The notes below the pieces were generated by a model. That model had not been told where the DNA came from. It was given only the letters and a program-made list of their open reading frames with translations, and ran no database searches. Shown here one piece after another: positions 1 through 64,000 of a DNA stretch of 64,000 nt. The DNA is taken from positions 256,001 to 320,000 of the forward strand of contig CAWBAT010000003.1 of assembly GCA_963786955.1 (NCBI GenBank). The letters are read 5' to 3'. The DNA is from an uncultured Acidimicrobiia bacterium. GTDB lineage: Bacteria; Acidobacteriota; Terriglobia; Versatilivoradales; Versatilivoraceae. Every line of letters begins with the position of its first letter. Position 1 is the stretch's first letter. A program made the position numbers and the translations under genes.

Positions 1-494
1 GATTGAGAGCCTCAAGCGTCGCGGACTTAAGCAGTTTAATCAGTTGATAAAGAACCTTTTGATCGGTGGGGTCTTCCTCAAGCAGGATTTCATATTGTCG
101 TCAGCGCGTCGGATTGGCGATGCAAAGAGCTGATAAGCCATGGCCGCATAGTAGCGAGCTCGGCGGTATTTGGGTTGGCCTCCAGTCTCCTTGTTAAATG
201 CGTCTATAGCTTTTTCGAACTGATTGATCCCAGAGTAGGAAAGCCAAGATAGAAGTTGACTTCGGGATACTGAGGGGCCTGTTGCAATACTTTGTGGAAG
301 GTGTCGATGGATTCCTGAAATTTCATTTGGGTCTGATAGATAAGCCCCAGCCGTTTAAGAGTTCGGGTTGTTGGGGAAAGTTCGCCGCGGCCTCTACATA
401 AATTTTCTCCGCGCCTGCAAAATCCGAACGGTGTCTCCATTTCCTTGGCCAGACGAAAATAATCCTCAAGGCTTTTAGAAACAGCCTGGGCCAT
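1..494 (-). CDS. Tetratricopeptide-repeat protein, partial (runs off the left edge, frameshifted)
   Basis: ORF 204..494 has TPR-like helices (LKRLGLIYQTQMKFQESIDTFHKVLQQAPQYPEVNFYLG). Similar coding appears to continue in other frames towards base 1. Confidence 0.6.
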
Positions 495-810
495 TGCTTA
501 CTGCGGGGAAAAAGTAGGGGGAGAAGACAAGGAAGGGTACAGAAAAATCGGAATTAAGGGTCGATGAAATCTTCGGCTAAACACAATTCAAATTATCATG
601 GGAATCAAAGAATTTGCAAGATCGAATTGAGCGAGGGTTCTGCCAGAGATACTGAGAAAGTAAGTTATTCAGCGGGTTGGGCGTTTTTGGACATTTGTGA
701 AGGCCAGAGGCCTACATCACAACCTTGTGGCGCAGGCGCCCCGCCCACCTTCTGAAGATGTGCCTATAGGTGGGTAGGCTCCTAGCCGAGCGCGCCGGAT
801 TGAAGAAATC

Positions 811-1112
811 CTCTCGCCAAGACGCAGAGGACCCCAAGCTGTCGGGGGGAACCAGATTCGGACGGATCGTTGTAGATCCCGCCATGTGGTCCACCGAGGA
901 CTCGGACCAGAGCTATTTGAAACCGGTCGTACTTTGCAGAAGCCTTAATGAAGGACGGCACCACCCGAATCGTCAAAGTGCCTTGATCCTTCAGAAAGGA
1001 CTCAAAAGAAATTGTCTTTGACAGACCTAGTCCACTTAGCAAAGCAATTATGATGCCTGTTTGCAAATTGTTGCGCCCTTATTTGGTTCTAGTCTGTCCT
1101 CTGCGTCCTAGG
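811..1112. repeat. Diverged copy of the ~210-300 bp TIR-bounded element found at 4449-4661 and 4857-5068
   Basis: Begins ctctcgccaagacgcagagg and ends cctctgcgtcc. 971-1110 (gtcaaagtgcctt...aagaaattgtctttgacagac...ccacttagc...ggttcta...cctctgcgtcc) aligns by eye with 4509-4645. Confidence 0.7.
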
Positions 1113-1167
1113 AGTTTGACGAATATGATTTTCGTTTAATTTCAATAATCCGCAATGGAGGTGCGGA

Positions 1168-4100
1168 ATGGATCGAAGAGAATTCCTACAAGCTGGCTTG
1201 ATATCCGCGGCTTGTCCGCTGGGAAGTCACTTCAATTGGGAGATTCCAAGCGGTTAAAAAAATTCCAAGTCGGGGAATCAATGGCAATCTTGATCTGACC
1301 AACGATGAGCTAGACTGGCGTCTCGCATGGGACGAAAATGGTTTGAAAAGCACGGGCTTCGTCAATAAACTCACGGGCCGCCCCTTCCTGTTCTCCTCAG
1401 CAGAGGAAATTTGCCTTGACATTCTCGGCCTCCAAGGTGCGAATTGAAATTCCTTGGTGGAAGTTTCGTCTTTGGTCCAGACGATCATCCTGTTGCCCGC
1501 GAGCAGGAGCAAGGATTGAAGCGAGGCTTTCATCTTAAGAACGAGCCCGATGCAAGTTGGGGAGCAACCGAGAATTTATTATTGAGAAAGCTTCGCGGCG
1601 CTGGGGAGTCACAAAGAGATTCCAGTACGATGGATACGGCTGGTTCCGTCATTGGTTTGCGCTGCCACAGGAGGGACAGGGAGAAAAAATCTTCTTCGTC
1701 CTGGGTGGATATGACTGCCAGGATTGGAACGAATACTGGATCTACGTGAATGGTGAGGAAATAGGACACAGAACTTCAGAGGGCCGATGGCGACAGCCAG
1801 GCCAGTTTGTCCTTGCCCCGGAATGCCGGGATATTCGGCACTTATTTTGGTCCTGGTGGACAAAAATCTCTTGGCCATCCGAACCCGTGGATTTGATAAA
1901 AGCTTTGGTGGTTACAGCGAGGAGATTTTACGAAAATACGTTTATAAACCCGTCCTTGTGGATCAGTATATTTCGGTCGGACAGCCTTTCATTCGGCTCA
2001 CCGATTTTCAGGTAAAGAAGTCTCTCAACAGAGCTGGAAAATCAAGTCAGAGTTCGAACTCTTCAGCCCGTCCTTGTCCGTCTTCGTTTCTGCCCGCTAC
2101 ACGCTCAACGGCCCTCTCCGGCGCAAATCATTGGTGATCAAAAACCATGGTGACAAGGATCTTCTCCTTTTGGATGTCGGTCTCGACAACTTCTCTCTTA
2201 ACGTTCCCACCTCAGAAGGAGGATCTGGGGAGCCTTTATTCATTGACGGCGAAGCGTTCTGCGCCATTGAACATCCAGCGGGATTGAACCAAGGGGGTAA
2301 AGGCAGCGTCAAACTCACACATTATCCTGGGATCCATTTGCCTTCCGGGGGCCACGTCCTCAGTCACGCAGCCTTATTGGGGGTTTCCAACACAGGTGAA
2401 ACATTCAATCATTTCACGTCTTATTTACAGGCCAACAGTCCCCGGAAGAAGAAATTCCTCTCCGTGTATGATCCCTTTGGCATGAACAACCAATGGGGAT
2501 GGTGCCCGACCCTCAATGACCTTGAAATGCTGAATGGCTTGAAGGTTTTGGAAGAATGGCAAAAGCAAGGAATCCATTTTGACTATTACGTTCCGGACTG
2601 GGGATGGTTGGATAACAGCTCGGACTTGACAAGGTTCAGACCAGAATGTTTTCCCGAAGGGCCACGTAAGGTTGTCGGATCGTGTCAACGCTCTCGGAAC
2701 CAACTTTGGATTGTGGTTTTCGGTCAGTAACGCGGCGGTATCCTGCGGGGAGTACCCGCCTGTTGAGCCCAGCCGGGTGCCGATTCCTGGAGGCCCGGCT
2801 CAGCCGGCGCCTCCGGTGCAGGCTTACAGAAATGGATATCTTGCCAGGGAGAATTTGAATGGCAACCTATGTGTGGCGTCAGAGCCTTATTTCACGATCC
2901 TCAAAAATGCGATTCTTTATCATATCCGCGAGAACAACCTCAAGCTCGTGAAATTAGACATGGGGAGCTATTACTGCAACAGTTCCGAGCACAACCATTT
3001 GCCGGGAAAATTCTCTGTTGAGAAGATGCATGATCGTCTGATCGAATTGGCCCAGCGCCGCGCGATAAGCCGAACCTGAAATTTGTATCGTATGGTATTG
3101 GGGTGTACGGTCCCCGTTTTTCGCATTATACGGGGACTTCATATTTGAATCGGGATTATTTATGGAAGGTTCGGGAACGAGCTGGGTCCCTACTTTGTAT
3201 TACCGCGACTCGGTCACCCTGAACCTGGACATGAGTACGCAGTTTGCAAAAACCATTCCTTCAATCAATAAGGACAGCCTCGGAGTATGGCTCGCAGAGA
3301 ATCGCTGGGGGAATTTCATGGCCCATGAGCGCTGGCGGGAGGCTTTGGTTATGGATCTGGGGCGGGGAAGTCTATTGTTCCCTCAACTGTGGGGGAGACA
3401 TATACCTTCTCGACCAGGAGGATCTCGTTTTTCTGGGGGAGATGCAGTCACTCTCCAGGAAGAACGAATCTCTCTTCCTCCAACGGCGGCATCATTGGGG
3501 TGATCCCTGGAAGAATGAGATCTACGGATACACTTATTTTCAGGGAACGCACGGTTTTGTGTTTCTAAGCAATGTCCACTTCATGGCGCGCAAAGTGGTG
3601 TTGCCACTTGGGCCAACTCTCGGCTTGAAAGCAGAATCAGGCAAAAGTGTCGAACTCATCAGCCATTTCCCGGAGAAGAAAAGAATGATGCGTCAAGATG
3701 GGACGGATTACCGCACAGGGGAATCCGCCGAGTTATGGTTGCGCCCGTTTGAAGTTTTGATGATCGAGGTTTTTCCCTGCGAAACCGGGGACAAGATCCC
3801 CAGGCTGCCGCACGAGACATCTATTCTTCAACAGGCGTCCAACATGGCTACTCCTCTCGCTCTTCATCGGCTCGCTCAGGAAGAGGATTGGATGCGGATG
3901 GAGTTTGCCGATGCAAAGCGATTTGAGGCCCAAGGGAAGAGAAAGAAGGTCTTTTCATTTGCAACCGAGTTTGATTCACTGGAAGGGAAACAGGCCGTAC
4001 TGGCAATCTCCATCCGATTGAGGGCGGGGATGGAAGACTGGCGTTATGCGCCTTCCGTTGCCGAAATCGTCCAGGTCGTGGCGCGACTGGGCAACCAAAC

Positions 4101-4345
4101 TGCTCCATCTCATTCCCGTTCCAGATGCGAGACAGTTTGGCAATACTCAAAGCGCCGGGGGGTCTTGGGTGGTCTATAAATGCAGGTTGAGTCTGCAGGC
4201 AGTTCCTTCGGAGTTTCGGTTCGCCGTTCACTGTTACTTGCCGGAGCATGTCGTTCCGGAGATCGAAGGCTGGTTCCTGAGCCAGTGGTGGGAGGAGCGA
4301 AGTCGGCCCGTAGCGGAAGGTTTTTACGCAGATAGCCCTTCCTAG
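1168..4345 (+). CDS. Large Tat-exported glycoside hydrolase-like protein (GH36/alpha-galactosidase-like TIM barrel), split by several frameshifts
   Basis: ATG at 1168 follows GGAGG and gives MDRREFLQAG (twin-arginine signal). Consecutive overlapping + ORFs (1557, 1787, 2074, 2672, 3162, 3244, 4046) carry FDYYVPDWGW and LVKLD, resembling the GH27/36 D-x-GW and K-x-D motifs. Confidence 0.55.
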
Positions 4346-4366
4346 ATTGTCACTTTGTCTGGGAGC

Positions 4367-5068
4367 GCTCTTACGGAGCTTCTGGACTTTTCCGGTATTA
4401 GGCTATAGACAGGAGGCTCCTGACGGAGCCGGCTTGTAAACAACAGTGCTCTCGCCAAGAGGCCAAGTGCGCAAAGAACCGCAGTAGATTCCTTTCAGGC
4501 CATTGACTGTCAAAGTGCCTTCATCCTCCAGTAAGGCTTAAGAAGAAATTGTCTTTGACAGACATAACCCACTTAGCGAAGCATGGCAAAGTCTGTGCAC
4601 AAGATGATGCGACCGATCTGGTTCTAATCCATCCTCTGCGTCCTTCGCGCCTTGGCGAGAGGATTTTCCTTAATATTCAAAACAGATTGTGAGTCAGGAA
4701 CAGAGCCGCATAGCGCGACCTGTTTTCGATTCAGTAGTCAGGGCGGTCTCGCTGAGACCGCCGTCCACAGGCCTCTCCTACGGAGCTTCTGGACCTTTTC
4801 CGGTATTAGGCTATAAACACGAGGCTCCTGACGGAGCCGGCTTATAAACAACAGTGCTCTCGCCAAGAGGCCAAGTGCGCAAAGAACCGCAGTAGATTCC
4901 TTTCAGGCCATTGACTGTCAAAGTGCCTTCATCCTCCAGTAAGGCTTAACAAGAAATTGTCTTTGACAGACATAACCCACTTAGCGAAGCATGGCAAAGT
5001 CCGTTCACAAGATGATGCGACTGATCTGGTTCTAATCCATCCTCTGCGTCCTTCGCGCCTTGGCGAGA
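4367..5068. repeat. Tandem duplication (408-bp offset) of a unit made of a REP doublet plus a 213-bp element with terminal inverted repeats
   Basis: 4372-4661 and 4779-5068 are near-identical. Each has gctc(c)t..cggagc REPs followed by ctctcgccaag...cttggcgaga(g) termini (4449-4661, 4857-5068). Confidence 0.9.
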
Positions 5069-5115
5069 AGTTTCTCTTTATTATTAAATATAATGTTATT
5101 AAATCAAGAGCCCAA

Positions 5116-6207
5116 TTAATACGTCCCATACTTATGAAATGCATTAATCATGGCAATGAAGTTCTCATGCGGAATGTAATTGATGATGCTATGGCTGCTG
5201 CCTGCGACCCATCGTCCACCGGGCTTGAGGACATCCATATGCGCGCAGACATCGCGCTCCACATCGGCAGGAGTCCCCTGGACAAGCGGCCAAGTTATGT
5301 CTATGTTTCCGAACAAGGTAAGCTGAGAGCCATAGCGCTTCTTGTAATCTCTGTAGTCAATGCCCGACGGGTCCATGGGAGTGATGCCATCAACCCCCAT
5401 TTCCAGGAGCATTTCAATGCCGTCATCGATTTTCCCGTCGGAGTGGAACATGATGGGAATCTTGGCCTCTCGAGCCGGCGCCAATAAGCGATCATAATGA
5501 GGACGCCAGATCTGTTTGAAGATGTGCGGTCGAACGAAGAGTCCGGATTTCAGTGCAAAGTCATCCGCAGCGAATAAGACATCAATGCCTTCCCGGACTG
5601 CTCCCTTAGCAAGCTCAGCGAAATAATCGGCCGACCGTCGAAGCATTTCCTCCAGCAGGTCAGGCTCTTCCATCACCATGACCATGCAGTCCACAAAACC
5701 GACGACAAACTCATAGATGGTTTGGAAGATACAACCAAAGAGAAAAATGACACCAATATTGCTTCCTTTGGCTGCCGCTACATAGTCACGCACATACTGC
5801 AGGCGTTCCTCAATTTCTTCCTTGCCCGGCCAAATGATGCGCTCAAAATCAGCTCGAGTCTTAATACTTCGGTTTGTAATTGGGCCAATGGTTCCGTCTG
5901 GACGAATGTGTTTCAAGGGAGTCCAGATGGCTTCAAGAGCAATGGCGTCTTGACCGAGCAGACGGCAAAGTTCTATGTAATCTTTCGGGAACATGGGGCG
6001 TGCTCCTTCCGCGGCTGCAGCGCCCTTGGCAGGATCTCCTCCTATCCCCAAAGTATTACCGGCATACCGGCCGAGCAACTTCTCAACATGCTGGTCTTCA
6101 TCGAGAATTTCGAAATGGGGGACCCGGTCAGTCTTTTCGCCCTGAAGGGCGGCAATGAGCCGGCCGATATGGGGCTCCCCGGAATACGGTTCAATTCTAA
6201 GCATCAT
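5116..6207 (-). CDS. Uroporphyrinogen decarboxylase (URO-D)/MtaA-CmuA-like family protein
   Basis: DRVP near the N-terminus, ADD, FHSDG, LFGNID, GGRWVAGSSHSI...PHEN. Start set at MMLRIEP after a GGAG RBS. Confidence 0.85.
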   Translation of the reverse strand: MMLRIEPYSGEPHIGRLIAALQGEKTDRVPHFEILDEDQHVEKLLGRYAGNTLGIGGDPAKGAAAAEGARPMFPKDYIELCRLLGQDAIALEAIWTPLKHIRPDGTIGPITNRSIKTRADFERIIWPGKEEIEERLQYVRDYVAAAKGSNIGVIFLFGCIFQTIYEFVVGFVDCMVMVMEEPDLLEEMLRRSADYFAELAKGAVREGIDVLFAADDFALKSGLFVRPHIFKQIWRPHYDRLLAPAREAKIPIMFHSDGKIDDGIEMLLEMGVDGITPMDPSGIDYRDYKKRYGSQLTLFGNIDITWPLVQGTPADVERDVCAHMDVLKPGGRWVAGSSHSIINYIPHENFIAMINAFHKYGTY

Positions 6208-6218
6208 TTGCTCCCTTT

Positions 6219-7196
6219 TTAATGAATCATGGCCTGCCGGACGAGACTCGATGCCGTACAAGCATCTGCGCTTCGGATAGCTTCCTTAAATTTGTCCATT
6301 CCAACCCGATCTACCGCCTTGAAAAAGCCGGTCATCCATTCCCGGCACTCTGTTGCTGCGCGGACTCCATCCTCCCGATAGGGGAAGATATCTAGTGTCA
6401 ACCAGCCCTTATAATCGAGCCTCTTGAGCCAATAGACCAGTTCCAGATACTCGACCAAATGAACCGAGCCCACCATCATGTCGTCATCCCAGCTTCGATA
6501 GTTGTCGTTCAAGTGAATATAATCGAGCTTGCCAAAAGAGCTGAGCAGTGCAGCGGCTTCAGCCACATTCTCTCCGGCAGCCAGGGAGTGGCCGACATCC
6601 AGTAATACTCCCACCTTCTCCAGTCCTTGGAGAAGCACAAGAGCTTTGGCCGCGGAGTTGACAAAACAATGGGTCCGGGGTTCCTTTGCTTTATATTCGA
6701 CTAAAACCCGTACCTTGCGAGTGTGTTCGGAACAAGCCGAGAGCCCATCGCGCAGCCATTTCCAGGAATCCAGATAGTCTGACTGAAAAGAGTAATCGAA
6801 ACCGTCCTGTCCCGGCCAGACATCGACAAACGGGCATTCGAGTTCTGCGGCCCAATCCATGACTTTTTTGACTTCATCTACCGCAGCTTGACGCGTTTTT
6901 GCATCTGGCGCCGCAAGACTTCCTTTTCCCCACTTAGCCTGTGTCCAAAGATCCGGAGTGAGCATACACAACTTCAGCCCCCGCTCATTGAACATCCTGG
7001 CTACGTCCCGGATATTCTGGTCATTGACATGCCAGTTGCCGACCAATTCCAATCCATCCATTCCTGTAACTTTGGTCGCCAGGTCCAGCATCTCCTCCAT
7101 ATTCTTTCCGCCTCCGCCATACCCACTCAAACAAAATCGATCTGCACAATTTCCAAAAGTGGGTAAACACGCGCCAAAGAAATGATTCGAAATCAT
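6219..7196 (-). CDS. Xylose-isomerase-like (TIM barrel) sugar isomerase
   Basis: WPGQDG, EYKAKEPR, LDVGH and HLNDNYRSWDDD match the xylose/L-rhamnose isomerase metal-site pattern. Confidence 0.85.
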   Translation of the reverse strand: MISNHFFGACLPTFGNCADRFCLSGYGGGGKNMEEMLDLATKVTGMDGLELVGNWHVNDQNIRDVARMFNERGLKLCMLTPDLWTQAKWGKGSLAAPDAKTRQAAVDEVKKVMDWAAELECPFVDVWPGQDGFDYSFQSDYLDSWKWLRDGLSACSEHTRKVRVLVEYKAKEPRTHCFVNSAAKALVLLQGLEKVGVLLDVGHSLAAGENVAEAAALLSSFGKLDYIHLNDNYRSWDDDMMVGSVHLVEYLELVYWLKRLDYKGWLTLDIFPYREDGVRAATECREWMTGFFKAVDRVGMDKFKEAIRSADACTASSLVRQAMIH

Positions 7197-7325
7197 GGTA
7201 GTCCTCCAATCGAATTTGTAGGGGCGAAGCATTCGACGGTAAGATTAAGGGAATGATCGACAATCATCATCGAATTGCTTCGCCCTACGGATGGTTTTGC
7301 TCGGCGAGAAAAGTTCAATTACGAA

Positions 7326-8859
7326 TCAGTAGGCGTCACGGAGCTCCGCCCTGCAAGCCTCTTCTGGTCGTTGGAAGTCACACCAGTTTTGTCCGCCTGC
7401 CTCCACCAGGCGAAGATATTTTCCATAATAATCCTGCCAGAGAGTGCGATCTTTCGGTTCGTATTCCACCAGGTTTGACGAGGAACGAACGACCTGGCGA
7501 ATTTCATCCGGAGAGCTGAGACAGCCAAGGGCGAAGGCTTGCACCATGATGTTTCCCGCCACGGTAGCTTCTGCAGGGCCCGCCACGACGCGAAGGCCGG
7601 TCGCATTGGCGGTAAGCTGGCAGAGGAGTGTGTTCTTCGATCCGCCCCCCACAATGTGCAGGACAGCAAATGAGCTCCCCAGCATTGCACCCAGCTGATC
7701 CAGTTTATGCCGATAGGCTAGTGCCAGACTTTCCAGAATACAGCGCGTTACCTCACCTGGACCCTGGGGTATCGGTTGAGCCGTTTGTTGACAGTAGCGC
7801 AGAATGGCGTGCAACATCTCTTCAGGAGCCAGAAACCGAATGTCATCTGGATCAATGAAAGCCAAACCTCCGGGAGCCTCAACGGCAAGGCAGGTCAGTT
7901 CCGGGTAGGAATGTTGATCGACCCTGGCGTTGCCAGCCTGCACGGGCTTGTTGAAGCATCCAGAGTCCCATGATATTTCGACACAAAAAGAAACTCTGTA
8001 AAGTCAATTCATTGAAGACCCCGGCCGAGAAAGCGGCGGGTGAAGTGACCACTTCAGGGGTCAGCGCACCCAGGATGGACCAGGTTCCAGAGCTCAGAAA
8101 GGCCCAATCCTTACCTTGAGCCGGCACTGCAGCCACAGCGGAGGCCGTGTCGTGGGTACAGGGAGAAATCACCCGCCCCCGCTTCACTCCCGTGTTCTTG
8201 CTGACAGAGTCACGAACCTCTCCTAAGATAGTCCCTGGGTTGACGAGGTCCGGGAGAAGCCGGACAGGAAGACCAGTTTGTTCACGACTTCATGATTCCA
8301 CTCATGATTCCAAGGGTCGTAAAGCTGGGTCGTAATGGCGTTGGTGCGCTCGCAGCTTTTCCGGCCAGTCAGGAAGTAAGCCAGCAGATCTGGCATCATG
8401 AGAAAAGCGGATGCGCAATCAAGCAGAGAGCTTTGCTGCAGACGCAAGGAGAGTAATTGGGCTGAAGTGTTGATCGGCAATAGCGACATGCCCGTTCGGC
8501 GGAAAAACTCCTCCAGAGCGATTCTCGACCGCACCACCTCAAGAATTTCTCGGTGCGACGGTCACGATGATGGACTGGGTTCTGCAGCAGATCACCGTTT
8601 TGGGTCAGAAGGCCAAAGTCTACTCCCCAAGTGTCGAACCCGATGCCATCCAGCAAGTCCCCGGAACGAGCCGAATACTCACTCATTCCCTTCAACACAT
8701 GGTTATACAGAGCGAGCATATCCCAATAGAGAGTCTGGTTCACCTGGACGGGTTCATTCGGGAAGCGATAGATTTCATCGAGGGTCAGCCGTCATCCTGC
8801 AAGTTGCCAAGAACGGCGCGGCCACTCTCTGCTCCAAGATCAAAGGCAAGAAATTTCAT
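7326..8859 (-). CDS. FGGY-family sugar kinase (rhamnulokinase-like), frameshifted
   Basis: Fragments MKFLAFDLGAESGR, GFDTWGVDFGLL, HDTASAV, SSGTWS, ESLALAY, IVGGGSKN and EATVAGN lie in successive frames. Confidence 0.9.
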
Positions 8860-8928
8860 GACCGCATCCCAGACAAGCGTATTCGTTAATCGCGTTAGGC
8901 TTGACGAATTTCGCTGAGAAATTTCTAG

Positions 8929-9072
8929 ATGGGGCGGTCTCACTGGACCGTCAATAATTCCCGACGATCTGTGCAGGCAGAGGCCCGCACCACAACCTTG
9001 TGGTGCAGGCGTCCTCGCCTGCCCCCAGCGGGCGAGGGTCGCCACTGCGGGCGTGGACGCCGGCGCTCCCAT
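8929..9072. repeat. Intergenic cluster of REP-like GC hairpins
   Basis: gcaggcagaggcccgcaccacaaccttgtggtgcaggcgtcctcgcctgc is an imperfect palindrome. A related sequence lies at 707-750. Confidence 0.55.
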
Positions 9073-9171
9073 GGGCTGATCCCTTCTAGCTCGTCCAAGT
9101 CAGATTTAACCCGCAAGGTCGAATGTCGCTTCGTTGTCAGGTTTCACCATTTCAAACCAAATCGCCTATAT

Positions 9172-10517
9172 TTAGTCAAATTTCATCGGCTTGGGATGGA
9201 ATTTGGGAGCGACACGGAGCCAGGGACTCTTGGGTCGCTCGATGTATCCCCATTTTTCCAATGCCCGACGAAGCTCTTTATTCTCGGGCTTCTTGGCGCA
9301 TTCTAGGAAATCCTGGTCCGACATCGTTGCTGCGATGGCTTGTTGCCAGGCTTTGGCTCCAGCGGTATACCCATCGGGATGGCCCAGCATACCCCCTCCG
9401 GCCGGGATCACGATGTCCGTGCCATATTCTCCCACCAGGATGGGGGTCAGTCCCGGGTACACCCCGCGCAAGGCATGGGAAACATGGGTTTGATGTGACC
9501 CAAGGGAGCCAGCTTGATATGGGAGGTGCGGATCCCTTCCTCCAGGCTCACCATGGGAATGCTCGACCAGAAGGTAGGAGTTAGCATCAAGTCAGCGCCG
9601 CATAGGCGAACGAGTTTGGCAAATACCGGCCAGGCGATTCTGGGCTGAGCCGCAATCATATGTGAGGCGTGGAATAAGATCGGAACGTTGATCGCAGGGT
9701 CCTCGGCCAATTGCCTGACAACCGGAAGACCCGCCGAGTAGCAAATTAACAAGCCCGTGGCTCCGAGTTCCACTGCCCGGGCTGCTTTATCGAAAACCCG
9801 ACGCGGTTCATCCGTGATACTCAGGAAGTAGAAGACTCGCTTGCCTGTCTTCGCTTCGGCCTTCTCCAAAGCGTCGCGCACCGCTTTGACGCGATCTTCA
9901 TATTTGCTGTTATACACGTCGCTCGTCATCTCGTCATCTTTCATCATGTCCACGCCACCCATCGCCGTCTGGTAGCATTGGTCTGCTACTTGCTTGGGTG
10001 TCATTCCCATCTTAGGCTTGATGATATGCAGGGAGAGCGGCCGTTTGGGGATCTTCAGTTCCTGGCGGATTCCCGGCACACCGAACTTGGGTCCCTTGAA
10101 CATGGCCAGCAGATCGTCCGGCAGGAAGACATCCAGAAGCCTTAATTTGGGGCTATAGGCAAAACAGTTTCCGGCGATGCTCAAAATCATCATGGGAACA
10201 TTGTCGATCCAGGCATCAATCGGAAACGCCAACTGGACTACGGCTAAACGGCGGTAGGCATTGCCCGTGGGAATCTCGTAGTAGCCAACCATCTTCCCGC
10301 TGAGTTTTCGCCGGACTTCATCGGTATCTTCTTCGACTTTTTCCCATGTTCCGGTCGAACCTTCGATGGCCATCGCCTGGATGAGAGCAAAGTGATCGAT
10401 GAAATCCTCTCCAGGCAACTCGTCATCCATGACATAAGTAGCGACAATGTGATTCGAGCGATTGATGCCGTCAAGAGCATGAACAAAAATATCGGGGTCG
10501 TAGTACTGTTTGAACAC
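9172..10517 (-). CDS. RuBisCO-like protein (form IV RLP) no. 1, one frameshift near 9465
   Basis: AIEGSTGTW, FKGPKFGVPGIR, IIKPKMG, GGVDMMKDDE. The C-terminus AGGGMLGHPDGYTAGAKA is in ORF 9172..9471. GTG start follows GGAGGA. Confidence 0.92.
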
Positions 10518-10555
10518 TGTATCCTCCTTTTGGAATGAGTTGCATGATAATGAAC

Positions 10556-11422
10556 TAGCTTTTCTCCACAAGCCCGCAGAATCTTTTGAGCTCTCTGCTC
10601 GGCCTCCGTTGCGAGTTTCTTTGCCTTGCCGCCGGCCCAGCTTCCCAAGATGAAGTGGATTGAGGCAATGATACAGAGTTGAGGAATGATGGAAGAGGAG
10701 ACAGCGGCATTGATGCGGTGCTCTCGAAAAGCCGTCAATAAACGGAAGTCGCTGGCCTCGGCCAGTGCAGACCGGGGATAGTTCGTGATGGCTACCGTCC
10801 GCGCCCCTCTCTTTCGAGCGGTCTGGATCGCTTCCACAATCTGTCGTGTCTTGCCCGTGTGACTGATGCCGATCGCCACATCTTTGGGACCCACGATCTC
10901 TGTGGCAAAGATTTGCGTGTAAGGGTCGGTGATGGCAATCGCTGTAAGTCCGAGACTCATCAAAACCTCTTCCCCCCGGCGAGCGACCAAAGCTGACGAG
11001 CCAAGGCCTAGGATGATGATTTTCCGGCTTCGGTAAATATGCCGGGCTACCTCGGTCAGCTCCACCTCATTCAGCATCTTTTCCGTATCAGTAAGGCCCT
11101 GGCGGTTATATTCAAACACGCCGTGGAGGATACTCCTGGGGGTTGCGCCTTCAACAAATTCTTCCAAAGTAACCACATGGGTGCTGGCTATAGAGGCCGC
11201 CAAATCCAATTGAAATTCCCGATAGCCCTCGTAACCCAAGCCTCGGCAGAATCGATAGACGGTTGCCGGACTCGACCCACAAATTTGGGCCAGCGCATCA
11301 ATGGACAAATTCCGGACACGGAGAGGAGACTTCAGAACTACTTGGCCGATACGCGTTGCCGCACCCGATTTGTTTTGGAGGCTGGATCGAATCCTGAGGA
11401 GACAGGAACCATTGGTGCTCAT
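10556..11422 (-). CDS. RpiR/MurR-family transcriptional regulator (HTH + SIS)
   Basis: SPATVYRFCRGLGYEGYREF HTH, GLGSS and ISHTGKT. The called ORF runs on to 10244, probably because a lost A removes a TAG near 10556, so the end is approximate. Confidence 0.88.
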
Positions 11423-11457
11423 GATCCTCCTGCTTCAACTAAAACCTGTTACTTTTA

Positions 11458-11505
11458 TATAAAATTTATTTCATCCAATCAAGGACATTATAAAATTTTT
11501 TTTCA
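11458..11505. promoter_or_regulatory. Candidate tandem operator for the RpiR regulator
   Basis: Two AT-rich imperfect palindromes in direct repeat (tataaaatttatttca; tataaaattttttttca) lie just upstream of the regulator/RLP operon. Confidence 0.45.
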
Positions 11506-11697
11506 CCAGTAGATCCTTGTGATTCGAGGTCGCTCAGTCCATCTAGCGCGATTGTCTTCTTAAGACCGCGCCTGCTCGTGGAATCCACTAACTACAGCGA
11601 AGTCCAGCGAACTCCTCTCCAATTTGTCACCCGACGTATGCTAAAATCAGAGTGGCGATTTTCGAAGAGACTGAATTAGAATTTCGCAAAACGGGCG

Positions 11698-13457
11698 GTG
11701 GAAGTGAATCGTTTCTTAGTTCAATGTTTACTGCTTGTTACAGGGCTGACGGTGGCTTCATTGTCGCAGCAGCAGAAAGCGGGCAGTTCTATAGTCCCTT
11801 TGCCCATATTTAAGGATGTGACAAAGGAAGCTGGTGTGGATTACCGGATCACCTGTGGAGACGAGGTAACGGAATTCCTAATCGATGTGAATGGGGAGGG
11901 GGCTGCTTTCTTTGACTACGACAACGACGGGGATCAGGATATTTATTTGGTCAACGGTTCTTCCCGCAAATCACAAAAATCTGGCAAGCTTCCTCACGAT
12001 TACCTCCTGAGGAACAACGGAGACGGAACTTTCACCGACGTCACCGAGCAGGCGAAGTTGGGAGACACGGAATGGGGGGGGGAGTTGCCGTTGGTGACTA
12101 TAACAATGATGGGTTCTTGGACCTTTATGTCACGAATTATGGCCCAAACAAACTGTATCGAAACAATGGGGATGGGACATTTACCGAAGTCGGGGAGAGA
12201 GCAGGTGTCGCCGATCCCCATTGGGACATCCCCAAATGGAGCATGGGAGCTGCATTTGGGGATGTCGACAATGACGGTTACGTCGATCTTATTGTCGCCA
12301 ATTTTAGCGATTTCAACTACCAGCCGTTTGGGCCGGCGCCCAGCGAATCTAACCCTTGCAAAATGAAAGGTGTCCCAATTGCCTGTGAACCAGATCGATA
12401 CTTAGGCCAGCAACACCTCTTTTACCATAACAATGGAGATGGGACTTTCACGGATCTCACAAAAGAGGCGGGGCTCCTTCGAAAGAATCCCGGACACGGA
12501 TTTGCCGTTGTTTTGACGGACTTTGACAATGACGGTGACTTAGATCTCTATGTGGCCAACGATGCAGGCCCGAATTTCTATTATGTTAATGATGGCAAAG
12601 GCCACTTCAAAGACTTCAGCGTCTTGTCGGGGACTTCTGTCGATGAGTTTGGTAACTCTCAAGGCTCGATGGGTCTGACAGTAGGTGATTTCAATAATGA
12701 CGGGCTGCAGGATATCTTCATTACTAATTTCATTGACCAGAGAAGAACACTCTATATGAATCAAGGGAATAACCTTTTTTTTGACCAGACCTCGAACTTT
12801 GACATTGGGATGATAGGCTTTCACTACAGTGGGTGGGGAACAAAGTTTTTCGACTTTGACAATGATGGCTGGCTTGATCTTTTCTTTACTAACGGGCATA
12901 CGATGGAGCAGTTGGAACTCGTCTACCCGAACGATCCATTTGCGCAGCCTAGTTATTTGTTGCACAACCTTAAGGGTAAGAAGTATGAGGATGTCTCAAT
13001 AGCCACTGGATTTCGGACGATCCGGGACAAGGCGAGTCGGGGCACAGCCTTTGGTGACTATGACAACGACGGCGACATTGACTTGCTAATTATCAATAAG
13101 AACGATACCCCGTATCTTCTCCGGAACGACGGAGGAAATTTGCAGCATTGGATCAACATCCGTACCGAAGGAGTTTGGAGCAACAGGGCGGGATTAGGGG
13201 CAAAGGTTAAAGTTGCAGGGGGAGGCATCACCCGTCACTTTGAGGTTCGTGGGAGTGATAGTTACTTGTCAAGTAACGATCTCAGGGTTCATGTCGGCAT
13301 GGGGAATCTCGAGGTAGGCGATATCGAAATCCGCTGGCCGAGTGGCCGGGTGGACAAACAGTCCGATGTCAAGCTGAACCAGTATTACCTTGCCCGCGAA
13401 GGAGAGTCATTGGTACCGGATCCACGAATGTCAAAATCTAAGATTTCGAAGAAGTAA
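11698..13457 (+). CDS. CRTAC1/ASPIC-UnbV family protein with FG-GAP repeats (frameshift in the poly-G at ~12075)
   Basis: Signal peptide, repeated DYDNDGDxD motifs, and C-terminal SYLSSND..VHVG..IRWPSG. Confidence 0.9.
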
Positions 13458-13575
13458 GCAGATTTTTCAATCATTGCATTATTCTTGGTTAGTCTTTGTC
13501 GCGAGGGAATGTTTTCATGTCAGATATGTCTTTTCGCAACTGTCATTTTATGGTTGTTTAGATTGTTGTCGGCCG

Positions 13576-14805
13576 ATGCTCCCACGCGTCTCCTTTAGCT
13601 GTGCTCTTCTACTTGGCCTTTTCTTGATCCAGCTGAGTTTTGCAAACATGCAAGCTCAGACATCTCAGCGTAAGACTCAGGCTGATCCCGAGGCCCAGGT
13701 TCAAGAATACTTTCAAGCTGCTAAGCAAGCCGAGAAGCGCGGAGACCTTGAATCAGCTGTTTCCAACTACCGCGCCATAATTAAGCTTCTGCCGGATGTA
13801 GGGGAAGTGTATCACAACCTGGGATTGGTCTATTACCTTCAGAAGAAAGATCAGGAAGCGATCGAGGCTTTTCAAGTTGCTCTCAAACTCAAACCGGATT
13901 TGCCCGGGTCAAGTCTATTTCTAGGAATGGCATATCTCCGCAGCAGTCAATATGAGAAAGCAATAGAGCCACTCAAGAAAGCGCTCTCTCAAAATGCCAA
14001 AGAAAACCGGGCCTATTTAAATCTAGGGCTCTGCTACATGGAAACAGGGCGAGCGGAAGAAGCGATGCAAGTGCTCCAAAATGGGTTGAAACAGTTTCCT
14101 CAGGATATCGATATCCTCTACAACCTAGGGAAAGCCTATACCAAATTGATGACCAACACTTTCCGGAAGATGGCTGATATCAATCCAGATTCCTATCGAG
14201 TGCATCAGTTGCTGGCCGAGTCCTTTGAGGCGCGCAGAGATATTCCCAGAGCCATCGAGGAATATAAACAAGCCCTCGAACGTCAGCCGGAAGCTCCCGG
14301 ACTCAATTATGCCTTAGCCAATCTCTATTGGAAGGAAGGAAGCCTAGAGGAAGCCGAAAAGGGATTTAAGAAAGAATTGGAACTCAATCCGGAAGACTAT
14401 CTGGCGACTTGGAAACTAGGCAACATCTATTTGATCAAACGTGATACAGAACAAGCCCTCCCTTATTTGCTGAAAGCCATCCAACAAAAACCCAATCTGG
14501 GGCAAGCTCATCGGGACCTAGGAAGAGCTTATGCAAACAAGGGCGAATATGAAAAGGCAATTGAGCATTTCAAAATCGTCACTCAGCTTTCACCAGAGGA
14601 ATTCGTAGCCCATTACCGCATGGCCCTCATCTATAAGCAACTAGGTAAGAAAGAAGAATATGAAAATGAGATGGCTCTTTTTCAGAAGCTAAAAGCAGCC
14701 AGTGACGAACGCGAGAATGTCGCCAGAAGGGTAGAAAGAGGAGACATGCAGGAAGAAGCAGAAAGGTCTAAGAAGGACGTTGATATTGAACCCGAAGCGA
14801 AATAA
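13576..14805 (+). CDS. Secreted TPR protein
   Basis: Hydrophobic N-terminus followed by many NLG..Y...A TPR units. Confidence 0.88.
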   Translation: MLPRVSFSCALLLGLFLIQLSFANMQAQTSQRKTQADPEAQVQEYFQAAKQAEKRGDLESAVSNYRAIIKLLPDVGEVYHNLGLVYYLQKKDQEAIEAFQVALKLKPDLPGSSLFLGMAYLRSSQYEKAIEPLKKALSQNAKENRAYLNLGLCYMETGRAEEAMQVLQNGLKQFPQDIDILYNLGKAYTKLMTNTFRKMADINPDSYRVHQLLAESFEARRDIPRAIEEYKQALERQPEAPGLNYALANLYWKEGSLEEAEKGFKKELELNPEDYLATWKLGNIYLIKRDTEQALPYLLKAIQQKPNLGQAHRDLGRAYANKGEYEKAIEHFKIVTQLSPEEFVAHYRMALIYKQLGKKEEYENEMALFQKLKAASDERENVARRVERGDMQEEAERSKKDVDIEPEAK

Positions 14806-15051
14806 GACGCAAATTCACTCGCTATGAACGCCGGGAGGATGCTCACGTTCAGCGAACCGGCTGTTCTGAAACACAAGAAGACTATTAAACGCTAGACTCT
14901 CCACGCATAGGGCTCCCGACGGAGCTGGTCGTTGGTACAACCCTTTCCTGTGTCTCCGCGGCAATATGTGAGGCTTAATCCCCGTGTCCCCCGTGGTCTT
15001 AATCGCGGCAGCTGGGGAAGATAACCGCGTTCTCTGGGAAGCGCATTTAAC

Positions 15052-16977
15052 TTACTTCATTTCAGAGATCCGGAGCGTTTGGTTCTCTTGAAGACCCTGT
15101 GTGACGACCTGTTTGCGGCCCGAGGGCCAATCCACCTCGACACGATCGATTTGCTTTGTATCGCCCAGGCCGAAGTAAAGTGGGAGAGCGCTTTGCGAGA
15201 GGTAACCGGATTTGCCGTCATGGTATTTTGTATAGACGTGCCCTCCGGCTCGCACACGCACAGTAGCGCCCAGCCCATTCCGGTTTGATGTTTTCCCAAT
15301 GAGCACGATTTTGAGCCAATGAACCGGCTTGCGCTGTGCAAGATTGCTGATCAGCAGCTGGGGCGCTGAATTAAACTCATTGGTTACAATATCGAGATCG
15401 CCGTTATTATCGAGATCAAACATGACGGAGGAACGGCTTCCAAGCGTACCCAACATGGTTACATTGCCCGGTTGCCCCTCACAGATTTTCGTGCCACGCC
15501 GTTCACCAGCGCAATCCAGGACGAACCATGGCGTATGGGTCTCGCCACCTCGTCGCGGCTCGATTCCGAGCAGGAACTCGGCATCCAAAAACTTCTCCCC
15601 GCGGTTGTTCAAGAGCATTGAATTGATCCCGTATCGGAGAGGGAAATTCATGCTTGAAGAGATAAAAATGTCATTCCAGCCGTCGGCGTTAAGATCATCG
15701 ACACTCACCCCCCAGGGCCAATAGTTCTCCGCTCCGAGACGGTCCGAGATTTCCTCGAATTTTCCGTTTCCCAGGTTGTGGAAGAAGGCGTTGCCGAAGA
15801 TGAACGTGTCTCTGGCCGCACCGAGTTGTTCTTCTGGCTTGATGTGTTGCTGAGGGGTCTTCAGCTTTTCTTCCTTGGGTGTCCGGTCACCCATCATGTC
15901 GGAGTGCATGTCGGTTAGAAATAAATCCATCCGCCCGTCGTTGTCGTAGTCGAAGAATTTGATTCCCATAGTTCCAAAGGGGGTCTTCGGGAAGTACTTG
16001 TCAGTTTTATCGACGAATTTCTTTCCCCCTTCATTCTCAAAATAGTGATCATGCCCTTGCATGTTCAAGATGAATAAATCGGGCCAACCGTCTTCATTGA
16101 GATCGGTGAAGCTCGCATCTCCGGACCAACTCTCGGGGTGTAGGCCGACTTCCGCTGTCACGTCTTTGAATTGGTTGTGACCCATGTTCTTGTATAGGAT
16201 AGGATATTCGGAGCGATTGGGAAACATGTGCCCAAAAAATGCGTCCTCAAATCCAACGTAGCTGCCATCCGGCCACCGCTCATCACTCGTGTACTTCCCG
16301 ACATTACACAACAACAGGTCGACCAGCCCATTGTTGTCGTAGTCGAAGAAGACGGCTCCCGAGGAATGAGCGGCCAAGCCAACTCCGGCCTCCTTGGTGA
16401 TGTCCGTGAAGTGCCCGTGGCCGTCATTTTCAAAGAGCACATTCCCGCCGCGAACGCTCGTGACAAACAAATCCTGATCCCCATCATTGTCGATGTCCGC
16501 GAAAGACGCGGTGACGCCGATCCGGTCGGGCAACCCGACTCCTGCCTCCTTTGTGATGTTCTTGAACTTACCACCGCCCAAATTCAGCCAAAGCTCATTG
16601 CCTCCGACTTGGTTCACAAAGTAGATATCGTAAAGTCCGTCGCTGTCGACGTCTGCTACGGCAATGCCATTTCCATGGTCGTAATGCACGGGCTTGTGAT
16701 GCCTGCCTGCATCCTCGACGATATGGTGGACGAAAGTGATTCCACTTTCCTTAACCTTGTCGACTAGTTGGAACTGATAGAAGACTTTGAACTGGTTGAC
16801 AGTTTCTTGCTGAGCCTTTTTTCGCGCAGGAAGCGCTTCCACCCCGATATCCGGATCCGGTATTTGAATCGTTGGCAGGGACTGGCTCCCACCACCCCCT
16901 AGACTGATGCGCCCAGCAGCAAGTAGAAGCAGTGACAAGAGCACGATCAGAACTGGCCGATTCCAATGATTTGCCAT
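15052..16977 (-). CDS. CRTAC1/ASPIC-UnbV family protein (paralog A)
   Basis: FG-GAP DxDxDG repeats and SGYLSQS..LYFGLG..VDWPSG; 641 aa. Confidence 0.93.
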   Translation of the reverse strand: MANHWNRPVLIVLLSLLLLAAGRISLGGGGSQSLPTIQIPDPDIGVEALPARKKAQQETVNQFKVFYQFQLVDKVKESGITFVHHIVEDAGRHHKPVHYDHGNGIAVADVDSDGLYDIYFVNQVGGNELWLNLGGGKFKNITKEAGVGLPDRIGVTASFADIDNDGDQDLFVTSVRGGNVLFENDGHGHFTDITKEAGVGLAAHSSGAVFFDYDNNGLVDLLLCNVGKYTSDERWPDGSYVGFEDAFFGHMFPNRSEYPILYKNMGHNQFKDVTAEVGLHPESWSGDASFTDLNEDGWPDLFILNMQGHDHYFENEGGKKFVDKTDKYFPKTPFGTMGIKFFDYDNDGRMDLFLTDMHSDMMGDRTPKEEKLKTPQQHIKPEEQLGAARDTFIFGNAFFHNLGNGKFEEISDRLGAENYWPWGVSVDDLNADGWNDIFISSSMNFPLRYGINSMLLNNRGEKFLDAEFLLGIEPRRGGETHTPWFVLDCAGERRGTKICEGQPGNVTMLGTLGSRSSVMFDLDNNGDLDIVTNEFNSAPQLLISNLAQRKPVHWLKIVLIGKTSNRNGLGATVRVRAGGHVYTKYHDGKSGYLSQSALPLYFGLGDTKQIDRVEVDWPSGRKQVVTQGLQENQTLRISEMK

Positions 16978-17097
16978 CTTCTACCTCCTTAAATGGTCCC
17001 AGAGATTTGCGATGCACTGAAAACATGGTCAAAGATCATGAGGTGGGTTGCGGACAAACAACTTCAGTGCGGTGGGGGGACGTTTCTTCTCATGAAC

Positions 17098-19023
17098 TTA
17101 TTTTGGTTCGATGATCCGAAGTGCCTGGTTTTCCTGTAAACCTTGCGAGACGACCTGTTTGCGACCGGAGGGCCAGTCCACCTCGACACCATCGATTTGC
17201 TTTGTGTCGCCCAGGCCGAAGTAAAGTGGCAGAGCGCTTTGCGAGAGGTAACCAGACTTACCGTCATTGTATTTTGTATAGACGTTCCCTCCGGCTCGCA
17301 CACGTACGGTCGCGCCCAGTCCATTGTGGTTTGATTTTGTCCCAACGAGCTCGATTTTAAGCCAGCGGATCGGCTTACGCTGCGTTAGATTACTGATCAA
17401 CACCTGGGGCGCTGAATTAAACTCATTGGTTACAATATCGAGGTCCCCATCATTGTCGAGATCAAACATTACGGAGGAACGGCTTCCAAGCGTAGCCATC
17501 ACAGTGAATTGCCCTTTTTGTCCCTCGCAGACTTTGTTGCCTTGCCCGGCACGGGAGCAATCTACGTCGAACCAAGGCGTGTGGGTCTCACCGCCTCGTC
17601 GCGGCTCGATCCCGAGCAAAAACTCAGCATCTAAAAACCTCTCCCCGCGGTTGTTTAAAAGCATTGAATTGATCCCATAGCGGAATGGGAAATTCATACT
17701 GGAGGAGATAAAGATGTCATCCCAACCGTCGGCGTTAAGATCATCCACGCTCACCCCCCAGGGCCAATAATTCTCCAATCCAAGGCGGTCTGAGACCTCC
17801 TCAAATTTTCCGTCTCCCAGGTTGTGAAAGAAGGCATTACCAAAGATGAACGCGTCTCTTGCTGCGCCGAGGTGTTCTTGCGGCATAATCTCTTTCTCAG
17901 GTGTCTTCAATTTTTCTTCGCTGGGTGTCCGGTCACCCATCATGTCGGAGTGCATGTCGGTTAGGAACAAATCCATCCGCCCATCATTGTCATAGTCGAA
18001 AAATTTGATCCCCATGGTTCCAAAGGGGGTCTTGGGGAAATACTTCTCGGTTTTGTCAACGAACTTCTTCCCTGCTTCATTCTCAAAATAGTGATCATGA
18101 CCTTGCATATTCAAAATGAACAAATCGGGCCAACCGTCACCATTGACATCGGCAAAGCTCGCATCTCCGGACCAACTCTCGGGGTGTAGGCCTACTTCCA
18201 CCGTCACGTCTTTGAACCGGTTGCGGCCCAAGTTCTTGTAAAGGACAGGGTATTCGAAGCGAGTTGGTATCAAATGGCCGAAAAACGCGTTCTGCAGCCC
18301 CATATAGCTACCATCCGGCCAGCGACCATCACTCGTGTACTTCCCGACATTGCACAACAGCAGATCCACGAGCCCATCGTTGTCGTAGTCGAAGAAGACG
18401 GCTCCTGAGGAGTGAGAGGCTAAGCCAACTCCAGCCTCCTTGGTGATGTCCGTGAAGTGCCCGTGGCCGTCATTTTCAAATAGCACATTCCCACCGCGAA
18501 CGCTGGTGACAAACAGATCCTGATCCCCGTCATTATCGACGTCCGCGAAAGACGCGGTGACGCCGATCCGGTCGGGCAGCCCGACTCCCGCCTCCTTTGT
18601 GATGTTCTTGAACTTACCGCCGCCCAAATTCAGCCAAAGCTCATTGCCACCGACTTGGTTCACAAAGTAGATATCATAGAGCCCGTCACCGTCGACGTCT
18701 GCTATGGCGATGCCATTTCCATGATCGTAATGGACGGGTTTGGAGTGCCGACCAGCATCCTCGACGATGCGGTGGACGAAAGTAATTCCGCTTTCGGCAA
18801 TCTTGTCGACCAGTTGGAACTGGTAGAATACTTTGAACTGGTTCACCGTTTCCTTTTGCGCTTTTTGCCTTGCAGGTAGAGTGTCTACCCCAATATCTGG
18901 GTGCGGATACGGAATCTTTGGCAGGGACTGGCCCCCGGCACGGCCAAGACTGACTCGCACTGCTGCCAACAAAAGCAGACCCGAGAGCGCGATCAGAACG
19001 GGGCGGTTCCTGCAGTAGTTCAT
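17098..19023 (-). CDS. CRTAC1/ASPIC-UnbV family protein (paralog B, tandem duplicate)
   Basis: Same motifs and same length (641 aa from the ATG at 19023 after GGAGGA). Long blocks are identical to paralog A. Confidence 0.93.
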   Translation of the reverse strand: MNYCRNRPVLIALSGLLLLAAVRVSLGRAGGQSLPKIPYPHPDIGVDTLPARQKAQKETVNQFKVFYQFQLVDKIAESGITFVHRIVEDAGRHSKPVHYDHGNGIAIADVDGDGLYDIYFVNQVGGNELWLNLGGGKFKNITKEAGVGLPDRIGVTASFADVDNDGDQDLFVTSVRGGNVLFENDGHGHFTDITKEAGVGLASHSSGAVFFDYDNDGLVDLLLCNVGKYTSDGRWPDGSYMGLQNAFFGHLIPTRFEYPVLYKNLGRNRFKDVTVEVGLHPESWSGDASFADVNGDGWPDLFILNMQGHDHYFENEAGKKFVDKTEKYFPKTPFGTMGIKFFDYDNDGRMDLFLTDMHSDMMGDRTPSEEKLKTPEKEIMPQEHLGAARDAFIFGNAFFHNLGDGKFEEVSDRLGLENYWPWGVSVDDLNADGWDDIFISSSMNFPFRYGINSMLLNNRGERFLDAEFLLGIEPRRGGETHTPWFDVDCSRAGQGNKVCEGQKGQFTVMATLGSRSSVMFDLDNDGDLDIVTNEFNSAPQVLISNLTQRKPIRWLKIELVGTKSNHNGLGATVRVRAGGNVYTKYNDGKSGYLSQSALPLYFGLGDTKQIDGVEVDWPSGRKQVVSQGLQENQALRIIEPK

Positions 19024-19265
19024 GTTTTGTCTCCTCCGAAAGTCTCGGCCTCTTCTGTTAATTAATGGAAGCGCTGTCGACTTGTCTAAAAAGTCAGCGG
19101 GGTTGACCAGCGCTCGTGGAGGGTCACTTCTACACAGTGAAAAGATAGCATGTTCGTATCGGGCTTGCAATTTGCCGGCCCGATTAACAGGTTACCCCCA
19201 CCCATCAAAGGCAGGGGCTCGGCGAGGCCGCCGATTCTGATTCTGTGGTACACTCGGCGAAATTC

Positions 19266-20867
19266 CTACCTCTTTCGTTGCATCATCACCGACCACGCCA
19301 ACGGCCCTAGGTTTTGCGGCTGACTGGTTTCAAACCGGGTCTCCCCGATCCATTCAAAGTCGAATAAAGGAGAAAAATCGGCCCGAATTTCTTCCTCGGT
19401 GACTTGGGGAGGAGAATACCTCTGCGTTAATTCATTGGGATTTCCAGCCAAGAGCAAGAACTGCGTGCCAGTCAGGGATAATTTCCGAATCGTATCAACG
19501 TAGGCTTTTGCACCTTCGATTCGGACTTCATGGTAGCAACCCCGGTCAAAGATGAAATTGTAGGGTTCCAAATTTGGAATAGCTAGGACATCCGCCAGCA
19601 GCCAACGTACTTTGACCCCCGCTTTTTCAGCCTTTTGTTTCCCCTGGTTCAAGGCGGTTGGAGCAATGTCAATAGCGGTTACTTCGAATCCTTTACTGGC
19701 AAGATAAATGGCGTCCGTGCCCGAGCCGCAACCCAGATCAATCGCTCGGCCTGCCGGCACGATCCCTTGTTCAACAACTCTTTGCAGCTCCCCTGATGGT
19801 CGTCCTGCATCCCAATTGGGACGATTTCCCCCCCTGTAAGTGGCATCCCACGAGTCCAGCATTCTCATTCCCTTGGGCCCGTATGGCAACAATCCGGTGG
19901 GAAACGGTCTGCGATCAAGCAGAATATCGCCATTGTTTCTGGAAATGGCGATCTCTCCGGCGCCTTTCTTAATTGGGGGCAAGCTGAGTTCAAATACCTG
20001 CTTCCCGGTGGAGATGACCAGCTCCACCTGACCCTCACTCTCTGAAAACTTTGTATTGATCTGGGGAGACCGAGTGTCCGAATCGCCAACAAAGATCACA
20101 TTCAGAAATCGAGTTTTCCCAATGGCTTTTTCCTGATCAACTCGAAGGCCCGGGCCGTCGGACTTCTGTGTTCCACCGGAAATACCCATGACCTTTAGAT
20201 TGGCCTTCTCGGGTAAAAAGGTCTCACAAAGCAAAACCCCATCTTTTTCAGTAAATCGCGATCGATGGCCTGAAATTTCCGGAGGATTCTGGCTGTAAAA
20301 CAACCAAGAGTTATTCCCAGAAGGAAGCGGTCCGCTGATTTCATCGTCCACGACGATAATCGATGGTTTTAAGAAGATGATGCGACGCGATAACGTCGGA
20401 ACCGATTCGTTATTTACTCCCTTCCGTCCTGCCGTGTGCTGCGGGGACTGGTTCACGGCATAAACAAACAATCGCTGCTCTTCAAACGCAATCAGGTCTT
20501 TCGGGTTTAGATGGCTATCTTCAAAGGCGAACTGCTGAACCCGGTCGGGCATGTCCTGGATTTCTGGAATTGTAGCGGAGGCCTTTGCAAAGGCAAGAAC
20601 CTTTGCGGTGGATAGAGTCGGAATGAATGGCTGACTCACGCTGTGAGGTTGCCCAAGGATTAGCAACCCGAGGCTTGAAATCAAAATGATCAGGAGCAGC
20701 GGGTAACGAATCCTCCATCGTGCAGATTTTGATGGCCAACCTAAATTTTCAAATATTGTATGCTTGGATGGAAACAAGTGGATGGAAGACCTCAGTAATC
20801 TTAGGTTGTTTTCGCAGTATCGAAAAATGAAGAGTTCAAAACAGAACTGTCTAGAGATGCTCATCAA
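19266..20867 (-). CDS. Class I SAM-dependent methyltransferase (TPMT-like) fused to an N-terminal membrane-anchored beta-rich domain
   Basis: C-terminus: NWDAGRPS, IDLGCGSG, IDIAPTAL, FDRGCYH. The N-terminus has a hydrophobic segment and RRIIFLKPSIIVVDDEI (heparinase II/III-like by eye). Start is uncertain. Confidence 0.75.
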   Translation of the reverse strand: MMSISRQFCFELFIFRYCENNLRLLRSSIHLFPSKHTIFENLGWPSKSARWRIRYPLLLIILISSLGLLILGQPHSVSQPFIPTLSTAKVLAFAKASATIPEIQDMPDRVQQFAFEDSHLNPKDLIAFEEQRLFVYAVNQSPQHTAGRKGVNNESVPTLSRRIIFLKPSIIVVDDEISGPLPSGNNSWLFYSQNPPEISGHRSRFTEKDGVLLCETFLPEKANLKVMGISGGTQKSDGPGLRVDQEKAIGKTRFLNVIFVGDSDTRSPQINTKFSESEGQVELVISTGKQVFELSLPPIKKGAGEIAISRNNGDILLDRRPFPTGLLPYGPKGMRMLDSWDATYRGGNRPNWDAGRPSGELQRVVEQGIVPAGRAIDLGCGSGTDAIYLASKGFEVTAIDIAPTALNQGKQKAEKAGVKVRWLLADVLAIPNLEPYNFIFDRGCYHEVRIEGAKAYVDTIRKLSLTGTQFLLLAGNPNELTQRYSPPQVTEEEIRADFSPLFDFEWIGETRFETSQPQNLGPLAWSVMMQRKR

Positions 20868-21100
20868 GTTACGAACATAGCATTATATCAGGTTGCGTTC
20901 AATTTGCCTCCTGGGAGCTCGGGTATCCTCCCCGTAGTCGTCTCATTTATCATTGTCCATCGTTCATTTCTCATTTTCCATTTGTGTTCATCCGCGTTTA
21001 TCTGCGGCTATTCTACTTTTGCAAGTGAAAAGCCCCGTGTCCCCCGTGGTTGTCTTTCATGATTGGTGGCAGGATGCGAAGTCCCAGGCGGGGCTTTCGC

Positions 21101-21130
21101 TTGACAAGGATTTGATTTGCTCCGTAAAAT
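21101..21130 (+). promoter_or_regulatory. Candidate sigma70 promoter
   Basis: TTGACA-18 bp-TAAAAT upstream of the PSD1/DUF1501 pair. Confidence 0.45.
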
Positions 21131-21172
21131 TAATGTTTAAGCTGCACAGTAAGAAAAAGACGATCCACCCGG

Positions 21173-23683
21173 TTGTTGGAAAATCCCTTTAAAATCATAA
21201 AGATAAGTATGAGCATGTCTTCCAATTATCAATCGTCTATGATGAGAAGCTTACGACTGATAAAAATTTCTTCGCTCTTCACAATCCCCATTTTTCTTTT
21301 GGGGTCGCTTTTGGATTTGTCATCCGTATGTTTGGCGCAAAACATCATCGATGTTTTGTCTAAGAACTGCTTTGTTTGTCATGGTCCGAAAGTGAAGCCT
21401 CCAATGAGTGGCTTGACCATGGCCAATTCAGAGACTCTCAAGGCCGGGGGGAAGCGTGGGCCCGCGATTGTAGCGCGGAAGGCTGAAGAGAGCCTGTTGT
21501 ATCAGGCTGTCAGGCGCACGGGTGAGCTCAAGATGCCCCCCAGCGGTCCCTTGCAGGAAAAAGAGATTGAAATTATCAGGGAGTGGATCGATGCCGGCGC
21601 AATTTGGCCCGTTCGAAAAGAAACCGATCATTGGGCATACCGTCCGGTCGTCAAACCGACGGTCCCCACCGTCAAGCATCCAGAACTCGTTTACAATCCT
21701 GTTGATGCCTTCATTGTTTCTGAATATGAAAAGAAGGGATTATTCCCTCAGGATGCGGCCGACAAGCCAACACTCTTGCGACGGGTAGCTTATGATTTGG
21801 TTGGACTGCCTCCCACGTCCCAGGATCTGGATTATTTTCTCTCCGATAATTCGCCGAAAGCTTATGAAAATCTGGTCGACCGCCTTTTGGAAAACGAGCA
21901 GCACGGGGTGAACTATGCGAGTCACTGGCTCGACGTACTTCGTTATGCAGACGTTGACGAACACATGCCGGCTCAATCCGGCATCTATCGGTGGCGAGAG
22001 TGGGTGATTCATTCTCTGAATCGGGATCTTCCGTACGATCAGTTTGTCAAAGCTCAGTTGATGGGTGACTTGATGAACGATTCTACAGCGGTTTTTGGGA
22101 CAGGGTTCTTAGCACGTGGCACTGAAGTCGAAAAGGACGAGAAGAAGAGTCTGGCATTCGCAGTTGTTGAAACAGCCGGTCCTGCCTTTTTAGGAGCCAC
22201 CGTGGGATGTGCCAAATGCCACGATCACATGTTTGATCCCATCCGCCAAGCCGACTATTATGGATTGAAAGCCATTTTTGATCCGCTGGTGATTGAAAAG
22301 CAAGTCCTGGCAGGCCCGCAGGAGCAGGCTCTATACAAGCTGGCGCTTGACCATTATGAAGAGAGGCAGAAGGAATTACAAAAGTCGCTGGATAAATTTC
22401 TGGTTCCCTTCAAGGAAAAATTGCAAGGGGATCGCATCAGCCAACTTCCTGCCGATGCCCAAGAGGCAATCAAAACTCCAGAGGAGAGACGTACCCCGGC
22501 TCAAAAAAAGATCGCTGAAGACTATGCTCCTATCATTCGCATTGACCCTCCCAAGTACCGGGAGATCATGACACCCGAGCAGATTAAGATCTACGAAGGG
22601 TTACGTACCCCACTCCTGGCCCTAGCCAAACCCGCTGACCTGGAGACTTTCTGGACTGTCAGAGAAGACGAAAGTCTCGCCAAAGAGAAAAGTCATATTC
22701 TCGACACAGGAGACCCGGATAAACCTAAGGGCGAAGTCGGGCCCATGTTTCACATCGCAAATGTCGGATTCGAAGCACCGAGGATAGTTTGCGAAGAGAA
22801 ACCTTATACAACGGGTTCAAGGCAGAAATTTGTCGAGTGGGTATTGGATCGCAAGAACCCTCTCTTTGCCCGAGTTGCGGTCAACCGGCTCTGGCAATGG
22901 CATTTCGGAGTCGGGTTGGTTAAGACGCCCAGTGATTTCGGTAGCCTCAGTGAACCACCGACTCATCCGGAATTGCTTGACTGGCTCGCGGTGCAGTTTG
23001 TCGAAAGCGGCTACAGCATGAAGACGATGCACCGCTTGATCGTCACTTCCCGCACTTATCAGTTGTCTTCCAAGACTCTTTCTGCCGACGCTTCAGTCGA
23101 TCCAGACAATCTCTGCCTCTGGCGATTTCCCATCCGCCGCATGACGGCTGAAGAATTGCGCGACTCCATCCTGTTGCTCTCAGGAAAGCTCGACCTCAAA
23201 ATTGGTGGAAAGTCTTTTACCGACCTTCCTGACTATTACTATCCAGGTTCTCGCACGGTCATTGGGAATCTAAATCGGGAGACCAACCGCCGCGGCATTT
23301 ACATGGTCCGGGGGTACGATTCAACCGCGGAGATGATGCCGAATTATCTGCATATTTTTGACGTCGATAACGGCAAGCTTCCCACTCCTGTGCGCACGCG
23401 AAGCATTACGGCGTTGCAGGCTCTGACCCTGATGAATAGCCCTCTGGTCGAACAAGCCAGTCTCGAGTTTGGAAGACGTTTGATTAAGGAAACGAAAGAA
23501 GATTTGGACAAAGCAATTGAGCTTGGATTTATCATGGCACTCTCCAGACCTCCCTCGGAAAAGGAAAAGAAGACCATTTCGAGCCTCGTGAAAGAATGCA
23601 AGGATTGTGAATCCAGTTCTCACGGGATGGAGAAGCTGGGCTGGGTTCTGGTGAATCTGGATGAATTCATTTTCATCCGTTAG
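21173..23683 (+). CDS. Planctomycete cytochrome c + DUF1549/DUF1553 (PSD1) domain protein
   Basis: CFVCH and CAKCH heme motifs, [35 protein letters not shown]. The true start is probably ~21209-21242. Confidence 0.92.
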   Translation: MLENPFKIIKISMSMSSNYQSSMMRSLRLIKISSLFTIPIFLLGSLLDLSSVCLAQNIIDVLSKNCFVCHGPKVKPPMSGLTMANSETLKAGGKRGPAIVARKAEESLLYQAVRRTGELKMPPSGPLQEKEIEIIREWIDAGAIWPVRKETDHWAYRPVVKPTVPTVKHPELVYNPVDAFIVSEYEKKGLFPQDAADKPTLLRRVAYDLVGLPPTSQDLDYFLSDNSPKAYENLVDRLLENEQHGVNYASHWLDVLRYADVDEHMPAQSGIYRWREWVIHSLNRDLPYDQFVKAQLMGDLMNDSTAVFGTGFLARGTEVEKDEKKSLAFAVVETAGPAFLGATVGCAKCHDHMFDPIRQADYYGLKAIFDPLVIEKQVLAGPQEQALYKLALDHYEERQKELQKSLDKFLVPFKEKLQGDRISQLPADAQEAIKTPEERRTPAQKKIAEDYAPIIRIDPPKYREIMTPEQIKIYEGLRTPLLALAKPADLETFWTVREDESLAKEKSHILDTGDPDKPKGEVGPMFHIANVGFEAPRIVCEEKPYTTGSRQKFVEWVLDRKNPLFARVAVNRLWQWHFGVGLVKTPSDFGSLSEPPTHPELLDWLAVQFVESGYSMKTMHRLIVTSRTYQLSSKTLSADASVDPDNLCLWRFPIRRMTAEELRDSILLLSGKLDLKIGGKSFTDLPDYYYPGSRTVIGNLNRETNRRGIYMVRGYDSTAEMMPNYLHIFDVDNGKLPTPVRTRSITALQALTLMNSPLVEQASLEFGRRLIKETKEDLDKAIELGFIMALSRPPSEKEKKTISSLVKECKDCESSSHGMEKLGWVLVNLDEFIFIR

Positions 23684-23728
23684 GAAACGCTTACGGGTTG
23701 TTCCCGTTGAAGCGGAGGGCGAGGCAAA

Positions 23729-25162
23729 ATGCAGGATTTGTTTGAGAAGAAGAATTTTCCATTCAGGCCGCTGACGAGACGACATTTTTTTGAATCCTCA
23801 GGAGGGTTTCTGGGAGCTGCAATAGGCTATCTCTGGGCCAGTGAAGGGCTGATTGCCGCCCGTTTGCCGGATGCTAAGAACAACCCCGAATTGGAGCGGA
23901 TTGCTCCCCGCTTGCCCGTGCGGATTAATTCAGTCATTTTTTTATTTATGTGTGGCGGCGTCAGCCACATCGATACGTTTGATCCCAAGGACAATAAGTT
24001 CGCGGGGAAGATGGTCGAAGCGGTCGGATTTGGGGACAACCAGGCCAAAATGCAGCGCCCCGTCATCCCTATTTTGCGAAATTATACGCGGTATGGCCAA
24101 TCGGGGATTGCCGTCTCAGACTGGTTTCCGAACGTCGGAAGTTGTGTGGACGATATTGCTTTGATTCGTTCCATGTATACCCAAGAAGTGAATCATTTCC
24201 CGGCGGTCATTGAGATGGTGACTGGACATCGTGGCCGGCAATTCAATCACCCGAGTATCGGCTCCTGGATCTACTATGCCTTAGGAACGGCTAATAAGAA
24301 CTTGCCGGTATTTATCAATATGGGCCGGCCTTCCTCGCCTGTCCAACTGACAGGGGGATATTTGGGAACGGTCTATGCGGCGACTCCGTTCGGGACAGGA
24401 GAGGTCCCGGTTGAAAATTTGAAATCTCCCGCAAGTGTTTCCGCATCCCAGCGCGAGAAGGACTTGTCGGTGCTTTCCATGATGAACGAAGAATTTCGCG
24501 AGCAGTACGCGACAGATATGGAAATTGCAGCCCGTCTGAAAAGTTATGAGCTGGCGGCCCGCATGCAGTTGTCTGTGCCCGAATTGACAGAGTTCGAGAG
24601 GGAACCGGATCAGGTGAAGGCTCTGTATGGGATCGGGGAGAAAGAAACGGATTCTTTCGGACGCCAATTACTGCTCGCTCGAAGGTTGTCGGAAAAGGGG
24701 GTTCGCTTCATTCAGATCTGCCATGGCGGAGGAGGAAATGGAGCCTGGGACTCCCACGGGGATATGAAATCCCATGGGCCGCTTTGCCGCGAGACCGACA
24801 AACCCATCGCCGGGCTGATTAAAGACTTAAAGCAAAGAGGAATGCTCAACAATACACTGGTGGTCTGGGCAACGGAATTTGGACGAACGCCCTGGTCGCA
24901 AAATACAACAGGAAGGGACCATAATCCTCGAGGATTTACCTGCTGGATGGCTGGAGGTGGCGTGAAGGGTGGGACAGTCGTCGGCAGTACCGATGAGGTA
25001 GGCTTTAATGCCGTGGAGGATCGCGTTTATGTCAGCGATCTAAATGCGACCATTCTTTATTTAATGGGCCTCAATCACGAAGACTTGAACACGGTCGTCA
25101 ATAATCGTCCAGTGCGGCTGGTCGAGCCGGGCTTCGGACCTGTCAAAAAAATTCTCTCCTGA
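23729..25162 (+). CDS. DUF1501 domain protein (Tat signal)
   Basis: TRRHFF, IFLFMCGGVSHIDTFDPK, WDSH, EFGRTP, GRDHNP. Confidence 0.93.
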   Translation: MQDLFEKKNFPFRPLTRRHFFESSGGFLGAAIGYLWASEGLIAARLPDAKNNPELERIAPRLPVRINSVIFLFMCGGVSHIDTFDPKDNKFAGKMVEAVGFGDNQAKMQRPVIPILRNYTRYGQSGIAVSDWFPNVGSCVDDIALIRSMYTQEVNHFPAVIEMVTGHRGRQFNHPSIGSWIYYALGTANKNLPVFINMGRPSSPVQLTGGYLGTVYAATPFGTGEVPVENLKSPASVSASQREKDLSVLSMMNEEFREQYATDMEIAARLKSYELAARMQLSVPELTEFEREPDQVKALYGIGEKETDSFGRQLLLARRLSEKGVRFIQICHGGGGNGAWDSHGDMKSHGPLCRETDKPIAGLIKDLKQRGMLNNTLVVWATEFGRTPWSQNTTGRDHNPRGFTCWMAGGGVKGGTVVGSTDEVGFNAVEDRVYVSDLNATILYLMGLNHEDLNTVVNNRPVRLVEPGFGPVKKILS

Positions 25163-25168
25163 TGGTTG

Positions 25169-25382
25169 GGCCGCTCCTAACGGAGCTTATTGCATTTAGA
25201 TAAAGATTTTCTATAAACCGATCGCTCCTGACGGAGCTCAAAACATTTTTCATCTGATCGATTTCCGATGCATCTAGAATTTACCCTTTGGCTCTGGCGA
25301 TTCGAAATGGCTCCGGAGGAGCGATCTGTCTATAGAACTCCATCCTAAATAATAATATCAAGCTCCGTTAGGAGCGGCCTGT
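25169..25382. repeat. REP array left of the RAYT gene (2 forward + 2 reverse units)
   Basis: GCTCC(N3-4)GGAGC hairpins at 25173, 25224, 25310 and 25362, with a CTATA(A/G)AC leader where present. Confidence 0.9.
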
Positions 25383-25852
25383 GTCGTCACGCTCTTCCGG
25401 TGATCGGATGACGTATCGGTCATCATATTCGATATGAAATTTCCTTAGCAGCTGCAAATATTCATCGCGGAAATTCATTTTCGCGTGGTGTGTTTCTTGG
25501 TTTTGTATGTATCGAACGACCCGACCCACATGAGAATGTGAATAAGAAAAAGCCGCAAAGCCTTCCTGCCAATTAAATCTTCCACGAAACCATTTCTTTT
25601 CGTTGATGAATTTTGCCGAAATCGCCTTGATATCACGCACAAGATCAGAAAGGGCCACATCTGGGTTCAATCCGACTAGTAGATGGATATGATCCGGCAT
25701 ACTATTAATGGCAATTAATTTTTGACCGCGCTGATGAATGATGCCGGTGATATATTTGTGAACATTTTCCTTGAAGTGTTTCTTCAAAAGGCATTCTCTG
25801 GCTTGAACGGCAAAAATGACGTGCACGTAGATTTGGCTGTAGGTATTGCCAT
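25368..25852 (-). mobile_element. tnpA: REP-associated tyrosine (Y1 HUH) transposase, IS200/RAYT type
   Basis: HUH motif PDHIHLL, WQEGF and catalytic YIQNQ. Restoring one missing base near 25847 gives the typical start MANTYSQIYVHVIFAV at ATG 25852. No tnpB is present. Confidence 0.9.
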
Positions 25853-25864
25853 ATTTACCTCTAC

Positions 25865-26262
25865 GGGTCGCTCCTAACGGAGATTGGTATCGTCTCGGAT
25901 GCCAAGTTCTAAAAACCGGCCGCCCCTAGCGGGGCTTCACCTCCTACTTTGATACCAGGCTACAAAGAGGTCGCTCCTAGCGGAGCTTATAGTGTTCGGC
26001 AAGAAGTTTTTCTATAAACCGATCGCTCCTGACGGAGCTCTGTTTTCCAACAGACATCAGGTTCTATAAACAGGTCGCCGCTCTGCGGCTTTTTCGTTCG
26101 TATTATATCAACCAGCTTCATTCTTTCAATAGGCCATTGGCTCCGTCAGGAGCCTCCGGCTTATAGCAAACAGCGCCATCAGTACCGAAAGCTCCGGAGG
26201 AGCGATCTGTCTATAGAAATCACCACGCCAATTTGCACCAAGCTCCACTAGGAGCGGCCGGT
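25865..26262. repeat. REP array right of the RAYT gene (5 forward + 3 reverse units)
   Basis: Hairpins start at 25870, 25922, 25973, 26025, 26077 (forward) and 26140, 26191, 26242 (reverse). Confidence 0.9.
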
Positions 26263-26277
26263 AGTTTAAAGACCGCA

Positions 26278-27392
26278 TCAATATCCTCTCGTTTTGTCCA
26301 CGACATTCAAGAGTGGCAAGCCATTGGAATAACGGCGCACATTTTCGGCGAGCAGGGCCACGAGTCGTACTTGACGGATCGGAGCGGCTCCTGAATTGTG
26401 CGGCGTGATCACGAGGTTGGGGCAATCCCACAAGGGATGATCAGAGGGGAGTGGTTCTGGTGTTGTTACATCCAGCCCGGCGCCTGCAATGCGATGAGAT
26501 TTCAAAGCGTCTACCAACGCATCCTGATCGACAAGTCCGCCTCGAGAGACGTTGATGAAATAGGCGGTAGGTTTCATCTTGTTAAACACAGCCGCATTAA
26601 ACATCTTGGCGGTTTCTGGGTCATCGGAGCGCAGCTGACCAACACATCGACCTGCGGTACCATCTCCATCAACCAGCCAGGCTCCCGTAGCTCCTCAACA
26701 AATGCCGGCTTGGGTAGCGGCTTCGGATCGACTGCCAGAATCTTCATTTCGAATCCATAGTGGGCGCGCCTGGCGGTCTCTGTTCCAATCCCGCCTAATC
26801 CTACAATTCCCATAGTTTTCTGGTAGAGATCAACCAAAGGCACATTGCGACTGGATGCCCAACGGTGGGCCTTAAAGTTAGGGATGCTGTCTTGAGCCAG
26901 CCCTCGAGTCAAACTCAGGGTTAAACCTAGAGCAGTCTCCGCAATCACAGGAGCATAGACGCGTTGCATATTGGTCAGAATCGACGAATGGTCCATCACC
27001 TGCTGGGGCAGTTCATCGACGCCAGCAGCCGTAAACTGAACCCATTTCAGGTTCCGGGCGGCCGCAACGGCTTCAGCCTCAAGGCGGCCAAGCACCGCAT
27101 CAGCATCGACAATCTGCTCGATTATCGATGCCTGATCCCGGGCAAAGACCAGGTCAACATTCTTCCCGGAGGAGCGCAACTTCTCTTCATCGGAATGGGA
27201 GAGAGTGGGATGTGTGCACAAAATTTTGATTCGGCCCGCTGGAGGCTTGGGCACGACCAATGGATAGTTGGAAACCACGACGGGATCGATCGAAGCCATA
27301 GCGGTTCCTGAACCAGCCAGCACTGCTGCAGTTCCCCCACTGGCGGCTAAACCTGTTAAGAAACTTCTTCTGGAGAAAGTTGAATGGGTCAT
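26278..27392 (-). CDS. D-2-hydroxyacid dehydrogenase with a Tat-like leader (frameshift ~26600)
   Basis: SRRSFL, GIVGLGGIG, INVSRG, GAGLDV..PEPL, ITPH. Confidence 0.9.
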
Positions 27393-27460
27393 GGTTCATA
27401 CTCCTTTTATCGAATTCTCCCTCTCCCTTGGGGATAGGGTGTCGCGAAGCGACAGGGAAG

Positions 27461-27788
27461 TTGTAGCGCAGACTCGAATCGTGAGTCTGCGGCTTCTATG
27501 GGTTTGGAAAAAATGCGTAGCGCCGAGTCGTTTTCAGACTCTGCGACCTTTAGCCCGAATTCCGAAGGTCCGTGAGCGGCGCCAAAATCCGCAAACTATC
27601 GGTATATTTTTCTCCCTTATCCGTGTCTGGCAAGCCACAGGTAAAACAGCACGTTGATATAGATCGTGCCCGCCCAACTTCGGAATTCGGGTTTAGAATT
27701 GCCGCAGACTCTAACAGCAAGTCTGCACCTTCTATGGATTTGAAAAAGCAGAAAAGCCGCAGACCTGAACTTCAGGTCTGCGCTACCT
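27461..27788. repeat. REPIN-like cluster of the GTAGCGCAGAC...GTCTGCGGC family
   Basis: tgtagcgcagactc..gagtctgcggctt at 27462 is inverted relative to aagccgcagacc..ggtctgcgctac at 27754, with two degenerate inner copies. A relative lies at 45074-45107. Confidence 0.75.
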
Positions 27789-27803
27789 CTATGAAAGATC
27801 AAT

Positions 27804-29147
27804 TCAGTTCCGGGGTTTCATGCTAAGCAGAGTTTGTGGACTCTCGTAAAGGATGGCCCGGGCAATGTTCAAAGCGTCTTCCCGAGAGTATTGTCTCTGT
27901 TCGACTCGGCGTGCCAGCACTTGGGCCATGATTCTGCGGACCATAACAACCTTGGCGTAAGTCCACTCCACAGCATAAGCGTCAGAGAAGAACCCGACTT
28001 GTTTATTCAGGGGGAGCATGTCTAACCGTTCTGACATGACGTGTCGAATCGCGTCCGGAAAGAAGTTGTGCCACCAATAGCCGGCTAAACTGAAGTTGGG
28101 TAATTCCCGGGCCAGCGTGCACATGGACTGATTTGCGGCCACATTGGCGAGAAAACATTGAAAACGAAGTTTCGGATGTCGGCCGATGATGGTGGCGATT
28201 TGGGCAATGGATTCCTGCGACACCCGGCTGGCCGTCTCAAAGGGGAGCGGTTCAGCGGCGAAACTGAATTGGAGAACGATCTCGTGGCCATGCTTCTCCA
28301 GTTCGGTTAAAAAGGCGTGATTCACGTACGAAGCGTAAATGTCACGCTGGACGGGTCCCGCTTCGCGACGACGAGATAGTGCGTTGGCAAACTCACTATC
28401 GCTCACTTCTTGAAAGCGGATGTCCGTCGAGATATGGGTTGCCGTCGCGACCACTTTCTCATAAGGGATGCTGCTCACATAGTAATGGACGGCTTCGCGC
28501 AAATCATCCACGGTGTGAATCGTATGTTTCGTCGGAGCTCGGCCGCCGGCTCCAATGGGAGAAGGCGAGCTCAGAGGAGAATTTCCCCAGCACGACTCGA
28601 GTTCATAGAGTGCCGTATCAAATTCTTTCCACTGGCAGCGAGTGAAAAAGCCCCACTCTAAGGCATATTGGAAGCGTTCATCGTCTTCGCCGTTTCCGCG
28701 GCGGGCAATTTCCGTCCCGGTGCGCTTGATGTTGAGCCGATCCAGGATGGAATGGTGCCAGCTCCGGTCGTCTGCCCGCTCTCGAATCTTGGCATCCAGC
28801 CGCCGCCAATTGTCCTCGGTAATGGGCTCTGTCCAGTTGTAGAGATCTTTCAGAAGGATCCGAATCCCCCAGGAAGTGCTGGTATTCTGGACTTTGGCAA
28901 GATAGGGGAGGGCTTCTTGGATCCGAGCGTGGGCTTCCTCATCAGACGGAAACTTGGGATATTCAGTCAATCGTTTGCCGGTCGGGCATCCCGCTCCATA
29001 AAGGTCTGAAACCGCCATATGATAGAGCAGCACATCATGAAGTCCGCGGGCTCCCAGCTTGCCGCCGATCAAATGAGTATGGATGTCAAGGATGGGAACT
29101 TCCGCCAGGGCTTGCTCTAACTCTAAAGTCAGATCACTGAGATTCAT
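27804..29147 (-). CDS. Uronate-isomerase (UxaC)-like amidohydrolase-superfamily protein
   Basis: DIHTH metal motif, GYWWHNF, FFSDAY. Confidence 0.75.
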   Translation of the reverse strand: MNLSDLTLELEQALAEVPILDIHTHLIGGKLGARGLHDVLLYHMAVSDLYGAGCPTGKRLTEYPKFPSDEEAHARIQEALPYLAKVQNTSTSWGIRILLKDLYNWTEPITEDNWRRLDAKIRERADDRSWHHSILDRLNIKRTGTEIARRGNGEDDERFQYALEWGFFTRCQWKEFDTALYELESCWGNSPLSSPSPIGAGGRAPTKHTIHTVDDLREAVHYYVSSIPYEKVVATATHISTDIRFQEVSDSEFANALSRRREAGPVQRDIYASYVNHAFLTELEKHGHEIVLQFSFAAEPLPFETASRVSQESIAQIATIIGRHPKLRFQCFLANVAANQSMCTLARELPNFSLAGYWWHNFFPDAIRHVMSERLDMLPLNKQVGFFSDAYAVEWTYAKVVMVRRIMAQVLARRVEQRQYSREDALNIARAILYESPQTLLSMKPRN

Positions 29148-30078
29148 GAGAACATTCTCCTTTTAAGAAGGCTTGTACGGTAGCTAAATTGGGAATCCCT
29201 TCCTGTCCGCCAGCTCGAACCGCCTTCAGGGCGGCGGCCGCTGAAGCCGCTCTCACTCTCTCGGACAGGCTCATGCCAAGCACCAGACCCGCGGCATAGG
29301 CCCCATGAAAGACATCGCCGCAGCCGGTGGTATCCACAACCTTCACCGGAAAGGCAGGATGATGAATTGGGGATTCGGGCCGGCTATCGCTGACATACCA
29401 GCAGCCGTCGGCTCCACAGGTCGTCACGACAACCTTTCGTTTAGGGGTCCAGAGCCTCAGAGCGGCCTCCGCAGGGTCTTTCTTACCTGTAAAAGCTGTT
29501 GCAAAGCCGCGCGAGACAATCAAATGATCCACCTGGCCGAGGAGTTCCTCAAAATAAGGGGAGTCACTGCCTTCAAAGTCCGCGACGATAGGGATCCCGG
29601 CTTCCCGGGCGATTCGCGCCGCTCGCAACATGCCCTTCGGGCTCAGATAATCTACGAAAAGCGCTCGAGCACTGCGGATCACATCAGCCTCGGGCAATAC
29701 ATCATCGGCGCCGACATAACCGTGCAGGTCGAAAAAAATATTTCTGGTTTTCTCCCCCTCATCGACAATGATCGTGGCAGAGATGGGGCGCGCTTCGTCG
29801 CGGCGAACGAGATGAGAAAAGTTGATTCCTTCCTGACTCAGGCGTTCGATGGCAAACTTTGAGAGTTCGTCGCTTCCTAAGACGCCGGCATAGGAGCAAT
29901 GGCATCCCAGCCGAGCGGCCGCCACCAGTGCTGTTGCCGTAAGCCCTCCACAATGGCGTTCCCGCCGGGAAACCGGTATTTTGGCATCAGCGGGTGGATA
30001 AGCTGGAACAAAGATGAGGTCATCGACGGCGACGACACCCAGGCCCAATAGGTCGATTTTTGGGGTTTCCGCTGTCAT
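29134..30078 (-). CDS. PfkB-family carbohydrate kinase
   Basis: GVLGSD and VVDTTGCGDVFHGA. Its start overlaps the upstream stop (ATGA). Confidence 0.92.
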   Translation of the reverse strand: MTAETPKIDLLGLGVVAVDDLIFVPAYPPADAKIPVSRRERHCGGLTATALVAAARLGCHCSYAGVLGSDELSKFAIERLSQEGINFSHLVRRDEARPISATIIVDEGEKTRNIFFDLHGYVGADDVLPEADVIRSARALFVDYLSPKGMLRAARIAREAGIPIVADFEGSDSPYFEELLGQVDHLIVSRGFATAFTGKKDPAEAALRLWTPKRKVVVTTCGADGCWYVSDSRPESPIHHPAFPVKVVDTTGCGDVFHGAYAAGLVLGMSLSERVRAASAAAALKAVRAGGQEGIPNLATVQAFLKGECSHESQ

Positions 30079-30716
30079 AACGAAGCCAGCCACCGCCGCA
30101 TGCTCTTGGGATCTTCTCCAAACATGAGTGAGCCGGGGACGATGAAATCCGAACCGGCGGCATGGAGAAGTGGGACAGTATGCCGGCGAATCCCGCCGTC
30201 GGTCTCGATTTCTGTACGGAGTTTTCGCTCCTGGATAAGCCGTCGTGCCTGGCGAATTTTTTCTGGAACCCCAGGGTCCATCGAGGCTCCTTTGATTCCC
30301 ATGGCTGTGCCGACAATCGTCACAATGTCCAGTAGGTTCCAATAGGGTTCGAGGACTTCGATGGGCTCTTGGATCAGCAAGGAGACGCCGGCATATTTCC
30401 CGGCAGATTTAATGGCTTGGAGCACGGCCCGTGGATCCTTGGCTGCATCAAAACAGAAAATGATGCCGTCGGCCCCCGCTTCAACAAAAGGTTCGATCCA
30501 TGCCATCGGGTCGGTGACCATCAGATGGACCTCAAATGGCAACCGGGTGTGTTTTCGCAGAGTCTTGACTAAGTCCGGGAAGAACAACAGATTCTTGACG
30601 TAATGGCCGTCTGCGACATCCAGGTGAAACCTTTCTGAGTAAGGTTCTACCCGCTTCATTTCAGATTCAAGATTAGCCAAATCGGCTGACCAGAGAGAAG
30701 TACTGCATTTCAGCAT
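30075..30716 (-). CDS. rpe: Ribulose-phosphate 3-epimerase family protein
   Basis: HLDVADGHYV.NL, VHLMV, ETDGGI, VPGS. Confidence 0.88.
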   Translation of the reverse strand: MLKCSTSLWSADLANLESEMKRVEPYSERFHLDVADGHYVKNLLFFPDLVKTLRKHTRLPFEVHLMVTDPMAWIEPFVEAGADGIIFCFDAAKDPRAVLQAIKSAGKYAGVSLLIQEPIEVLEPYWNLLDIVTIVGTAMGIKGASMDPGVPEKIRQARRLIQERKLRTEIETDGGIRRHTVPLLHAAGSDFIVPGSLMFGEDPKSMRRWLASL

Positions 30717-31546
30717 GATGGGTTCCTTGGAGATGAGTTCTTTGAAAAATGTTTAAGCAAAAATTCTTCGAGGAATCGCTGGACATCTTCCCCGTGACGA
30801 TCTAAATCAACAGACTTTGGTGTCAGCTCCCGAAATTCGGCACCCGGGATGATCTGAGCCAGGACTTCTCCATATTCATAAGGATGAATCGGGTCTTGAC
30901 GGTTTGCCAATACTAGAGTCGGCACCTGAATGGATCTCCATTCCTCCCGATTGAAATTGGGGGCATCGACGGGTATCTGCTCGAGTTTGCCCACGGTTTC
31001 CAAGGCTCGCGGGTGAGTGAAGTGACGTTCCAACGCATTGGCCGAATCGGTGGATTGCCGCTTCATTTCAAGATAGTCTTTCGACTTTTCAAAAATCTCG
31101 AATCCCCTTTCGGGCCCTTCTTTTCGGATCAAGCGTGCAATCTCCCCGAAGACTCTGGCATTCTGCTCCATGGGACCGTCGAGCCACGCCGCGCGCGATT
31201 GAACTAGACCCAAGGCTCGTTCCGGATATCGGAGCGTGAAGTTCAAAGTAATGGCTGCTCCCATTGATATCCCACCCACCACGGCTTGCTTTAATTTCAG
31301 CTGATCCATGAAGGTGCCCAGGTCGTCAGCAAACGAAGAGATTCGAATCTTTGCCGGGTCTCCGAGCGGGTGGGTCTGCCCATGGCCACGACAGTCAAAT
31401 GCAAGCAGGCGAAAATCTGGCGGTGGGGAAAAAAGGCCGAAAGGCTGGGAAACATCACCTCCTAGACCGTGCTGAAAGATAAATGGAGTCCCCTCTCCTT
31501 TATCTTGATAATGAAACTCTAATCCGTCATGTTTGAAGTAGGGCAT
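30710..31546 (-). CDS. Alpha/beta hydrolase
   Basis: HGLGG, DCRGHG, and the GISMG nucleophile elbow. Confidence 0.9.
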   Translation of the reverse strand: MPYFKHDGLEFHYQDKGEGTPFIFQHGLGGDVSQPFGLFSPPPDFRLLAFDCRGHGQTHPLGDPAKIRISSFADDLGTFMDQLKLKQAVVGGISMGAAITLNFTLRYPERALGLVQSRAAWLDGPMEQNARVFGEIARLIRKEGPERGFEIFEKSKDYLEMKRQSTDSANALERHFTHPRALETVGKLEQIPVDAPNFNREEWRSIQVPTLVLANRQDPIHPYEYGEVLAQIIPGAEFRELTPKSVDLDRHGEDVQRFLEEFLLKHFSKNSSPRNPSC

Positions 31547-31708
31547 GGTTCTCTTTATCTGGGAGCCCGGGCAGCCTGCCCGCTTCTTGTCATCCACAAC
31601 CCCATCCCTGAAGTTGTGAAAGAGCTGTAGCGGCGCTCTATGAGCGCCGGTCAAACAGGACGGTCACAGACTGCCGCTACAAGCGATTTTCTGACCCCTG
31701 CGGCGTTA

Positions 31709-32545
31709 TCATTTTAATGACGCCAGCTTTTCCCTTAAGAAGTTGACGCAAAACGGCACTTCTGATTCTTCCAATCCGTGTAATATCATCGGGCCACTGT
31801 AATGGGCGCCTCGCAGCAACTGAAGATATAAATCGTAATTCAAAACGCCTGTTCCCGCTGCTTTGTTTCCGGCTTCACCGTCGTGATCCAGGTCTTTGGC
31901 ATGGGCAAGGATCAGGTCTTGGCCCAGCAAATCAATGGATTCTTTTAAGATCTCGTCCATTCGGGCCAGTTCGCCTCGATGAAACAAGTTTGCTCCATCC
32001 ATCACGATTTTGAGGCGAGGTGACTTCATCTCGTCCAGTAATTGTCTTGCTTTAGCAGCCGAATCGATCACATTGGCGATTTCCGGTTCAATGCCCAGAA
32101 TGACGTCGTGCCGCTCGGCAATTTCCAAAGCTTGGCTCATCGCGCGGTGCAATTCTTCCCAAGCCTGTGCCGAATCATTATCCGCGTGGCGGCGCCACAT
32201 ATTTTCCGGGTCTTTTGTACCCGTGCAGAGAGTAATCACCTGCGTCCCCAGATGTCGGCAGGCTGCCGCCAGCATAGCCAGTCGGCGAATCCCTTCCGTC
32301 CGCTTGCCAGGTTCCGGGTGGATCATGTTAAAGGTTCCGGAAACAGCGGCCATGACGACCCCTCGTGACTCGTGGGCCTGCTTGATCTCGGCAGCACATT
32401 CCGGGGAAATCTCATCGGGCATGGAGGATGGCCCGGCACAGGCCATATTAAATTGGACACAATCCACACCAGCGGCCTTTACGGCGTCCAAGGTTTCTTC
32501 GAGCGTAGGACGGACAAATGTTTTGGCGAAAATTCCAATTTGCAT
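31709..32545 (-). CDS. Sugar phosphate isomerase/epimerase (AP endonuclease 2 TIM barrel)
   Basis: GIEPE, MDGAN, AHAKD. Confidence 0.88.
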   Translation of the reverse strand: MQIGIFAKTFVRPTLEETLDAVKAAGVDCVQFNMACAGPSSMPDEISPECAAEIKQAHESRGVVMAAVSGTFNMIHPEPGKRTEGIRRLAMLAAACRHLGTQVITLCTGTKDPENMWRRHADNDSAQAWEELHRAMSQALEIAERHDVILGIEPEIANVIDSAAKARQLLDEMKSPRLKIVMDGANLFHRGELARMDEILKESIDLLGQDLILAHAKDLDHDGEAGNKAAGTGVLNYDLYLQLLRGAHYSGPMILHGLEESEVPFCVNFLREKLASLK

Positions 32546-33618
32546 TACACCGCACCTGTGACAGCTGACAGCCGAATTTTTTCTCCGCTTTCGACGGAGC
32601 GTGCAATAGCCACCATGGCTCGCATGGCGGCGACGCCATCATCAATCCTGGCGCCGTGCTGAGAGGCACCATTGAGAATGGTATCCGCAAAGCCTTCGAT
32701 CTGTCGTTTGTAGGTGTACGCGTCTTCTCCCAGCGGCCGATGGAACTGGCCATCCTTGACAGAAAAACATTCCACGACGCTCGACAGGTGATACCACGGG
32801 AGATAGAATTTGCCTTTAATGCTCCCCTTTTCTCCGTAGACCTGAAACGACTCCTCAAAGTCTCCACGCACAGGAATGGTCAGATCAAGATGACCCAGGC
32901 ACCCGTTATCAAAGTCCGTTTCCACAAACCAGCAATAGGCACCAAACCGTTCTGAGAGGCGGGCTCGAACACTGGCAATCTCGCCACCCAAGAATCGGGC
33001 CGTGTCAACCAGGTGGCTTCCGTGCGTTAACATAAAATAGCGGCGCTTATCTGCTTTGGGGTCACCTGTAGGTTTTTTGGCAGAGGGGCTGAGCCTCGGG
33101 ATCGGTTGCAGATTATCCGTCATCGTGTATCGGTAAGTGGAATCGCAATAGTTCGACTTCATGGCCAGTAACTGGCCAATTTCATTCTTGATGAATTGTT
33201 GGGCGAAGGTGGCGCCTGGATCGAATCGCCGATTGTTTCCAACCTGAAACACGAGCTTGGATTCTGCGACACGACGGCGTAACTCCTCACACTCCTCAAT
33301 GGAAACCCCCAAAGGTTTTTCAACCAAAACATGTTTCCCCGCAGCAATAGCCTTAAGACAAAAAGGCACATGAAACTGGTCGGCTGTCGCAATCACAACA
33401 GCTTCTATTTGCGGGTCACCCAGCATCTCATCAAAGTCGCGATAGGTCACTTTCGGTTCGTGGATGGCGGACATCTTGTTGAGCAAGTCTTCAGCGACGT
33501 CACAGATCGCATACAGTTCTGCATTTCGAGACTTCCGGCAGGCATCAAAGTGGGCAAATTGAGAGATCGGGCCACAGCCCAGAATTCCGATTCTAAGAAG
33601 GCGAGAGTCTTTTTTCAT
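32545..33618 (-). CDS. Gfo/Idh/MocA-family oxidoreductase
   Basis: IGILGCG, HVLVEKP, HGSHLVD. Confidence 0.92.
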   Translation of the reverse strand: MKKDSRLLRIGILGCGPISQFAHFDACRKSRNAELYAICDVAEDLLNKMSAIHEPKVTYRDFDEMLGDPQIEAVVIATADQFHVPFCLKAIAAGKHVLVEKPLGVSIEECEELRRRVAESKLVFQVGNNRRFDPGATFAQQFIKNEIGQLLAMKSNYCDSTYRYTMTDNLQPIPRLSPSAKKPTGDPKADKRRYFMLTHGSHLVDTARFLGGEIASVRARLSERFGAYCWFVETDFDNGCLGHLDLTIPVRGDFEESFQVYGEKGSIKGKFYLPWYHLSSVVECFSVKDGQFHRPLGEDAYTYKRQIEGFADTILNGASQHGARIDDGVAAMRAMVAIARSVESGEKIRLSAVTGAV

Positions 33619-33801
33619 GATTTTTTCTTTCGGAATGACAAAAATGAGTTATTTAAGATTTGATACTGGCTATGATTGATGACTTCCTTATTTCAGCATT
33701 TCAGCTGGTTGAGCTAAATCGAAAATAGCCAATCGCAAATAACAGATACCATATGGCCGTTTAACGGGGGCGGACCAAGACTCCACTCCGGCTTCATGGC
33801 C

Positions 33802-35220
33802 CTATACCTCATATCTTTGCCGAAGTGCTTCTCGCAGCGCTTTCAACTGTTTACGATCTGCGACTTCAATTAACGCCTTAAGATGCTCATTCATCGGCAC
33901 ATCTCGCAGTTCACCGGTGCGATGGACCCCTAAAGCCTGTGTCATGGCTTCTGCGCCCACCTTGGGATCAGTTTTGCCGGCAGAATTCTTAATGGAGTTA
34001 ATCGCCGAACCGGCCAGATATAAGACGTTTCCGCTGATTCCGCGTCTCTCAGCATCGGCAAGGTTGAGAATAATATTCCCCTGATCGAGCCCACCGGCTC
34101 GGGCGATCATGGTCGGGTTAATTCCAGGCATGGGACGGGAGAGTATCTCTTCAGATGCTTCCCACTCCGCCCCATAGGGAAAGATGAACGGAGGACCATT
34201 TCGGACAGGAGCGGTTTGACGAAAATCAATCCCATCCAGTCTGGCCAGCAGGTCGATAATCTCGCGCCAGATGGACTTGGTCTTAACACCAATCCCCGCA
34301 TTATGACCGTAAATTGCTGGAGGTTTCTCCATGTGCTTGGTGGCTTCCCGGACCATCCGAACCGTTCCGCCAGCGAAAGTTTCACTAAACATGACACCAG
34401 TTGCCCCGGCTTCCAGCACAGCATGCAAACTTTCCAGGATTTCATGGGGAGAGCCGGAGATATGTGAAGCAAAGATCAGGCCCAGCCCCCCGCGCTTATC
34501 CTTTGCCTTTTGAATCGCAGCGGCAGCCTGGCGGGCTCTTTCGCGAACCGGCGAGTAGTCCAGATTGGGATAGAGGTTTTCATCTTCTTTTGCAAAAAGG
34601 AAGAGCGGACACACTGCTACCTCCTCCACCAGAGCACCGACTTCTTTTGGAATAATGCCTGCAGTCGGTTTCAAGATAGTGCCAAAAGCGGGTTGTTCGG
34701 GTTTGAAGCCTGTTAGTTTGCGGACTCCCTGCGGCCCATAAGCCGGTCCGGGAAAGGTACGAATCACTTTTTCCGGAATCTTGAGTGCGACGAGACGTGC
34801 ATCTTGGTTTTCATAAACGTCAAAGATAATGGCGCCGGCAATGGTATGAAGAATGTCACAAGATGTCAGGTTCCCGTCCGGATGAAGCAGCATCTTCAGC
34901 GGAAAGGCCATGTGGAGGAGACCGATACGACCCGTTGAGTCAAAGGCGTCAACCCCGGCCGCCCGAGCAGTGCATTCCTCTAGCAGAGAGCCTGCCGGCG
35001 GGTGTTTGATTCCGCTGGTTGCGTGGTAGCTGATCTCTTTGGCTGCCTGCTCCAGCTTTTGCGTTCGAAAGGCAAAAAAATAGCTGGCAACAATTTGATC
35101 CTCGAGGCTAGGTGGAGGGTTTTCTGCAAGCCTTCGGCTAACAACTTCCCGCAGCCGTTCTTCGCGGGCGTTGCCGTCATACCAAAGCATATCTAAGGTT
35201 TTTTGATCGAGTAGGTGCAT
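33802..35220 (-). CDS. Highly divergent RuBisCO-like protein (form IV RLP) no. 2
   Basis: AFPL, FPGPAYGPQGVR, GTILKPTAG, FAKEDEN, IYGHNAG, AGGL and LAGSAI follow the RuBisCO motif order. Confidence 0.85.
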   Translation of the reverse strand: MHLLDQKTLDMLWYDGNAREERLREVVSRRLAENPPPSLEDQIVASYFFAFRTQKLEQAAKEISYHATSGIKHPPAGSLLEECTARAAGVDAFDSTGRIGLLHMAFPLKMLLHPDGNLTSCDILHTIAGAIIFDVYENQDARLVALKIPEKVIRTFPGPAYGPQGVRKLTGFKPEQPAFGTILKPTAGIIPKEVGALVEEVAVCPLFLFAKEDENLYPNLDYSPVRERARQAAAAIQKAKDKRGGLGLIFASHISGSPHEILESLHAVLEAGATGVMFSETFAGGTVRMVREATKHMEKPPAIYGHNAGIGVKTKSIWREIIDLLARLDGIDFRQTAPVRNGPPFIFPYGAEWEASEEILSRPMPGINPTMIARAGGLDQGNIILNLADAERRGISGNVLYLAGSAINSIKNSAGKTDPKVGAEAMTQALGVHRTGELRDVPMNEHLKALIEVADRKQLKALREALRQRYEV

Positions 35221-35461
35221 TTTCCCTTTCTGTAACTTTGCATTTGGCCAATAAGGTTCGGAGTTTGCCGGCTGACTCTTGCAGACTCAAAGCTGAAGTT
35301 CGAGAAGTTTCCGATAACAGCGAACCAATGAATACAGCCATGAGGTCTCCAGTCTCATGAAGACAAACCGCAAAATTCTATCACATTCGGACACGATTCG
35401 CCCACCCGATCAGAACCTTATGAGGTTGTGAGGGGGGTGAGAAAGCCCCAAGCTTTCAAAG

Positions 35462-35832
35462 TTGTAGGCCGGGTCACCGACCCGGTGCTGGAGATTGGAC
35501 AATTGTTGGTACCCCGGATTCAGTAACGGCGCAGTCTTTCAGATATCCAGCGGCCTGAAGGGCCGCCACAATCTGGCCCAGGGCAGAGTGGAGGGGTAAG
35601 GTCCCGCAGCGCCGCCCTGGGTTGAGATCCCAATGAATCATCGGCGCCCTGAAGGGCACGACAATCCGGACGAGAGATGTGTTGCACCCCTCCAGGGTGC
35701 CCTTTCGCGGGTGGCCCTTGACCCAGGGCGCTGTTCCGGGCTTCGCCCTCCACTTTGCCCTCGGCTATTTTATCTTGCCCTTTCAGGGCAGCGGAAATGT
35801 CCGATCTCCAGGTCCGGGTCACCGACCCGGTG
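35462..35832. repeat. Nested REPIN: long imperfect palindrome (GCCCTGAAGGGC family) between two 19-bp direct repeats
   Basis: ccgggtcaccgacccggtg occurs at 35469 and 35814. The inner 35550-35790 has ggcctgaagggcc, gccctgaagggc, cccctccagggtgc and gccctttcagggc. Confidence 0.75.
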
Positions 35833-35994
35833 TTAGCGTGCCGTATTTGCGAAAAGCTGCACTAAGCATCAGGCGTTTTCCTGTGAAGACTCGGTTGAAA
35901 GTGTGGAGATTGCAAGACGTGAACCAATGATGCGGATACCAACCCTGTCATCAAATGATCTGGCCGTCGGAACGGAACTCTGGCAAAGCAGAAA

Positions 35995-36987
35995 CTAGCC
36001 TGGCACCGGGGCTTCTTCGCGGATGAATCGTTCATTCTTTAATTCAGCCCAGAAGGCTTGTGGAATGTTTTCTTCGAAGGCCTGAAAATTCTCCACAACC
36101 CGCTCTGGAACCCGAGTGCCCGGAATCAAACAAGTCACGGCGGGGTGAGCCAGTGCAAATTGGGTGGCGGCAGCCTTAAGCGAAACATGGTGACGAGCCG
36201 CGACTGCCTGAATGCCTCGTGCTCTTTCAAGGATTTCGGGCGAGGCATCCTCATAGTTGTACTTGGCGCCCGGACTCAAGTCGCTGGCGAGAATCCCGCT
36301 ATTATAGTGCCCGCCGAGCATGATTCCGATGTTCTTCTGCTGACACAAGGGAAATAGTTCGTCCAATGCCCCCTGCTCCAGCAGACTGTAACGGCCTGCC
36401 AGCAGAAAACAGTCAAAGTCTCCTTCGCGAGCGAAACGCGCCAGCATTTCACATTGGTTCATGCCGGCACTCACGCCGCGAATCACCTTTTGGCGGCGTA
36501 ATTCATCCAGTGCCGGATAAGCCCCCTGAATAGCCTCCTCCCAGTGGTCGTCAGGATCATGGATGTGGAGAATATCGATCCGGTCGAGTTTCAACCGCTG
36601 CAGACTCTCTTCAAAGGAGCGCATGACGCTATCATAGCTAAAATAAAATTTCGGGCGAACCGGAGGGGGACTGCCCCAGAAGGCGTCTTGACTTCGATCG
36701 CCATCCTCTACCGAAACCAGCAAACGTCCCACTTTTGAGGAAAGCACATAACGGTCCCGTGGAACTCCCTTCATTGCGTTGCCCAGGCGAACTTCGCTTT
36801 TCCCGTAGCCATAGAGTGGAGCCGTATCAAACAAGTTGATTCCGAGCCCTAACGCCTGTTGGACGACCGCCGTTGCCTGCTGATCAGGGATATCCCCGTA
36901 AAGGCCGCCCAGGGCAGCGCAGCCGAGTCCCAATCGAGTGACGGGCAATCCCGTTTTCCCCAATATTTTCTTGTCTGTTGGTTTCAT
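35995..36987 (-). CDS. Aldo/keto reductase (D-threo-aldose/L-fucose dehydrogenase-like)
   Basis: FDTAPLYG, SSKVGR, HIHDPD, LLAGRY. Confidence 0.92.
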   Translation of the reverse strand: MKPTDKKILGKTGLPVTRLGLGCAALGGLYGDIPDQQATAVVQQALGLGINLFDTAPLYGYGKSEVRLGNAMKGVPRDRYVLSSKVGRLLVSVEDGDRSQDAFWGSPPPVRPKFYFSYDSVMRSFEESLQRLKLDRIDILHIHDPDDHWEEAIQGAYPALDELRRQKVIRGVSAGMNQCEMLARFAREGDFDCFLLAGRYSLLEQGALDELFPLCQQKNIGIMLGGHYNSGILASDLSPGAKYNYEDASPEILERARGIQAVAARHHVSLKAAATQFALAHPAVTCLIPGTRVPERVVENFQAFEENIPQAFWAELKNERFIREEAPVPG

Positions 36988-37128
36988 AACGAAAGTATCT
37001 TCTCCTGTTTTCTCACTGAATTCAAGATATGCACTGCGCCGGGTGGAGTCACCCGGCCTACAACGGTTGTAGGCCGCATGACCTCATGCGGCGGTTGGTG
37101 GTGTGAAATCCGGCTTCGCCCCTAGAAA

Positions 37129-37794
37129 TTAGAATCGTCCATATCGCTTGAACGCGTCTACGGGGTGGACTCCCTCGAGAATTGCTTTCCGCAGCAGATT
37201 TTCAGTGTGGATGACTTCCTCCGCCTTCGTGATCACCTCTTCAGCGATCGTTTGCGGAATGATAAGCACTCCGTCACGATCGCCTGATACATAGTCCCCT
37301 GGCTGAATCTCGACGGTCCCGATCTTAATCGGTGTTTTGTAGTCCACGAGCCGCCAGCGACCGACGATGTCCAGCGGGGTAGTATACCGGGAAAAGATAG
37401 GGAACCCGAGCTTGAGAATGTAATCCGTATCCCGCGCCCCCCCATCGATGACAGCTCCTCGCGCCCCTCTAAATTTCGCGGTCTCGCACGAGAGTTCCCC
37501 AATATGGGCGCAGGTGTTGTCGTTGGGTTGGCTGACAATGACATCGCCAGGGCGAAGATCGCCCAGCATCTTGAGAAAAGGAAGGAAGACAACTTCCGGA
37601 TCGGTACTGGCCACCAACTCACCCTGGACCGTCATCGCACGACCCGCCAGTGTCTGGCCGCGTTGAATGGCTTGAATGGAATGAGGTAAAACCTGGTTGG
37701 TAAATCCCATCTCATCCAGGATATCGCTGATAGCACCTGTGTACGGAATGGCCGCCAGTCGATCGACAAGGCTTTTTTTGTTTTCATGACTCAT
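37129..37794 (-). CDS. RraA-like / HMG-CHA aldolase family protein
   Basis: ISDILD, GAVIDGGARD, PGD...GDRDGV. Confidence 0.88.
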   Translation of the reverse strand: MSHENKKSLVDRLAAIPYTGAISDILDEMGFTNQVLPHSIQAIQRGQTLAGRAMTVQGELVASTDPEVVFLPFLKMLGDLRPGDVIVSQPNDNTCAHIGELSCETAKFRGARGAVIDGGARDTDYILKLGFPIFSRYTTPLDIVGRWRLVDYKTPIKIGTVEIQPGDYVSGDRDGVLIIPQTIAEEVITKAEEVIHTENLLRKAILEGVHPVDAFKRYGRF

Positions 37795-38220
37795 GAACTT
37801 AAGTCTCCTATTCGTGATTCTTCAAAAGGGTGAATGGTCATAGTCTCGCCATTGCACCTGTTATCGCGGTGTGCAAATCAGGGTGATAATTTCAGAGGCC
37901 GTTTCATGGGGCACTTCGCCCGTCACCCCGCCTTCGGCGCCCCTCTCCCCAATGGGAGAAGGGCTTGGGGATGAAGGGTGCGTCATTATGTTTTGTAATC
38001 CTCAATAGGTTGACCTCACTAACGTGAGAGCGGTTCGGGCTGTCTTCTCCATCACTACGAAATCCACATTGACAAAGTGTCATTTTATTTAGACTAATAG
38101 GATTCGCAAATGAAAATCGCCTGCAGTGGATTGGTAGCATGGGGCGCGGTTTTTGGTTTATTCAAGATTCTGAATAGGAAGCGGAGAAGGGAATGGCCAC
38201 ATGGCCGAGGGGAGAGCTGG

Positions 38221-39366
38221 ATGACGATCCGTTTGCGCGGGATCACCTGGAATCACACCCGTGGGTATTTGCCTATGGTCGCCACGGCGCAGCGATTTGC
38301 TGAAATCGTTCCGGGATTTGATGTCGCCTGGGAGAAGCGCCACCTGAAGAGTTTTAGCGAAGATCCGGTCGAAGGGCTGGCCGATGGATTTGATTTGCTG
38401 GTGGTGGATCATTCATCTCTTGGTGAAGTTGTCGAACGCGGCCTTTTGATTCCGCTGGATGAGCATTTACCCAAAGAGTTTCTGGACGATCAAGCGAAGC
38501 ATTCCGTTGGCAAGTCGCATGAGAGTTATCAATGGGAGGACCACCAGTGGGCCCTGGCGATTGATGCGGCCGCTCCGGTGAGTGCCCGACGCTCGGTTTT
38601 GCTCGAACAGTCAGGACTCACGGCCCCCAAGACTTGGAAGGAGCTGATCAATCTGGCTCGGCGAGGGTGGGTGGCCGTTCCAGGAACTCCCCTCGACTGC
38701 CTCTTAAATTTCTATATGCTCTGTTCCTCGCTGGGGGAAGACCCCTTCAGTCGGGGCGGGAATCTGGTCAGTCATTCCGTTGGCGTGCAAGCCCTCAGCC
38801 TGTTACGGGAACTGATGAATCTGTGTCCGGAAGTTTGTTACTCGTGGGACCCTGTTACCTTGTTTGAGGCGATGGCCTCTCATGACAATATTGGATACTG
38901 CCCTTTTGCAATTGGTTATGTGAATTATTCCCGCAATGGATATGCGAGTTATCGCCTCCAATTTGGAGACTTGGTGACGCTCGAGGAACAAGGGCCGCTC
39001 CGCAGTGCGCTGGGAGGAAAAGGGCTGGCGATTTCTTCGCGTTGCCAGCATCTTCAGGAAGCATTGGAATATGCCCGGTTCATTGCCAGTCCGTTATGCC
39101 AGCGCGGCCTCTACTTTGAAAGTGGAGGGCAACCGGGTCATCGCAAGGCATGGCTGGACAAGACCATAAATCTCGAGAGTCTTGATTTTTTCCAGAATAC
39201 CCTGGCGGCATTGGATCGGGCTTACCTGCGGCCGAGGTATAAAGGGTATCTTCAATTAGAGAGACACGCCGGCCTCATCGTTCAGGAACATTTGCGGGCC
39301 GGAGGGGACGCAGCGGAGGTTCTCAACAGCTTGCAAGGGCTGTACGAACGCTCCCGGGTGTCCTGA
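38221..39366 (+). CDS. Sugar-type solute-binding-protein family member, apparently without a signal peptide
   Basis: LRGITWNHTRG, DLLVVDH, IDAAA, LGGKGLAIS, GGQP. Confidence 0.8.
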   Translation: MTIRLRGITWNHTRGYLPMVATAQRFAEIVPGFDVAWEKRHLKSFSEDPVEGLADGFDLLVVDHSSLGEVVERGLLIPLDEHLPKEFLDDQAKHSVGKSHESYQWEDHQWALAIDAAAPVSARRSVLLEQSGLTAPKTWKELINLARRGWVAVPGTPLDCLLNFYMLCSSLGEDPFSRGGNLVSHSVGVQALSLLRELMNLCPEVCYSWDPVTLFEAMASHDNIGYCPFAIGYVNYSRNGYASYRLQFGDLVTLEEQGPLRSALGGKGLAISSRCQHLQEALEYARFIASPLCQRGLYFESGGQPGHRKAWLDKTINLESLDFFQNTLAALDRAYLRPRYKGYLQLERHAGLIVQEHLRAGGDAAEVLNSLQGLYERSRVS

Positions 39367-39452
39367 GGGAAAAAGGGTGACGCTGGTTTGACGCCAGACG
39401 ACGCAGTGAGCGATCACATGCGATCGCGTGTGGCGGGGAGGCAGCGGGCTAA

Positions 39453-39678
39453 CTAGTTTCTGTCCCGAAACTATATGATTGCATGAAGACACCCCTCCTC
39501 AGCTGAGGAGGGGATGTGGCGCGCAACGCCGCAGGGGTGGTGTGAGTTGCCGCAATACCGATACTGGCTTGGCCTCTCCAGGATTGTTCGAACCACCCCG
39601 CCGCGGCCTGTGGCTGCGGCTGCCCCTCCTTATCCAATGGAGGGGAGCCTTGTTGCCGAATTTAGCGACAGAAACTAG
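39453..39678. mobile_element. MITE-like element with 12-bp terminal inverted repeats and internal REP-like hairpins
   Basis: ctagtttctgtc (39453-39464) and gacagaaactag (39667-39678). Internal cccctcctcagctgaggagggg and cccctcc..ggagggg. Confidence 0.65.
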
Positions 39679-39786
39679 CTAGAATTCTTTTCATAGAAAG
39701 TCGGAAAAACAACTGAAGGCACCCATTTCTCCTAACATCAGGTTCCTGGAAGAACTGGAAGCAGTGCCGACTACTTTGGAGGTTTC

Positions 39787-42700
39787 ATGTCACGCAAGCC
39801 CGCCTTCTGGATCGTACTCGCCTTGATTTCCTTGTCGGGAATCTTCTTCACCTTTAAATATTTTTCGGAAGCTTTTCCCATCGTCACGCTCGACTTGAGC
39901 ATGGATCGAGCCGGCGCGCTCAAGTTGGCTGCAGATCTGACTGCCAAGTACCAATGGGGCCCTAAGGATTACTCTCCTGCCGCTTCCTTTGACCTTGATA
40001 GCGAGGTGCAAAACTACGTTGAACTGGAAGTCGGCGGGAGCAGAGCCTTTAAAGAGTTGCTAAAGGGGGGATTTTATTCTCCTTACCTGTGGCGGGTGCG
40101 TCATTTTAAGGAGGGCGATCCTAACGAAACCGTGATTCGTTTCACACCGGATGGCAAACCCTATGGTTTTCGCGAGAGACTGGCTGAAGATGCTCACGGC
40201 GCCAGTCTTTCCCCTGAAGAGGCCCGGATCATCGCGGAGAAGGCTGCCACTGAACAATGGCAAATCCTCCTCAACCAGTATGTGGCCGTAGAAACTTCAC
40301 AGGAAGAGCGGCCTGGAGGACGGCGCGATCACACTTTCGTTTACGAACGCCCGAATCAAAAAATGGGAGAAGGTCTGTATCGCTTGCGACTCGTGGTGGG
40401 AGGGGATCGTTTAACGGAATTGACGCACTTCATCAAGATCCCGGAGGCTTTTGAACGCCGTTACGAAGAGATGCGTTCAGCTAATGAAACCCTTGCCTCC
40501 GTCGCGCAATACTTGGTGTTGATTCTTTACCTTGGAGGGGGATGCGTCGTCGGACTCTTCTTTTTGCTTCGCCAACGCTGGGTCAGCTGGAAAAAACCTT
40601 TGGCTTGGGCTGCGTTTATTGCTTTCCTGAATTTACTGGGTGGTCTGAGCGCCTTGCCTTTGAGCTGGATGTCATACGAGACCGCACTTTCTGCGCGCGC
40701 TTTCTTGACTAAGGAGATTCTCTCTGAAATCGGCGGTTTTGCACTCTGGACAATGGTTCTTACCTTGACATTTATGGCGGCAGAGGGGTTGACCCGAAAA
40801 GCCTTCCCCCAGATGATCCAACTTTGGAAACTCTGGTCACCGGACACAACCAGCAGCTATTCGGTTTTAGGACGCACCCTTGGCGGATACCTGATCGTTG
40901 GTTTCGACTTTGCGTTTGTGGTGGCGATTTACTTTGTCACGACCCGGCATTTTGGATGGTGGACCCCTTCCGATGCACTGTTTGAGCCAAACTTGTTGGC
41001 AACTTATCTGCCGTGGCTATCGGGGGTAGCTCAATCCCTCCAGGCAGGGTTCTGGGAGGAATGTCTTTTCCGGGCCGTGCCCCTCGCTGGCGCAGCTCTC
41101 ATTGGACAACGGCTGGGCAAGAGAAATCTTTGTATCGTGATCGCATTTATCCTCCAAGCCCTGGTCTTTGGCGCCGGCCATGCCAATTATCCCAGCCAGC
41201 CAGCCTATGCACGGCTCGTTGAGTTGATCATTCCCTCCTTTGTCTTCGGAGGAATCTATCTGACCTACGGACTGCTGACTTCCATCATCTCTCATTTTGT
41301 TTTTGATGTGGTCTGGTTCTCCTTACCTCTCTTCATCTCCACGGCGAAGGGCATTTGGATCGATCGGGCAATTGTCATCCTGTTGACCCTCACTCCATTG
41401 TGGGTTGTTTTGCGGGCACGTCTTAAAAAGGGAGCCTGGGGGACTGTCCCGGAAGAGGCATACAATCGTGCCTGGAAGCCCAGTGAACAAAGGATCGAAA
41501 CGGGCGCAACTCGAGTGACCGAGATCACAGAACTTCGCCCTAGGGTCTCGTTGCGTTGGTTAATGGTTGGGGCATTGATTGGAATAGCCCTTTGGATTAC
41601 CAGCACAAATTTCAACCAAGATGGACCGTTTATTGCGGTAGGCCGCCGCTCCGCGGTAGAAATCGCGCGCCAGACCCTCGAGAAAAAAGGTGTTGTGCTG
41701 AATTCGGAATGGAAGGTTTACCCTTCGATTCGCGGCAATGTGGATTCCCAGGACCGATTTGTCTGGCAGACTGGCGGCCGGAAGATCTACCAGCAGCTAA
41801 TGGATCCCTATCTGCCGCCTCCTGGATGGAATGTACGATTTGCACGATTTAGTGGGGATGTCGCGAAACGGGCGGAAGAATACCACGTGGACATCGGAGC
41901 GAGCGGCGAAGTCATCCGCTTCCAGCATATCCTTCCGGAAAAAGCTCCGGGTGACAGTCTGCCAGAGGCTCAAGCTCGAGCGTTAGCTCATGAATCCTTA
42001 AGAGCGGCATTGCGGTTAGAGCCTGATGGGTTAAAAGAAATTTCCGCTGTGCCTGGCAAGCTTCCAGCTCGCACGGATTGGACTTTCACTTTTTCTGACC
42101 CGAAAAAATATCCTTTAAAGGAAGGCCAGGCTCGAACGGTTATCCTTCTGGCAGGAAAAGAATTGGCAGATGCTTATTTTTATATTTTCGTCCCGGAAGA
42201 GTGGGAACGACGGGAAACCGCCAGGTCGATACATTACGAGACCTGATCGTCATCTGCTGTTGGGCATTTCTCTTATTGGGGTTTTTAGTGGCCGGGATCA
42301 TGGCGATTGTGCAGTGGAGCCGTAGGAAATTTCCGGTTTCAACCTTTCTTTTCTTCTTTGCCGTTTCCGGTCTCGCCCATATCGTGAGCTTCGTCAATCA
42401 CTGGCCCGTCACCCTCTCGAACCTTTCTACCGCAGAGCCCGTGACCCATCAGCTATTTAAGACCATCACCGGCGGGCTTGTCAGCATCTTGCTGCAGTCT
42501 TCGTTCGTAGCGTTGGTAATGGGATATCTACAAACAAAGCTCTCGGAAAAGACCGGATTCGAGCCCGACACTGTTTGGATCCGGGGAGTCTCGGTGGCTT
42601 TGATTTTCTCAGGGCTGCTCGCTTTATTAAATCATTTTGGCGCGCCTTCGCTCGCCCCACGATTCGCAGATTACGGGCACTGGGGTACCTATGTTCCCCT

Positions 42701-43178
42701 GCTGGATAGTGCCTTGGGCGCGGTCACCGAATTGATCAATAGCATTGCCATGATCTTGCTTTACTTTGTGTTTGCGGATCGACTGTCTGCCAGTTGGTCA
42801 CGAAAGAAGCTGGTAGTTTTTTTCTTTTTCCTGATTTTGGGATTGTCTCTGGCGGGCTTGCAGGAAATTGAGAGCATCAAGTACTGGGCCTTTTCTGGTC
42901 TCCTCTCAGGATTATTGATGTGGGGAGCTTACGTTCTGGTCTTCCGATTTGGGCTGCTCAGCCTGGCTTTTTCAGTCGGGACGGTGATCGTTCTCGGAGC
43001 CATCAAGCAAGCAGTCTACCATCCATTCCCTCATGCAGTCCTAGCAGGCCTTGTGCAAATCATAACCGTTGGCGTGTTGAGCTACTATTGTGTCAAAAAA
43101 CTGGAAGGCCAGGGCAGCTCAACGAGGTGTCTGATTGAGCATCGGGTGGCGCACCCATTAGAAGGCCTTTGTCAATAG
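39787..43178 (+). CDS. Large membrane protein with a CPBP (Abi/CAAX type II) intramembrane metalloprotease domain (frameshift ~42230)
   Basis: WEECLFR, FGAGH and SHFVFD motifs with many TM segments. The last codons run into the IS end. Confidence 0.85.
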
Positions 43179-44825
43179 AACAAACTACCCCTTGAGTGCG
43201 ACGTAGACTTTTTTGCAAAGGCTCCCTTGCCAGATTCCTTTCTCGATCTTCAGAGCTAGCGGCTCATCGAGGACCGTACGCTGTCTACCGGCGGCCTTAG
43301 CTGGGTCTACGGGCTAAATTCCTTAGCTTTCTCCAGCCATGATTCGAACTGGAGAAGGCGGAAGGATCTCGGCCGAGTTTTTGAACCACGCACCCAGGGT
43401 TTTCTTGCTTGAGGATCGGCTCGTATCGAGTCCGTCCATGCACCCATCAGGATCAAGGCTATCGAGGACCATTGGCCTCATTAGCCCCTGGCGCCGTGCG
43501 GCGCCCCAGAAAATCGTTGGTACCAGACCGTGTCCAATGGGCGTGACCGGGTCACAGAATCGGTGGTTCTCCAAGCCAACCGGCTTGGACCAGCGCCGGG
43601 CAGGCTCGCGGTCTGGGCGTGCTCGAAAACATCAGCCTATATCGGGACGGGGACTGTGTCCAATCAGACAGCTGGATTTACACCAGCGCCACCCAAGGCT
43701 CACAGCCCCCACCCAGCTTTAGCTGCTGAACAAGCGGGTCGGTTCAAACCGCACCTGATCTCGCAGCACATAATAACAGGCCCGCGCCAGCTTGTGAGCC
43801 AGGGCCTTAATTGCCAGCGTCCGATTGACGGCGGCTGTTTTCCGTTCCACAAATCGTCGGGCTGACCCATACGACCGGGCCGCGTGGGTCGCTGCCTCCA
43901 CAAAGGCCCAGGCCAGATACCGGTTGCCGTTATGGCGGTTGTTCTCCCCTTTCTTCTTCTGGTTGCTCAACCGGGTGCTGGCGACACAGCGGCAGTAAGA
44001 GGCGTAATCACCGACTTGAGGGAATCGCCCGATGTCGCCGGTCTCCAGCCAGATGGTCAGGGCGAGAATTGGTCCCACCCCATAGACACTTTGCAACAAC
44101 TCAAAGGAGGCTTCCGGCTTGGCCTGGCTCTTGAGCTGTTTCTCAATGACCGCAATCTGTTTGTCCAGAGCCTGGATCACCAGCAGCGAACTCTCCACCG
44201 CCAGCCTCCGTTCCCGGTCGGGAAACAACTCCCGAACCTCGGCGACACTCAGCTGCCGAATCGGGGTGTCGGGACTGCGCCGTCCCTGGTGGCGACTCAA
44301 CAGATTGTTGACGTGCAATAACTGACTGGTGCATTGCCTCACCAGAAAACTGCGTTGTCGCAACAGATCTCTCAGTGGCCGCTGCCCAGCCGGGTAAATG
44401 TAGCCGGTTGGCAAAAGCTTCAGCCGCAGCATCTCCCCCAGCCAGCGCGCATCTGACTTGTCGTCACTGTACTTGAGCCCCTGGTACTGCTGCATCGCAT
44501 TCGGGTTGGCCAGCTTCACCGAGTAGCCCGCTTCCTTCAGTCCATCCACCAACCAGTACCAGTTGTAGGTCGACTCCACGGCCAGCTCCACAATCTGCTC
44601 TCGATACGGCTCTAGTTGCTCTAGCACCACCATCATCTCATTGGGCAACCGACACCGATGCACCACGATTCCTCCTTCGTCCAGCAGCACCAGATAACTG
44701 TTGTTGGCATGCAGATCGATTCCGCCATATAGTTTCATCAGAGGTCTCCTTTCGGGATTAAGTTCGGTACTTAACCCTGAGTCTATCCCATTCGGATAGA
44801 CTCAGGAGGCCTTCTAGATGATTAT
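43158..44825 (-). mobile_element. IS110-family (IS1111-like) insertion sequence, copy A, ~1668 bp
   Basis: Reverse complement of 45454-47121 with one noticed substitution. Subterminal IR TAGAAGGCCT and a long 3' non-coding end. Confidence 0.93.
43719..44738 (-). CDS. IS110-family DEDD transposase/recombinase
   Basis: GIDLH, VEST, KYSDDKSDA, SVYGVG, GNRYL. Confidence 0.96.
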   Translation of the reverse strand: MKLYGGIDLHANNSYLVLLDEGGIVVHRCRLPNEMMVVLEQLEPYREQIVELAVESTYNWYWLVDGLKEAGYSVKLANPNAMQQYQGLKYSDDKSDARWLGEMLRLKLLPTGYIYPAGQRPLRDLLRQRSFLVRQCTSQLLHVNNLLSRHQGRRSPDTPIRQLSVAEVRELFPDRERRLAVESSLLVIQALDKQIAVIEKQLKSQAKPEASFELLQSVYGVGPILALTIWLETGDIGRFPQVGDYASYCRCVASTRLSNQKKKGENNRHNGNRYLAWAFVEAATHAARSYGSARRFVERKTAAVNRTLAIKALAHKLARACYYVLRDQVRFEPTRLFSS

Positions 44826-45070
44826 CAGACATGCGCAGTGTGCATGTCTGCGAGGAGAAAGAATGGTCATGGGTGCGCCACCCGGCGATTTCGGGAGTCA
44901 TCTACTATTGTTTTCTGCTATTGCCTGCTCCGAGGTTCTGGGCCCACTGGCAATTCTGGGGGGGCTTGTTATCTTTGTGCCTGTTGGAATATGTAAACTG
45001 CGTGGACGCAGACGTAGCAGGTAGCGCCGAGTTGATTTTCAACTCTGCGGCTATTTGACACCGGAGAGGA

Positions 45071-45195
45071 GAAAAGCCGCGGACCCGAAAGTCGGGTCCG
45101 CGCTACACTCGGGCAAAGCCGCGTCGCGGCGGCCTGTCTCTAGAATAGAGTGTTTGGCAAGGATCGCAGCTCCGTCAGGAGCGACCTGTTTGCAG
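45071..45195. repeat. Mixed REP stack inside the spacer between the two IS copies
   Basis: gccgcggacccgaaagtcgggtccgcgctac, followed by RAYT-family REPs at 45118 and 45169 (51 bp apart). Confidence 0.75.
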
Positions 45196-45540
45196 CCATG
45201 CTCTGCGGGAAAATGGGGGGGCCGAGACCTGGAAAGCTGGTAGCCAAGATTGACGCGCTTTTTGCGGCTATCGGGGGCTTGTACTCAGGTTATTCGCTGT
45301 CCACGATTGACCGGCATAACGTGCCGGTCAATCGTGGCTACCCATATTCTATGCCTCTACTAACTGTAAACCCGAGGACTCCTGCATCAGCTGAAGAGCC
45401 ACTTTGTTGTTGAAACATTTATCTCACGCAGACATGCGCAAACCACATGTCTGATAATCATCTAGAAGGCCTCCTGAGTCTATCCGAATGGGATAGACTC
45501 AGGGTTAAGTACCGAACTTAATCCCGAAAGGAGACCTCTG

Positions 45541-46560
45541 ATGAAACTATATGGCGGAATCGATCTGCATGCCAACAACAGTTATCTGGTGCTGCTGGAC
45601 GAAGGAGGAATCGTGGTGCATCGGTGTCGGTTGCCCAATGAGATGATGGTGGTGCTAGAGCAACTAGAGCCGTATCGAGAGCAGATTGTGGAGCTGGCCG
45701 TGGAGTCGACCTACAACTGGTACTGGTTGGTGGATGGACTGAAGGAAGCGGGCTACTCGGTGAAGCTGGCCAACCCGAATGCGATGCAGCAGTACCAGGG
45801 GCTCAAGTACAGTGACGACAAGTCAGATGCGCGCTGGCTGGGGGAGATGCTGCGGCTGAAGCTTTTGCCAACCGGCTACATTTACCCGGCTGGGCAGCGG
45901 CCACTGAGAGATCTGTTGCGACAACGCAGTTTTCTGGTGAGGCAATGCACCAGTCAGTTATTGCACGTCAACAATCTGTTGAGTCGCCACCAGGGACGGC
46001 GCAGTCCCGACACCCCGATTCGGCAGCTGAGTGTCGCCGAGGTTCGGGAGTTGTTTCCCGACCGGGAACGGAGGCTGGCGGTGGAGAGTTCGCTGCTGGT
46101 GATCCAGGCTCTGGACAAACAGATTGCGGTCATTGAGAAACAGCTCAAGAGCCAGGCCAAGCCGGAAGCCTCCTTTGAGTTGTTGCAAAGTGTCTATGGG
46201 GTGGGACCAATTCTCGCCCTGACCATCTGGCTGGAGACCGGCGACATCGGGCGATTCCCTCAAGTCGGTGATTACGCCTCTTACTGCCGCTGTGTCGCCA
46301 GCACCCGGTTGAGCAACCAGAAGAAGAAAGGGGAGAACAACCGCCATAACGGCAACCGGTATCTGGCCTGGGCCTTTGTGGAGGCAGCGACCCACGCGGC
46401 CCGGTCGTATGGGTCAGCCCGACGATTTGTGGAACGGAAAACAGCCGCCGTCAATCGGACGCTGGCAATTAAGGCCCTGGCTCACAAGCTGGCGCGGGCC
46501 TGTTATTATGTGCTGCGAGATCAGGTGCGGTTTGAACCGACCCGCTTGTTCAGCAGCTAA
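45541..46560 (+). CDS. IS110-family DEDD transposase/recombinase
   Basis: Protein identical to 43719..44738; GGAG RBS. Confidence 0.96.
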   Translation: MKLYGGIDLHANNSYLVLLDEGGIVVHRCRLPNEMMVVLEQLEPYREQIVELAVESTYNWYWLVDGLKEAGYSVKLANPNAMQQYQGLKYSDDKSDARWLGEMLRLKLLPTGYIYPAGQRPLRDLLRQRSFLVRQCTSQLLHVNNLLSRHQGRRSPDTPIRQLSVAEVRELFPDRERRLAVESSLLVIQALDKQIAVIEKQLKSQAKPEASFELLQSVYGVGPILALTIWLETGDIGRFPQVGDYASYCRCVASTRLSNQKKKGENNRHNGNRYLAWAFVEAATHAARSYGSARRFVERKTAAVNRTLAIKALAHKLARACYYVLRDQVRFEPTRLFSS

Positions 46561-47110
46561 AGCTGGGTGGGGGCTGTGAGCCTTGGGTGGCGCTGGTGTA
46601 AATCCAGCTGTCTGATTGGACACAGTCCCCGTCCCGATATAGGCTGATGTTTTCGAGCACGCCCAGACCGCGAGCCTGCCCGGCGCTGGTCCAAGCCGGT
46701 TGGCTTGGAGAACCACCGATTCTGTGACCCGGTCACGCCCATTGGACACGGTCTGGTACCAACGATTTTCTGGGGCGCCGCACGGCGCCAGGGGCTAATG
46801 AGGCCAATGGTCCTCGATAGCCTTGATCCTGATGGGTGCATGGACGGACTCGATACGAGCCGATCCTCAAGCAAGAAAACCCTGGGTGCGTGGTTCAAAA
46901 ACTCGGCCGGGATCCTTCCGCCTTCTCCAGTTCGAATCATGGCTGGAGAAAGCTAAGGAATTTAGCCCGTAGACCCAGCTAAGGCCGCCGGTAGACAGCG
47001 TACGGTCCTCGATGAGCCGCTAGCTCTGAAGATCGAGAAAGGAATCTGGCAAGGGAGCCTTTGCAAAAAAGTCTACGTCGCACTCAAGGGGTAGTTTGTT
47101 CTATTGACAA
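46561..47110 (+). ncRNA. Putative bridge/seek RNA region of IS copy B (mirror copy at 43169-43718 on the minus strand)
   Basis: Structured non-coding 3' end. The loop at 46569-46630 holds GGGTGGCGC and TGTCTG, which match the two flanks of the insertion site. Confidence 0.7.
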
Positions 47111-47175
47111 AGGCCTTCTAATGGGTGCGCCACCCGAGATTTACGGGAACACCAATCTTCAAATATGATAAGGCT

Positions 47176-47751
47176 TCATTTTCGACCAGCAGCGTCAATG
47201 CTATTGGTTGGATCTGCTCCCTCCAAGTGAAACATCGGCGGTCGGTCCATAGGTCGAAGGGACATCCTTCTCCAGCAGCCGCAAGTAAACCGTGAGTTGC
47301 GTTCGATGATGGGCTGTATGCAGGACTCGCGCCAGAAGATCCAAATTCTTTCCCTTTCCACATCAAAAAAACAAACTTTCTCGAGCCACCAAGGTTCTTC
47401 CTTAGCGGCGAGAAAATTCAATCGTGGCACTGCCAACTCCACCAGGCGGGAAGCAAAATCTCCCGGCGTTTCCTGGGCGAGTAGGATCTGAGCGGGAGCA
47501 GGTTCTGGAGAGTCTAAAAACTCTCCAAAAAATCGCCGCTCTGAGAGGAGTTGATGTTTCAGGATCTCGAGCACACTGCTGGATCGTGGATGTGGCTTAA
47601 AACTCAAATCATCTAAGGTGAACTTTCCCCAAACCGAGGCGACTTTATTTGTCTCACTGACATAGGTGTCCAGAAGATGCTGGAATTGCGGGGAAATGGC
47701 TGGGGGAATCTTCGAATCTGGAATTGAAATGGTGGAGTAACCCATAGACAT
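47176..47751 (-). CDS. DinB-family protein (frameshift ~47330)
   Basis: FKPHPRS..ILKHQLLSERRFF. An alternative frame gives LHTAHHRTQLTVYLRLL. Confidence 0.8.
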   Translation of the reverse strand: MSMGYSTISIPDSKIPPAISPQFQHLLDTYVSETNKVASVWGKFTLDDLSFKPHPRSSSVLEILKHQLLSERRFFGEFLDSPEPAPAQILLAQETPGDFASRLVELAVPRLNFLAAKEEPWWLEKVCFFDVERERIWIFWRESCIQPIIERNSRFTCGCWRRMSLRPMDRPPMFHLEGADPTNSIDAAGRK

Positions 47752-48073
47752 TTATTATACCCCTGTAAAGATGACCAGAATGGCCCGTATACTGCGAAGC
47801 AAAAACTTCTTCATGCTAGCAACCCATGGCGAAACGTCAACCAAGGTACTATTGTCCCACCGCACATTGCGGCAATATATGTCGTGATTGCGTGCTCTCT
47901 TTCTACCCTCCAAGAACCCAGTGGGATCATAGCCTTGGGGCCTGTTTCAGGGTAAACAGTGGCTTCTGAATGTCCCCCATTTTATTGGACACAAATGATG
48001 CGAGATTATAGGATGTCGGCCTAATAATGAACCGCTCACTTGGAACGATCCGTCTTCGCAATAGGAAAAGGGA

Positions 48074-49429
48074 ATGAGTTCGGGAAACAGCTCTACTGTC
48101 AGTAGCCAGCGGAATGCTTTCGCACGTTTCTTTAAGTCTGAAGCAACGAGCAGCATCCTTCTTCTGTTGTGTACGATTGTCGCCCTCCTGTGGGCGAACT
48201 CTTCAAGATCCGAGCTGTATAGTCATATTCTCCAAACTAAGGTTGGGCTTTCATGGGGGGATTCGAAGTTTGCGTTGTCTCTGCACCACTGGATTAATGA
48301 CGGCTTGATGACCTTGTTCTTCTTCATCGTCGGTTTGGAAATCAAGCGAGAAATCGTGGTCGGCCAACTCTCATCTTTCAAGAAGGCCGTTCTCCCTGTC
48401 GCTGCGGCCGTAGGTGGCATGGTTGTGCCCGCGCTGATCTACCTGAGTCTCAACGCTGGAAGCGAAGGGGCTCGCGGATGGGGCATTGCCATGGCGACGG
48501 ATATTGCCTTTGCCATTGGAATTTTGTCCCTGCTGGGTTCGCGCGTCCCGGTGGGCCTCAAACTGTTTCTCACGGCTCTAGCCATTACGGACGACCTGGG
48601 AGCCGTTCTCGTGATCGCCGTGTTCTATACGGACCATATACGAGTAGGGGCACTGTTCGCCGCGGCTGTCTTTCTCGCTCTGCTGGTTGTCGCGCAACGG
48701 TTGGGAATCCGGCTTGCCTCTGTTTATGCGGTCCTGGCTATTGGTGTCTGGGTGGCGATTGTGATGTCCGGTGTGCATGCCACCGTGGCAGGGATTCTCG
48801 TCGCCATGGTTGTGCCGGTACGCCCACGCATTGAGCCCAAGAAATTCCTCAGCATTGCCCGTGACCGCATTGGAACCCTTGAAAACAATCTCGCATCTGA
48901 GAGCACGACTCTTGTTCGAGAGCAGATCGATGCCATCGAAACATTGCATATTGCCACGAAGGACGTGATCCCAGCTGGACTCTCATTTGAGCACTATCTC
49001 CATCCGGTGACGGCCTACGTCATCATCCCGTTATTCGCGCTCTTCAACGCCGGTGTAGCGGTCAACGCCGGTGTCGTCAGTGCGTTCGTCAATCCCGTCA
49101 GTCTCGGCGTTCTCATGGGTCTCTTCGTGGGTAAGCAGGTCGGGGTCACCCTTGCAAGTTGGATTGCGATTCGCCTTCGTGCAGCCGAAATGCCTCCGGG
49201 AGTCACTTGGGGACAGATCTATGGAGCGGCCATCTTGGCGGGAATTGGTTTTACGATGTCGCTTTTTGTCGCGGATCTCGCTTTTCCGAGCGGGACTCTG
49301 ATTGGCCCGGCCAAGCTGGGCATCCTGGCCGCTTCAACACTGGCTGGCGTTGCGGGATATGGAGTACTCCGCATCGCCTTACGGAAGGTGGCTAAGCCGG
49401 CCAATATGCCATCAAGCTCCCTTCACTAA
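48074..49429 (+). CDS. nhaA: Na+/H+ antiporter NhaA
   Basis: WINDGLM, GLEIKRE, MATDIAFA, LAITDDLGA, GIGFTMSLF. Confidence 0.96.
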   Translation: MSSGNSSTVSSQRNAFARFFKSEATSSILLLLCTIVALLWANSSRSELYSHILQTKVGLSWGDSKFALSLHHWINDGLMTLFFFIVGLEIKREIVVGQLSSFKKAVLPVAAAVGGMVVPALIYLSLNAGSEGARGWGIAMATDIAFAIGILSLLGSRVPVGLKLFLTALAITDDLGAVLVIAVFYTDHIRVGALFAAAVFLALLVVAQRLGIRLASVYAVLAIGVWVAIVMSGVHATVAGILVAMVVPVRPRIEPKKFLSIARDRIGTLENNLASESTTLVREQIDAIETLHIATKDVIPAGLSFEHYLHPVTAYVIIPLFALFNAGVAVNAGVVSAFVNPVSLGVLMGLFVGKQVGVTLASWIAIRLRAAEMPPGVTWGQIYGAAILAGIGFTMSLFVADLAFPSGTLIGPAKLGILAASTLAGVAGYGVLRIALRKVAKPANMPSSSLH

Positions 49430-49433
49430 ACTC

Positions 49434-50108
49434 TCACTTGACCAAACCACGTTTTCCCATCTCCTTGTAAATCGCCTTGGCGATCCCCGCCACAGCGTCT
49501 TCGATAGATTTTGGATTCGTGGTTTGAGTCACGCTGGTCCAGAGCAGTTTGTCATCCTTGATCGAGTAAATGGTTGTTTCCACTTGGTAAATCTTATCGG
49601 TGTAGACGTAACCCGGGTCATATAGGGACGACCAGGCCCAGCCATAATATCCCCAAAAAGTTCCATAATAGGGTGGATAGGCTCCGGGTACATAGGTGAC
49701 CTTGTCCTGAGCTCGAAGCAGGCGCATGACGACCGCTCCATCAAATCCTAACTGCTGGATTTTCTGTTTGGCCTGATCTTTATTGAGGAAATCTGATTCA
49801 TTAAGGACATTATAGGCTTGGAACGGATTGCCCTTTTTGATCTCAAAGGCCATGTAGTTTTCTACTATTTGACGATTCCCCGGGTCCTTGGCAATGCAAA
49901 TAGTCAAAATATGGTTAAAAGAATAATTTCCGATACCGGGAGCTGCCCAACTCTGAATCAGCTTGGTGCCAGCCCAAACTTCGGGGAGAACAGGGGTGGT
50001 CCCAAAAAGCATTAGAAACAAAACACACCGAACAAAGAACAGACGCACAGGAAACCTCCTATTTAAATAATGAATATTTCTTATCTCTTCTTCTATTTTG
50101 GATGACAT
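49434..50108 (-). CDS. Hypothetical exported protein (DUF4136-like)
   Basis: Hydrophobic leader, Tyr/Gly-rich segment, ET.IYS...KLLW. Start is uncertain. Confidence 0.65.
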   Translation of the reverse strand: MSSKIEEEIRNIHYLNRRFPVRLFFVRCVLFLMLFGTTPVLPEVWAGTKLIQSWAAPGIGNYSFNHILTICIAKDPGNRQIVENYMAFEIKKGNPFQAYNVLNESDFLNKDQAKQKIQQLGFDGAVVMRLLRAQDKVTYVPGAYPPYYGTFWGYYGWAWSSLYDPGYVYTDKIYQVETTIYSIKDDKLLWTSVTQTTNPKSIEDAVAGIAKAIYKEMGKRGLVK

Positions 50109-50208
50109 TCGTGTCCACTCGTGAATTGGCTAGTTATTGTCGCAGAGTTGTCAAACACTGAAATGACCAGCCAGGATTTTAAGTATCCTGTTTTATGCAA
50201 TTCATCTC

Positions 50209-50412
50209 AACCACAAAGAGCACAGAGAGAGAGAGGCGTCAAACCTTGTGCTCTGAACGGTCACCCAAGAGCTAGTCTAAGGATGTCTCTCTCCTGTAGT
50301 TTGTCAAACCATTTGCGAACATTCGCCGTGGCGGTAGAACGGTGCTGGCCACGCTTTCATATCCACCATCAGCTCCCAGAGGTCTATGCGCTCTTTGCGT
50401 TCTTTGTGGTCA
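50209..50412. repeat. ~205-bp TIR-bounded element, copy 1 (downstream of the GxxExxY gene)
   Basis: aaccacaaagagcacagag ... ctctttgcgttctttgtggt; near-identical to 50995-51205. Confidence 0.9.
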
Positions 50413-50577
50413 AATCAACCCCTGGTTCCGTCAACAAATAGAGTTCACGTTTGATCTCAGCTTTCAGCTCAGCCTCAGTGGGCAGATAGAGCTTGTAGCG
50501 GCTGGTAAAGATCTTCTGTCGTTGCGGTTTATGACATCACAACTACAAAGAACGGAAAGGATTCCTTGCCCTGCGAT

Positions 50578-50976
50578 CTAGGCGTTCTTTGAGGCTACCT
50601 TCCCCTCCGTCCAGACAAACTTACGGATTTGAAACTTGTAAGAGCCAAAGTTGATCAGGAGCCCGTGCTCTAGACGCGTCGACTTCAAATAGCCGAGAAT
50701 CTGTGCCTCGTGTTCGGATGCCAAGGCCTTGGCTGTCTTGAGTTCGACAATCAAGGTCCCTTCCACGATCAAATCTGCCAGGTACTCTCCGATCAGGGTG
50801 CTGTCTTCATCATAAACTTTGATGGGGAATTGCTGTTTCACATCGAGACCCGTCTTGCGAAGCCGATGAGCAAGAGCATTCTCATAGACTTTCTCCAGAT
50901 GCCCATGCCCGTGGTAGATATGAATGTCATAAGCCGTCTGCCGAACAAAATCGCACAATTGGTGAATGTCTTTCAA
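50578..50976 (-). CDS. GxxExxY protein (PD-(D/E)XK-like fold)
   Basis: GHLEKVY, ADLIVE...VELK, AQILGYL, GLLINFG. TTG start follows AGAGGTG. Confidence 0.92.
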   Translation of the reverse strand: MKDIHQLCDFVRQTAYDIHIYHGHGHLEKVYENALAHRLRKTGLDVKQQFPIKVYDEDSTLIGEYLADLIVEGTLIVELKTAKALASEHEAQILGYLKSTRLEHGLLINFGSYKFQIRKFVWTEGKVASKNA

Positions 50977-50994
50977 CCGACACCTCTTATTAAT

Positions 50995-51205
50995 AACCGC
51001 AAAGAACACAAAGAGCACAGAGAGAGAGGCGTCAAACCTTGTGCTCTGAACGGTCACCCAAGAGCTAGTCTAAGGATGTCTCTCTCCTGTAGTTTGTCAA
51101 CCCATTTGCGAACATTCGCTGTGGCGGTAGAACGGTGCTGGCCACGCTTTCATATTCACCATCAGCTCCCAGAGGTCTATGTGCTCTTTGGGTTCTTTGC
51201 GGTCA
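50995..51205. repeat. ~210-bp TIR-bounded element, copy 2 (immediately upstream of the GxxExxY gene)
   Basis: aaccgcaaagaacacaaagagcacag ... gtgctctttgggttctttgcggt. Confidence 0.9.
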
Positions 51206-51262
51206 AGTTCCCTCTGGTACGAATTCTCAAGATAAATTAATCACGAACAACCTATGAAAGGA

Positions 51263-52400
51263 TCAACTCTTCGCCCGAAATCGGGCCGGTGCAAACTCAT
51301 TGACCAGAGTGTGCTCCCGAGACTGTAAGATCATACTGGCTGCCAGCACTCCCACCGAATAGCTGACGGTCACTCCATGCCCGCCCAACCCCGCAACCCA
51401 GAAGAACCCCTCAAGCTTTGGATCCCAACCAATGACGAATCGTCGATCCGGGGCGAAAGTTCTCAGGCCGCACCAGGAATTACGAATGGGCAAGTCGGCC
51501 AACTTGGGAAAGTATTGTATCGTCTTGTGTGCCAATAGTTCTAATACAGCGGGGTCCTGTGTGGGAAGACCTGGTTTCTGGAGTGACTCATCGCAAGGGC
51601 TGAGGAGTAATCCACCGGATTCAGGGCGGAAATAGATTTCATGGGAAACATCCCAGACAATGGGCCAATCGGAAGAGACCCAATCGAGAGCATCGGTGAC
51701 GAATAGATGCCGTCGAAAAGGCGACAAGGAAATAGGAGTGGCACCAGCCAGAGTGCCGACCTCTCCGGCCCAGGCACCGGCTGCATCAACCAGTATGTCG
51801 GTTTCGAATTCGTGGGCTTCAGTTTGGACGGCGGCGACACGATTTCCCCGGGTAATGGATGGCCGTCTATTTTCTCGGAAAACCGCACCTCCGCCCCCAA
51901 GGCCATGGCTGCTCCGAGATACCCATGGATGAGAGCATGGATGTCAATGACTCCATCATTGGGACACCAGACTCCACCGACTGTGGGGGAGCCTTCCAGG
52001 ACAGGCACTTTCGCGATAATCTGATCCAGCGGCAACCATTCCACTTCAATGCCCGAACGTTTAGCCAGGAGAGCATCATTTTGAAGCTGCTTCGCACCCT
52101 CTCTCGTCTGCGAGCAGGAAAGACCCGGTTTGTTGGAACGCAGGTTTCTATAGGCCACGAATCGGGCAAATGGCGCAGAAAAGCCGCTCCTCCTCGGGCC
52201 ATTGCACTGGCGGGTTCCCCAGAGATGACTTGTCGAACCATGGCCGCATTCCGTCCGGAAGCATGCATTCCAGGAACGGCTTCCTGCTCCAAAACAATGA
52301 CATTGTTCATGCCCATCTGGGTCAAGTGATAGGCCGTGGCCGCACCCGCGAATCCTGCCCCACGATGACACAACGCTTTTGGGTCATCCCATGAACTCAT
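51263..52400 (-). CDS. FAD-dependent oxidoreductase (DAO/glycine oxidase family), frameshifted
   Basis: GAGFAGAATAYHL, ASGRNAA, WCGLRTFAPD, GLGGHG. Confidence 0.88.
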
Positions 52401-52428
52401 ACAACCTTTACCTTTCAAGCCTCCAACT

Positions 52429-53266
52429 TCAAAGAATTCTCATGGAGGTCACCTTCGATTCAATGTTTCTTCTTGCCTTCTGACTTGCCTTGGGAACAAA
52501 TCGATAACCGACCCCGCGCACGGTCAGAAGGAATTTGGGTTTAGCAGGAATATCCTCAATATATCTGCGTAGCCTGACAATAAAGTTATCAATCGCGCGC
52601 GTATCCGTATCTTCATGCAATCCCCAGACCTCTTCAAGGATAGACTTGCGCGAGACCGTTTTCCCCAGGTGATGAACCAGGTGATGAAGCAAGCCTGCCT
52701 CCATTAAGGTTAACGGGATGATCCGGTTCCCCACTCGAATCTCCGGGATAGTAAAGTCAATCGTTTTTCCATCAAATTGAAACTGCTCCTGACCGGCTTC
52801 ACGTCCATACATGGACAGATTTCGGGAGAACTTTTTCCGAAGGGAGCCCCGTGGCATTTTCCTGGGCGGTCCTATCTAGATGGCTGCGCAAAAACCAGTG
52901 CTGACGGCGCAAGAGACCTCCCAATCTGGCCAGCAGGATGGTTAATTCAAAAGGCTTCGGCAAGTAATCATCAGCCCCCGCGGCGAAGCCCTGGAGTACG
53001 TCTTCCGGCCGCCCTCGGGCAGTCATGATGAGCACAGGAATAAAAAGCCCCGTTTTCCGAAGTTCGGAAACAACGGTGAATCCATCAATCCCGGGGAGCA
53101 TCACGTCGAGAAGAATCACATCAAAACGCTCGGGATTTGTCTTGATCGACTCTAGAGCTGTCTCGCCGTCTGCAGCGATTTCAACCTGATATCCTTCGGC
53201 TTCCAGGTTGAAACGCAATCCATTGGCAAGATGTTGTTCGTCTTCAACAATTAAAACCGCACTCAT
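52429..53266 (-). CDS. OmpR-family response regulator, frameshifted
   Basis: VEDE, LLDVMLP, DDYLPKPF. The C-terminal RAIDNFIVRLR..TVRGVGY is in a second frame. Confidence 0.92.
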
Positions 53267-53407
53267 TGGATCTTATGTTTTTTCTCTCACGAACAAAAGG
53301 TCTGGAATAATTGGGTGGTACTTCGGGAACGGAAGTTGTTATGTTTCCAATTCGGCATTCCTTCCAACTCAGTGGGCGGGAAGGTAAAGTCCTGTCTCCC
53401 AGCTTGT

Positions 53408-54313
53408 TCATACTCTCGGTAGTTCGACTATAAAAGTACTTCCCATTCCAACGCCGGGGCTTTCAGCGAAAACCCGGCCTTTGTGTCGCTTGACAATGGA
53501 GCGGACGATGAAAAGACCTAAGCCAGTTCCTTTGATACGCTTCGATTCACGGCTGGTGACACGATGGAAGCGCTCTGAAGATACGCTTGAGTTGATCAGC
53601 TGGAATTCCAATGCCATTGTCGGTTAACTCGGATCACGGCATGGGTATTGTCGAGTGGGCCCGCCTCCACTGAGACTTGATTATTGTGCAGGGAATATTT
53701 GACGGCGTTATCTAACAGATTGGTGAGGACAGCTCGAAGTTCCTCGATGTCGCCCAGCACGACGGGGGGGTCTCCATCATCGGCCAATTCCTGATACACG
53801 AGAGATTTGTCATCGAGATGATATCGGGCTCGAGCCCAGTCGATACGCTCTTGAACCAGGGGGGCCGAGCGGGATTCGTTCTCGGTGGGCTGCCGTATTG
53901 CGATGAGTGAGCCTTCCGGCGCGCAACACCTGTTCGACAGTATGTAAGAGAAGGTCATTGTCGGCGAGCATGATATTGTAAAATTGTTGTCGCGTTTTCT
54001 CATCGACTTCGCGAGTCTTCAGGGTTTCCAGATAAAGGCGAATGGAGGTAATGGGTGTTTTCAGTTCATGGGTGACCGCGTTGATGAAACTGTCATGCTG
54101 CTCGTTGCGACGTATTTCCCTCACGAGGAATATCGTGTTGAGAATCAGACCGGCAATGATGGCGAAAAAAAAGATGATCCCCAGGACAAGAATCGCTACC
54201 TGCCGCCAATGCAGCACGGCCCACCCAACGTTAAGGGCGACCGCGAATGCGACCAGGCATGCCCCGAGGGCAATAAAGAAAATAATCGAACTTTTGCGAC
54301 TCGGCACTTGCAT
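53408..54313 (-). CDS. Sensor histidine kinase, frameshifted
   Basis: Two TM helices, THELKTP, NLLDNAVKYS, GTGLGL. Confidence 0.92.
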
Positions 54314-54446
54314 CCCCTTAATTCTAGGGGAAAGGGGGCTGGTGATCCTAACCGTAATATCAGAATCGATTTGAAATACTTTCAGGATTTTGACTAAGCT
54401 TTCCAAGAAAGGACCGACTAATCAACTTTCTTGAGCTCACAAACGG

Positions 54447-55695
54447 ATGCCTTCTAAGCCTGAATTAACCCATCTAGGAGAACGGCTGGCTGACCTTGGC
54501 TCACGCTTTGAAGAGAAGGCCAGGCCACGACCGGGTGAGGATGCCTCTACCCGAGGGCATGGACTTTTCAGGACTATCTATTGGAACCTTAAAGATTTGT
54601 TTACTCAGGGCGTCAGCAAAGAAGCCGTCCGGGATATGGTTCGCCGGGACGTGCGAGACACCTTTCGATTTTTCGCTCGAGATGTGGACTTCGTAGCGTT
54701 ACAGCGGTTGCCCTGGTATAAGAGATACTTTGTGACAGCCTGGAAATTTTTTCTGGTGCTCGCTTACCGTCTGAGTCCACCCCGCCGGATTGCTTTTGCT
54801 GATTGCGATGTTCGCTCTCCTGCTAGGCTGGGGTCCCGGCATAGGCGTCAACTCGGACGAGAATGGCACTCGCATTTCTCTGTTTGGTAATCCGGGCGGC
54901 GCCTATTGGCTGCTTTCCATTCTCATCTTCATTTCCTTGCTGTTTATGGAGCTGAAGGACAAACTGGACCTGAAGAGTGATCTCGAGATTGCCCGTGAAA
55001 TTCAGTTCGGCCTCATTCCCTCGAAACCGTTTGAGCAGGATCAGATTTCGATTCACTGCAGCATGCGTCCCGCGAACACCGTGGGTGGAGATTACTGTGA
55101 TATCGTTCATTTGGAAGAGCATCAAGTTGCTGTCGTACTAGGAGACGTTGCCGGGAAGGGCATGCCTGCTGCCCTTTTGATGGCTCTTCTTCAAGGGAGC
55201 TTGCGAACTCTGGTCACAGCTGGACTTCGCGGGAGCGAACTGATGACCAAGCTGAATCAGTATCTCTGCACGAGCATCCCGTCAAATAGCTTGATTACTC
55301 TCTTTTACGGGGAACTCAACACCGTGACCGGGGTCTTGCGTTTTGTCAACGCAGGCCACAACGCACCATTCGTGATTCGGAAACAGGGGGTGCTCGAACG
55401 GCTTCATTCCAATTCGGTCGTACTGGGAGTTCTGGAGAGTCCTGTATTTTTAGAATCTGAGACGACGATTGACTCCGGGGATCATTTATTACTATTTACC
55501 GATGGCATCACGGAAGCCTTCAATTTAGCTCAGGAAGAATATGGCGAAGCCAGATTAGGAGCTTTTCTTCAGCTAAATTCCAGGTTTTCCCAAGAGCAGT
55601 TGATTCAAGGTGTGTTGCAGGATGTCTTGGCTTTCTGCAAAGAGGTCAAACCAATTGACGATATGACAATGCTGTCAGCGAGACTAAAAGGTTAA
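54447..55695 (+). CDS. Membrane-linked PP2C/SpoIIE (RsbU-like) phosphatase, frameshift ~54790
   Basis: VGGDY, GDVAGKG, NAGH, FTDGITEA, DDMT. Confidence 0.9.
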
Positions 55696-55848
55696 GGTGG
55701 AGCCAGGTCTCCTCCGGCGGTAAAATAGCATCTCCCCTCATTGGAGGGTGAATTGTGCGAAACCAAATTCCTTTGCAGTTAAGCTTAAAGTCCAACCAGC
55801 TGATGTCCGGGATCCAGTTGCGCGGGAGATACGATAAAATCCGAAAAG

Positions 55849-57301
55849 TTAGGCCAACATCTTGGGGACGACAGTGCCTTCCACATCGGTCAACCGGAAA
55901 TCCCTTCCCATGTGCCGGTAGGTCAGGCGGGTATGATCGAACCCAAGACATTGCATCATCGTCGCCTGCAGGTCATGAACGTGAACGGGGTCTTCGACAA
56001 TATTGAGACAGAATTCGTCGGTCTTCCCGACAACCTGCCCGCCTTTGACCCCACCACCCGCCAACCACATGCTGTAGGCATTGGGGTGATGATCGCGTCC
56101 TGCATTTTCAGTATCATCGGGTTTCCGGATTTCCACCATCGGAGTTCTGCCGAACTCTCCGCCCCATACAATCAACGTTTCATCCAGTAAACCTCTTTGC
56201 TTAAGGTCCTTGATGAGTGCAGCGGTTGGCTGATCGATCTTCTTGCAGCGCTTCGGAAGTTTCTTATTCAACTCCACATGGTCATCCCAACTGGCATCCA
56301 TCATCAGGATAAATCGGACCCCGCGTTCGATCATCCGACGCGCCAGTAGACAATTGGTGGCGTACTGTTTCAGATCATCATCAGGACTCGTCACGCCGTA
56401 CATATCGAGAATGCTCTTGGGCTCGTTCGCGAAACTGAGCAGATCGGGGGCTTCCATCTGCATCCGGAAGGCGAGCTCATAGGCTGAAATGCGGGAGGCA
56501 ATCTCCATGTCGCCGGTACTCAGATAGCGCTCATCATTAAGATCACGAATGGCGTTGAGAGCCAGCTTTTGGGAATCTGGATTGATCCCGGAAGGGTTGG
56601 ACAAGTAAAGGATCGGGTCTCCGCTATTGCGGAAAACCGTGCCCTGATAGTGGGATGGGAGAAATCCACTGGAGAAATTGCTGGCGCCTCCGCTGGTTCC
56701 AACGCCTGAGGTCAACACGACGAACCCGGGCAGGTTTTGAGATTCGCTCCCCAGCCCATAGACCGTCCAGGCACCCATCGTCGGGCGCCCGAACTGGATG
56801 GACCCGGTGAACAAGAGCAGCTGTCCGGGATGATGATTAAAGGCTTCCGTGTGCATGGAACGGACCAGGCAAATATCGTCCGCGCAGGATCCGAGTTGGG
56901 GCAAGCAGCTCGGAGAGTTCCACGCCGGATTTGCCATGAGGCTGAAACTTATAACGGCTGGCCATTACCGCAGCCGTCGGCTTGATGAAGGCCAGATTCA
57001 AGTCCTTGGTTAAGGAAGGGGGCAGGGATTGCCCATTGTATTTTTGCAAGGCGGGTTTCTCATCGAACAACTCGAACTGGCTCGGACCGCCCTTCCATGA
57101 ACATGAAGATGACATGTTTGGCCTTGGGCTGGAAAGTGAGGGATCTTTGGAGCCAGCGGATTGACGTTTGGAAGGGTGCTTGCGGCTGTCAGACCCTCCG
57201 CAGTCAATAAATCCGCTAACGCGAAAGATGCCTACACCCCCTGCGCAGTTCTGCAAGAAATTTCTTCGAGATTGAATTCGTCGGAACTGTTCCAAGTTCA
57301 T
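55849..57301 (-). CDS. DUF1501 domain protein (Tat signal), frameshifted
   Basis: SRRNFL, GGPSQ, WDDH, EFGRTP, GRDHHP. Confidence 0.9.
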
Positions 57302-57306
57302 GGATA

Positions 57307-59928
57307 TTATTCCCTCGTTATAAATTCATCCAGATTCATGACAACGCGTCCTAAGCCCGCCCAGGCGGCGACTTCAACTTGCTCGGTTCCCGGGATGGGA
57401 TTCGGGGCCAGAATTTTTACGGCAGCGGGATCTTTCTCAAAAAGCACTCGTTGATCTTGATAAAAGCGAACTAGCCGATCATGCTCAGTCCTGCTTGGTT
57501 TTCGGTTCAGGCAGAATTCATAGACCGTGTCCAGGCGTCCCTCCCAGTTGTCCGGGCGCTTCCCTTAAGGTTCTTACTGCCAGCGATTGGGCGGCCTCGG
57601 TAAAGACGGGGTCATTCAGCAGATTCAGCGCCTGTAAGGGGGTATTGGAGCGGCGTCGTTCGAGTGGCGGCATTGTTAGCGTTCGGCTCATCAAAGTTGA
57701 CCAATTGCGGGTAGGGGGAGGTCCGTTGAAAATGGATATAGAGTCCGCGGCGATAACGATCTTTGCCTTGCGTCTCCTCCCACTTAGCATTTCCATAAGT
57801 GAGCTTGGTGACGCTTTCCGGCTGCGGAGGGCGGATGCTCGCGCCTCCGACCGTCGGATAGAGCAATCCACTGGCGGAGAGAGCGGCATCGCGGATGGCT
57901 TCCGCGCTGAGACGCAGGCGGTTTTGCCGGGCGAGCAGCGTGTTAGCGGGGTCCTTCTCTTTTAATTCCGGTCGGTCGTGGGATGATTGTCGATACGTTG
58001 CGGACATCACGATCAACTTGTGTGTCTGCTTTACACTCCAGCCACGGTCCATGAATTCGCTGGCCAGCCAGTCGAGCAACTCCGGGTGAGTCGGTTTGTC
58101 CCCTTGCAGGCCAAAATCATCCGATGTTCGAACAATTCCGCGACCGAAGAATTCCTGCCACATACGGTTTACGGCGACGCGTGCCGATAAAGGATTGTCG
58201 CGGGCTGACGATCCATTGCGACAATTTTAAACGCGGCGCTTGAGTCGATTTGGGAGGCGTGGGGAAAACTGCTGGAATTTCGGGCTGAACCTCAATCCCC
58301 GCTCTTCGGTAGTCTCCTCTGACGGCAATAAATGTCTTTGTGGACTCAGGATTCTGCGTGACAACATGAGCTTGGCTTAGTGAGGGGGATGTTTTTTCCA
58401 GATCCTGCAGCTTTTTCTGTAGATCCTTAAACTTTTCCCTCAACGGTTTGTCCTTGTCAGTCTCGGGTCCCGGGGACTGGACAAAGTAATCGGTTAGGTT
58501 ATCGTTTTCCTTCAGAGAGCGTTCACCGAGAGTTACGCCGCAGGATCGAGTCGACTGAGTCGATCATGGCTCGAATCGCAGTCACCTGGAAGTCCCAATC
58601 GAGATTCTTGCCAGGGGTGTCCATCGCCATGCGAAGTTTTTCTTCCCATCGCGCCTGAAGTTCAGGGGCACTAGAGTTCGGCGAGCAGCTCGTTCCTTTT
58701 CTTCCGGTATTCCGGTTGAGACTGGAGGTAGGGGCCCAATTCTCCGGCGACTGGGGCGTCAATCATCACGTCTTGGGTCTGATTCATGAACGCATACAGC
58801 TGGTAGAAGTCTTTCTGCGTGAGAGGATCATATTTGTGGTCATGGCACTGCGTGCAACCCACCGTCAGCCCAAGCCAAACAGTGCCAATGGTATTCGTGC
58901 GATCCACCAGCTCTTCGAATCGAGCCTCTTCACGCTTAACACCCGCTTCCCGGTTCTTTAACCCGTTGCGATTAAATCCGGTAGCCACTTTTTGCTCAAG
59001 CGTTGCATTAGGAAGTAAATCCCCCGCAATTTGTTCAACCGTAAACTGATTAAATGGCATATCTCGATTAAAGGCGTCAATCACGTATTGCCGCCAGCGC
59101 CACGCGTAAGGTCGAGGAAGATCTTTCTCGAATCCATCACTATCAGCGTATCGTGCCAGATCAAGCCATTGCCTGGCCCAGCGTTCGCCATAATGGGGAG
59201 AATCGAGCAGGCGATTGACCAGCCGCTCATAAGCGCCCGGCCGATTATCTATCAAAAAGGCACTGACCTCTTCCATGGTTGGAGGAAGTCCGATCAAGTC
59301 AAAACTAACGCGACGAATCAAAGTGATTTTGTCGGCTTCCGGACGAGGGAGCGATTCCTTCTGACTCTAACCTGGCCAATACAAATGAGTCGATGGGATT
59401 TCGTTATCCACGACTTGTCCCTTACCGTGGGTTCCTGCGGGCGGTGGACCGGCTGAAAGGACCAGTGCGATTTTCTTTCTGCCTGTGAAGGCTTTCGCGC
59501 AATCGCTCGGGTGGGGAGGTTCTCCGGCCAATGGTCCCCTGGTCGATCCAGGCTCTTAGAACGGCAATTTCGGAAGCTGTGAGCGAGTTCCCGGCTGGAG
59601 GCATCTTGAAACCCTCCTTGTCACTCGATACACGTTCGATTAACTTGCTCTGGGCGGCGTTGCCAGGCACTATAACAGGTCCTGAATAGCCGCCTTTGAG
59701 TGCATCTTCTTTCTTATCAAAGCGCAGCCCAACCATCTGGTTATCGGGACCATGACATTGGTAGCATTTTGTGTGAAAGATCGGCTCAATGTCTCTGGCA
59801 AAATCTGTCGTGTTTTCAAGGTTGGCAGGAGTGACTACAACTCCGGCAACCGTCGGGACAGCCCTCCAGAACAGGACCGTCATGAGAAGCATAATAAGGA
59901 GGGGAATGCGTGAGTATTGATAATTCAT
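57307..59928 (-). CDS. Planctomycete cytochrome c + DUF1549/DUF1553 (PSD1) protein, multiply frameshifted
   Basis: [32 protein letters not shown], and terminal NLDEFITRE. Confidence 0.9.
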
Positions 59929-60194
59929 GTCCGGGTACCCTGAATGAAATCAATCAAATAACACAAGATTTTATGATAAACCACGAGCGCTCCGCGGACA
60001 AGATATACCTTCTCCAGATTCAGTTCTTCTTATCGACCCCAACCCGATATATTCTGTGATTTCATGAGACGAATGAATCATACTAAATAATTTGGTTTTT
60101 ATTGAGGCGGGAGAATATTCGGCTGAAAGCTGGGGGATCAATTCTTCCTCATTCAACTTTCGGTGATCTTCAAAATTGGGGAGAAAACAGAGAG

Positions 60195-60875
60195 ATGAAC
60201 CGGAGCACCGTCTTATTCGACCTGGATGGGACGCTCATAGATACCACCGAGCTGATCCTTCATTGCTTTGAACTTTCATGGAAAAAGGTATACGGGAGAA
60301 AATTGGATCGTCAGCGTTATCTTGCTACGATAGGAATTCCTTTACGCGAAGCGATGCGAATTCTCCTTAATGAGGAGCTTCAGGACCGAGGCAAATCGGA
60401 GTTCTGTTCCGACACACCTCTACTAGAAGCGTTGGTGCAGGAGTACCGAGCCTGCAATACAATCCATCACGACCACTTGGCAATGGCTTTTCCCGGAATC
60501 TCATCAACGGTATCCGAGCTCAAGAAGCGTGGTTACCAGATTGGGGTTGTTTCTTCAAAAACCAAAGAATTAGGGCTGAGGGGGATGAATCTTTTCGGAC
60601 TGGAAGATCTGATTGACGACGCTGTCTTCCTTGAAGACAGTGTTCGACATAAACCTCATCCGGAACCCTTGCTATTGGCACTCCAACGGTTCGGGATCTC
60701 TGAGAAACAGGCCGCCTACGTGGGAGACAGCCGGCATGATATGCAAGCTGGCAAGGCTGCCGGGATTTGGACCGTCGCGGCATTGTGGGGGCCCATCCCG
60801 CGAAAGGAACTTGAGCAGGAAAAACCCGATCAGTTGGCCGCAACTCCTTCCCAATTACTTGAAATCTTTACGTAA
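60195..60875 (+). CDS. HAD-superfamily hydrolase (PpaX/Gph-like)
   Basis: FDLDGTLID, KPHPEP, YVGDS. Confidence 0.92.
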   Translation: MNRSTVLFDLDGTLIDTTELILHCFELSWKKVYGRKLDRQRYLATIGIPLREAMRILLNEELQDRGKSEFCSDTPLLEALVQEYRACNTIHHDHLAMAFPGISSTVSELKKRGYQIGVVSSKTKELGLRGMNLFGLEDLIDDAVFLEDSVRHKPHPEPLLLALQRFGISEKQAAYVGDSRHDMQAGKAAGIWTVAALWGPIPRKELEQEKPDQLAATPSQLLEIFT

Positions 60876-61349
60876 ACAGGAATCGCTCGCCGAGCTCGCC
60901 TCACGGTAGGAAGCTTTGGCGAAACGCTTAGCACTTCATTTCAAAAATGAACTAAGGCAACTTCGAGCTGCCCGCGGGGAGACATTCAATGCCAAGCTCA
61001 GGATGTACGATCGGATTTTCCAAAGTGGAGATAGCTTATCCCTTGCCCGTGTCTATCTGTTATCAGTTATAGGGATTAGTAACACGACTTCAAGATTGAC
61101 TTTTCACATTTGCGTGAATAGTGTTTATCCGTTTCCGAACGGATATTATCCAACCGGAAGGCCGACAATCCGCAGGCTCCTCACGGCGCAATTCCTGATC
61201 GAGGGCCATGCACTCAGATGGAGTTGGCATCATCCGGCGAAGATCAAAGGCAGTCCTTCAGAATGCCTGATACAGGTGGTCGCGCTCCTGATCAGGAATG
61301 CCACTCTTCAGGCAGAGAATCAACCAATTTAGTAAGGAGAGAGATCAAT

Positions 61350-62513
61350 ATGCCTATGCGATTGCGGGTGATCGTGCTCGGCGCCGGTTTCGGGGGACTC
61401 GAGCTGACGACGATTCTTTCAGAGGCCTTCGGCGATGCAATCGACATCGTGCTTATCGACCGGAGCGAAGCGTTTGTCTTCGGCTTCTCTAAACTCGACG
61501 TCATGTTCGGACGGCGGATGCCAGCCGACGTGCGTCATCCCTACCGTGACATTGTCAAACCGGGCGTGCGGTTTCTGCAGTCCACGGTGCGGTACATCGA
61601 CCCAGCCGCGCGTCGTGTGGTGACTGACACTGGAACGTTTGAGGGGGACGTCCTGGTGGTGGCGCTCGGCGCCGACCTCGATCCGGCAGCCACTCCAGGG
61701 CTTGTGGAAGACGGCAACGAGTTCTACACGGTTGCGGGAGCGTTCGCATTGCGCGACGTGCTCCCGCGCTTCGAACGGGGCCCGGCCATCATCGGCGTGA
61801 CAGGGAAGTCGTTCAAGTGCCCTCCCGCCCCAAGTGAGGCTGCCCTGCTGCTGCACGATTACCTCACCGCTCGCGGGCGACGTGAGGCGACCGAAATCTC
61901 GGTCGTGATGCCCTTCGGGACGCCCATTCCCCCTTCGCCTGACACCTCGAAAGCGATTCTCGCTGCGTTCGCGGAGCGCGGCATCAGGTTTGTGAAGGAC
62001 AGCTTGGTGCAGGTGCTCGACCCGGGCAGGAAGGTGGCCGTGTTGAGCGACGGGACGGAGATGCCATACCAGTTGTTTCTCGGCGTGCCGGTGCATCGTG
62101 TGCCGCAGGTTGTCGTCGAGTCCAAGCTTGCCGCCGATGCCTATGGCTGGGTGCCGGTGAATAAGAAGACGCTGGAAACGAGCTTTCCCGGTGTCTACGC
62201 CATAGGCGACGTAAATGGCGTGGGCACACCCAAAGCGGGTGTGTTCGCTGAAGGCGCGGCGCGCGTCGTGGCAGCGGCGATCATCGCCCAGTCCCGCGGG
62301 GGCCCGTCACCCGGGCCCTACACCGGACAGGGCTCCTGCTATGTCGAGTTCGGACACGATTTGGTCGGGAGAGTTGACGTAGACTTCCTGACCGGTCCCA
62401 AACCCACGGGGACCTTCCAGGAGCCATCGGACGCACTGGTGGCCGAGAAGGCTTTGTTCGGATCGAGCCGGCTTCAGCGCTGGTTTGGGCATCCGTCGGC
62501 CACGGGCTGCTGA
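61350..62513 (+). CDS. FAD-dependent oxidoreductase, sulfide:quinone oxidoreductase (SQR)-like
   Basis: LGAGFGGL, KCPPAP, YAIGD, PKAGVFA, C-terminal CY. Confidence 0.82.
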   Translation: MPMRLRVIVLGAGFGGLELTTILSEAFGDAIDIVLIDRSEAFVFGFSKLDVMFGRRMPADVRHPYRDIVKPGVRFLQSTVRYIDPAARRVVTDTGTFEGDVLVVALGADLDPAATPGLVEDGNEFYTVAGAFALRDVLPRFERGPAIIGVTGKSFKCPPAPSEAALLLHDYLTARGRREATEISVVMPFGTPIPPSPDTSKAILAAFAERGIRFVKDSLVQVLDPGRKVAVLSDGTEMPYQLFLGVPVHRVPQVVVESKLAADAYGWVPVNKKTLETSFPGVYAIGDVNGVGTPKAGVFAEGAARVVAAAIIAQSRGGPSPGPYTGQGSCYVEFGHDLVGRVDVDFLTGPKPTGTFQEPSDALVAEKALFGSSRLQRWFGHPSATGC

Positions 62514-62591
62514 GCAGACGTTATCGAGGGGGTGGCTGGAGGCCTTCGTTCCGACCGCCGGTATCAATGCCCCCTCCCAGGTTCGTCAGAC

Positions 62592-63477
62592 TCAAATCCG
62601 AGAAAGGGGTTCTTCTTTCCCCCCCGTAAATAGTGAACGAAGCGCCGAGCTTGCCATTCGCCCCGCCGCGCGCATTTTGTCTCCCAACGTGAAGCTTTGC
62701 GCGCGGCCGTTCGCGCGGACGATCAGCACCGTGACGTCATCGCCAGACAGATTCTCTGGATATCTCTCGGCGATTTCGCCAAGCAGCATGTCAATCAATT
62801 CTTCAGGCTTAACGTCACCTAGCAATTTCAGAATACGCAGCACACCCTCCTCGCCGAGCTTTTCTCCATCGGCGTCGCTCGATTCAATCAGCGCGTCAGT
62901 ATACGTTAGTAAGCAATCGCCCGGCTCAAGTTCGACGTCGAAATGCTCGTATTCCGTGATGACTCAAGATTCCGAACGGCAAATTCGACGGCCCGGGCAA
63001 GCGAGGGGAATCTTCCTGACCCAGTAAGCTCCATTCTTGTTGGGAAGTCCGATAGAGAATCGGGCGAGGATGTCCCGCGTTGCACAGAATCAGCCTTCGG
63101 CTGGGAGCAAAAAACGTGCTGATGATCGCCGTGGCGAACGTTCCCTTTTTTGACAGGGCGGAGAATTGCTGATTCAACAAACGCACGAACTCCGCCTGAT
63201 CCCAACGATTGACAAATCGCCGCATCAGCATTCGGAGATCGGCGGCAATCGAGGCAACCGACGTTCCGTGCCCGGAGACGTCGGCCAGCAGCAAGCGGCT
63301 GATCCGGCCTGCCGCGCAGCTCGAGGCGTAGTAAACGTCGCCGCCGCGCTGTGCCTGTCCATGCGGCTTGCTGTAGACCCAGGCGTCCAGCCCGCCGAAG
63401 ACGACACCCCGGGTCGTCAGTTGGCTGCCGCCCCATACTTCCATGCATTTCATTTGTTGCTCGGGTGAATCGCTCAT
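62592..63477 (-). CDS. PP2C/SpoIIE-family phosphatase, frameshifted
   Basis: CMEVWGG, GGDVY, ADVSGHG, NAGH, GDDVT. Confidence 0.85.
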
Positions 63478-64000
63478 GGGGACATTATACGAGCCTTCGA
63501 GCCTCCAGCGCAATCCGCTGAGCGGCAAATAATCCGTCGAGAACGAACCCGGTGATTTCGCTGGAAATCCCACCGGTACTGTCTCCGCCGGAAGCAAATG
63601 AGACCGGTTCCTTTGGATTGGCCTGCATGGTCGGCCGTCCGGAAGCTACTTTTTTCTCGCAGATCATGCGGCTCGTAACTTCCGGTTACGCCGTGATCCG
63701 TCCAGTAGGTCAACATTCACCAACCCGATCTCGTATGCCAAGAAAATCGAAAGGACTGATACCGCCACAGCTTTTAGTCTCGCCTTCAGTGATGACCGCA
63801 ATTGGGCTCGGTCAAATTCCGGCTACGTTACATCGGAACAAGACTCAGACCTGTTCAACAGGCGAGCCCAATCCATTCCGATCCTCCCCTCTTAAACGAT
63901 GCAGTTGAGTCGAAATCTTAGGCCATATCAGAAGATGGGAAAAGGAAATTTGAGCGTGAAGGCGGGAAGCTGTAAGCGATGGCTTGTCAATTCGTTCGAG

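Follow-up and report, generated by a model that had tools for sequence, protein, structure and literature searches.

Why should an HUH nuclease gene lie amid a dozen short hairpins spaced 51–52 bp apart, and what sets the length of the linkers between them? The question arises from a stretch of 64,000 nucleotides (hereafter, the window) on contig CAWBAT010000003.1 of an uncultured Acidimicrobiia bacterium. In the original prediction the fixed length and variable sequence of the linkers were taken to suggest either a ruler-based mechanism of capture or duplication or a guide or memory array serving the nuclease. Few repeats are as common in bacteria as REP sequences and their nucleases, and the data presented below make it very probable that the region is a REPtron, that is, a Y1 HUH single-stranded DNA nuclease/transposase gene amid REP hairpins that are presumably recognised by the enzyme.

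Organization of the locus

Twelve REP-like hairpin units are present in the locus, all of them at the hairpin starts originally claimed. The features of the window that are relevant here are the following.

4363..4430, + strand: distal beta-type doublet, first hairpin degenerate, with a near-identical twin at 4767–4838
25155..25243, + strand: left forward doublet (delta), hairpins 25173–25186 and 25224–25237, 51 bp apart
25303..25393, − strand: left reverse doublet (epsilon), REP hairpins at 25310 and 25362
25368..25852, − strand: Y1 HUH nuclease/transposase gene, IS200-like, with the subclass 1.2 signature DHIH / WQ / YIQNQETHH
25852..26096, + strand: right forward run of five REP units (R1–R5), hairpins at 25870, 25922, 25973, 26025 and 26077, 51–52 bp period
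26097..26133, no strand: central segment of the right-hand composite element, separating its two facing runs, from block alignment and fold (z −4.4)
26134..26273, − strand: right reverse run of three REP units, hairpins at 26140, 26191 and 26242
45112..45200, − strand: distal alpha-type doublet
Hairpin starts, + strand: 25173, 25224, 25870, 25922, 25973, 26025, 26077
Hairpin starts, − strand: 25310, 25362, 26140, 26191, 26242

The strict period and the symmetry that had been noticed are both borne out, the eight distances within runs being 51, 52, 52, 51, 52, 52, 51 and 51 bp and the order of orientations + + − − gene + + + + + − − −, with a forward run facing a reverse run on either side of the gene. 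The array is enclosed by two convergent genes (DUF1501 and 2-hydroxyacid dehydrogenase), 7 and 16 nt from their 3′ ends; the delta doublet starts 7 nt past the stop codon of the former and the right reverse run, taken to 26273, stops 5 nt short of the latter. The nuclease gene is itself embedded in the repeats, the tail of R1 overlapping its start region and its TAA stop (25368–25370) falling inside the loop of the second hairpin of epsilon.

Each REP unit consists of a 5-bp stem with a 3–4-nt loop, preceded by the conserved 5′ tail TTCTAYAAACmGrTC, in which CTAYAAAC (the complement of GTTTRTAG) ends 5–6 nt upstream of the stem. The window contains 11 copies of the strict hairpin GCTCC-N4-GGAGC, where shuffling predicts 0.12; not one of 100 shuffles has as many. 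The stem is preserved despite two-sided changes in two units (GCCCC..GGGGC and GCCGC..GCGGC), the covariation of the 12 units as a whole being not clearly greater than that of shuffles, 35 to 275 of 500 of which reach the measures. RNAalifold returned no structure from the MAFFT alignment of the units because the two units with a 3-nt loop were misaligned, and the stem was then supplied by hand; Tandem Repeats Finder returned nothing in the arrays at a score of at least 30, the linkers being too different.

The runs are composite. On the right, R4–R5 (26007–26096) are a copy of a dispersed doublet, alpha, and 26134–26221 represents a second doublet, beta; positions 26012–26210 align as a single block with another site of the genome (C3:339453–339656, 76% over 204 nt, E 3e-38). 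On the left, the delta units, placed by the repeat model R1 at 25155–25192 and 25206–25243, pair with 25303–25393 in the single-stranded DNA fold of 25150–25400 (−52.6 kcal/mol, z −7.2). Furthermore, the end of the right reverse run (epsilon′, 26185–26273) is a direct repeat of 25303–25393, 880–881 bp away (97% and 88% alike).

The nuclease gene

The HUH gene itself is confirmed by Pfam (Y1_Tnp, 6e-26). Its DHIH motif and the Tyr of RYIQNQ align with the structures of ISDra2 TnpA. Of the proteins with a solved structure, ISDra2 TnpA (2xm3, E 4e-10) comes nearest, together with one described as a putative transposase (2fyx, E 3e-10). The ancestral ATG is found at 25850–25852 and the frame is broken at codon 3, where the A-run is short by one base compared with the paralogue, which reads ATGGCAAAT; because of this missing base the longest intact ORF begins at GTG 25826 (152 aa). 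Intact homologues, at 96, 91 and 89% identity, have 161 aa. The neighbouring dehydrogenase gene also shows a single-base deletion, which, like that of the nuclease gene, may be genuine or an error of assembly. The second copy of the gene in this genome (contig C9) carries an in-frame TGA, and since both copies look damaged, current activity is doubtful.

To which group of Y1 enzymes does the protein belong? The motifs DH[IV]H, WQ and Y---Q--HH of TnpA-Y1 subclass 1.2 (Quentin et al. 2018, PMC6006769) are all present, as DHIH, WQ and YIQNQETHH, this assignment being made by motif, against Table 1 and the text of that paper, and not with its authors' profiles. The length of ~150–160 aa (the median given for the subclass being about 148 aa), the low copy number and the abundance of homologues in Bacteroidota are likewise shared with the description given there. 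On the other hand, the W[TS] and Y[IV]ENQ motifs which, according to the same text, characterise true IS200 elements (subclass 1.1), present in several near-identical copies per genome, are absent from the nuclease, and no tnpB gene lies beside it. Among the NCBIfam models, that of the REP-associated transposases (NF047646) is not passed (36.1 bits against a cut-off of 80), whereas transpos_IS200 (NF033573) is (74.2 against 55).

These two results count against a REPtron, and the second favours a different reading of the region, namely an autonomous IS200-type insertion sequence, in which the gene would transpose together with its flanking hairpins, accompanied by short non-autonomous MITE- or PATE-like doublets (minimal left-end/right-end pairs) as opposed to a domesticated REP system. 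The same-strand, head-to-tail hairpin pairs do resemble IS200/IS605 ends, the locus has a paralogue that is 87% identical over 631 nt including the flanking hairpins, and the orthologous site is empty in one relative (G001) and occupied by one doublet in another (G002). However, the hairpins that flank the gene are mutually inverted, the tails of the units at 25362 (−) and 25870 (+) pointing toward the gene as in REPtrons, an arrangement found also in the paralogue and in the homologues L075 and L099; the genome has two gene copies versus ~96 hairpins; the W and Y motifs are not those of true IS200 transposases; tnpB is lacking; and subclass 1.2 is described, in the text of PMC6006769, as being without IS properties. 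All considered, an autonomous IS seems unlikely. The REPtron interpretation has nonetheless to accommodate the presence of two gene copies (92% aa identity) instead of one per REP family and the emptiness of the locus in relatives, both unlike the single-copy, vertical RAYTs described in PMC3337134, as well as the damage to both copies.

The REP family and its linkers

Model R1 identifies 96 units in the genome, i.e., the 12 training units and 84 additional ones at E ≤ 1; overall, ~96–99 copies are obtained by nhmmer profile and covariance model against 25 by a strict motif search. The unit centres lie outside stop-free frames of at least 150 codons in 71 of 96 cases, though such frames cover 82% of the genome. 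The dispersed modules are mostly doublets and inverted “quartets” (alpha doublet, centre, beta doublet), and close neighbours of the same orientation are 51–52 bp apart in 32 of 37 cases and 50–56 bp apart in 35. The distal pairs of the window, to which a similar spacing had been attributed, are indeed present; one of their units, that near 4367, has a degenerate sequence and falls below the model's list at E ≤ 1.

Are the linkers unique, as had been supposed? Of the eight within-run linkers of the locus no two are clearly similar to each other, and to this extent the claim holds. It fails for the linker ctgttttccaacagacatcaggtt (26039–26062), quoted as unique, which shares 16 of 21 bases with other loci of the same genome (p=0.001). 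Genome-wide, homologues at other loci are detected at p=0.001 for 15 of the 35 doublet linkers, and at p<0.05 the number rises to 19 of 35, indicating that linkers travel with the repeat. For the other seven of the eight window linkers, and likewise for all three at the paralogous locus, no related linker was detected elsewhere in the genome, which speaks against the REPtron interpretation; their origin as tandem duplicates is thus inferred from the genome of relative G001, described below.

Nor did the linkers reveal the external matches that a guide or memory function might lead one to expect. None of 11 linkers rose above shuffled controls in a short-BLAST search of their own genome, a search that missed the known alpha homologues and therefore detects near-exact matches only; the search of phages gave three chance-level matches (E 0.3), all inside the gene; and the plasmid search gave no match. 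Matching against host, phage and plasmid sequences thus yielded nothing above chance.

The notion that the arrays are a CRISPR-like guide or memory for the HUH enzyme, the linkers being acquired targeting sequences, derives from their appearance, namely even spacing and, inside the window, linkers of differing sequence. A CRISPR array was rejected as a candidate because near-identical repeats in a single orientation are not found: the repeat copies are 62–97% identical to their reference and occur in both orientations. Moreover, a search for Cas1 (PF01867) that was positive in 7 of 14 control genomes gave no match in this genome (93% complete), and Rfam returned no family at E ≤ 1 except one chance snoRNA match. 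Added to this are the linkers common to dispersed copies, the missing phage, plasmid and own-genome matches and the tandem-duplicate linkers of a G001 array, so that a guide or memory array appears exceedingly improbable, and the capture of foreign DNA is not supported.

The locus in related genomes

Two genomes of the same genus illustrate how the array may have grown. At the orthologous site G001 has 30 bp without any REP, and G002, in which the genes on either side are 93% and 89% identical, carries a single reverse doublet in a 100-bp spacer. The epsilon doublet (25303–25393) is the orthologue of this sole doublet: among 66 pairs of 12 linkers compared (drawn from the window locus, the paralogous one and the related empty site), the epsilon and G002 linkers are the only clear pair, with 20 of 24 bases in common (p=0.002). 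The outer flank of the right reverse run (26134–26273) is likewise orthologous to that of G002. Because the G002 site holds just one doublet, the growth of the array can be reconstructed; the best G002 homologue of the nuclease is 54% identical.

The changes are modular. The paralogous locus has three units where the window has five, with one 52-nt module fewer upstream in the alignment, and far from being invariant between strains, an outcome that would also have told against the original prediction, the arrays differ strongly among related genomes. The variation occurs by whole blocks and 52-bp modules and not by the polar gain of spacers. In one G001 array 6 of 21 linker pairs are alike at p ≤ 0.002 and align as decayed tandem duplicates, the very pattern that the original prediction had set against its own proposal.

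Phased hairpin arrays also flank the relatives of the gene, and spacings of 50–53 bp account for 13 of 14 cases in G001, 6 of 8 in G002 and 12 of 13 in genome G017, whose nuclease is 56% identical to that of the window and whose linkers are unrelated, yet the period is retained. The flanks of the paralogue were screened by 12-mer frequency with a low, noisy threshold, and only clear hairpin families were taken.

Contigs from four sediment metagenome runs were compared with the stretch at 88% likeness and are reported here as side observations, not counted as evidence. A contig of 345 nt (X3) agrees with 25915–26259 with three differences and may derive from the source sample. In one low-depth contig 25367 is followed directly by 26248, with 880 bp left out, as at the G002 site; another has 28 other letters in place of 25881–26011, a net loss of 103 bp (two modules); and further low-depth contigs have the extra base that restores ATGGCAAAT. 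The variant contigs are short, with joint sides of at most 30 nt, and may stem from paralogues or related species.

What sets the period?

The homologues of the nuclease are abundant in Bacteroidota, and the head-to-tail period of 50–53 bp flanks homologues in several phyla, at 45 of 80 loci, with 119 of 554 repeat offsets falling at 49–54 bp and harmonics at ~103 and ~154 bp. Phased hairpin arrays were seen to flank the gene in all seven inspected homologous loci of other phyla. The recurrence of the period around these homologues suggests that the spacing is constrained. The constancy of length among linkers of unrelated sequence is a genuine feature, and its recurrence genome-wide, in relatives and in other phyla makes a constraint on length plausible.

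If a constraint exists, is it imposed by the host? Phased hairpins could terminate transcription or stabilise mRNA where convergent genes meet, or provide sites for a DNA-bending protein; the position of the array between two 3′ ends, which is the usual one for REPs in the account of PMC3733652, would suit such a role, and a period of ~5 × 10.4 bp corresponds by simple arithmetic to about five helical turns. But the orthologous spacer has no array at all in G001 and hardly any in G002. The period, moreover, accompanies this family of nuclease genes from one phylum to another, an association more suggestive of the enzyme than of a host factor. Arrays maintained for the benefit of the host are a quite improbable explanation.

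A second possibility is that the protein is a ruler in the strict sense, the nuclease cutting at fixed distances from the hairpin and moving or copying pieces of ~52 nt, sometimes with flanking DNA, which would yield linkers equal in length but unrelated in sequence. The retention of the period with unrelated linkers across doublet families, in G017 and around homologues in several phyla, the clustering of the offsets with their harmonics, and the fact that arrays differ by whole modules would all fit. Unequal recombination between repeats, however, also yields whole-module changes; no linker matches elsewhere in the genome above shuffled controls; and in two recently expanded arrays around homologues, L088 and L029, the linkers are identical, which argues for duplication rather than capture. 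This mechanism is accordingly regarded as rather doubtful.

Somewhat differently, and tentatively, it is possible that the module of ~52 nt is measured by the enzyme: an IS200-like Y1 subclass, with a MANTY... N-terminus and the Y---Q--HH motif, might recognise tail plus hairpin and either act at fixed distances from it or, as a dimer, hold a pair of adjacent hairpins; REP arrays would in this way be assembled and stay in register at 50–53 bp, irrespective of linker sequence, in Bacteroidota, Acidobacteriota, Verrucomicrobiota, Ignavibacteriota and others.

Returning to the REPtron, the module of ~52 bp comprises the 5′ tail, a hairpin of 13–14 nt and a linker of ~20 nt whose length is kept and whose sequence is not. 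Doublets and runs consist of modules in head-to-tail order, and runs of opposite orientation, facing each other, can form long REPIN-like hairpins in single-stranded DNA. The following course of events can be envisaged, in which linkers would decay since only length would matter. The arrays may have grown by insertion or recombination at a pre-existing REP doublet, giving rise to the 881-bp direct repeat around the gene, and whole-module duplication and loss probably shaped them as well. By analogy with IS200/IS605 and REP-associated enzymes, the nuclease might move or recombine the modules as single-stranded DNA.

Comparison with known systems

In E. coli REPtrons and BIMEs a Y1 HUH gene is likewise flanked on both sides by hairpins that are also scattered intergenically (PMC8266576; see also PMC3333891), and the repeats form composite arrays with linkers, as here. 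Unlike in the E. coli systems, the present gene is IS200-like, has the subclass 1.2 signature, misses the NCBIfam REP transposase cut-off and exists in two copies; the stem has only 5 bp; the repeats are mostly head-to-tail at 51–52 bp instead of alternating; and CTAYAAAC lies 9 nt from the stem foot, whereas GT[AG]G is placed directly at the foot in E. coli, the 5′ foot being here GGTC, GATC or GGCC.

In other REP systems, too, REPs cluster next to RAYT genes, the spacings within doublets are discrete and the spacers are not identical (PMC3116915, PMC3337134, PMC3733652). The closest parallel is offered by P. fluorescens SBW25, in which, as reported in PMC3116915 and PMC3337134, REP spacings are also preferred (71 and 110 bp), spacers are never identical, doublets fold into hairpins and ordered clusters lie beside the nuclease gene. 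The replicative unit described there is, however, an inverted pair, compared with a direct head-to-tail pair here, two such pairs facing each other; SBW25 RAYTs are single-copy (PMC3337134) whereas two copies are found here; and the recurrence of the period across phyla sets the present family apart from the SBW25 one (PMC3116915, PMC3337134).

IS200/IS605 enzymes recognise small subterminal hairpins on one strand. Those of IS608 and ISDra2 have the same catalytic fold and motifs as the window nuclease, from which they differ in the variants of the W and Y motifs; tnpB, too, is missing here, the hairpins around the gene are inverted and hairpins greatly outnumber genes. Finally, the “IS200 Group 3” of Bertels et al. 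(2017, PMC5581495) is presented there as IS200-like, without duplication, with abundant flanking 16-mers and as RAYT-like; compared by description only, it and the window nuclease may be the same family.

Implications

In Table 1 and the text of PMC6006769, subclass 1.2 appears without REPs; here a member by motif is flanked by phased hairpin arrays. Both the occurrence of a Y1 protein with this signature amid REPs and the cross-phylum period look new. A Y1 subclass published as REP-less is thus found inside well-ordered REP arrays, and the 50–53 bp head-to-tail register is unusual and tracks the gene family across phyla. As a practical warning, arrays of this kind resemble CRISPRs to the eye and to repeat finders, yet are not CRISPRs. 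What sets the 52-nt spacing becomes a testable question and, were the enzyme to measure the module, the answer would lie in a protein that acts as a conserved ruler for a family of REPs, in a Y1 subclass hitherto regarded as having none.

A nuclease gene within a phased hairpin array

A 1.1-kb region separates the stop of a DUF1501 gene from the end of a 2-hydroxyacid dehydrogenase gene. It contains a − strand ORF of 152 codons along with twelve short hairpin repeat copies, each REP unit having a 5-bp stem and a 3–4-nt loop (GCTCC-N-GGAGC), with the tail TTCTAYAAACmGrTC before it and mostly T after it. The order of the units along the array is + + − − gene(−) + + + + + − − −.

25162, + strand: end of the DUF1501 gene
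25150-25400: left element
25852..26096, + strand: right forward run (units R1–R5)
26134..26273, − strand: right reverse run (R6 onward)
26278, − strand: end of the 2-hydroxyacid dehydrogenase gene

The hairpin starts coincide exactly with those of the original prediction, the eight within-run distances are all 51 or 52 bp, as it had stated, and the phased hairpin array that it described is confirmed. The strict hairpin pattern is present 11 times in the window against a chance expectation of 0.12. In two units stem pairing is maintained despite two-sided changes (GCCCC/GGGGC and GCCGC/GCGGC), the covariation of the stem over the twelve sequences being statistically no different from that of shuffles. 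Modelled as ssDNA, the left element folds into a single long imperfect hairpin (−52.6 kcal/mol, z −7.2) and the right element gives a z of −4.4; the predicted folding of both is REPIN-like.

The nuclease

The ORF belongs to the Y1 HUH nuclease/transposase family (Pfam Y1_Tnp, 6e-26); the nearest solved structures by sequence are the putative transposase 2fyx (E 3e-10) and ISDra2 TnpA (2xm3, E 4e-10), with the latter of which its HUH histidines and catalytic tyrosine align. Against the NCBIfam models, it passes that of IS200 (74 bits, cut-off 55) and, at 36 bits, falls short of the cut-off of 80 for REP-associated transposases. Taken in turn, its motifs DHIH, WQ and YIQNQETHH all agree with the signature quoted for TnpA-Y1 subclass 1.2 by Quentin et al. 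2018 (DH[IV]H, WQ, YIKNQKEHH = Y---Q--HH; PMC6006769), an assignment by motif and not by the authors' profiles.

The reading frame is broken at codon 3 (ATGGCAATACC in the window vs ATGGCAAATACC in a paralogue on contig C9), so that the longest intact ORF begins at a GTG nine codons in; metagenomic forms of the nuclease (96, 91 and 89% identity) start with MANT…. The first hairpin downstream has the TAA stop in its loop. The paralogue (C9:203660-204136, locus L015; 92% identical in amino acids, 87% in nucleotides over 631 nt) retains its ATG start, shows an in-frame TGA replacing the Gly codon after DHIHLLV, and is flanked by three REP units upstream, two downstream and more beyond. Judging from these sequences, it is possible that both copies are dead, or else that an assembly error accounts for the one-base deletion in the window gene. 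The dehydrogenase gene (26278-27392, −) also carries a one-base deletion, near 26616, which, by reference to the intact orthologue of the congeneric genome G002, splits it into two overlapping ORFs, and the two deletions, 0.8 kb apart, may be assembly indel errors rather than two pseudogenes.

The genes neighboring the locus encode PSCyt, DUF1553 and DUF1501, Pfam families typical of Planctomycetota and some Acidobacteriota, and the closest named homologue of the nuclease in the genome collection comes from a Terriglobia MAG.

Dispersal and spacing of the repeat family

A covariance model trained on the twelve window units yielded, at E≤1 in the 5.65-Mb genome, 96 units (84 outside the training set), 71 of which lie outside stop-free frames of at least 150 codons, such frames making up 82% of the genome. 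The same repeat model found 41 units in G001 and 25 in G002, and 43 in G017, whose linkers (the ~20 nt separating the conserved portions of neighboring units) look unrelated to those of the window genome.

Spacing of neighboring units in the source genome and its relatives
Source genome, same orientation, <1 kb (n=37): 32 at 51–52 bp; 35 at 50–56 bp
The same without the window's own 8 pairs (n=29): 27 at 50–56 bp
Source genome, divergent (− then +), within 1.5 kb (n=3): 496 and 497 bp (two nuclease genes); 1082 bp (C2:122343-123389)
G001 (same genus), close same-orientation: 13/14 at 50–53 bp
G002 (same genus), close same-orientation: 6/8 at 50–53 bp
G017 (nuclease only 56% identical), close same-orientation: 12/13 at 50–53 bp, the other at 57 bp

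At C2:122343-123389 (locus L016, 850-1890) a reverse REP run is followed, ~1.08 kb later, by a forward one. Where the other two loci have the nuclease gene, this stretch carries short ORFs alone, none above 107 aa, and the site may be one of nuclease gene loss or replacement.

The commonest arrangement is a quartet, in which a head-to-tail doublet of one family (alpha) faces one of another (beta) across a centre piece of ~70–150 bp. One quartet lies within the right half of the window array; the match of window 26012-26210 to C3:339453-339656 (76% over 204 nt, E 3e-38) forms one block, and parts of the segment align with many other genome loci. Elsewhere in the window, two beta-type doublets with nearly identical linkers (4363-4430 and 4767-4838), ~404 bp apart in direct orientation, enclose a segment of ~330 bp.

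Two distant Y1 paralogues of the same genome (C8:30960-31397 and C6:101177-101626; 27–31% identity, Y---Q--HH present) have different repeated hairpins on both sides (AACCCCTCGATGAATCGAGGGGTT, and GGGGCAACGCCCC), whose spacing is not 52 bp, which suggests that the genome holds several nuclease-repeat pairs. In the relatives, more distant Y1 homologues are flanked by inverted multi-hairpin blocks. Very abundant GC-rich palindromic short repeats (12-mers, 47 and 55 copies), close to the nuclease paralogues and outside the REP family studied, are found near C9 203210 and C8 31500.

Linkers and the memory-array reading

Nothing supports a CRISPR-like reading, by which the array would be a guide or memory array with spacers taken from foreign DNA. 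The repeat copies are degenerate (62–97% identical) and in both orientations, the array region has no Rfam family match, and no Cas1 was found in the genome (93% complete) by a search positive in 7 control genomes. Furthermore, the 1141-bp region has no plasmid matches and only three phage matches, at chance level and inside the gene, and none of 11 linkers matched the rest of the genome above shuffled controls.

When each linker of the 35 head-to-tail doublets was compared with those of doublets elsewhere for its best match, against 1000 shuffles, 15/35 were matched at p=0.001 and 19/35 at p<0.05, the matched doublets falling into the families alpha, beta and gamma. The claim that all spacers differ holds inside the window. 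In the comparison with other loci, no significant partner exists for seven window linkers or for any of the three at the C9 locus, and the eighth window linker, 26039-26062, quoted as unique, shares 16/21 bases with C3:339572-339661. Pairing the 12 linkers of the two nuclease loci and of the related empty site gives 66 comparisons, one of which shows a clear likeness. Thus, dispersed doublets carry their linkers along, whereas gene-adjacent linkers are orphans of conserved length.

How the arrays change

At the orthologous site of G002 the flanking genes (93% and 89% identical) are 100 bp apart and the spacer contains a single reverse doublet; the corresponding identities in G001 are 77% and 76%, with a 30-bp spacer that contains no REP unit. 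The G002 linker is identical at 20/24 positions to that of window doublet 25303-25393, and the outer flank of the G002 site resembles the one beside the window's last unit (26242); the window therefore holds the G002-type doublet twice, the copies (97% and 88%) being 881 bp apart and enclosing the gene and units R1–R6. As the end points suggest, a gene-bearing block would have joined the resident doublet via recombination or strand transfer within a REP, the left forward doublet probably being a separate addition.

The window and C9 loci can be aligned from the first upstream unit across the gene to the downstream doublet, the upstream difference being one 52-nt module. In G001 a six-unit run beside the gene has linkers in two visibly related groups (6/21 pairs, p≤0.002), which are decayed tandem duplicates of whole modules. 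Taken together, these comparisons indicate growth by blocks and modules; a polar gain of spacers at one end is not what the arrays of relatives and paralogue display.

The period in other phyla

Direct 9-mer repeats at offsets of 20–160 bp were counted within 700 bp on each side of the gene at 80 loci of named genomes with homologues at 52–75% identity (Bacteroidota, Acidobacteriota, Verrucomicrobiota, Ignavibacteriota, Chloroflexota and others).

Repeat runs flanking the nuclease gene at 80 loci
All runs: 554 (64 in shuffled flanks)
Runs at 49–54 bp: 119 (~24 expected under evenly spread offsets)
Harmonics: 61 runs at 100–106 bp, 37 at 150–156 bp
Loci with at least one run at 49–54 bp: 45/80
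Loci with at least two runs at 49–54 bp: 23/80
Best unrelated six-wide offset window: 22/80 loci
Loci with a repeated modal offset: 33, the mode being 48–53 bp in 18

All seven loci inspected have a hairpin, a TTTATAGAA- or TTTGTAG-type tail and a linker with a 50–53 bp period, the units up- and downstream being inverted around the gene; the consensus of a Bacteroidales locus (L099, 56% protein identity) is identical to the window's, CTACAAACAGGTCGCTCC..GGAGC. Linkers are varied at L062 and L099 and identical within the arrays of L088 and L029, the identity indicating recent duplication. Some homologues in Bacteroidota (L060, L056, L044, L097) have other flanking periods instead (56, 59–60, 31 bp).

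Relation to known systems and significance

REP dimers are described as head-head, tail-tail or head-tail, 20–100 bp apart, and the reports on Pseudomonas fluorescens SBW25 (PMC3116915, PMC3337134) give preferred doublet spacings of 71 and 110 bp, spacers never identical, ordered clusters beside RAYT genes and the rule that RAYTs are single-copy. Fixed-length, variable linkers beside a REP nuclease are therefore already known in kind. Subclass 1.2 proteins are listed as 'REP: no' in PMC6006769, and a literature search, supplements apart, found neither REP arrays for these proteins nor a head-to-tail period of 50–53 bp common to several phyla. The 'IS200 Group 3' of Bertels et al. 2017, RAYT-like and with abundant flanking 16-mers (PMC5581495), may be the same family as the window nuclease.

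The locus is a REP-nuclease system (REPtron), a Y1 HUH nuclease gene embedded in cognate REP hairpins, and not a memory array, and its linkers are best regarded as passengers of duplicated or transposed modules, whose sequence drifts and whose length stays. The constancy of linker length across doublet families, relatives with 56% identical enzymes and phyla is poorly explained by simple descent and suggests a requirement, on the part of the enzyme or of the transposition chemistry, for hairpins ~52 nt apart. Unequal recombination between repeats would also preserve the period once present. What appears to be new is the occurrence of REP arrays at subclass 1.2 genes and a head-to-tail period of 50–53 bp that spans phyla.

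Follow-up and report, generated by a model that had tools for sequence, protein, structure and literature searches.

RNA-guided recombinases of the IS110/IS1111 type are under development as genome-editing tools and, to our knowledge, almost all mechanistic work on them has dealt with the two-loop RNA of IS621. The insertion sequence described here lies in a 64,000-nucleotide stretch of DNA from an uncultured sediment bacterium that was analysed as a whole (hereafter the window, to which all coordinates given without a locus name refer). Downstream of its transposase gene, it encodes a first stem-loop that reads like a guide for the insertion site and a second one built on the same scaffold with different variable parts. 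An earlier note on this DNA took the second loop for a duplicated target loop, belonging either to a multi-guide RNA or to a relic of retargeting. The question raised by this locus is what such a second loop is for.

Results

An IS1111-type element inserted in REP sequences

At positions 45454-47127, the plus strand of the window carries an insertion sequence of the IS1111 type, which is 1674 bp long when one TG core is counted at its right end. This copy (copy 2) stands head to head with an inverted one on the minus strand (copy 1, 43152-44825, coordinates mirrored from those of copy 2), and a third copy is found on another contig of the genome, all three being identical. The ends were set at 45454 and 47127 because the sequences of the three copies part outside these limits. 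Including the shared flank, copies 1 and 2 form a 1711-nt inverted repeat (43142-44852 and 45427-47137), the arms of which are 574 nt apart, with 628 bp between the ends of the elements themselves. Each of the two copies sits in its own REP, and recombination between them would invert the intervening segment.

The transposase gene (45541-46560, plus strand) encodes a DEDD (RuvC-like) protein of 339 aa with an IS110-type C-terminal domain (PF01548, 1.4e-13; PF02371, 1.5e-13). IS1111 transposases are reported to have a C-terminal GL-P----S/T-G motif (PMC11187229); at the expected place, the translation of the present protein reads CRCVASTRLSN (46240-46290, residues about 235-250). The segment NQKKKGEN, which follows it directly, served as one of the search patterns for relatives, and 542 of the 604 pattern-matched stretches encoded one. 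The relatives used below are 79 loci with transposases 47-70% identical, obtained from a scan that took one genome per species; element ends could be parsed in 58 loci, 47 of which had well-matched subterminal repeats and a full non-coding region. They share the ends of the window element: their left flank closes with (C/T)TG, the element starts with ATAATCATC-TAG and ends with CTAATGGG-TG, and the right flank starts with ACCC in most cases. Nearly all of them display three modules in the same order downstream of the gene. Among the plasmid matches, the nearest named label was 'ISGsu4 family' at 49% identity, and a search of E. coli genomes with a typical relative, aiming at ISEc11, returned no match.

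The element bears marks of the IS1111 group, among them subterminal inverted repeats and a TTGACA hexamer placed 17 nt from a GATAAT once the ends are joined. The repeats, identified by script, are 10 nt long (45463-45472 on the plus strand, partner 47111-47120) and are located 9 nt and 7 nt from the ends of the element, in line with the 7-17 bp expected for the group. The -35 hexamer TTGACA of the predicted circle-junction promoter lies on the plus strand at 47104-47109, and the GATAAT is composed of the core G and positions 45454-45458, being formed only by end joining; at the place of the -35 hexamer, TGAC is conserved in 43 of 47 aligned relatives. In addition, the non-coding region is long on the 3' side of the gene, with 567 nt between the stop codon and the right end versus 87 nt upstream of the gene. 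Finally, insertion is site- and orientation-specific without target duplication, since all three copies occupy the same position in the same orientation in one type of REP, with a single shared TG per junction. The element is thus a further member of the IS1111-type RNA-guided insertion sequences. An Rfam scan of 45300-47300 (E up to 1) gave no match.

The left half of the target is a REP palindrome (45428-45453, plus strand, TG core at 45452-45453), present to the left of all three copies as GCAGACATGC-loop-GCATGTCTG, the loop differing from copy to copy. The right half, CGCCACCC (47128-47135, plus strand, TG core at 47126-47127), is identical beside all three. As the genome also contains many uninterrupted copies of the same palindrome running straight into CGCC, the flanks of the copies and these intact palindromes together define the target as ...CATGTC-TG-CGCCACCC, with the TG core at both junctions. 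At 44869-44884, 17 nt outside the palindrome of copy 1, there is an isolated stretch of 16 nt that repeats the final 7 nt of the right end together with the right half of the target. Its likeness to the right junction of copy 2 extends into the flank (44869-44896 versus 47121-47148, 28 nt, 82%), and it may have been left as a scar by a lost copy or may belong to a larger repeat. Besides, genome G000 harbours an abundant REP family, GAAGACATGC-loop-GCATGTCTTC followed by GCCACCC (e.g. C4:96421 and C5:708216), in which most copies have TT where the element needs its TG core; this may limit the number of usable REP sites.

Loop 1 changes with the target

All motifs that the earlier note had listed for its two modules are present within 1 nt of where it placed them, and the non-coding region folds into two separate stem-loop modules at these positions. 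The first one, loop 1 (46564-46636, plus strand), has an outer stem at 46570-46578/46621-46629 that the minimum-energy fold extends to 46564-46578/46621-46636. Inside this stem, a GAGCCT (46578-46583) is followed by the 5' guide GGGTGGCGC (46585-46593), an inner hairpin (46592-46608), the 3' guide TGTCTG (46609-46614) and ATTGGACAC (46615-46623). The 5' guide is the reverse complement of 47127-47135, its pairing partner being the top strand of the right flank together with the core G. The right flank proper is CGCCACCC after the TG core, and the G that the earlier note had counted with it is the core G. The 3' guide is identical to 45448-45453, i.e. the left flank plus the core, and the two bases that come after the core in the loop (AU, 46615-46616) are the first two bases of the left end of the element. 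This strand order is that of IS1111 seekRNAs (PMC11187229).

The guides of loop 1 also vary in step with the flanks of the relatives. In 40 loci, agreement with right-flank positions 5-10 was 2.83 for cognate versus 1.66 for non-cognate pairs, while agreement with the left-flank positions was 3.49 versus 2.25, a value reached in none of 5000 permutations (here as below, the permutation tests ignore the relatedness of the sequences). In contigs from other sediments bearing relatives 90-95% identical, compensatory changes were found in the outer stem at 46569/46630 and 46575/46624. Loop 1 therefore combines the features by which target-binding loops of seekRNAs and bridge RNAs are recognized and, judged by sequence match, fold and guide-flank covariation, module 1 is the target-binding loop, as the earlier note had proposed. 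In the genome, the 14-nt site specified by loop 1 has 110 near matches (two mismatches at most), and the scan found no perfect unoccupied one.

Loop 2 is a conserved paralogue of loop 1

The second module, loop 2 (46663-46756, plus strand), is enclosed by an outer stem (46663-46670/46749-46756) and contains, in succession, GAGCCT (46672-46677), GGCGCTGGT (46682-46690), an inner hairpin (46686-46715), an extra hairpin (about 46722-46737) and ATTGGACAC (46741-46749). It can be described as a three-way junction since the would-be 3' guide is for the most part an arm of the extra hairpin. The two loops have three collinear blocks in common, 24 nt in total, a level attained by one of 2000 mononucleotide shuffles of module 2; a plain local alignment of the modules was weakly significant (6 of 500 shuffles).

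A covariance model of loop 2 (R1), built from 33 relatives, matches 71 of the 79 loci and both copies in the window, and cross-matches loop 1 in two loci. In the outer stem, 93.9% of cells are paired, compared with 75.0% for shuffled sequences (a value as high was seen in none of 500) and 30-42% after sliding of the partners, and 9 of 11 pairs have changes on both sides. The stem of the extra hairpin changes in step as well (3.96 cognate versus 3.37 non-cognate, 0 of 3000 permutations as high). Moreover, the bases conserved in loop 2 are those of loop 1, namely GAGCC, the (G)GGUUGG...CCA inner hairpin, yUG and UUGGAC. According to this comparative evidence, loop 2 arose from the same ancestor as loop 1 long ago and has been conserved since.

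These data bear on the view that module 2 is a functionless, decaying duplicate left behind by retargeting. Its distal guides match nothing that was found, loop 1 alone is enough for ISEc11 (PMC11187229), and the element of locus L054 (Methylomicrobium) lost module 2 by a clean deletion. Against this, the retention of module 2 in 71 of 79 relatives spanning 47-70% transposase identity and the covariation of its outer stem rule out a recent duplication; the compensatory changes and the conserved scaffold bases speak in the same sense, as does a module 2 look-alike recognized by eye in two elements with transposases 31-34% identical, and the L054 element without loop 2 exists as a single full copy only. 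We hold a decaying relic to be very improbable.

Some relatives depart from the common arrangement. In L054 (L054:3511-3760), the deletion removed the inside of loop 2 between short repeats and spared loops 1 and 3; next to the full copy, the genome (G001) has several solo fragments, each starting within the non-coding region and extending to the right end. In L067 (Arsukibacterium), where the transposase match ends at 3207, the sequence directly after it joins the 5' half of loop 1 to the 3' half of loop 2; the loop 2 model has no match there, and the sister locus L066 differs. This chimera indicates recombination between paralogous loops. In L047 (Colwellia), two equal-scoring matches to loop 3 (3753-3853 and 4056-4156, 303 nt apart) point to a tandem duplication in the non-coding region.

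Loop 2 follows only the bases next to the core

According to the earlier note, the variable parts of module 2 match neither the target nor the donor junction. This is correct for the distal parts, but the core-proximal ones, GGCG on the 5' side and UCUG on the 3' side, match TCTG/CGCC of the target, and this is all that the window loop 2 matches of it. The same tendency is seen in the relatives, where the target is tracked only by the bases nearest the core, namely yUG and, on the 5' side, about 4 nt. On the 5' side, they follow the first bases of the right flank, which are ACCC in most relatives, CGCC in the window and L016, CGT in L007, CA in L082 and ACA in L060/L063; the agreement breaks down in L033 and L062. 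On the other side, yUG follows the last flank base and the core: within one close clade, loop 2 has U where the flank has T (L038, L041) and C where the flank has C (L028, L030, L042). This agreement between loop 2 and the flanks could stem from gene conversion with loop 1, a process that is conceivable because L067 is a natural loop 1/loop 2 chimera.

Further from the core, loop 2 shows no relation with right-flank positions 5-10 (1.48 cognate versus 1.43 non-cognate), while its left side gave 2.23 versus 1.90 (permutation p 0.034, uncorrected for relatedness). Its distal 5' strand is conserved across lineages with different targets. A conserved partner of the loop 2 5' strand was sought in each element and its flanks, and none recurred except the flank in L019 and L031. 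The 5' strand pairs weakly with the 3' junction of its own loop (4.07 versus 3.77, permutation p 0.0175), this pairing being strong only in a few lineages.

These observations also weigh on the possibility raised in the earlier note that module 2 is a second programmable target loop, which would direct a multi-guide RNA to a second kind of site. Such a role would agree with the scaffold common to both loops, with two distant elements in which the guides of the second loop resemble those of loop 1, and with three loci where the loop 2 guide fits the flank at least as well as loop 1 does (L058 on the left; L019 and L031 on the right, 8 nt each). However, the genome has neither a site within one mismatch of the 15-nt site that loop 2 would specify nor a repeat family of this kind, the hits of the genome scan being at chance level, and the insertions matching module 2 that the earlier note had suggested looking for are missing from this genome, its three copies being all in sites of the module 1 type. 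Furthermore, the would-be 3' guide is mostly a hairpin arm, the distal positions ignore the flanks, and the distal 5' strand remains the same where targets differ. A second programmable target is for these reasons quite unlikely in our view.

Another candidate function is ordinary donor binding, by a loop with the multi-loop shape that has been predicted for IS1111 elements. Module 2 indeed comes next after the target loop, like the second loop in the bridge RNA of IS621; it has a multi-loop shape, as predicted for many IS1111 members (PMC11208160); and window positions 46736-46746, on its 3' side, can form 11 bp, two of them G-U, with the top strand of the right end, as a donor guide would. 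This 3' junction was rejected as a donor guide, since 29 non-redundant relatives pair with the nearly invariant right end at only 2.97 of 6 positions, i.e. at chance level, and the window alone reaches 6 of 6. Strands complementary to the right and left ends were thus not found in module 2; its 5' strand matches the flank rather than the left end, and far better donor matches, which covary with the ends, occur in loop 3. It is therefore unlikely that module 2 serves as the donor loop, and its description as a duplicated target-type loop is borne out.

A third loop with donor matches

A third module that does not appear in the earlier note was identified at 46757-46851 on the plus strand. This loop 3 is a candidate donor-binding loop on account of its donor matches, of a second covariance model (R2) and of distant elements. 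R2 matches 72 of the 79 relatives and begins where loop 2 ends. The module is made up of single-stranded bases on the 5' side, a covarying hairpin, a second stem around a variable hairpin and a conserved 3' stretch. The 5' strand (46761-46769) is complementary to the beginning of the left end together with the core G. The 3' strand (46828-46838) reads in the same sense as the terminus of the right end with its core, and the base at 46839 matches the first base of the flank.

Among 33 loci, the 3' strand agrees with the right end and two flank bases at 12 of 14 positions on average. Where the right end carries a G-to-A change (..TGAGTG in L019, L062 and L074), loop 3 has the same change in all three cases. 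Likewise, when the flank starts with C (window, L007, L016 and L082), loop 3 has a C after the core, L062 being the exception. The 5' strand agrees with the left end at 5.94 of 9 positions versus 3.83 for shuffles, with little covariation (5.94 cognate versus 5.62 non-cognate). Loop 3 thus contains strands complementary to the element ends that change with them, the covariation with the left end being weak. A closing stem UACC/GGUG was considered for loop 3 and rejected, as the predicted pairing breaks in the right-end variants.

In its geometry, loop 3 mirrors loop 1, the 5' strand corresponding to the top strand to the right of the core and the 3' strand to the bottom strand to its left. In both loops, the bases after the core match the partner DNA, i.e. 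the left end for loop 1 and the right flank for loop 3. By analogy, these post-core matches are the handshake principle described for IS621 by Hiraizumi et al. 2026 (PMC13626964).

More distant elements on Vibrio and Alteromonas plasmids (L133:2216-2560 and L134:2216-2560; transposases 31-34% identical) have a comparable layout when read by eye. Two loop-1-like modules, with guides that resemble each other, are followed by a copy of the element's own right end: this end is ..CATATG-TG with flank TT, and the internal copy reads ..ATATGUG-UU. The models of loops 2 and 3 gave no matches on these two elements, and single-sequence folds of them were no better than shuffles.

RNA-library contigs and a second promoter-like site

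Contigs from three RNA libraries of three studies cover 46515-46776, 46210-46769 and 46435-46731, although presence in such libraries does not prove transcription. The 3' end of the gene, loop 1 and loop 2 fall within this cover, in contigs that show no ends, strand or level; 46777-46809 has no cover. The contigs of two studies stop at 46769 and 46776 while a DNA contig continues, which is a weak hint at most. A promoter-like site was noticed inside the end of the transposase gene (46481-46509), with CTCACA, a 17-nt spacing and TATTAT preceded by TG; it could allow an integrated copy to produce the guide RNA. One of the RNA-library contigs starts at 46515, just past this site.

Discussion

The element has three paralogous loops in its 3' non-coding region, and we consider it probable that the first serves the target, that the second is a conserved target-like copy of it and that the third serves donor recognition. 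Loop 1 would pick the site, its 5' strand pairing with the top strand of the right half while its 3' strand equals the left half plus the TG core. Loop 3, presumed to act as RNA, would read the ends and hold them once joined, its 3' strand repeating the terminus of the right end together with the core and the first bases of the flank, and its 5' strand being complementary to the start of the left end. Between them, loop 2 joins the scaffold of loop 1 (GAGCC, the YUGG...CCA inner hairpin, UUGGAC and the closing stem) to a complementarity restricted to the central 8-9 bp of the target, and would carry neither donor guides nor a second programmable target. Having a scaffold of the recombinase type, it may bind the protein, a recombinase dimer, and act as an auxiliary, structural or excision-related module. 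In doing so, it may touch only the centre of target-type DNA, either at a new site or in the flanks of the integrated copy during excision.

We regard as possible, with low confidence, that loop 2 is a working second target-type loop in a three-loop guide RNA, in which loop 1 supplies long and fast-evolving guides, loop 2 core-proximal pairing and the third loop the reading of the ends. A loop 2 of this kind might hold the flanks of the integrated copy during excision. If true, the three-loop guide would take the architecture of recombinase RNAs beyond the two loops of the bridge RNA.

The favoured reading, with loop 2 as a conserved target-like copy between a target loop and a donor loop, can be set against the published systems. 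As in the IS1111 seekRNA elements ISEc11, ISPa11 and ISKpn4 (PMC11187229), the non-coding RNA is located 3' of a DEDD transposase of roughly 340 aa, subterminal inverted repeats are present, and the match to the top strand stands 5' of the match to the bottom strand, the two overlapping at the insertion point. As for ISPa11, the target is a REP. In contrast, the transposases are not close to those of ISEc11, ISPa11 and ISKpn4, and the non-coding region is longer here (567 nt) with three loops that share a scaffold. The RNAs of these three elements measure 82 nt and roughly 150 nt. According to Siddiquee et al. 2024 (PMC11187229), a short seekRNA consisting of loop 1 alone sufficed for an ISEc11 mini-element and only two sizes of transposase-bound RNA were seen; the authors describe the role of the long form as not established. 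The long seekRNA has a second stem-loop that can be likened to loop 2, and loop 2 is probably its counterpart, as mapped by position only. Two bound RNA sizes give no support for a loop 3 RNA in the elements of Siddiquee et al., which are not close relatives of the present one. As loop 1 alone supports the movement of the ISEc11 mini-element, loops 2 and 3 may be auxiliary under over-expression.

For IS1111 elements, donor-binding nucleotides have been predicted in a multi-loop (Durrant et al. 2024, PMC11208160), and loop 3 as donor loop fits this prediction by analogy. The supplements of that paper mention IS1111 examples in protein alignments only, and our literature search found no later mechanistic study specific to IS1111. 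Compared with the bridge RNA of IS621 (PMC11208160, PMC13626964), the RNA described here is similar in having separate target and donor loops that each devote one strand to each DNA strand, a core dinucleotide common to both ends, short handshake matches beside the core (from loop 1 to the left end and from loop 3 to the right flank) and a promoter that forms at the circle junction, predicted in our case. It differs in several respects. The RNA is encoded 3' of the gene, its loops have the opposite strand order, TG stands in place of CT as the core, and the subterminal repeats are long. Besides, the donor loop is multi-branched, and an extra target-like loop is inserted between the target and donor loops.

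In conclusion, across this locus and its 79 relatives, loop 1 tracks the target and loop 3 the ends, whereas the conserved middle loop tracks only the bases adjacent to the core. The point of interest is the function of this middle loop, and the comparative picture names the bases to mutate in order to find its role. It also calls for caution when such systems are reprogrammed, as the second loop of an IS1111 RNA need not be the donor loop.
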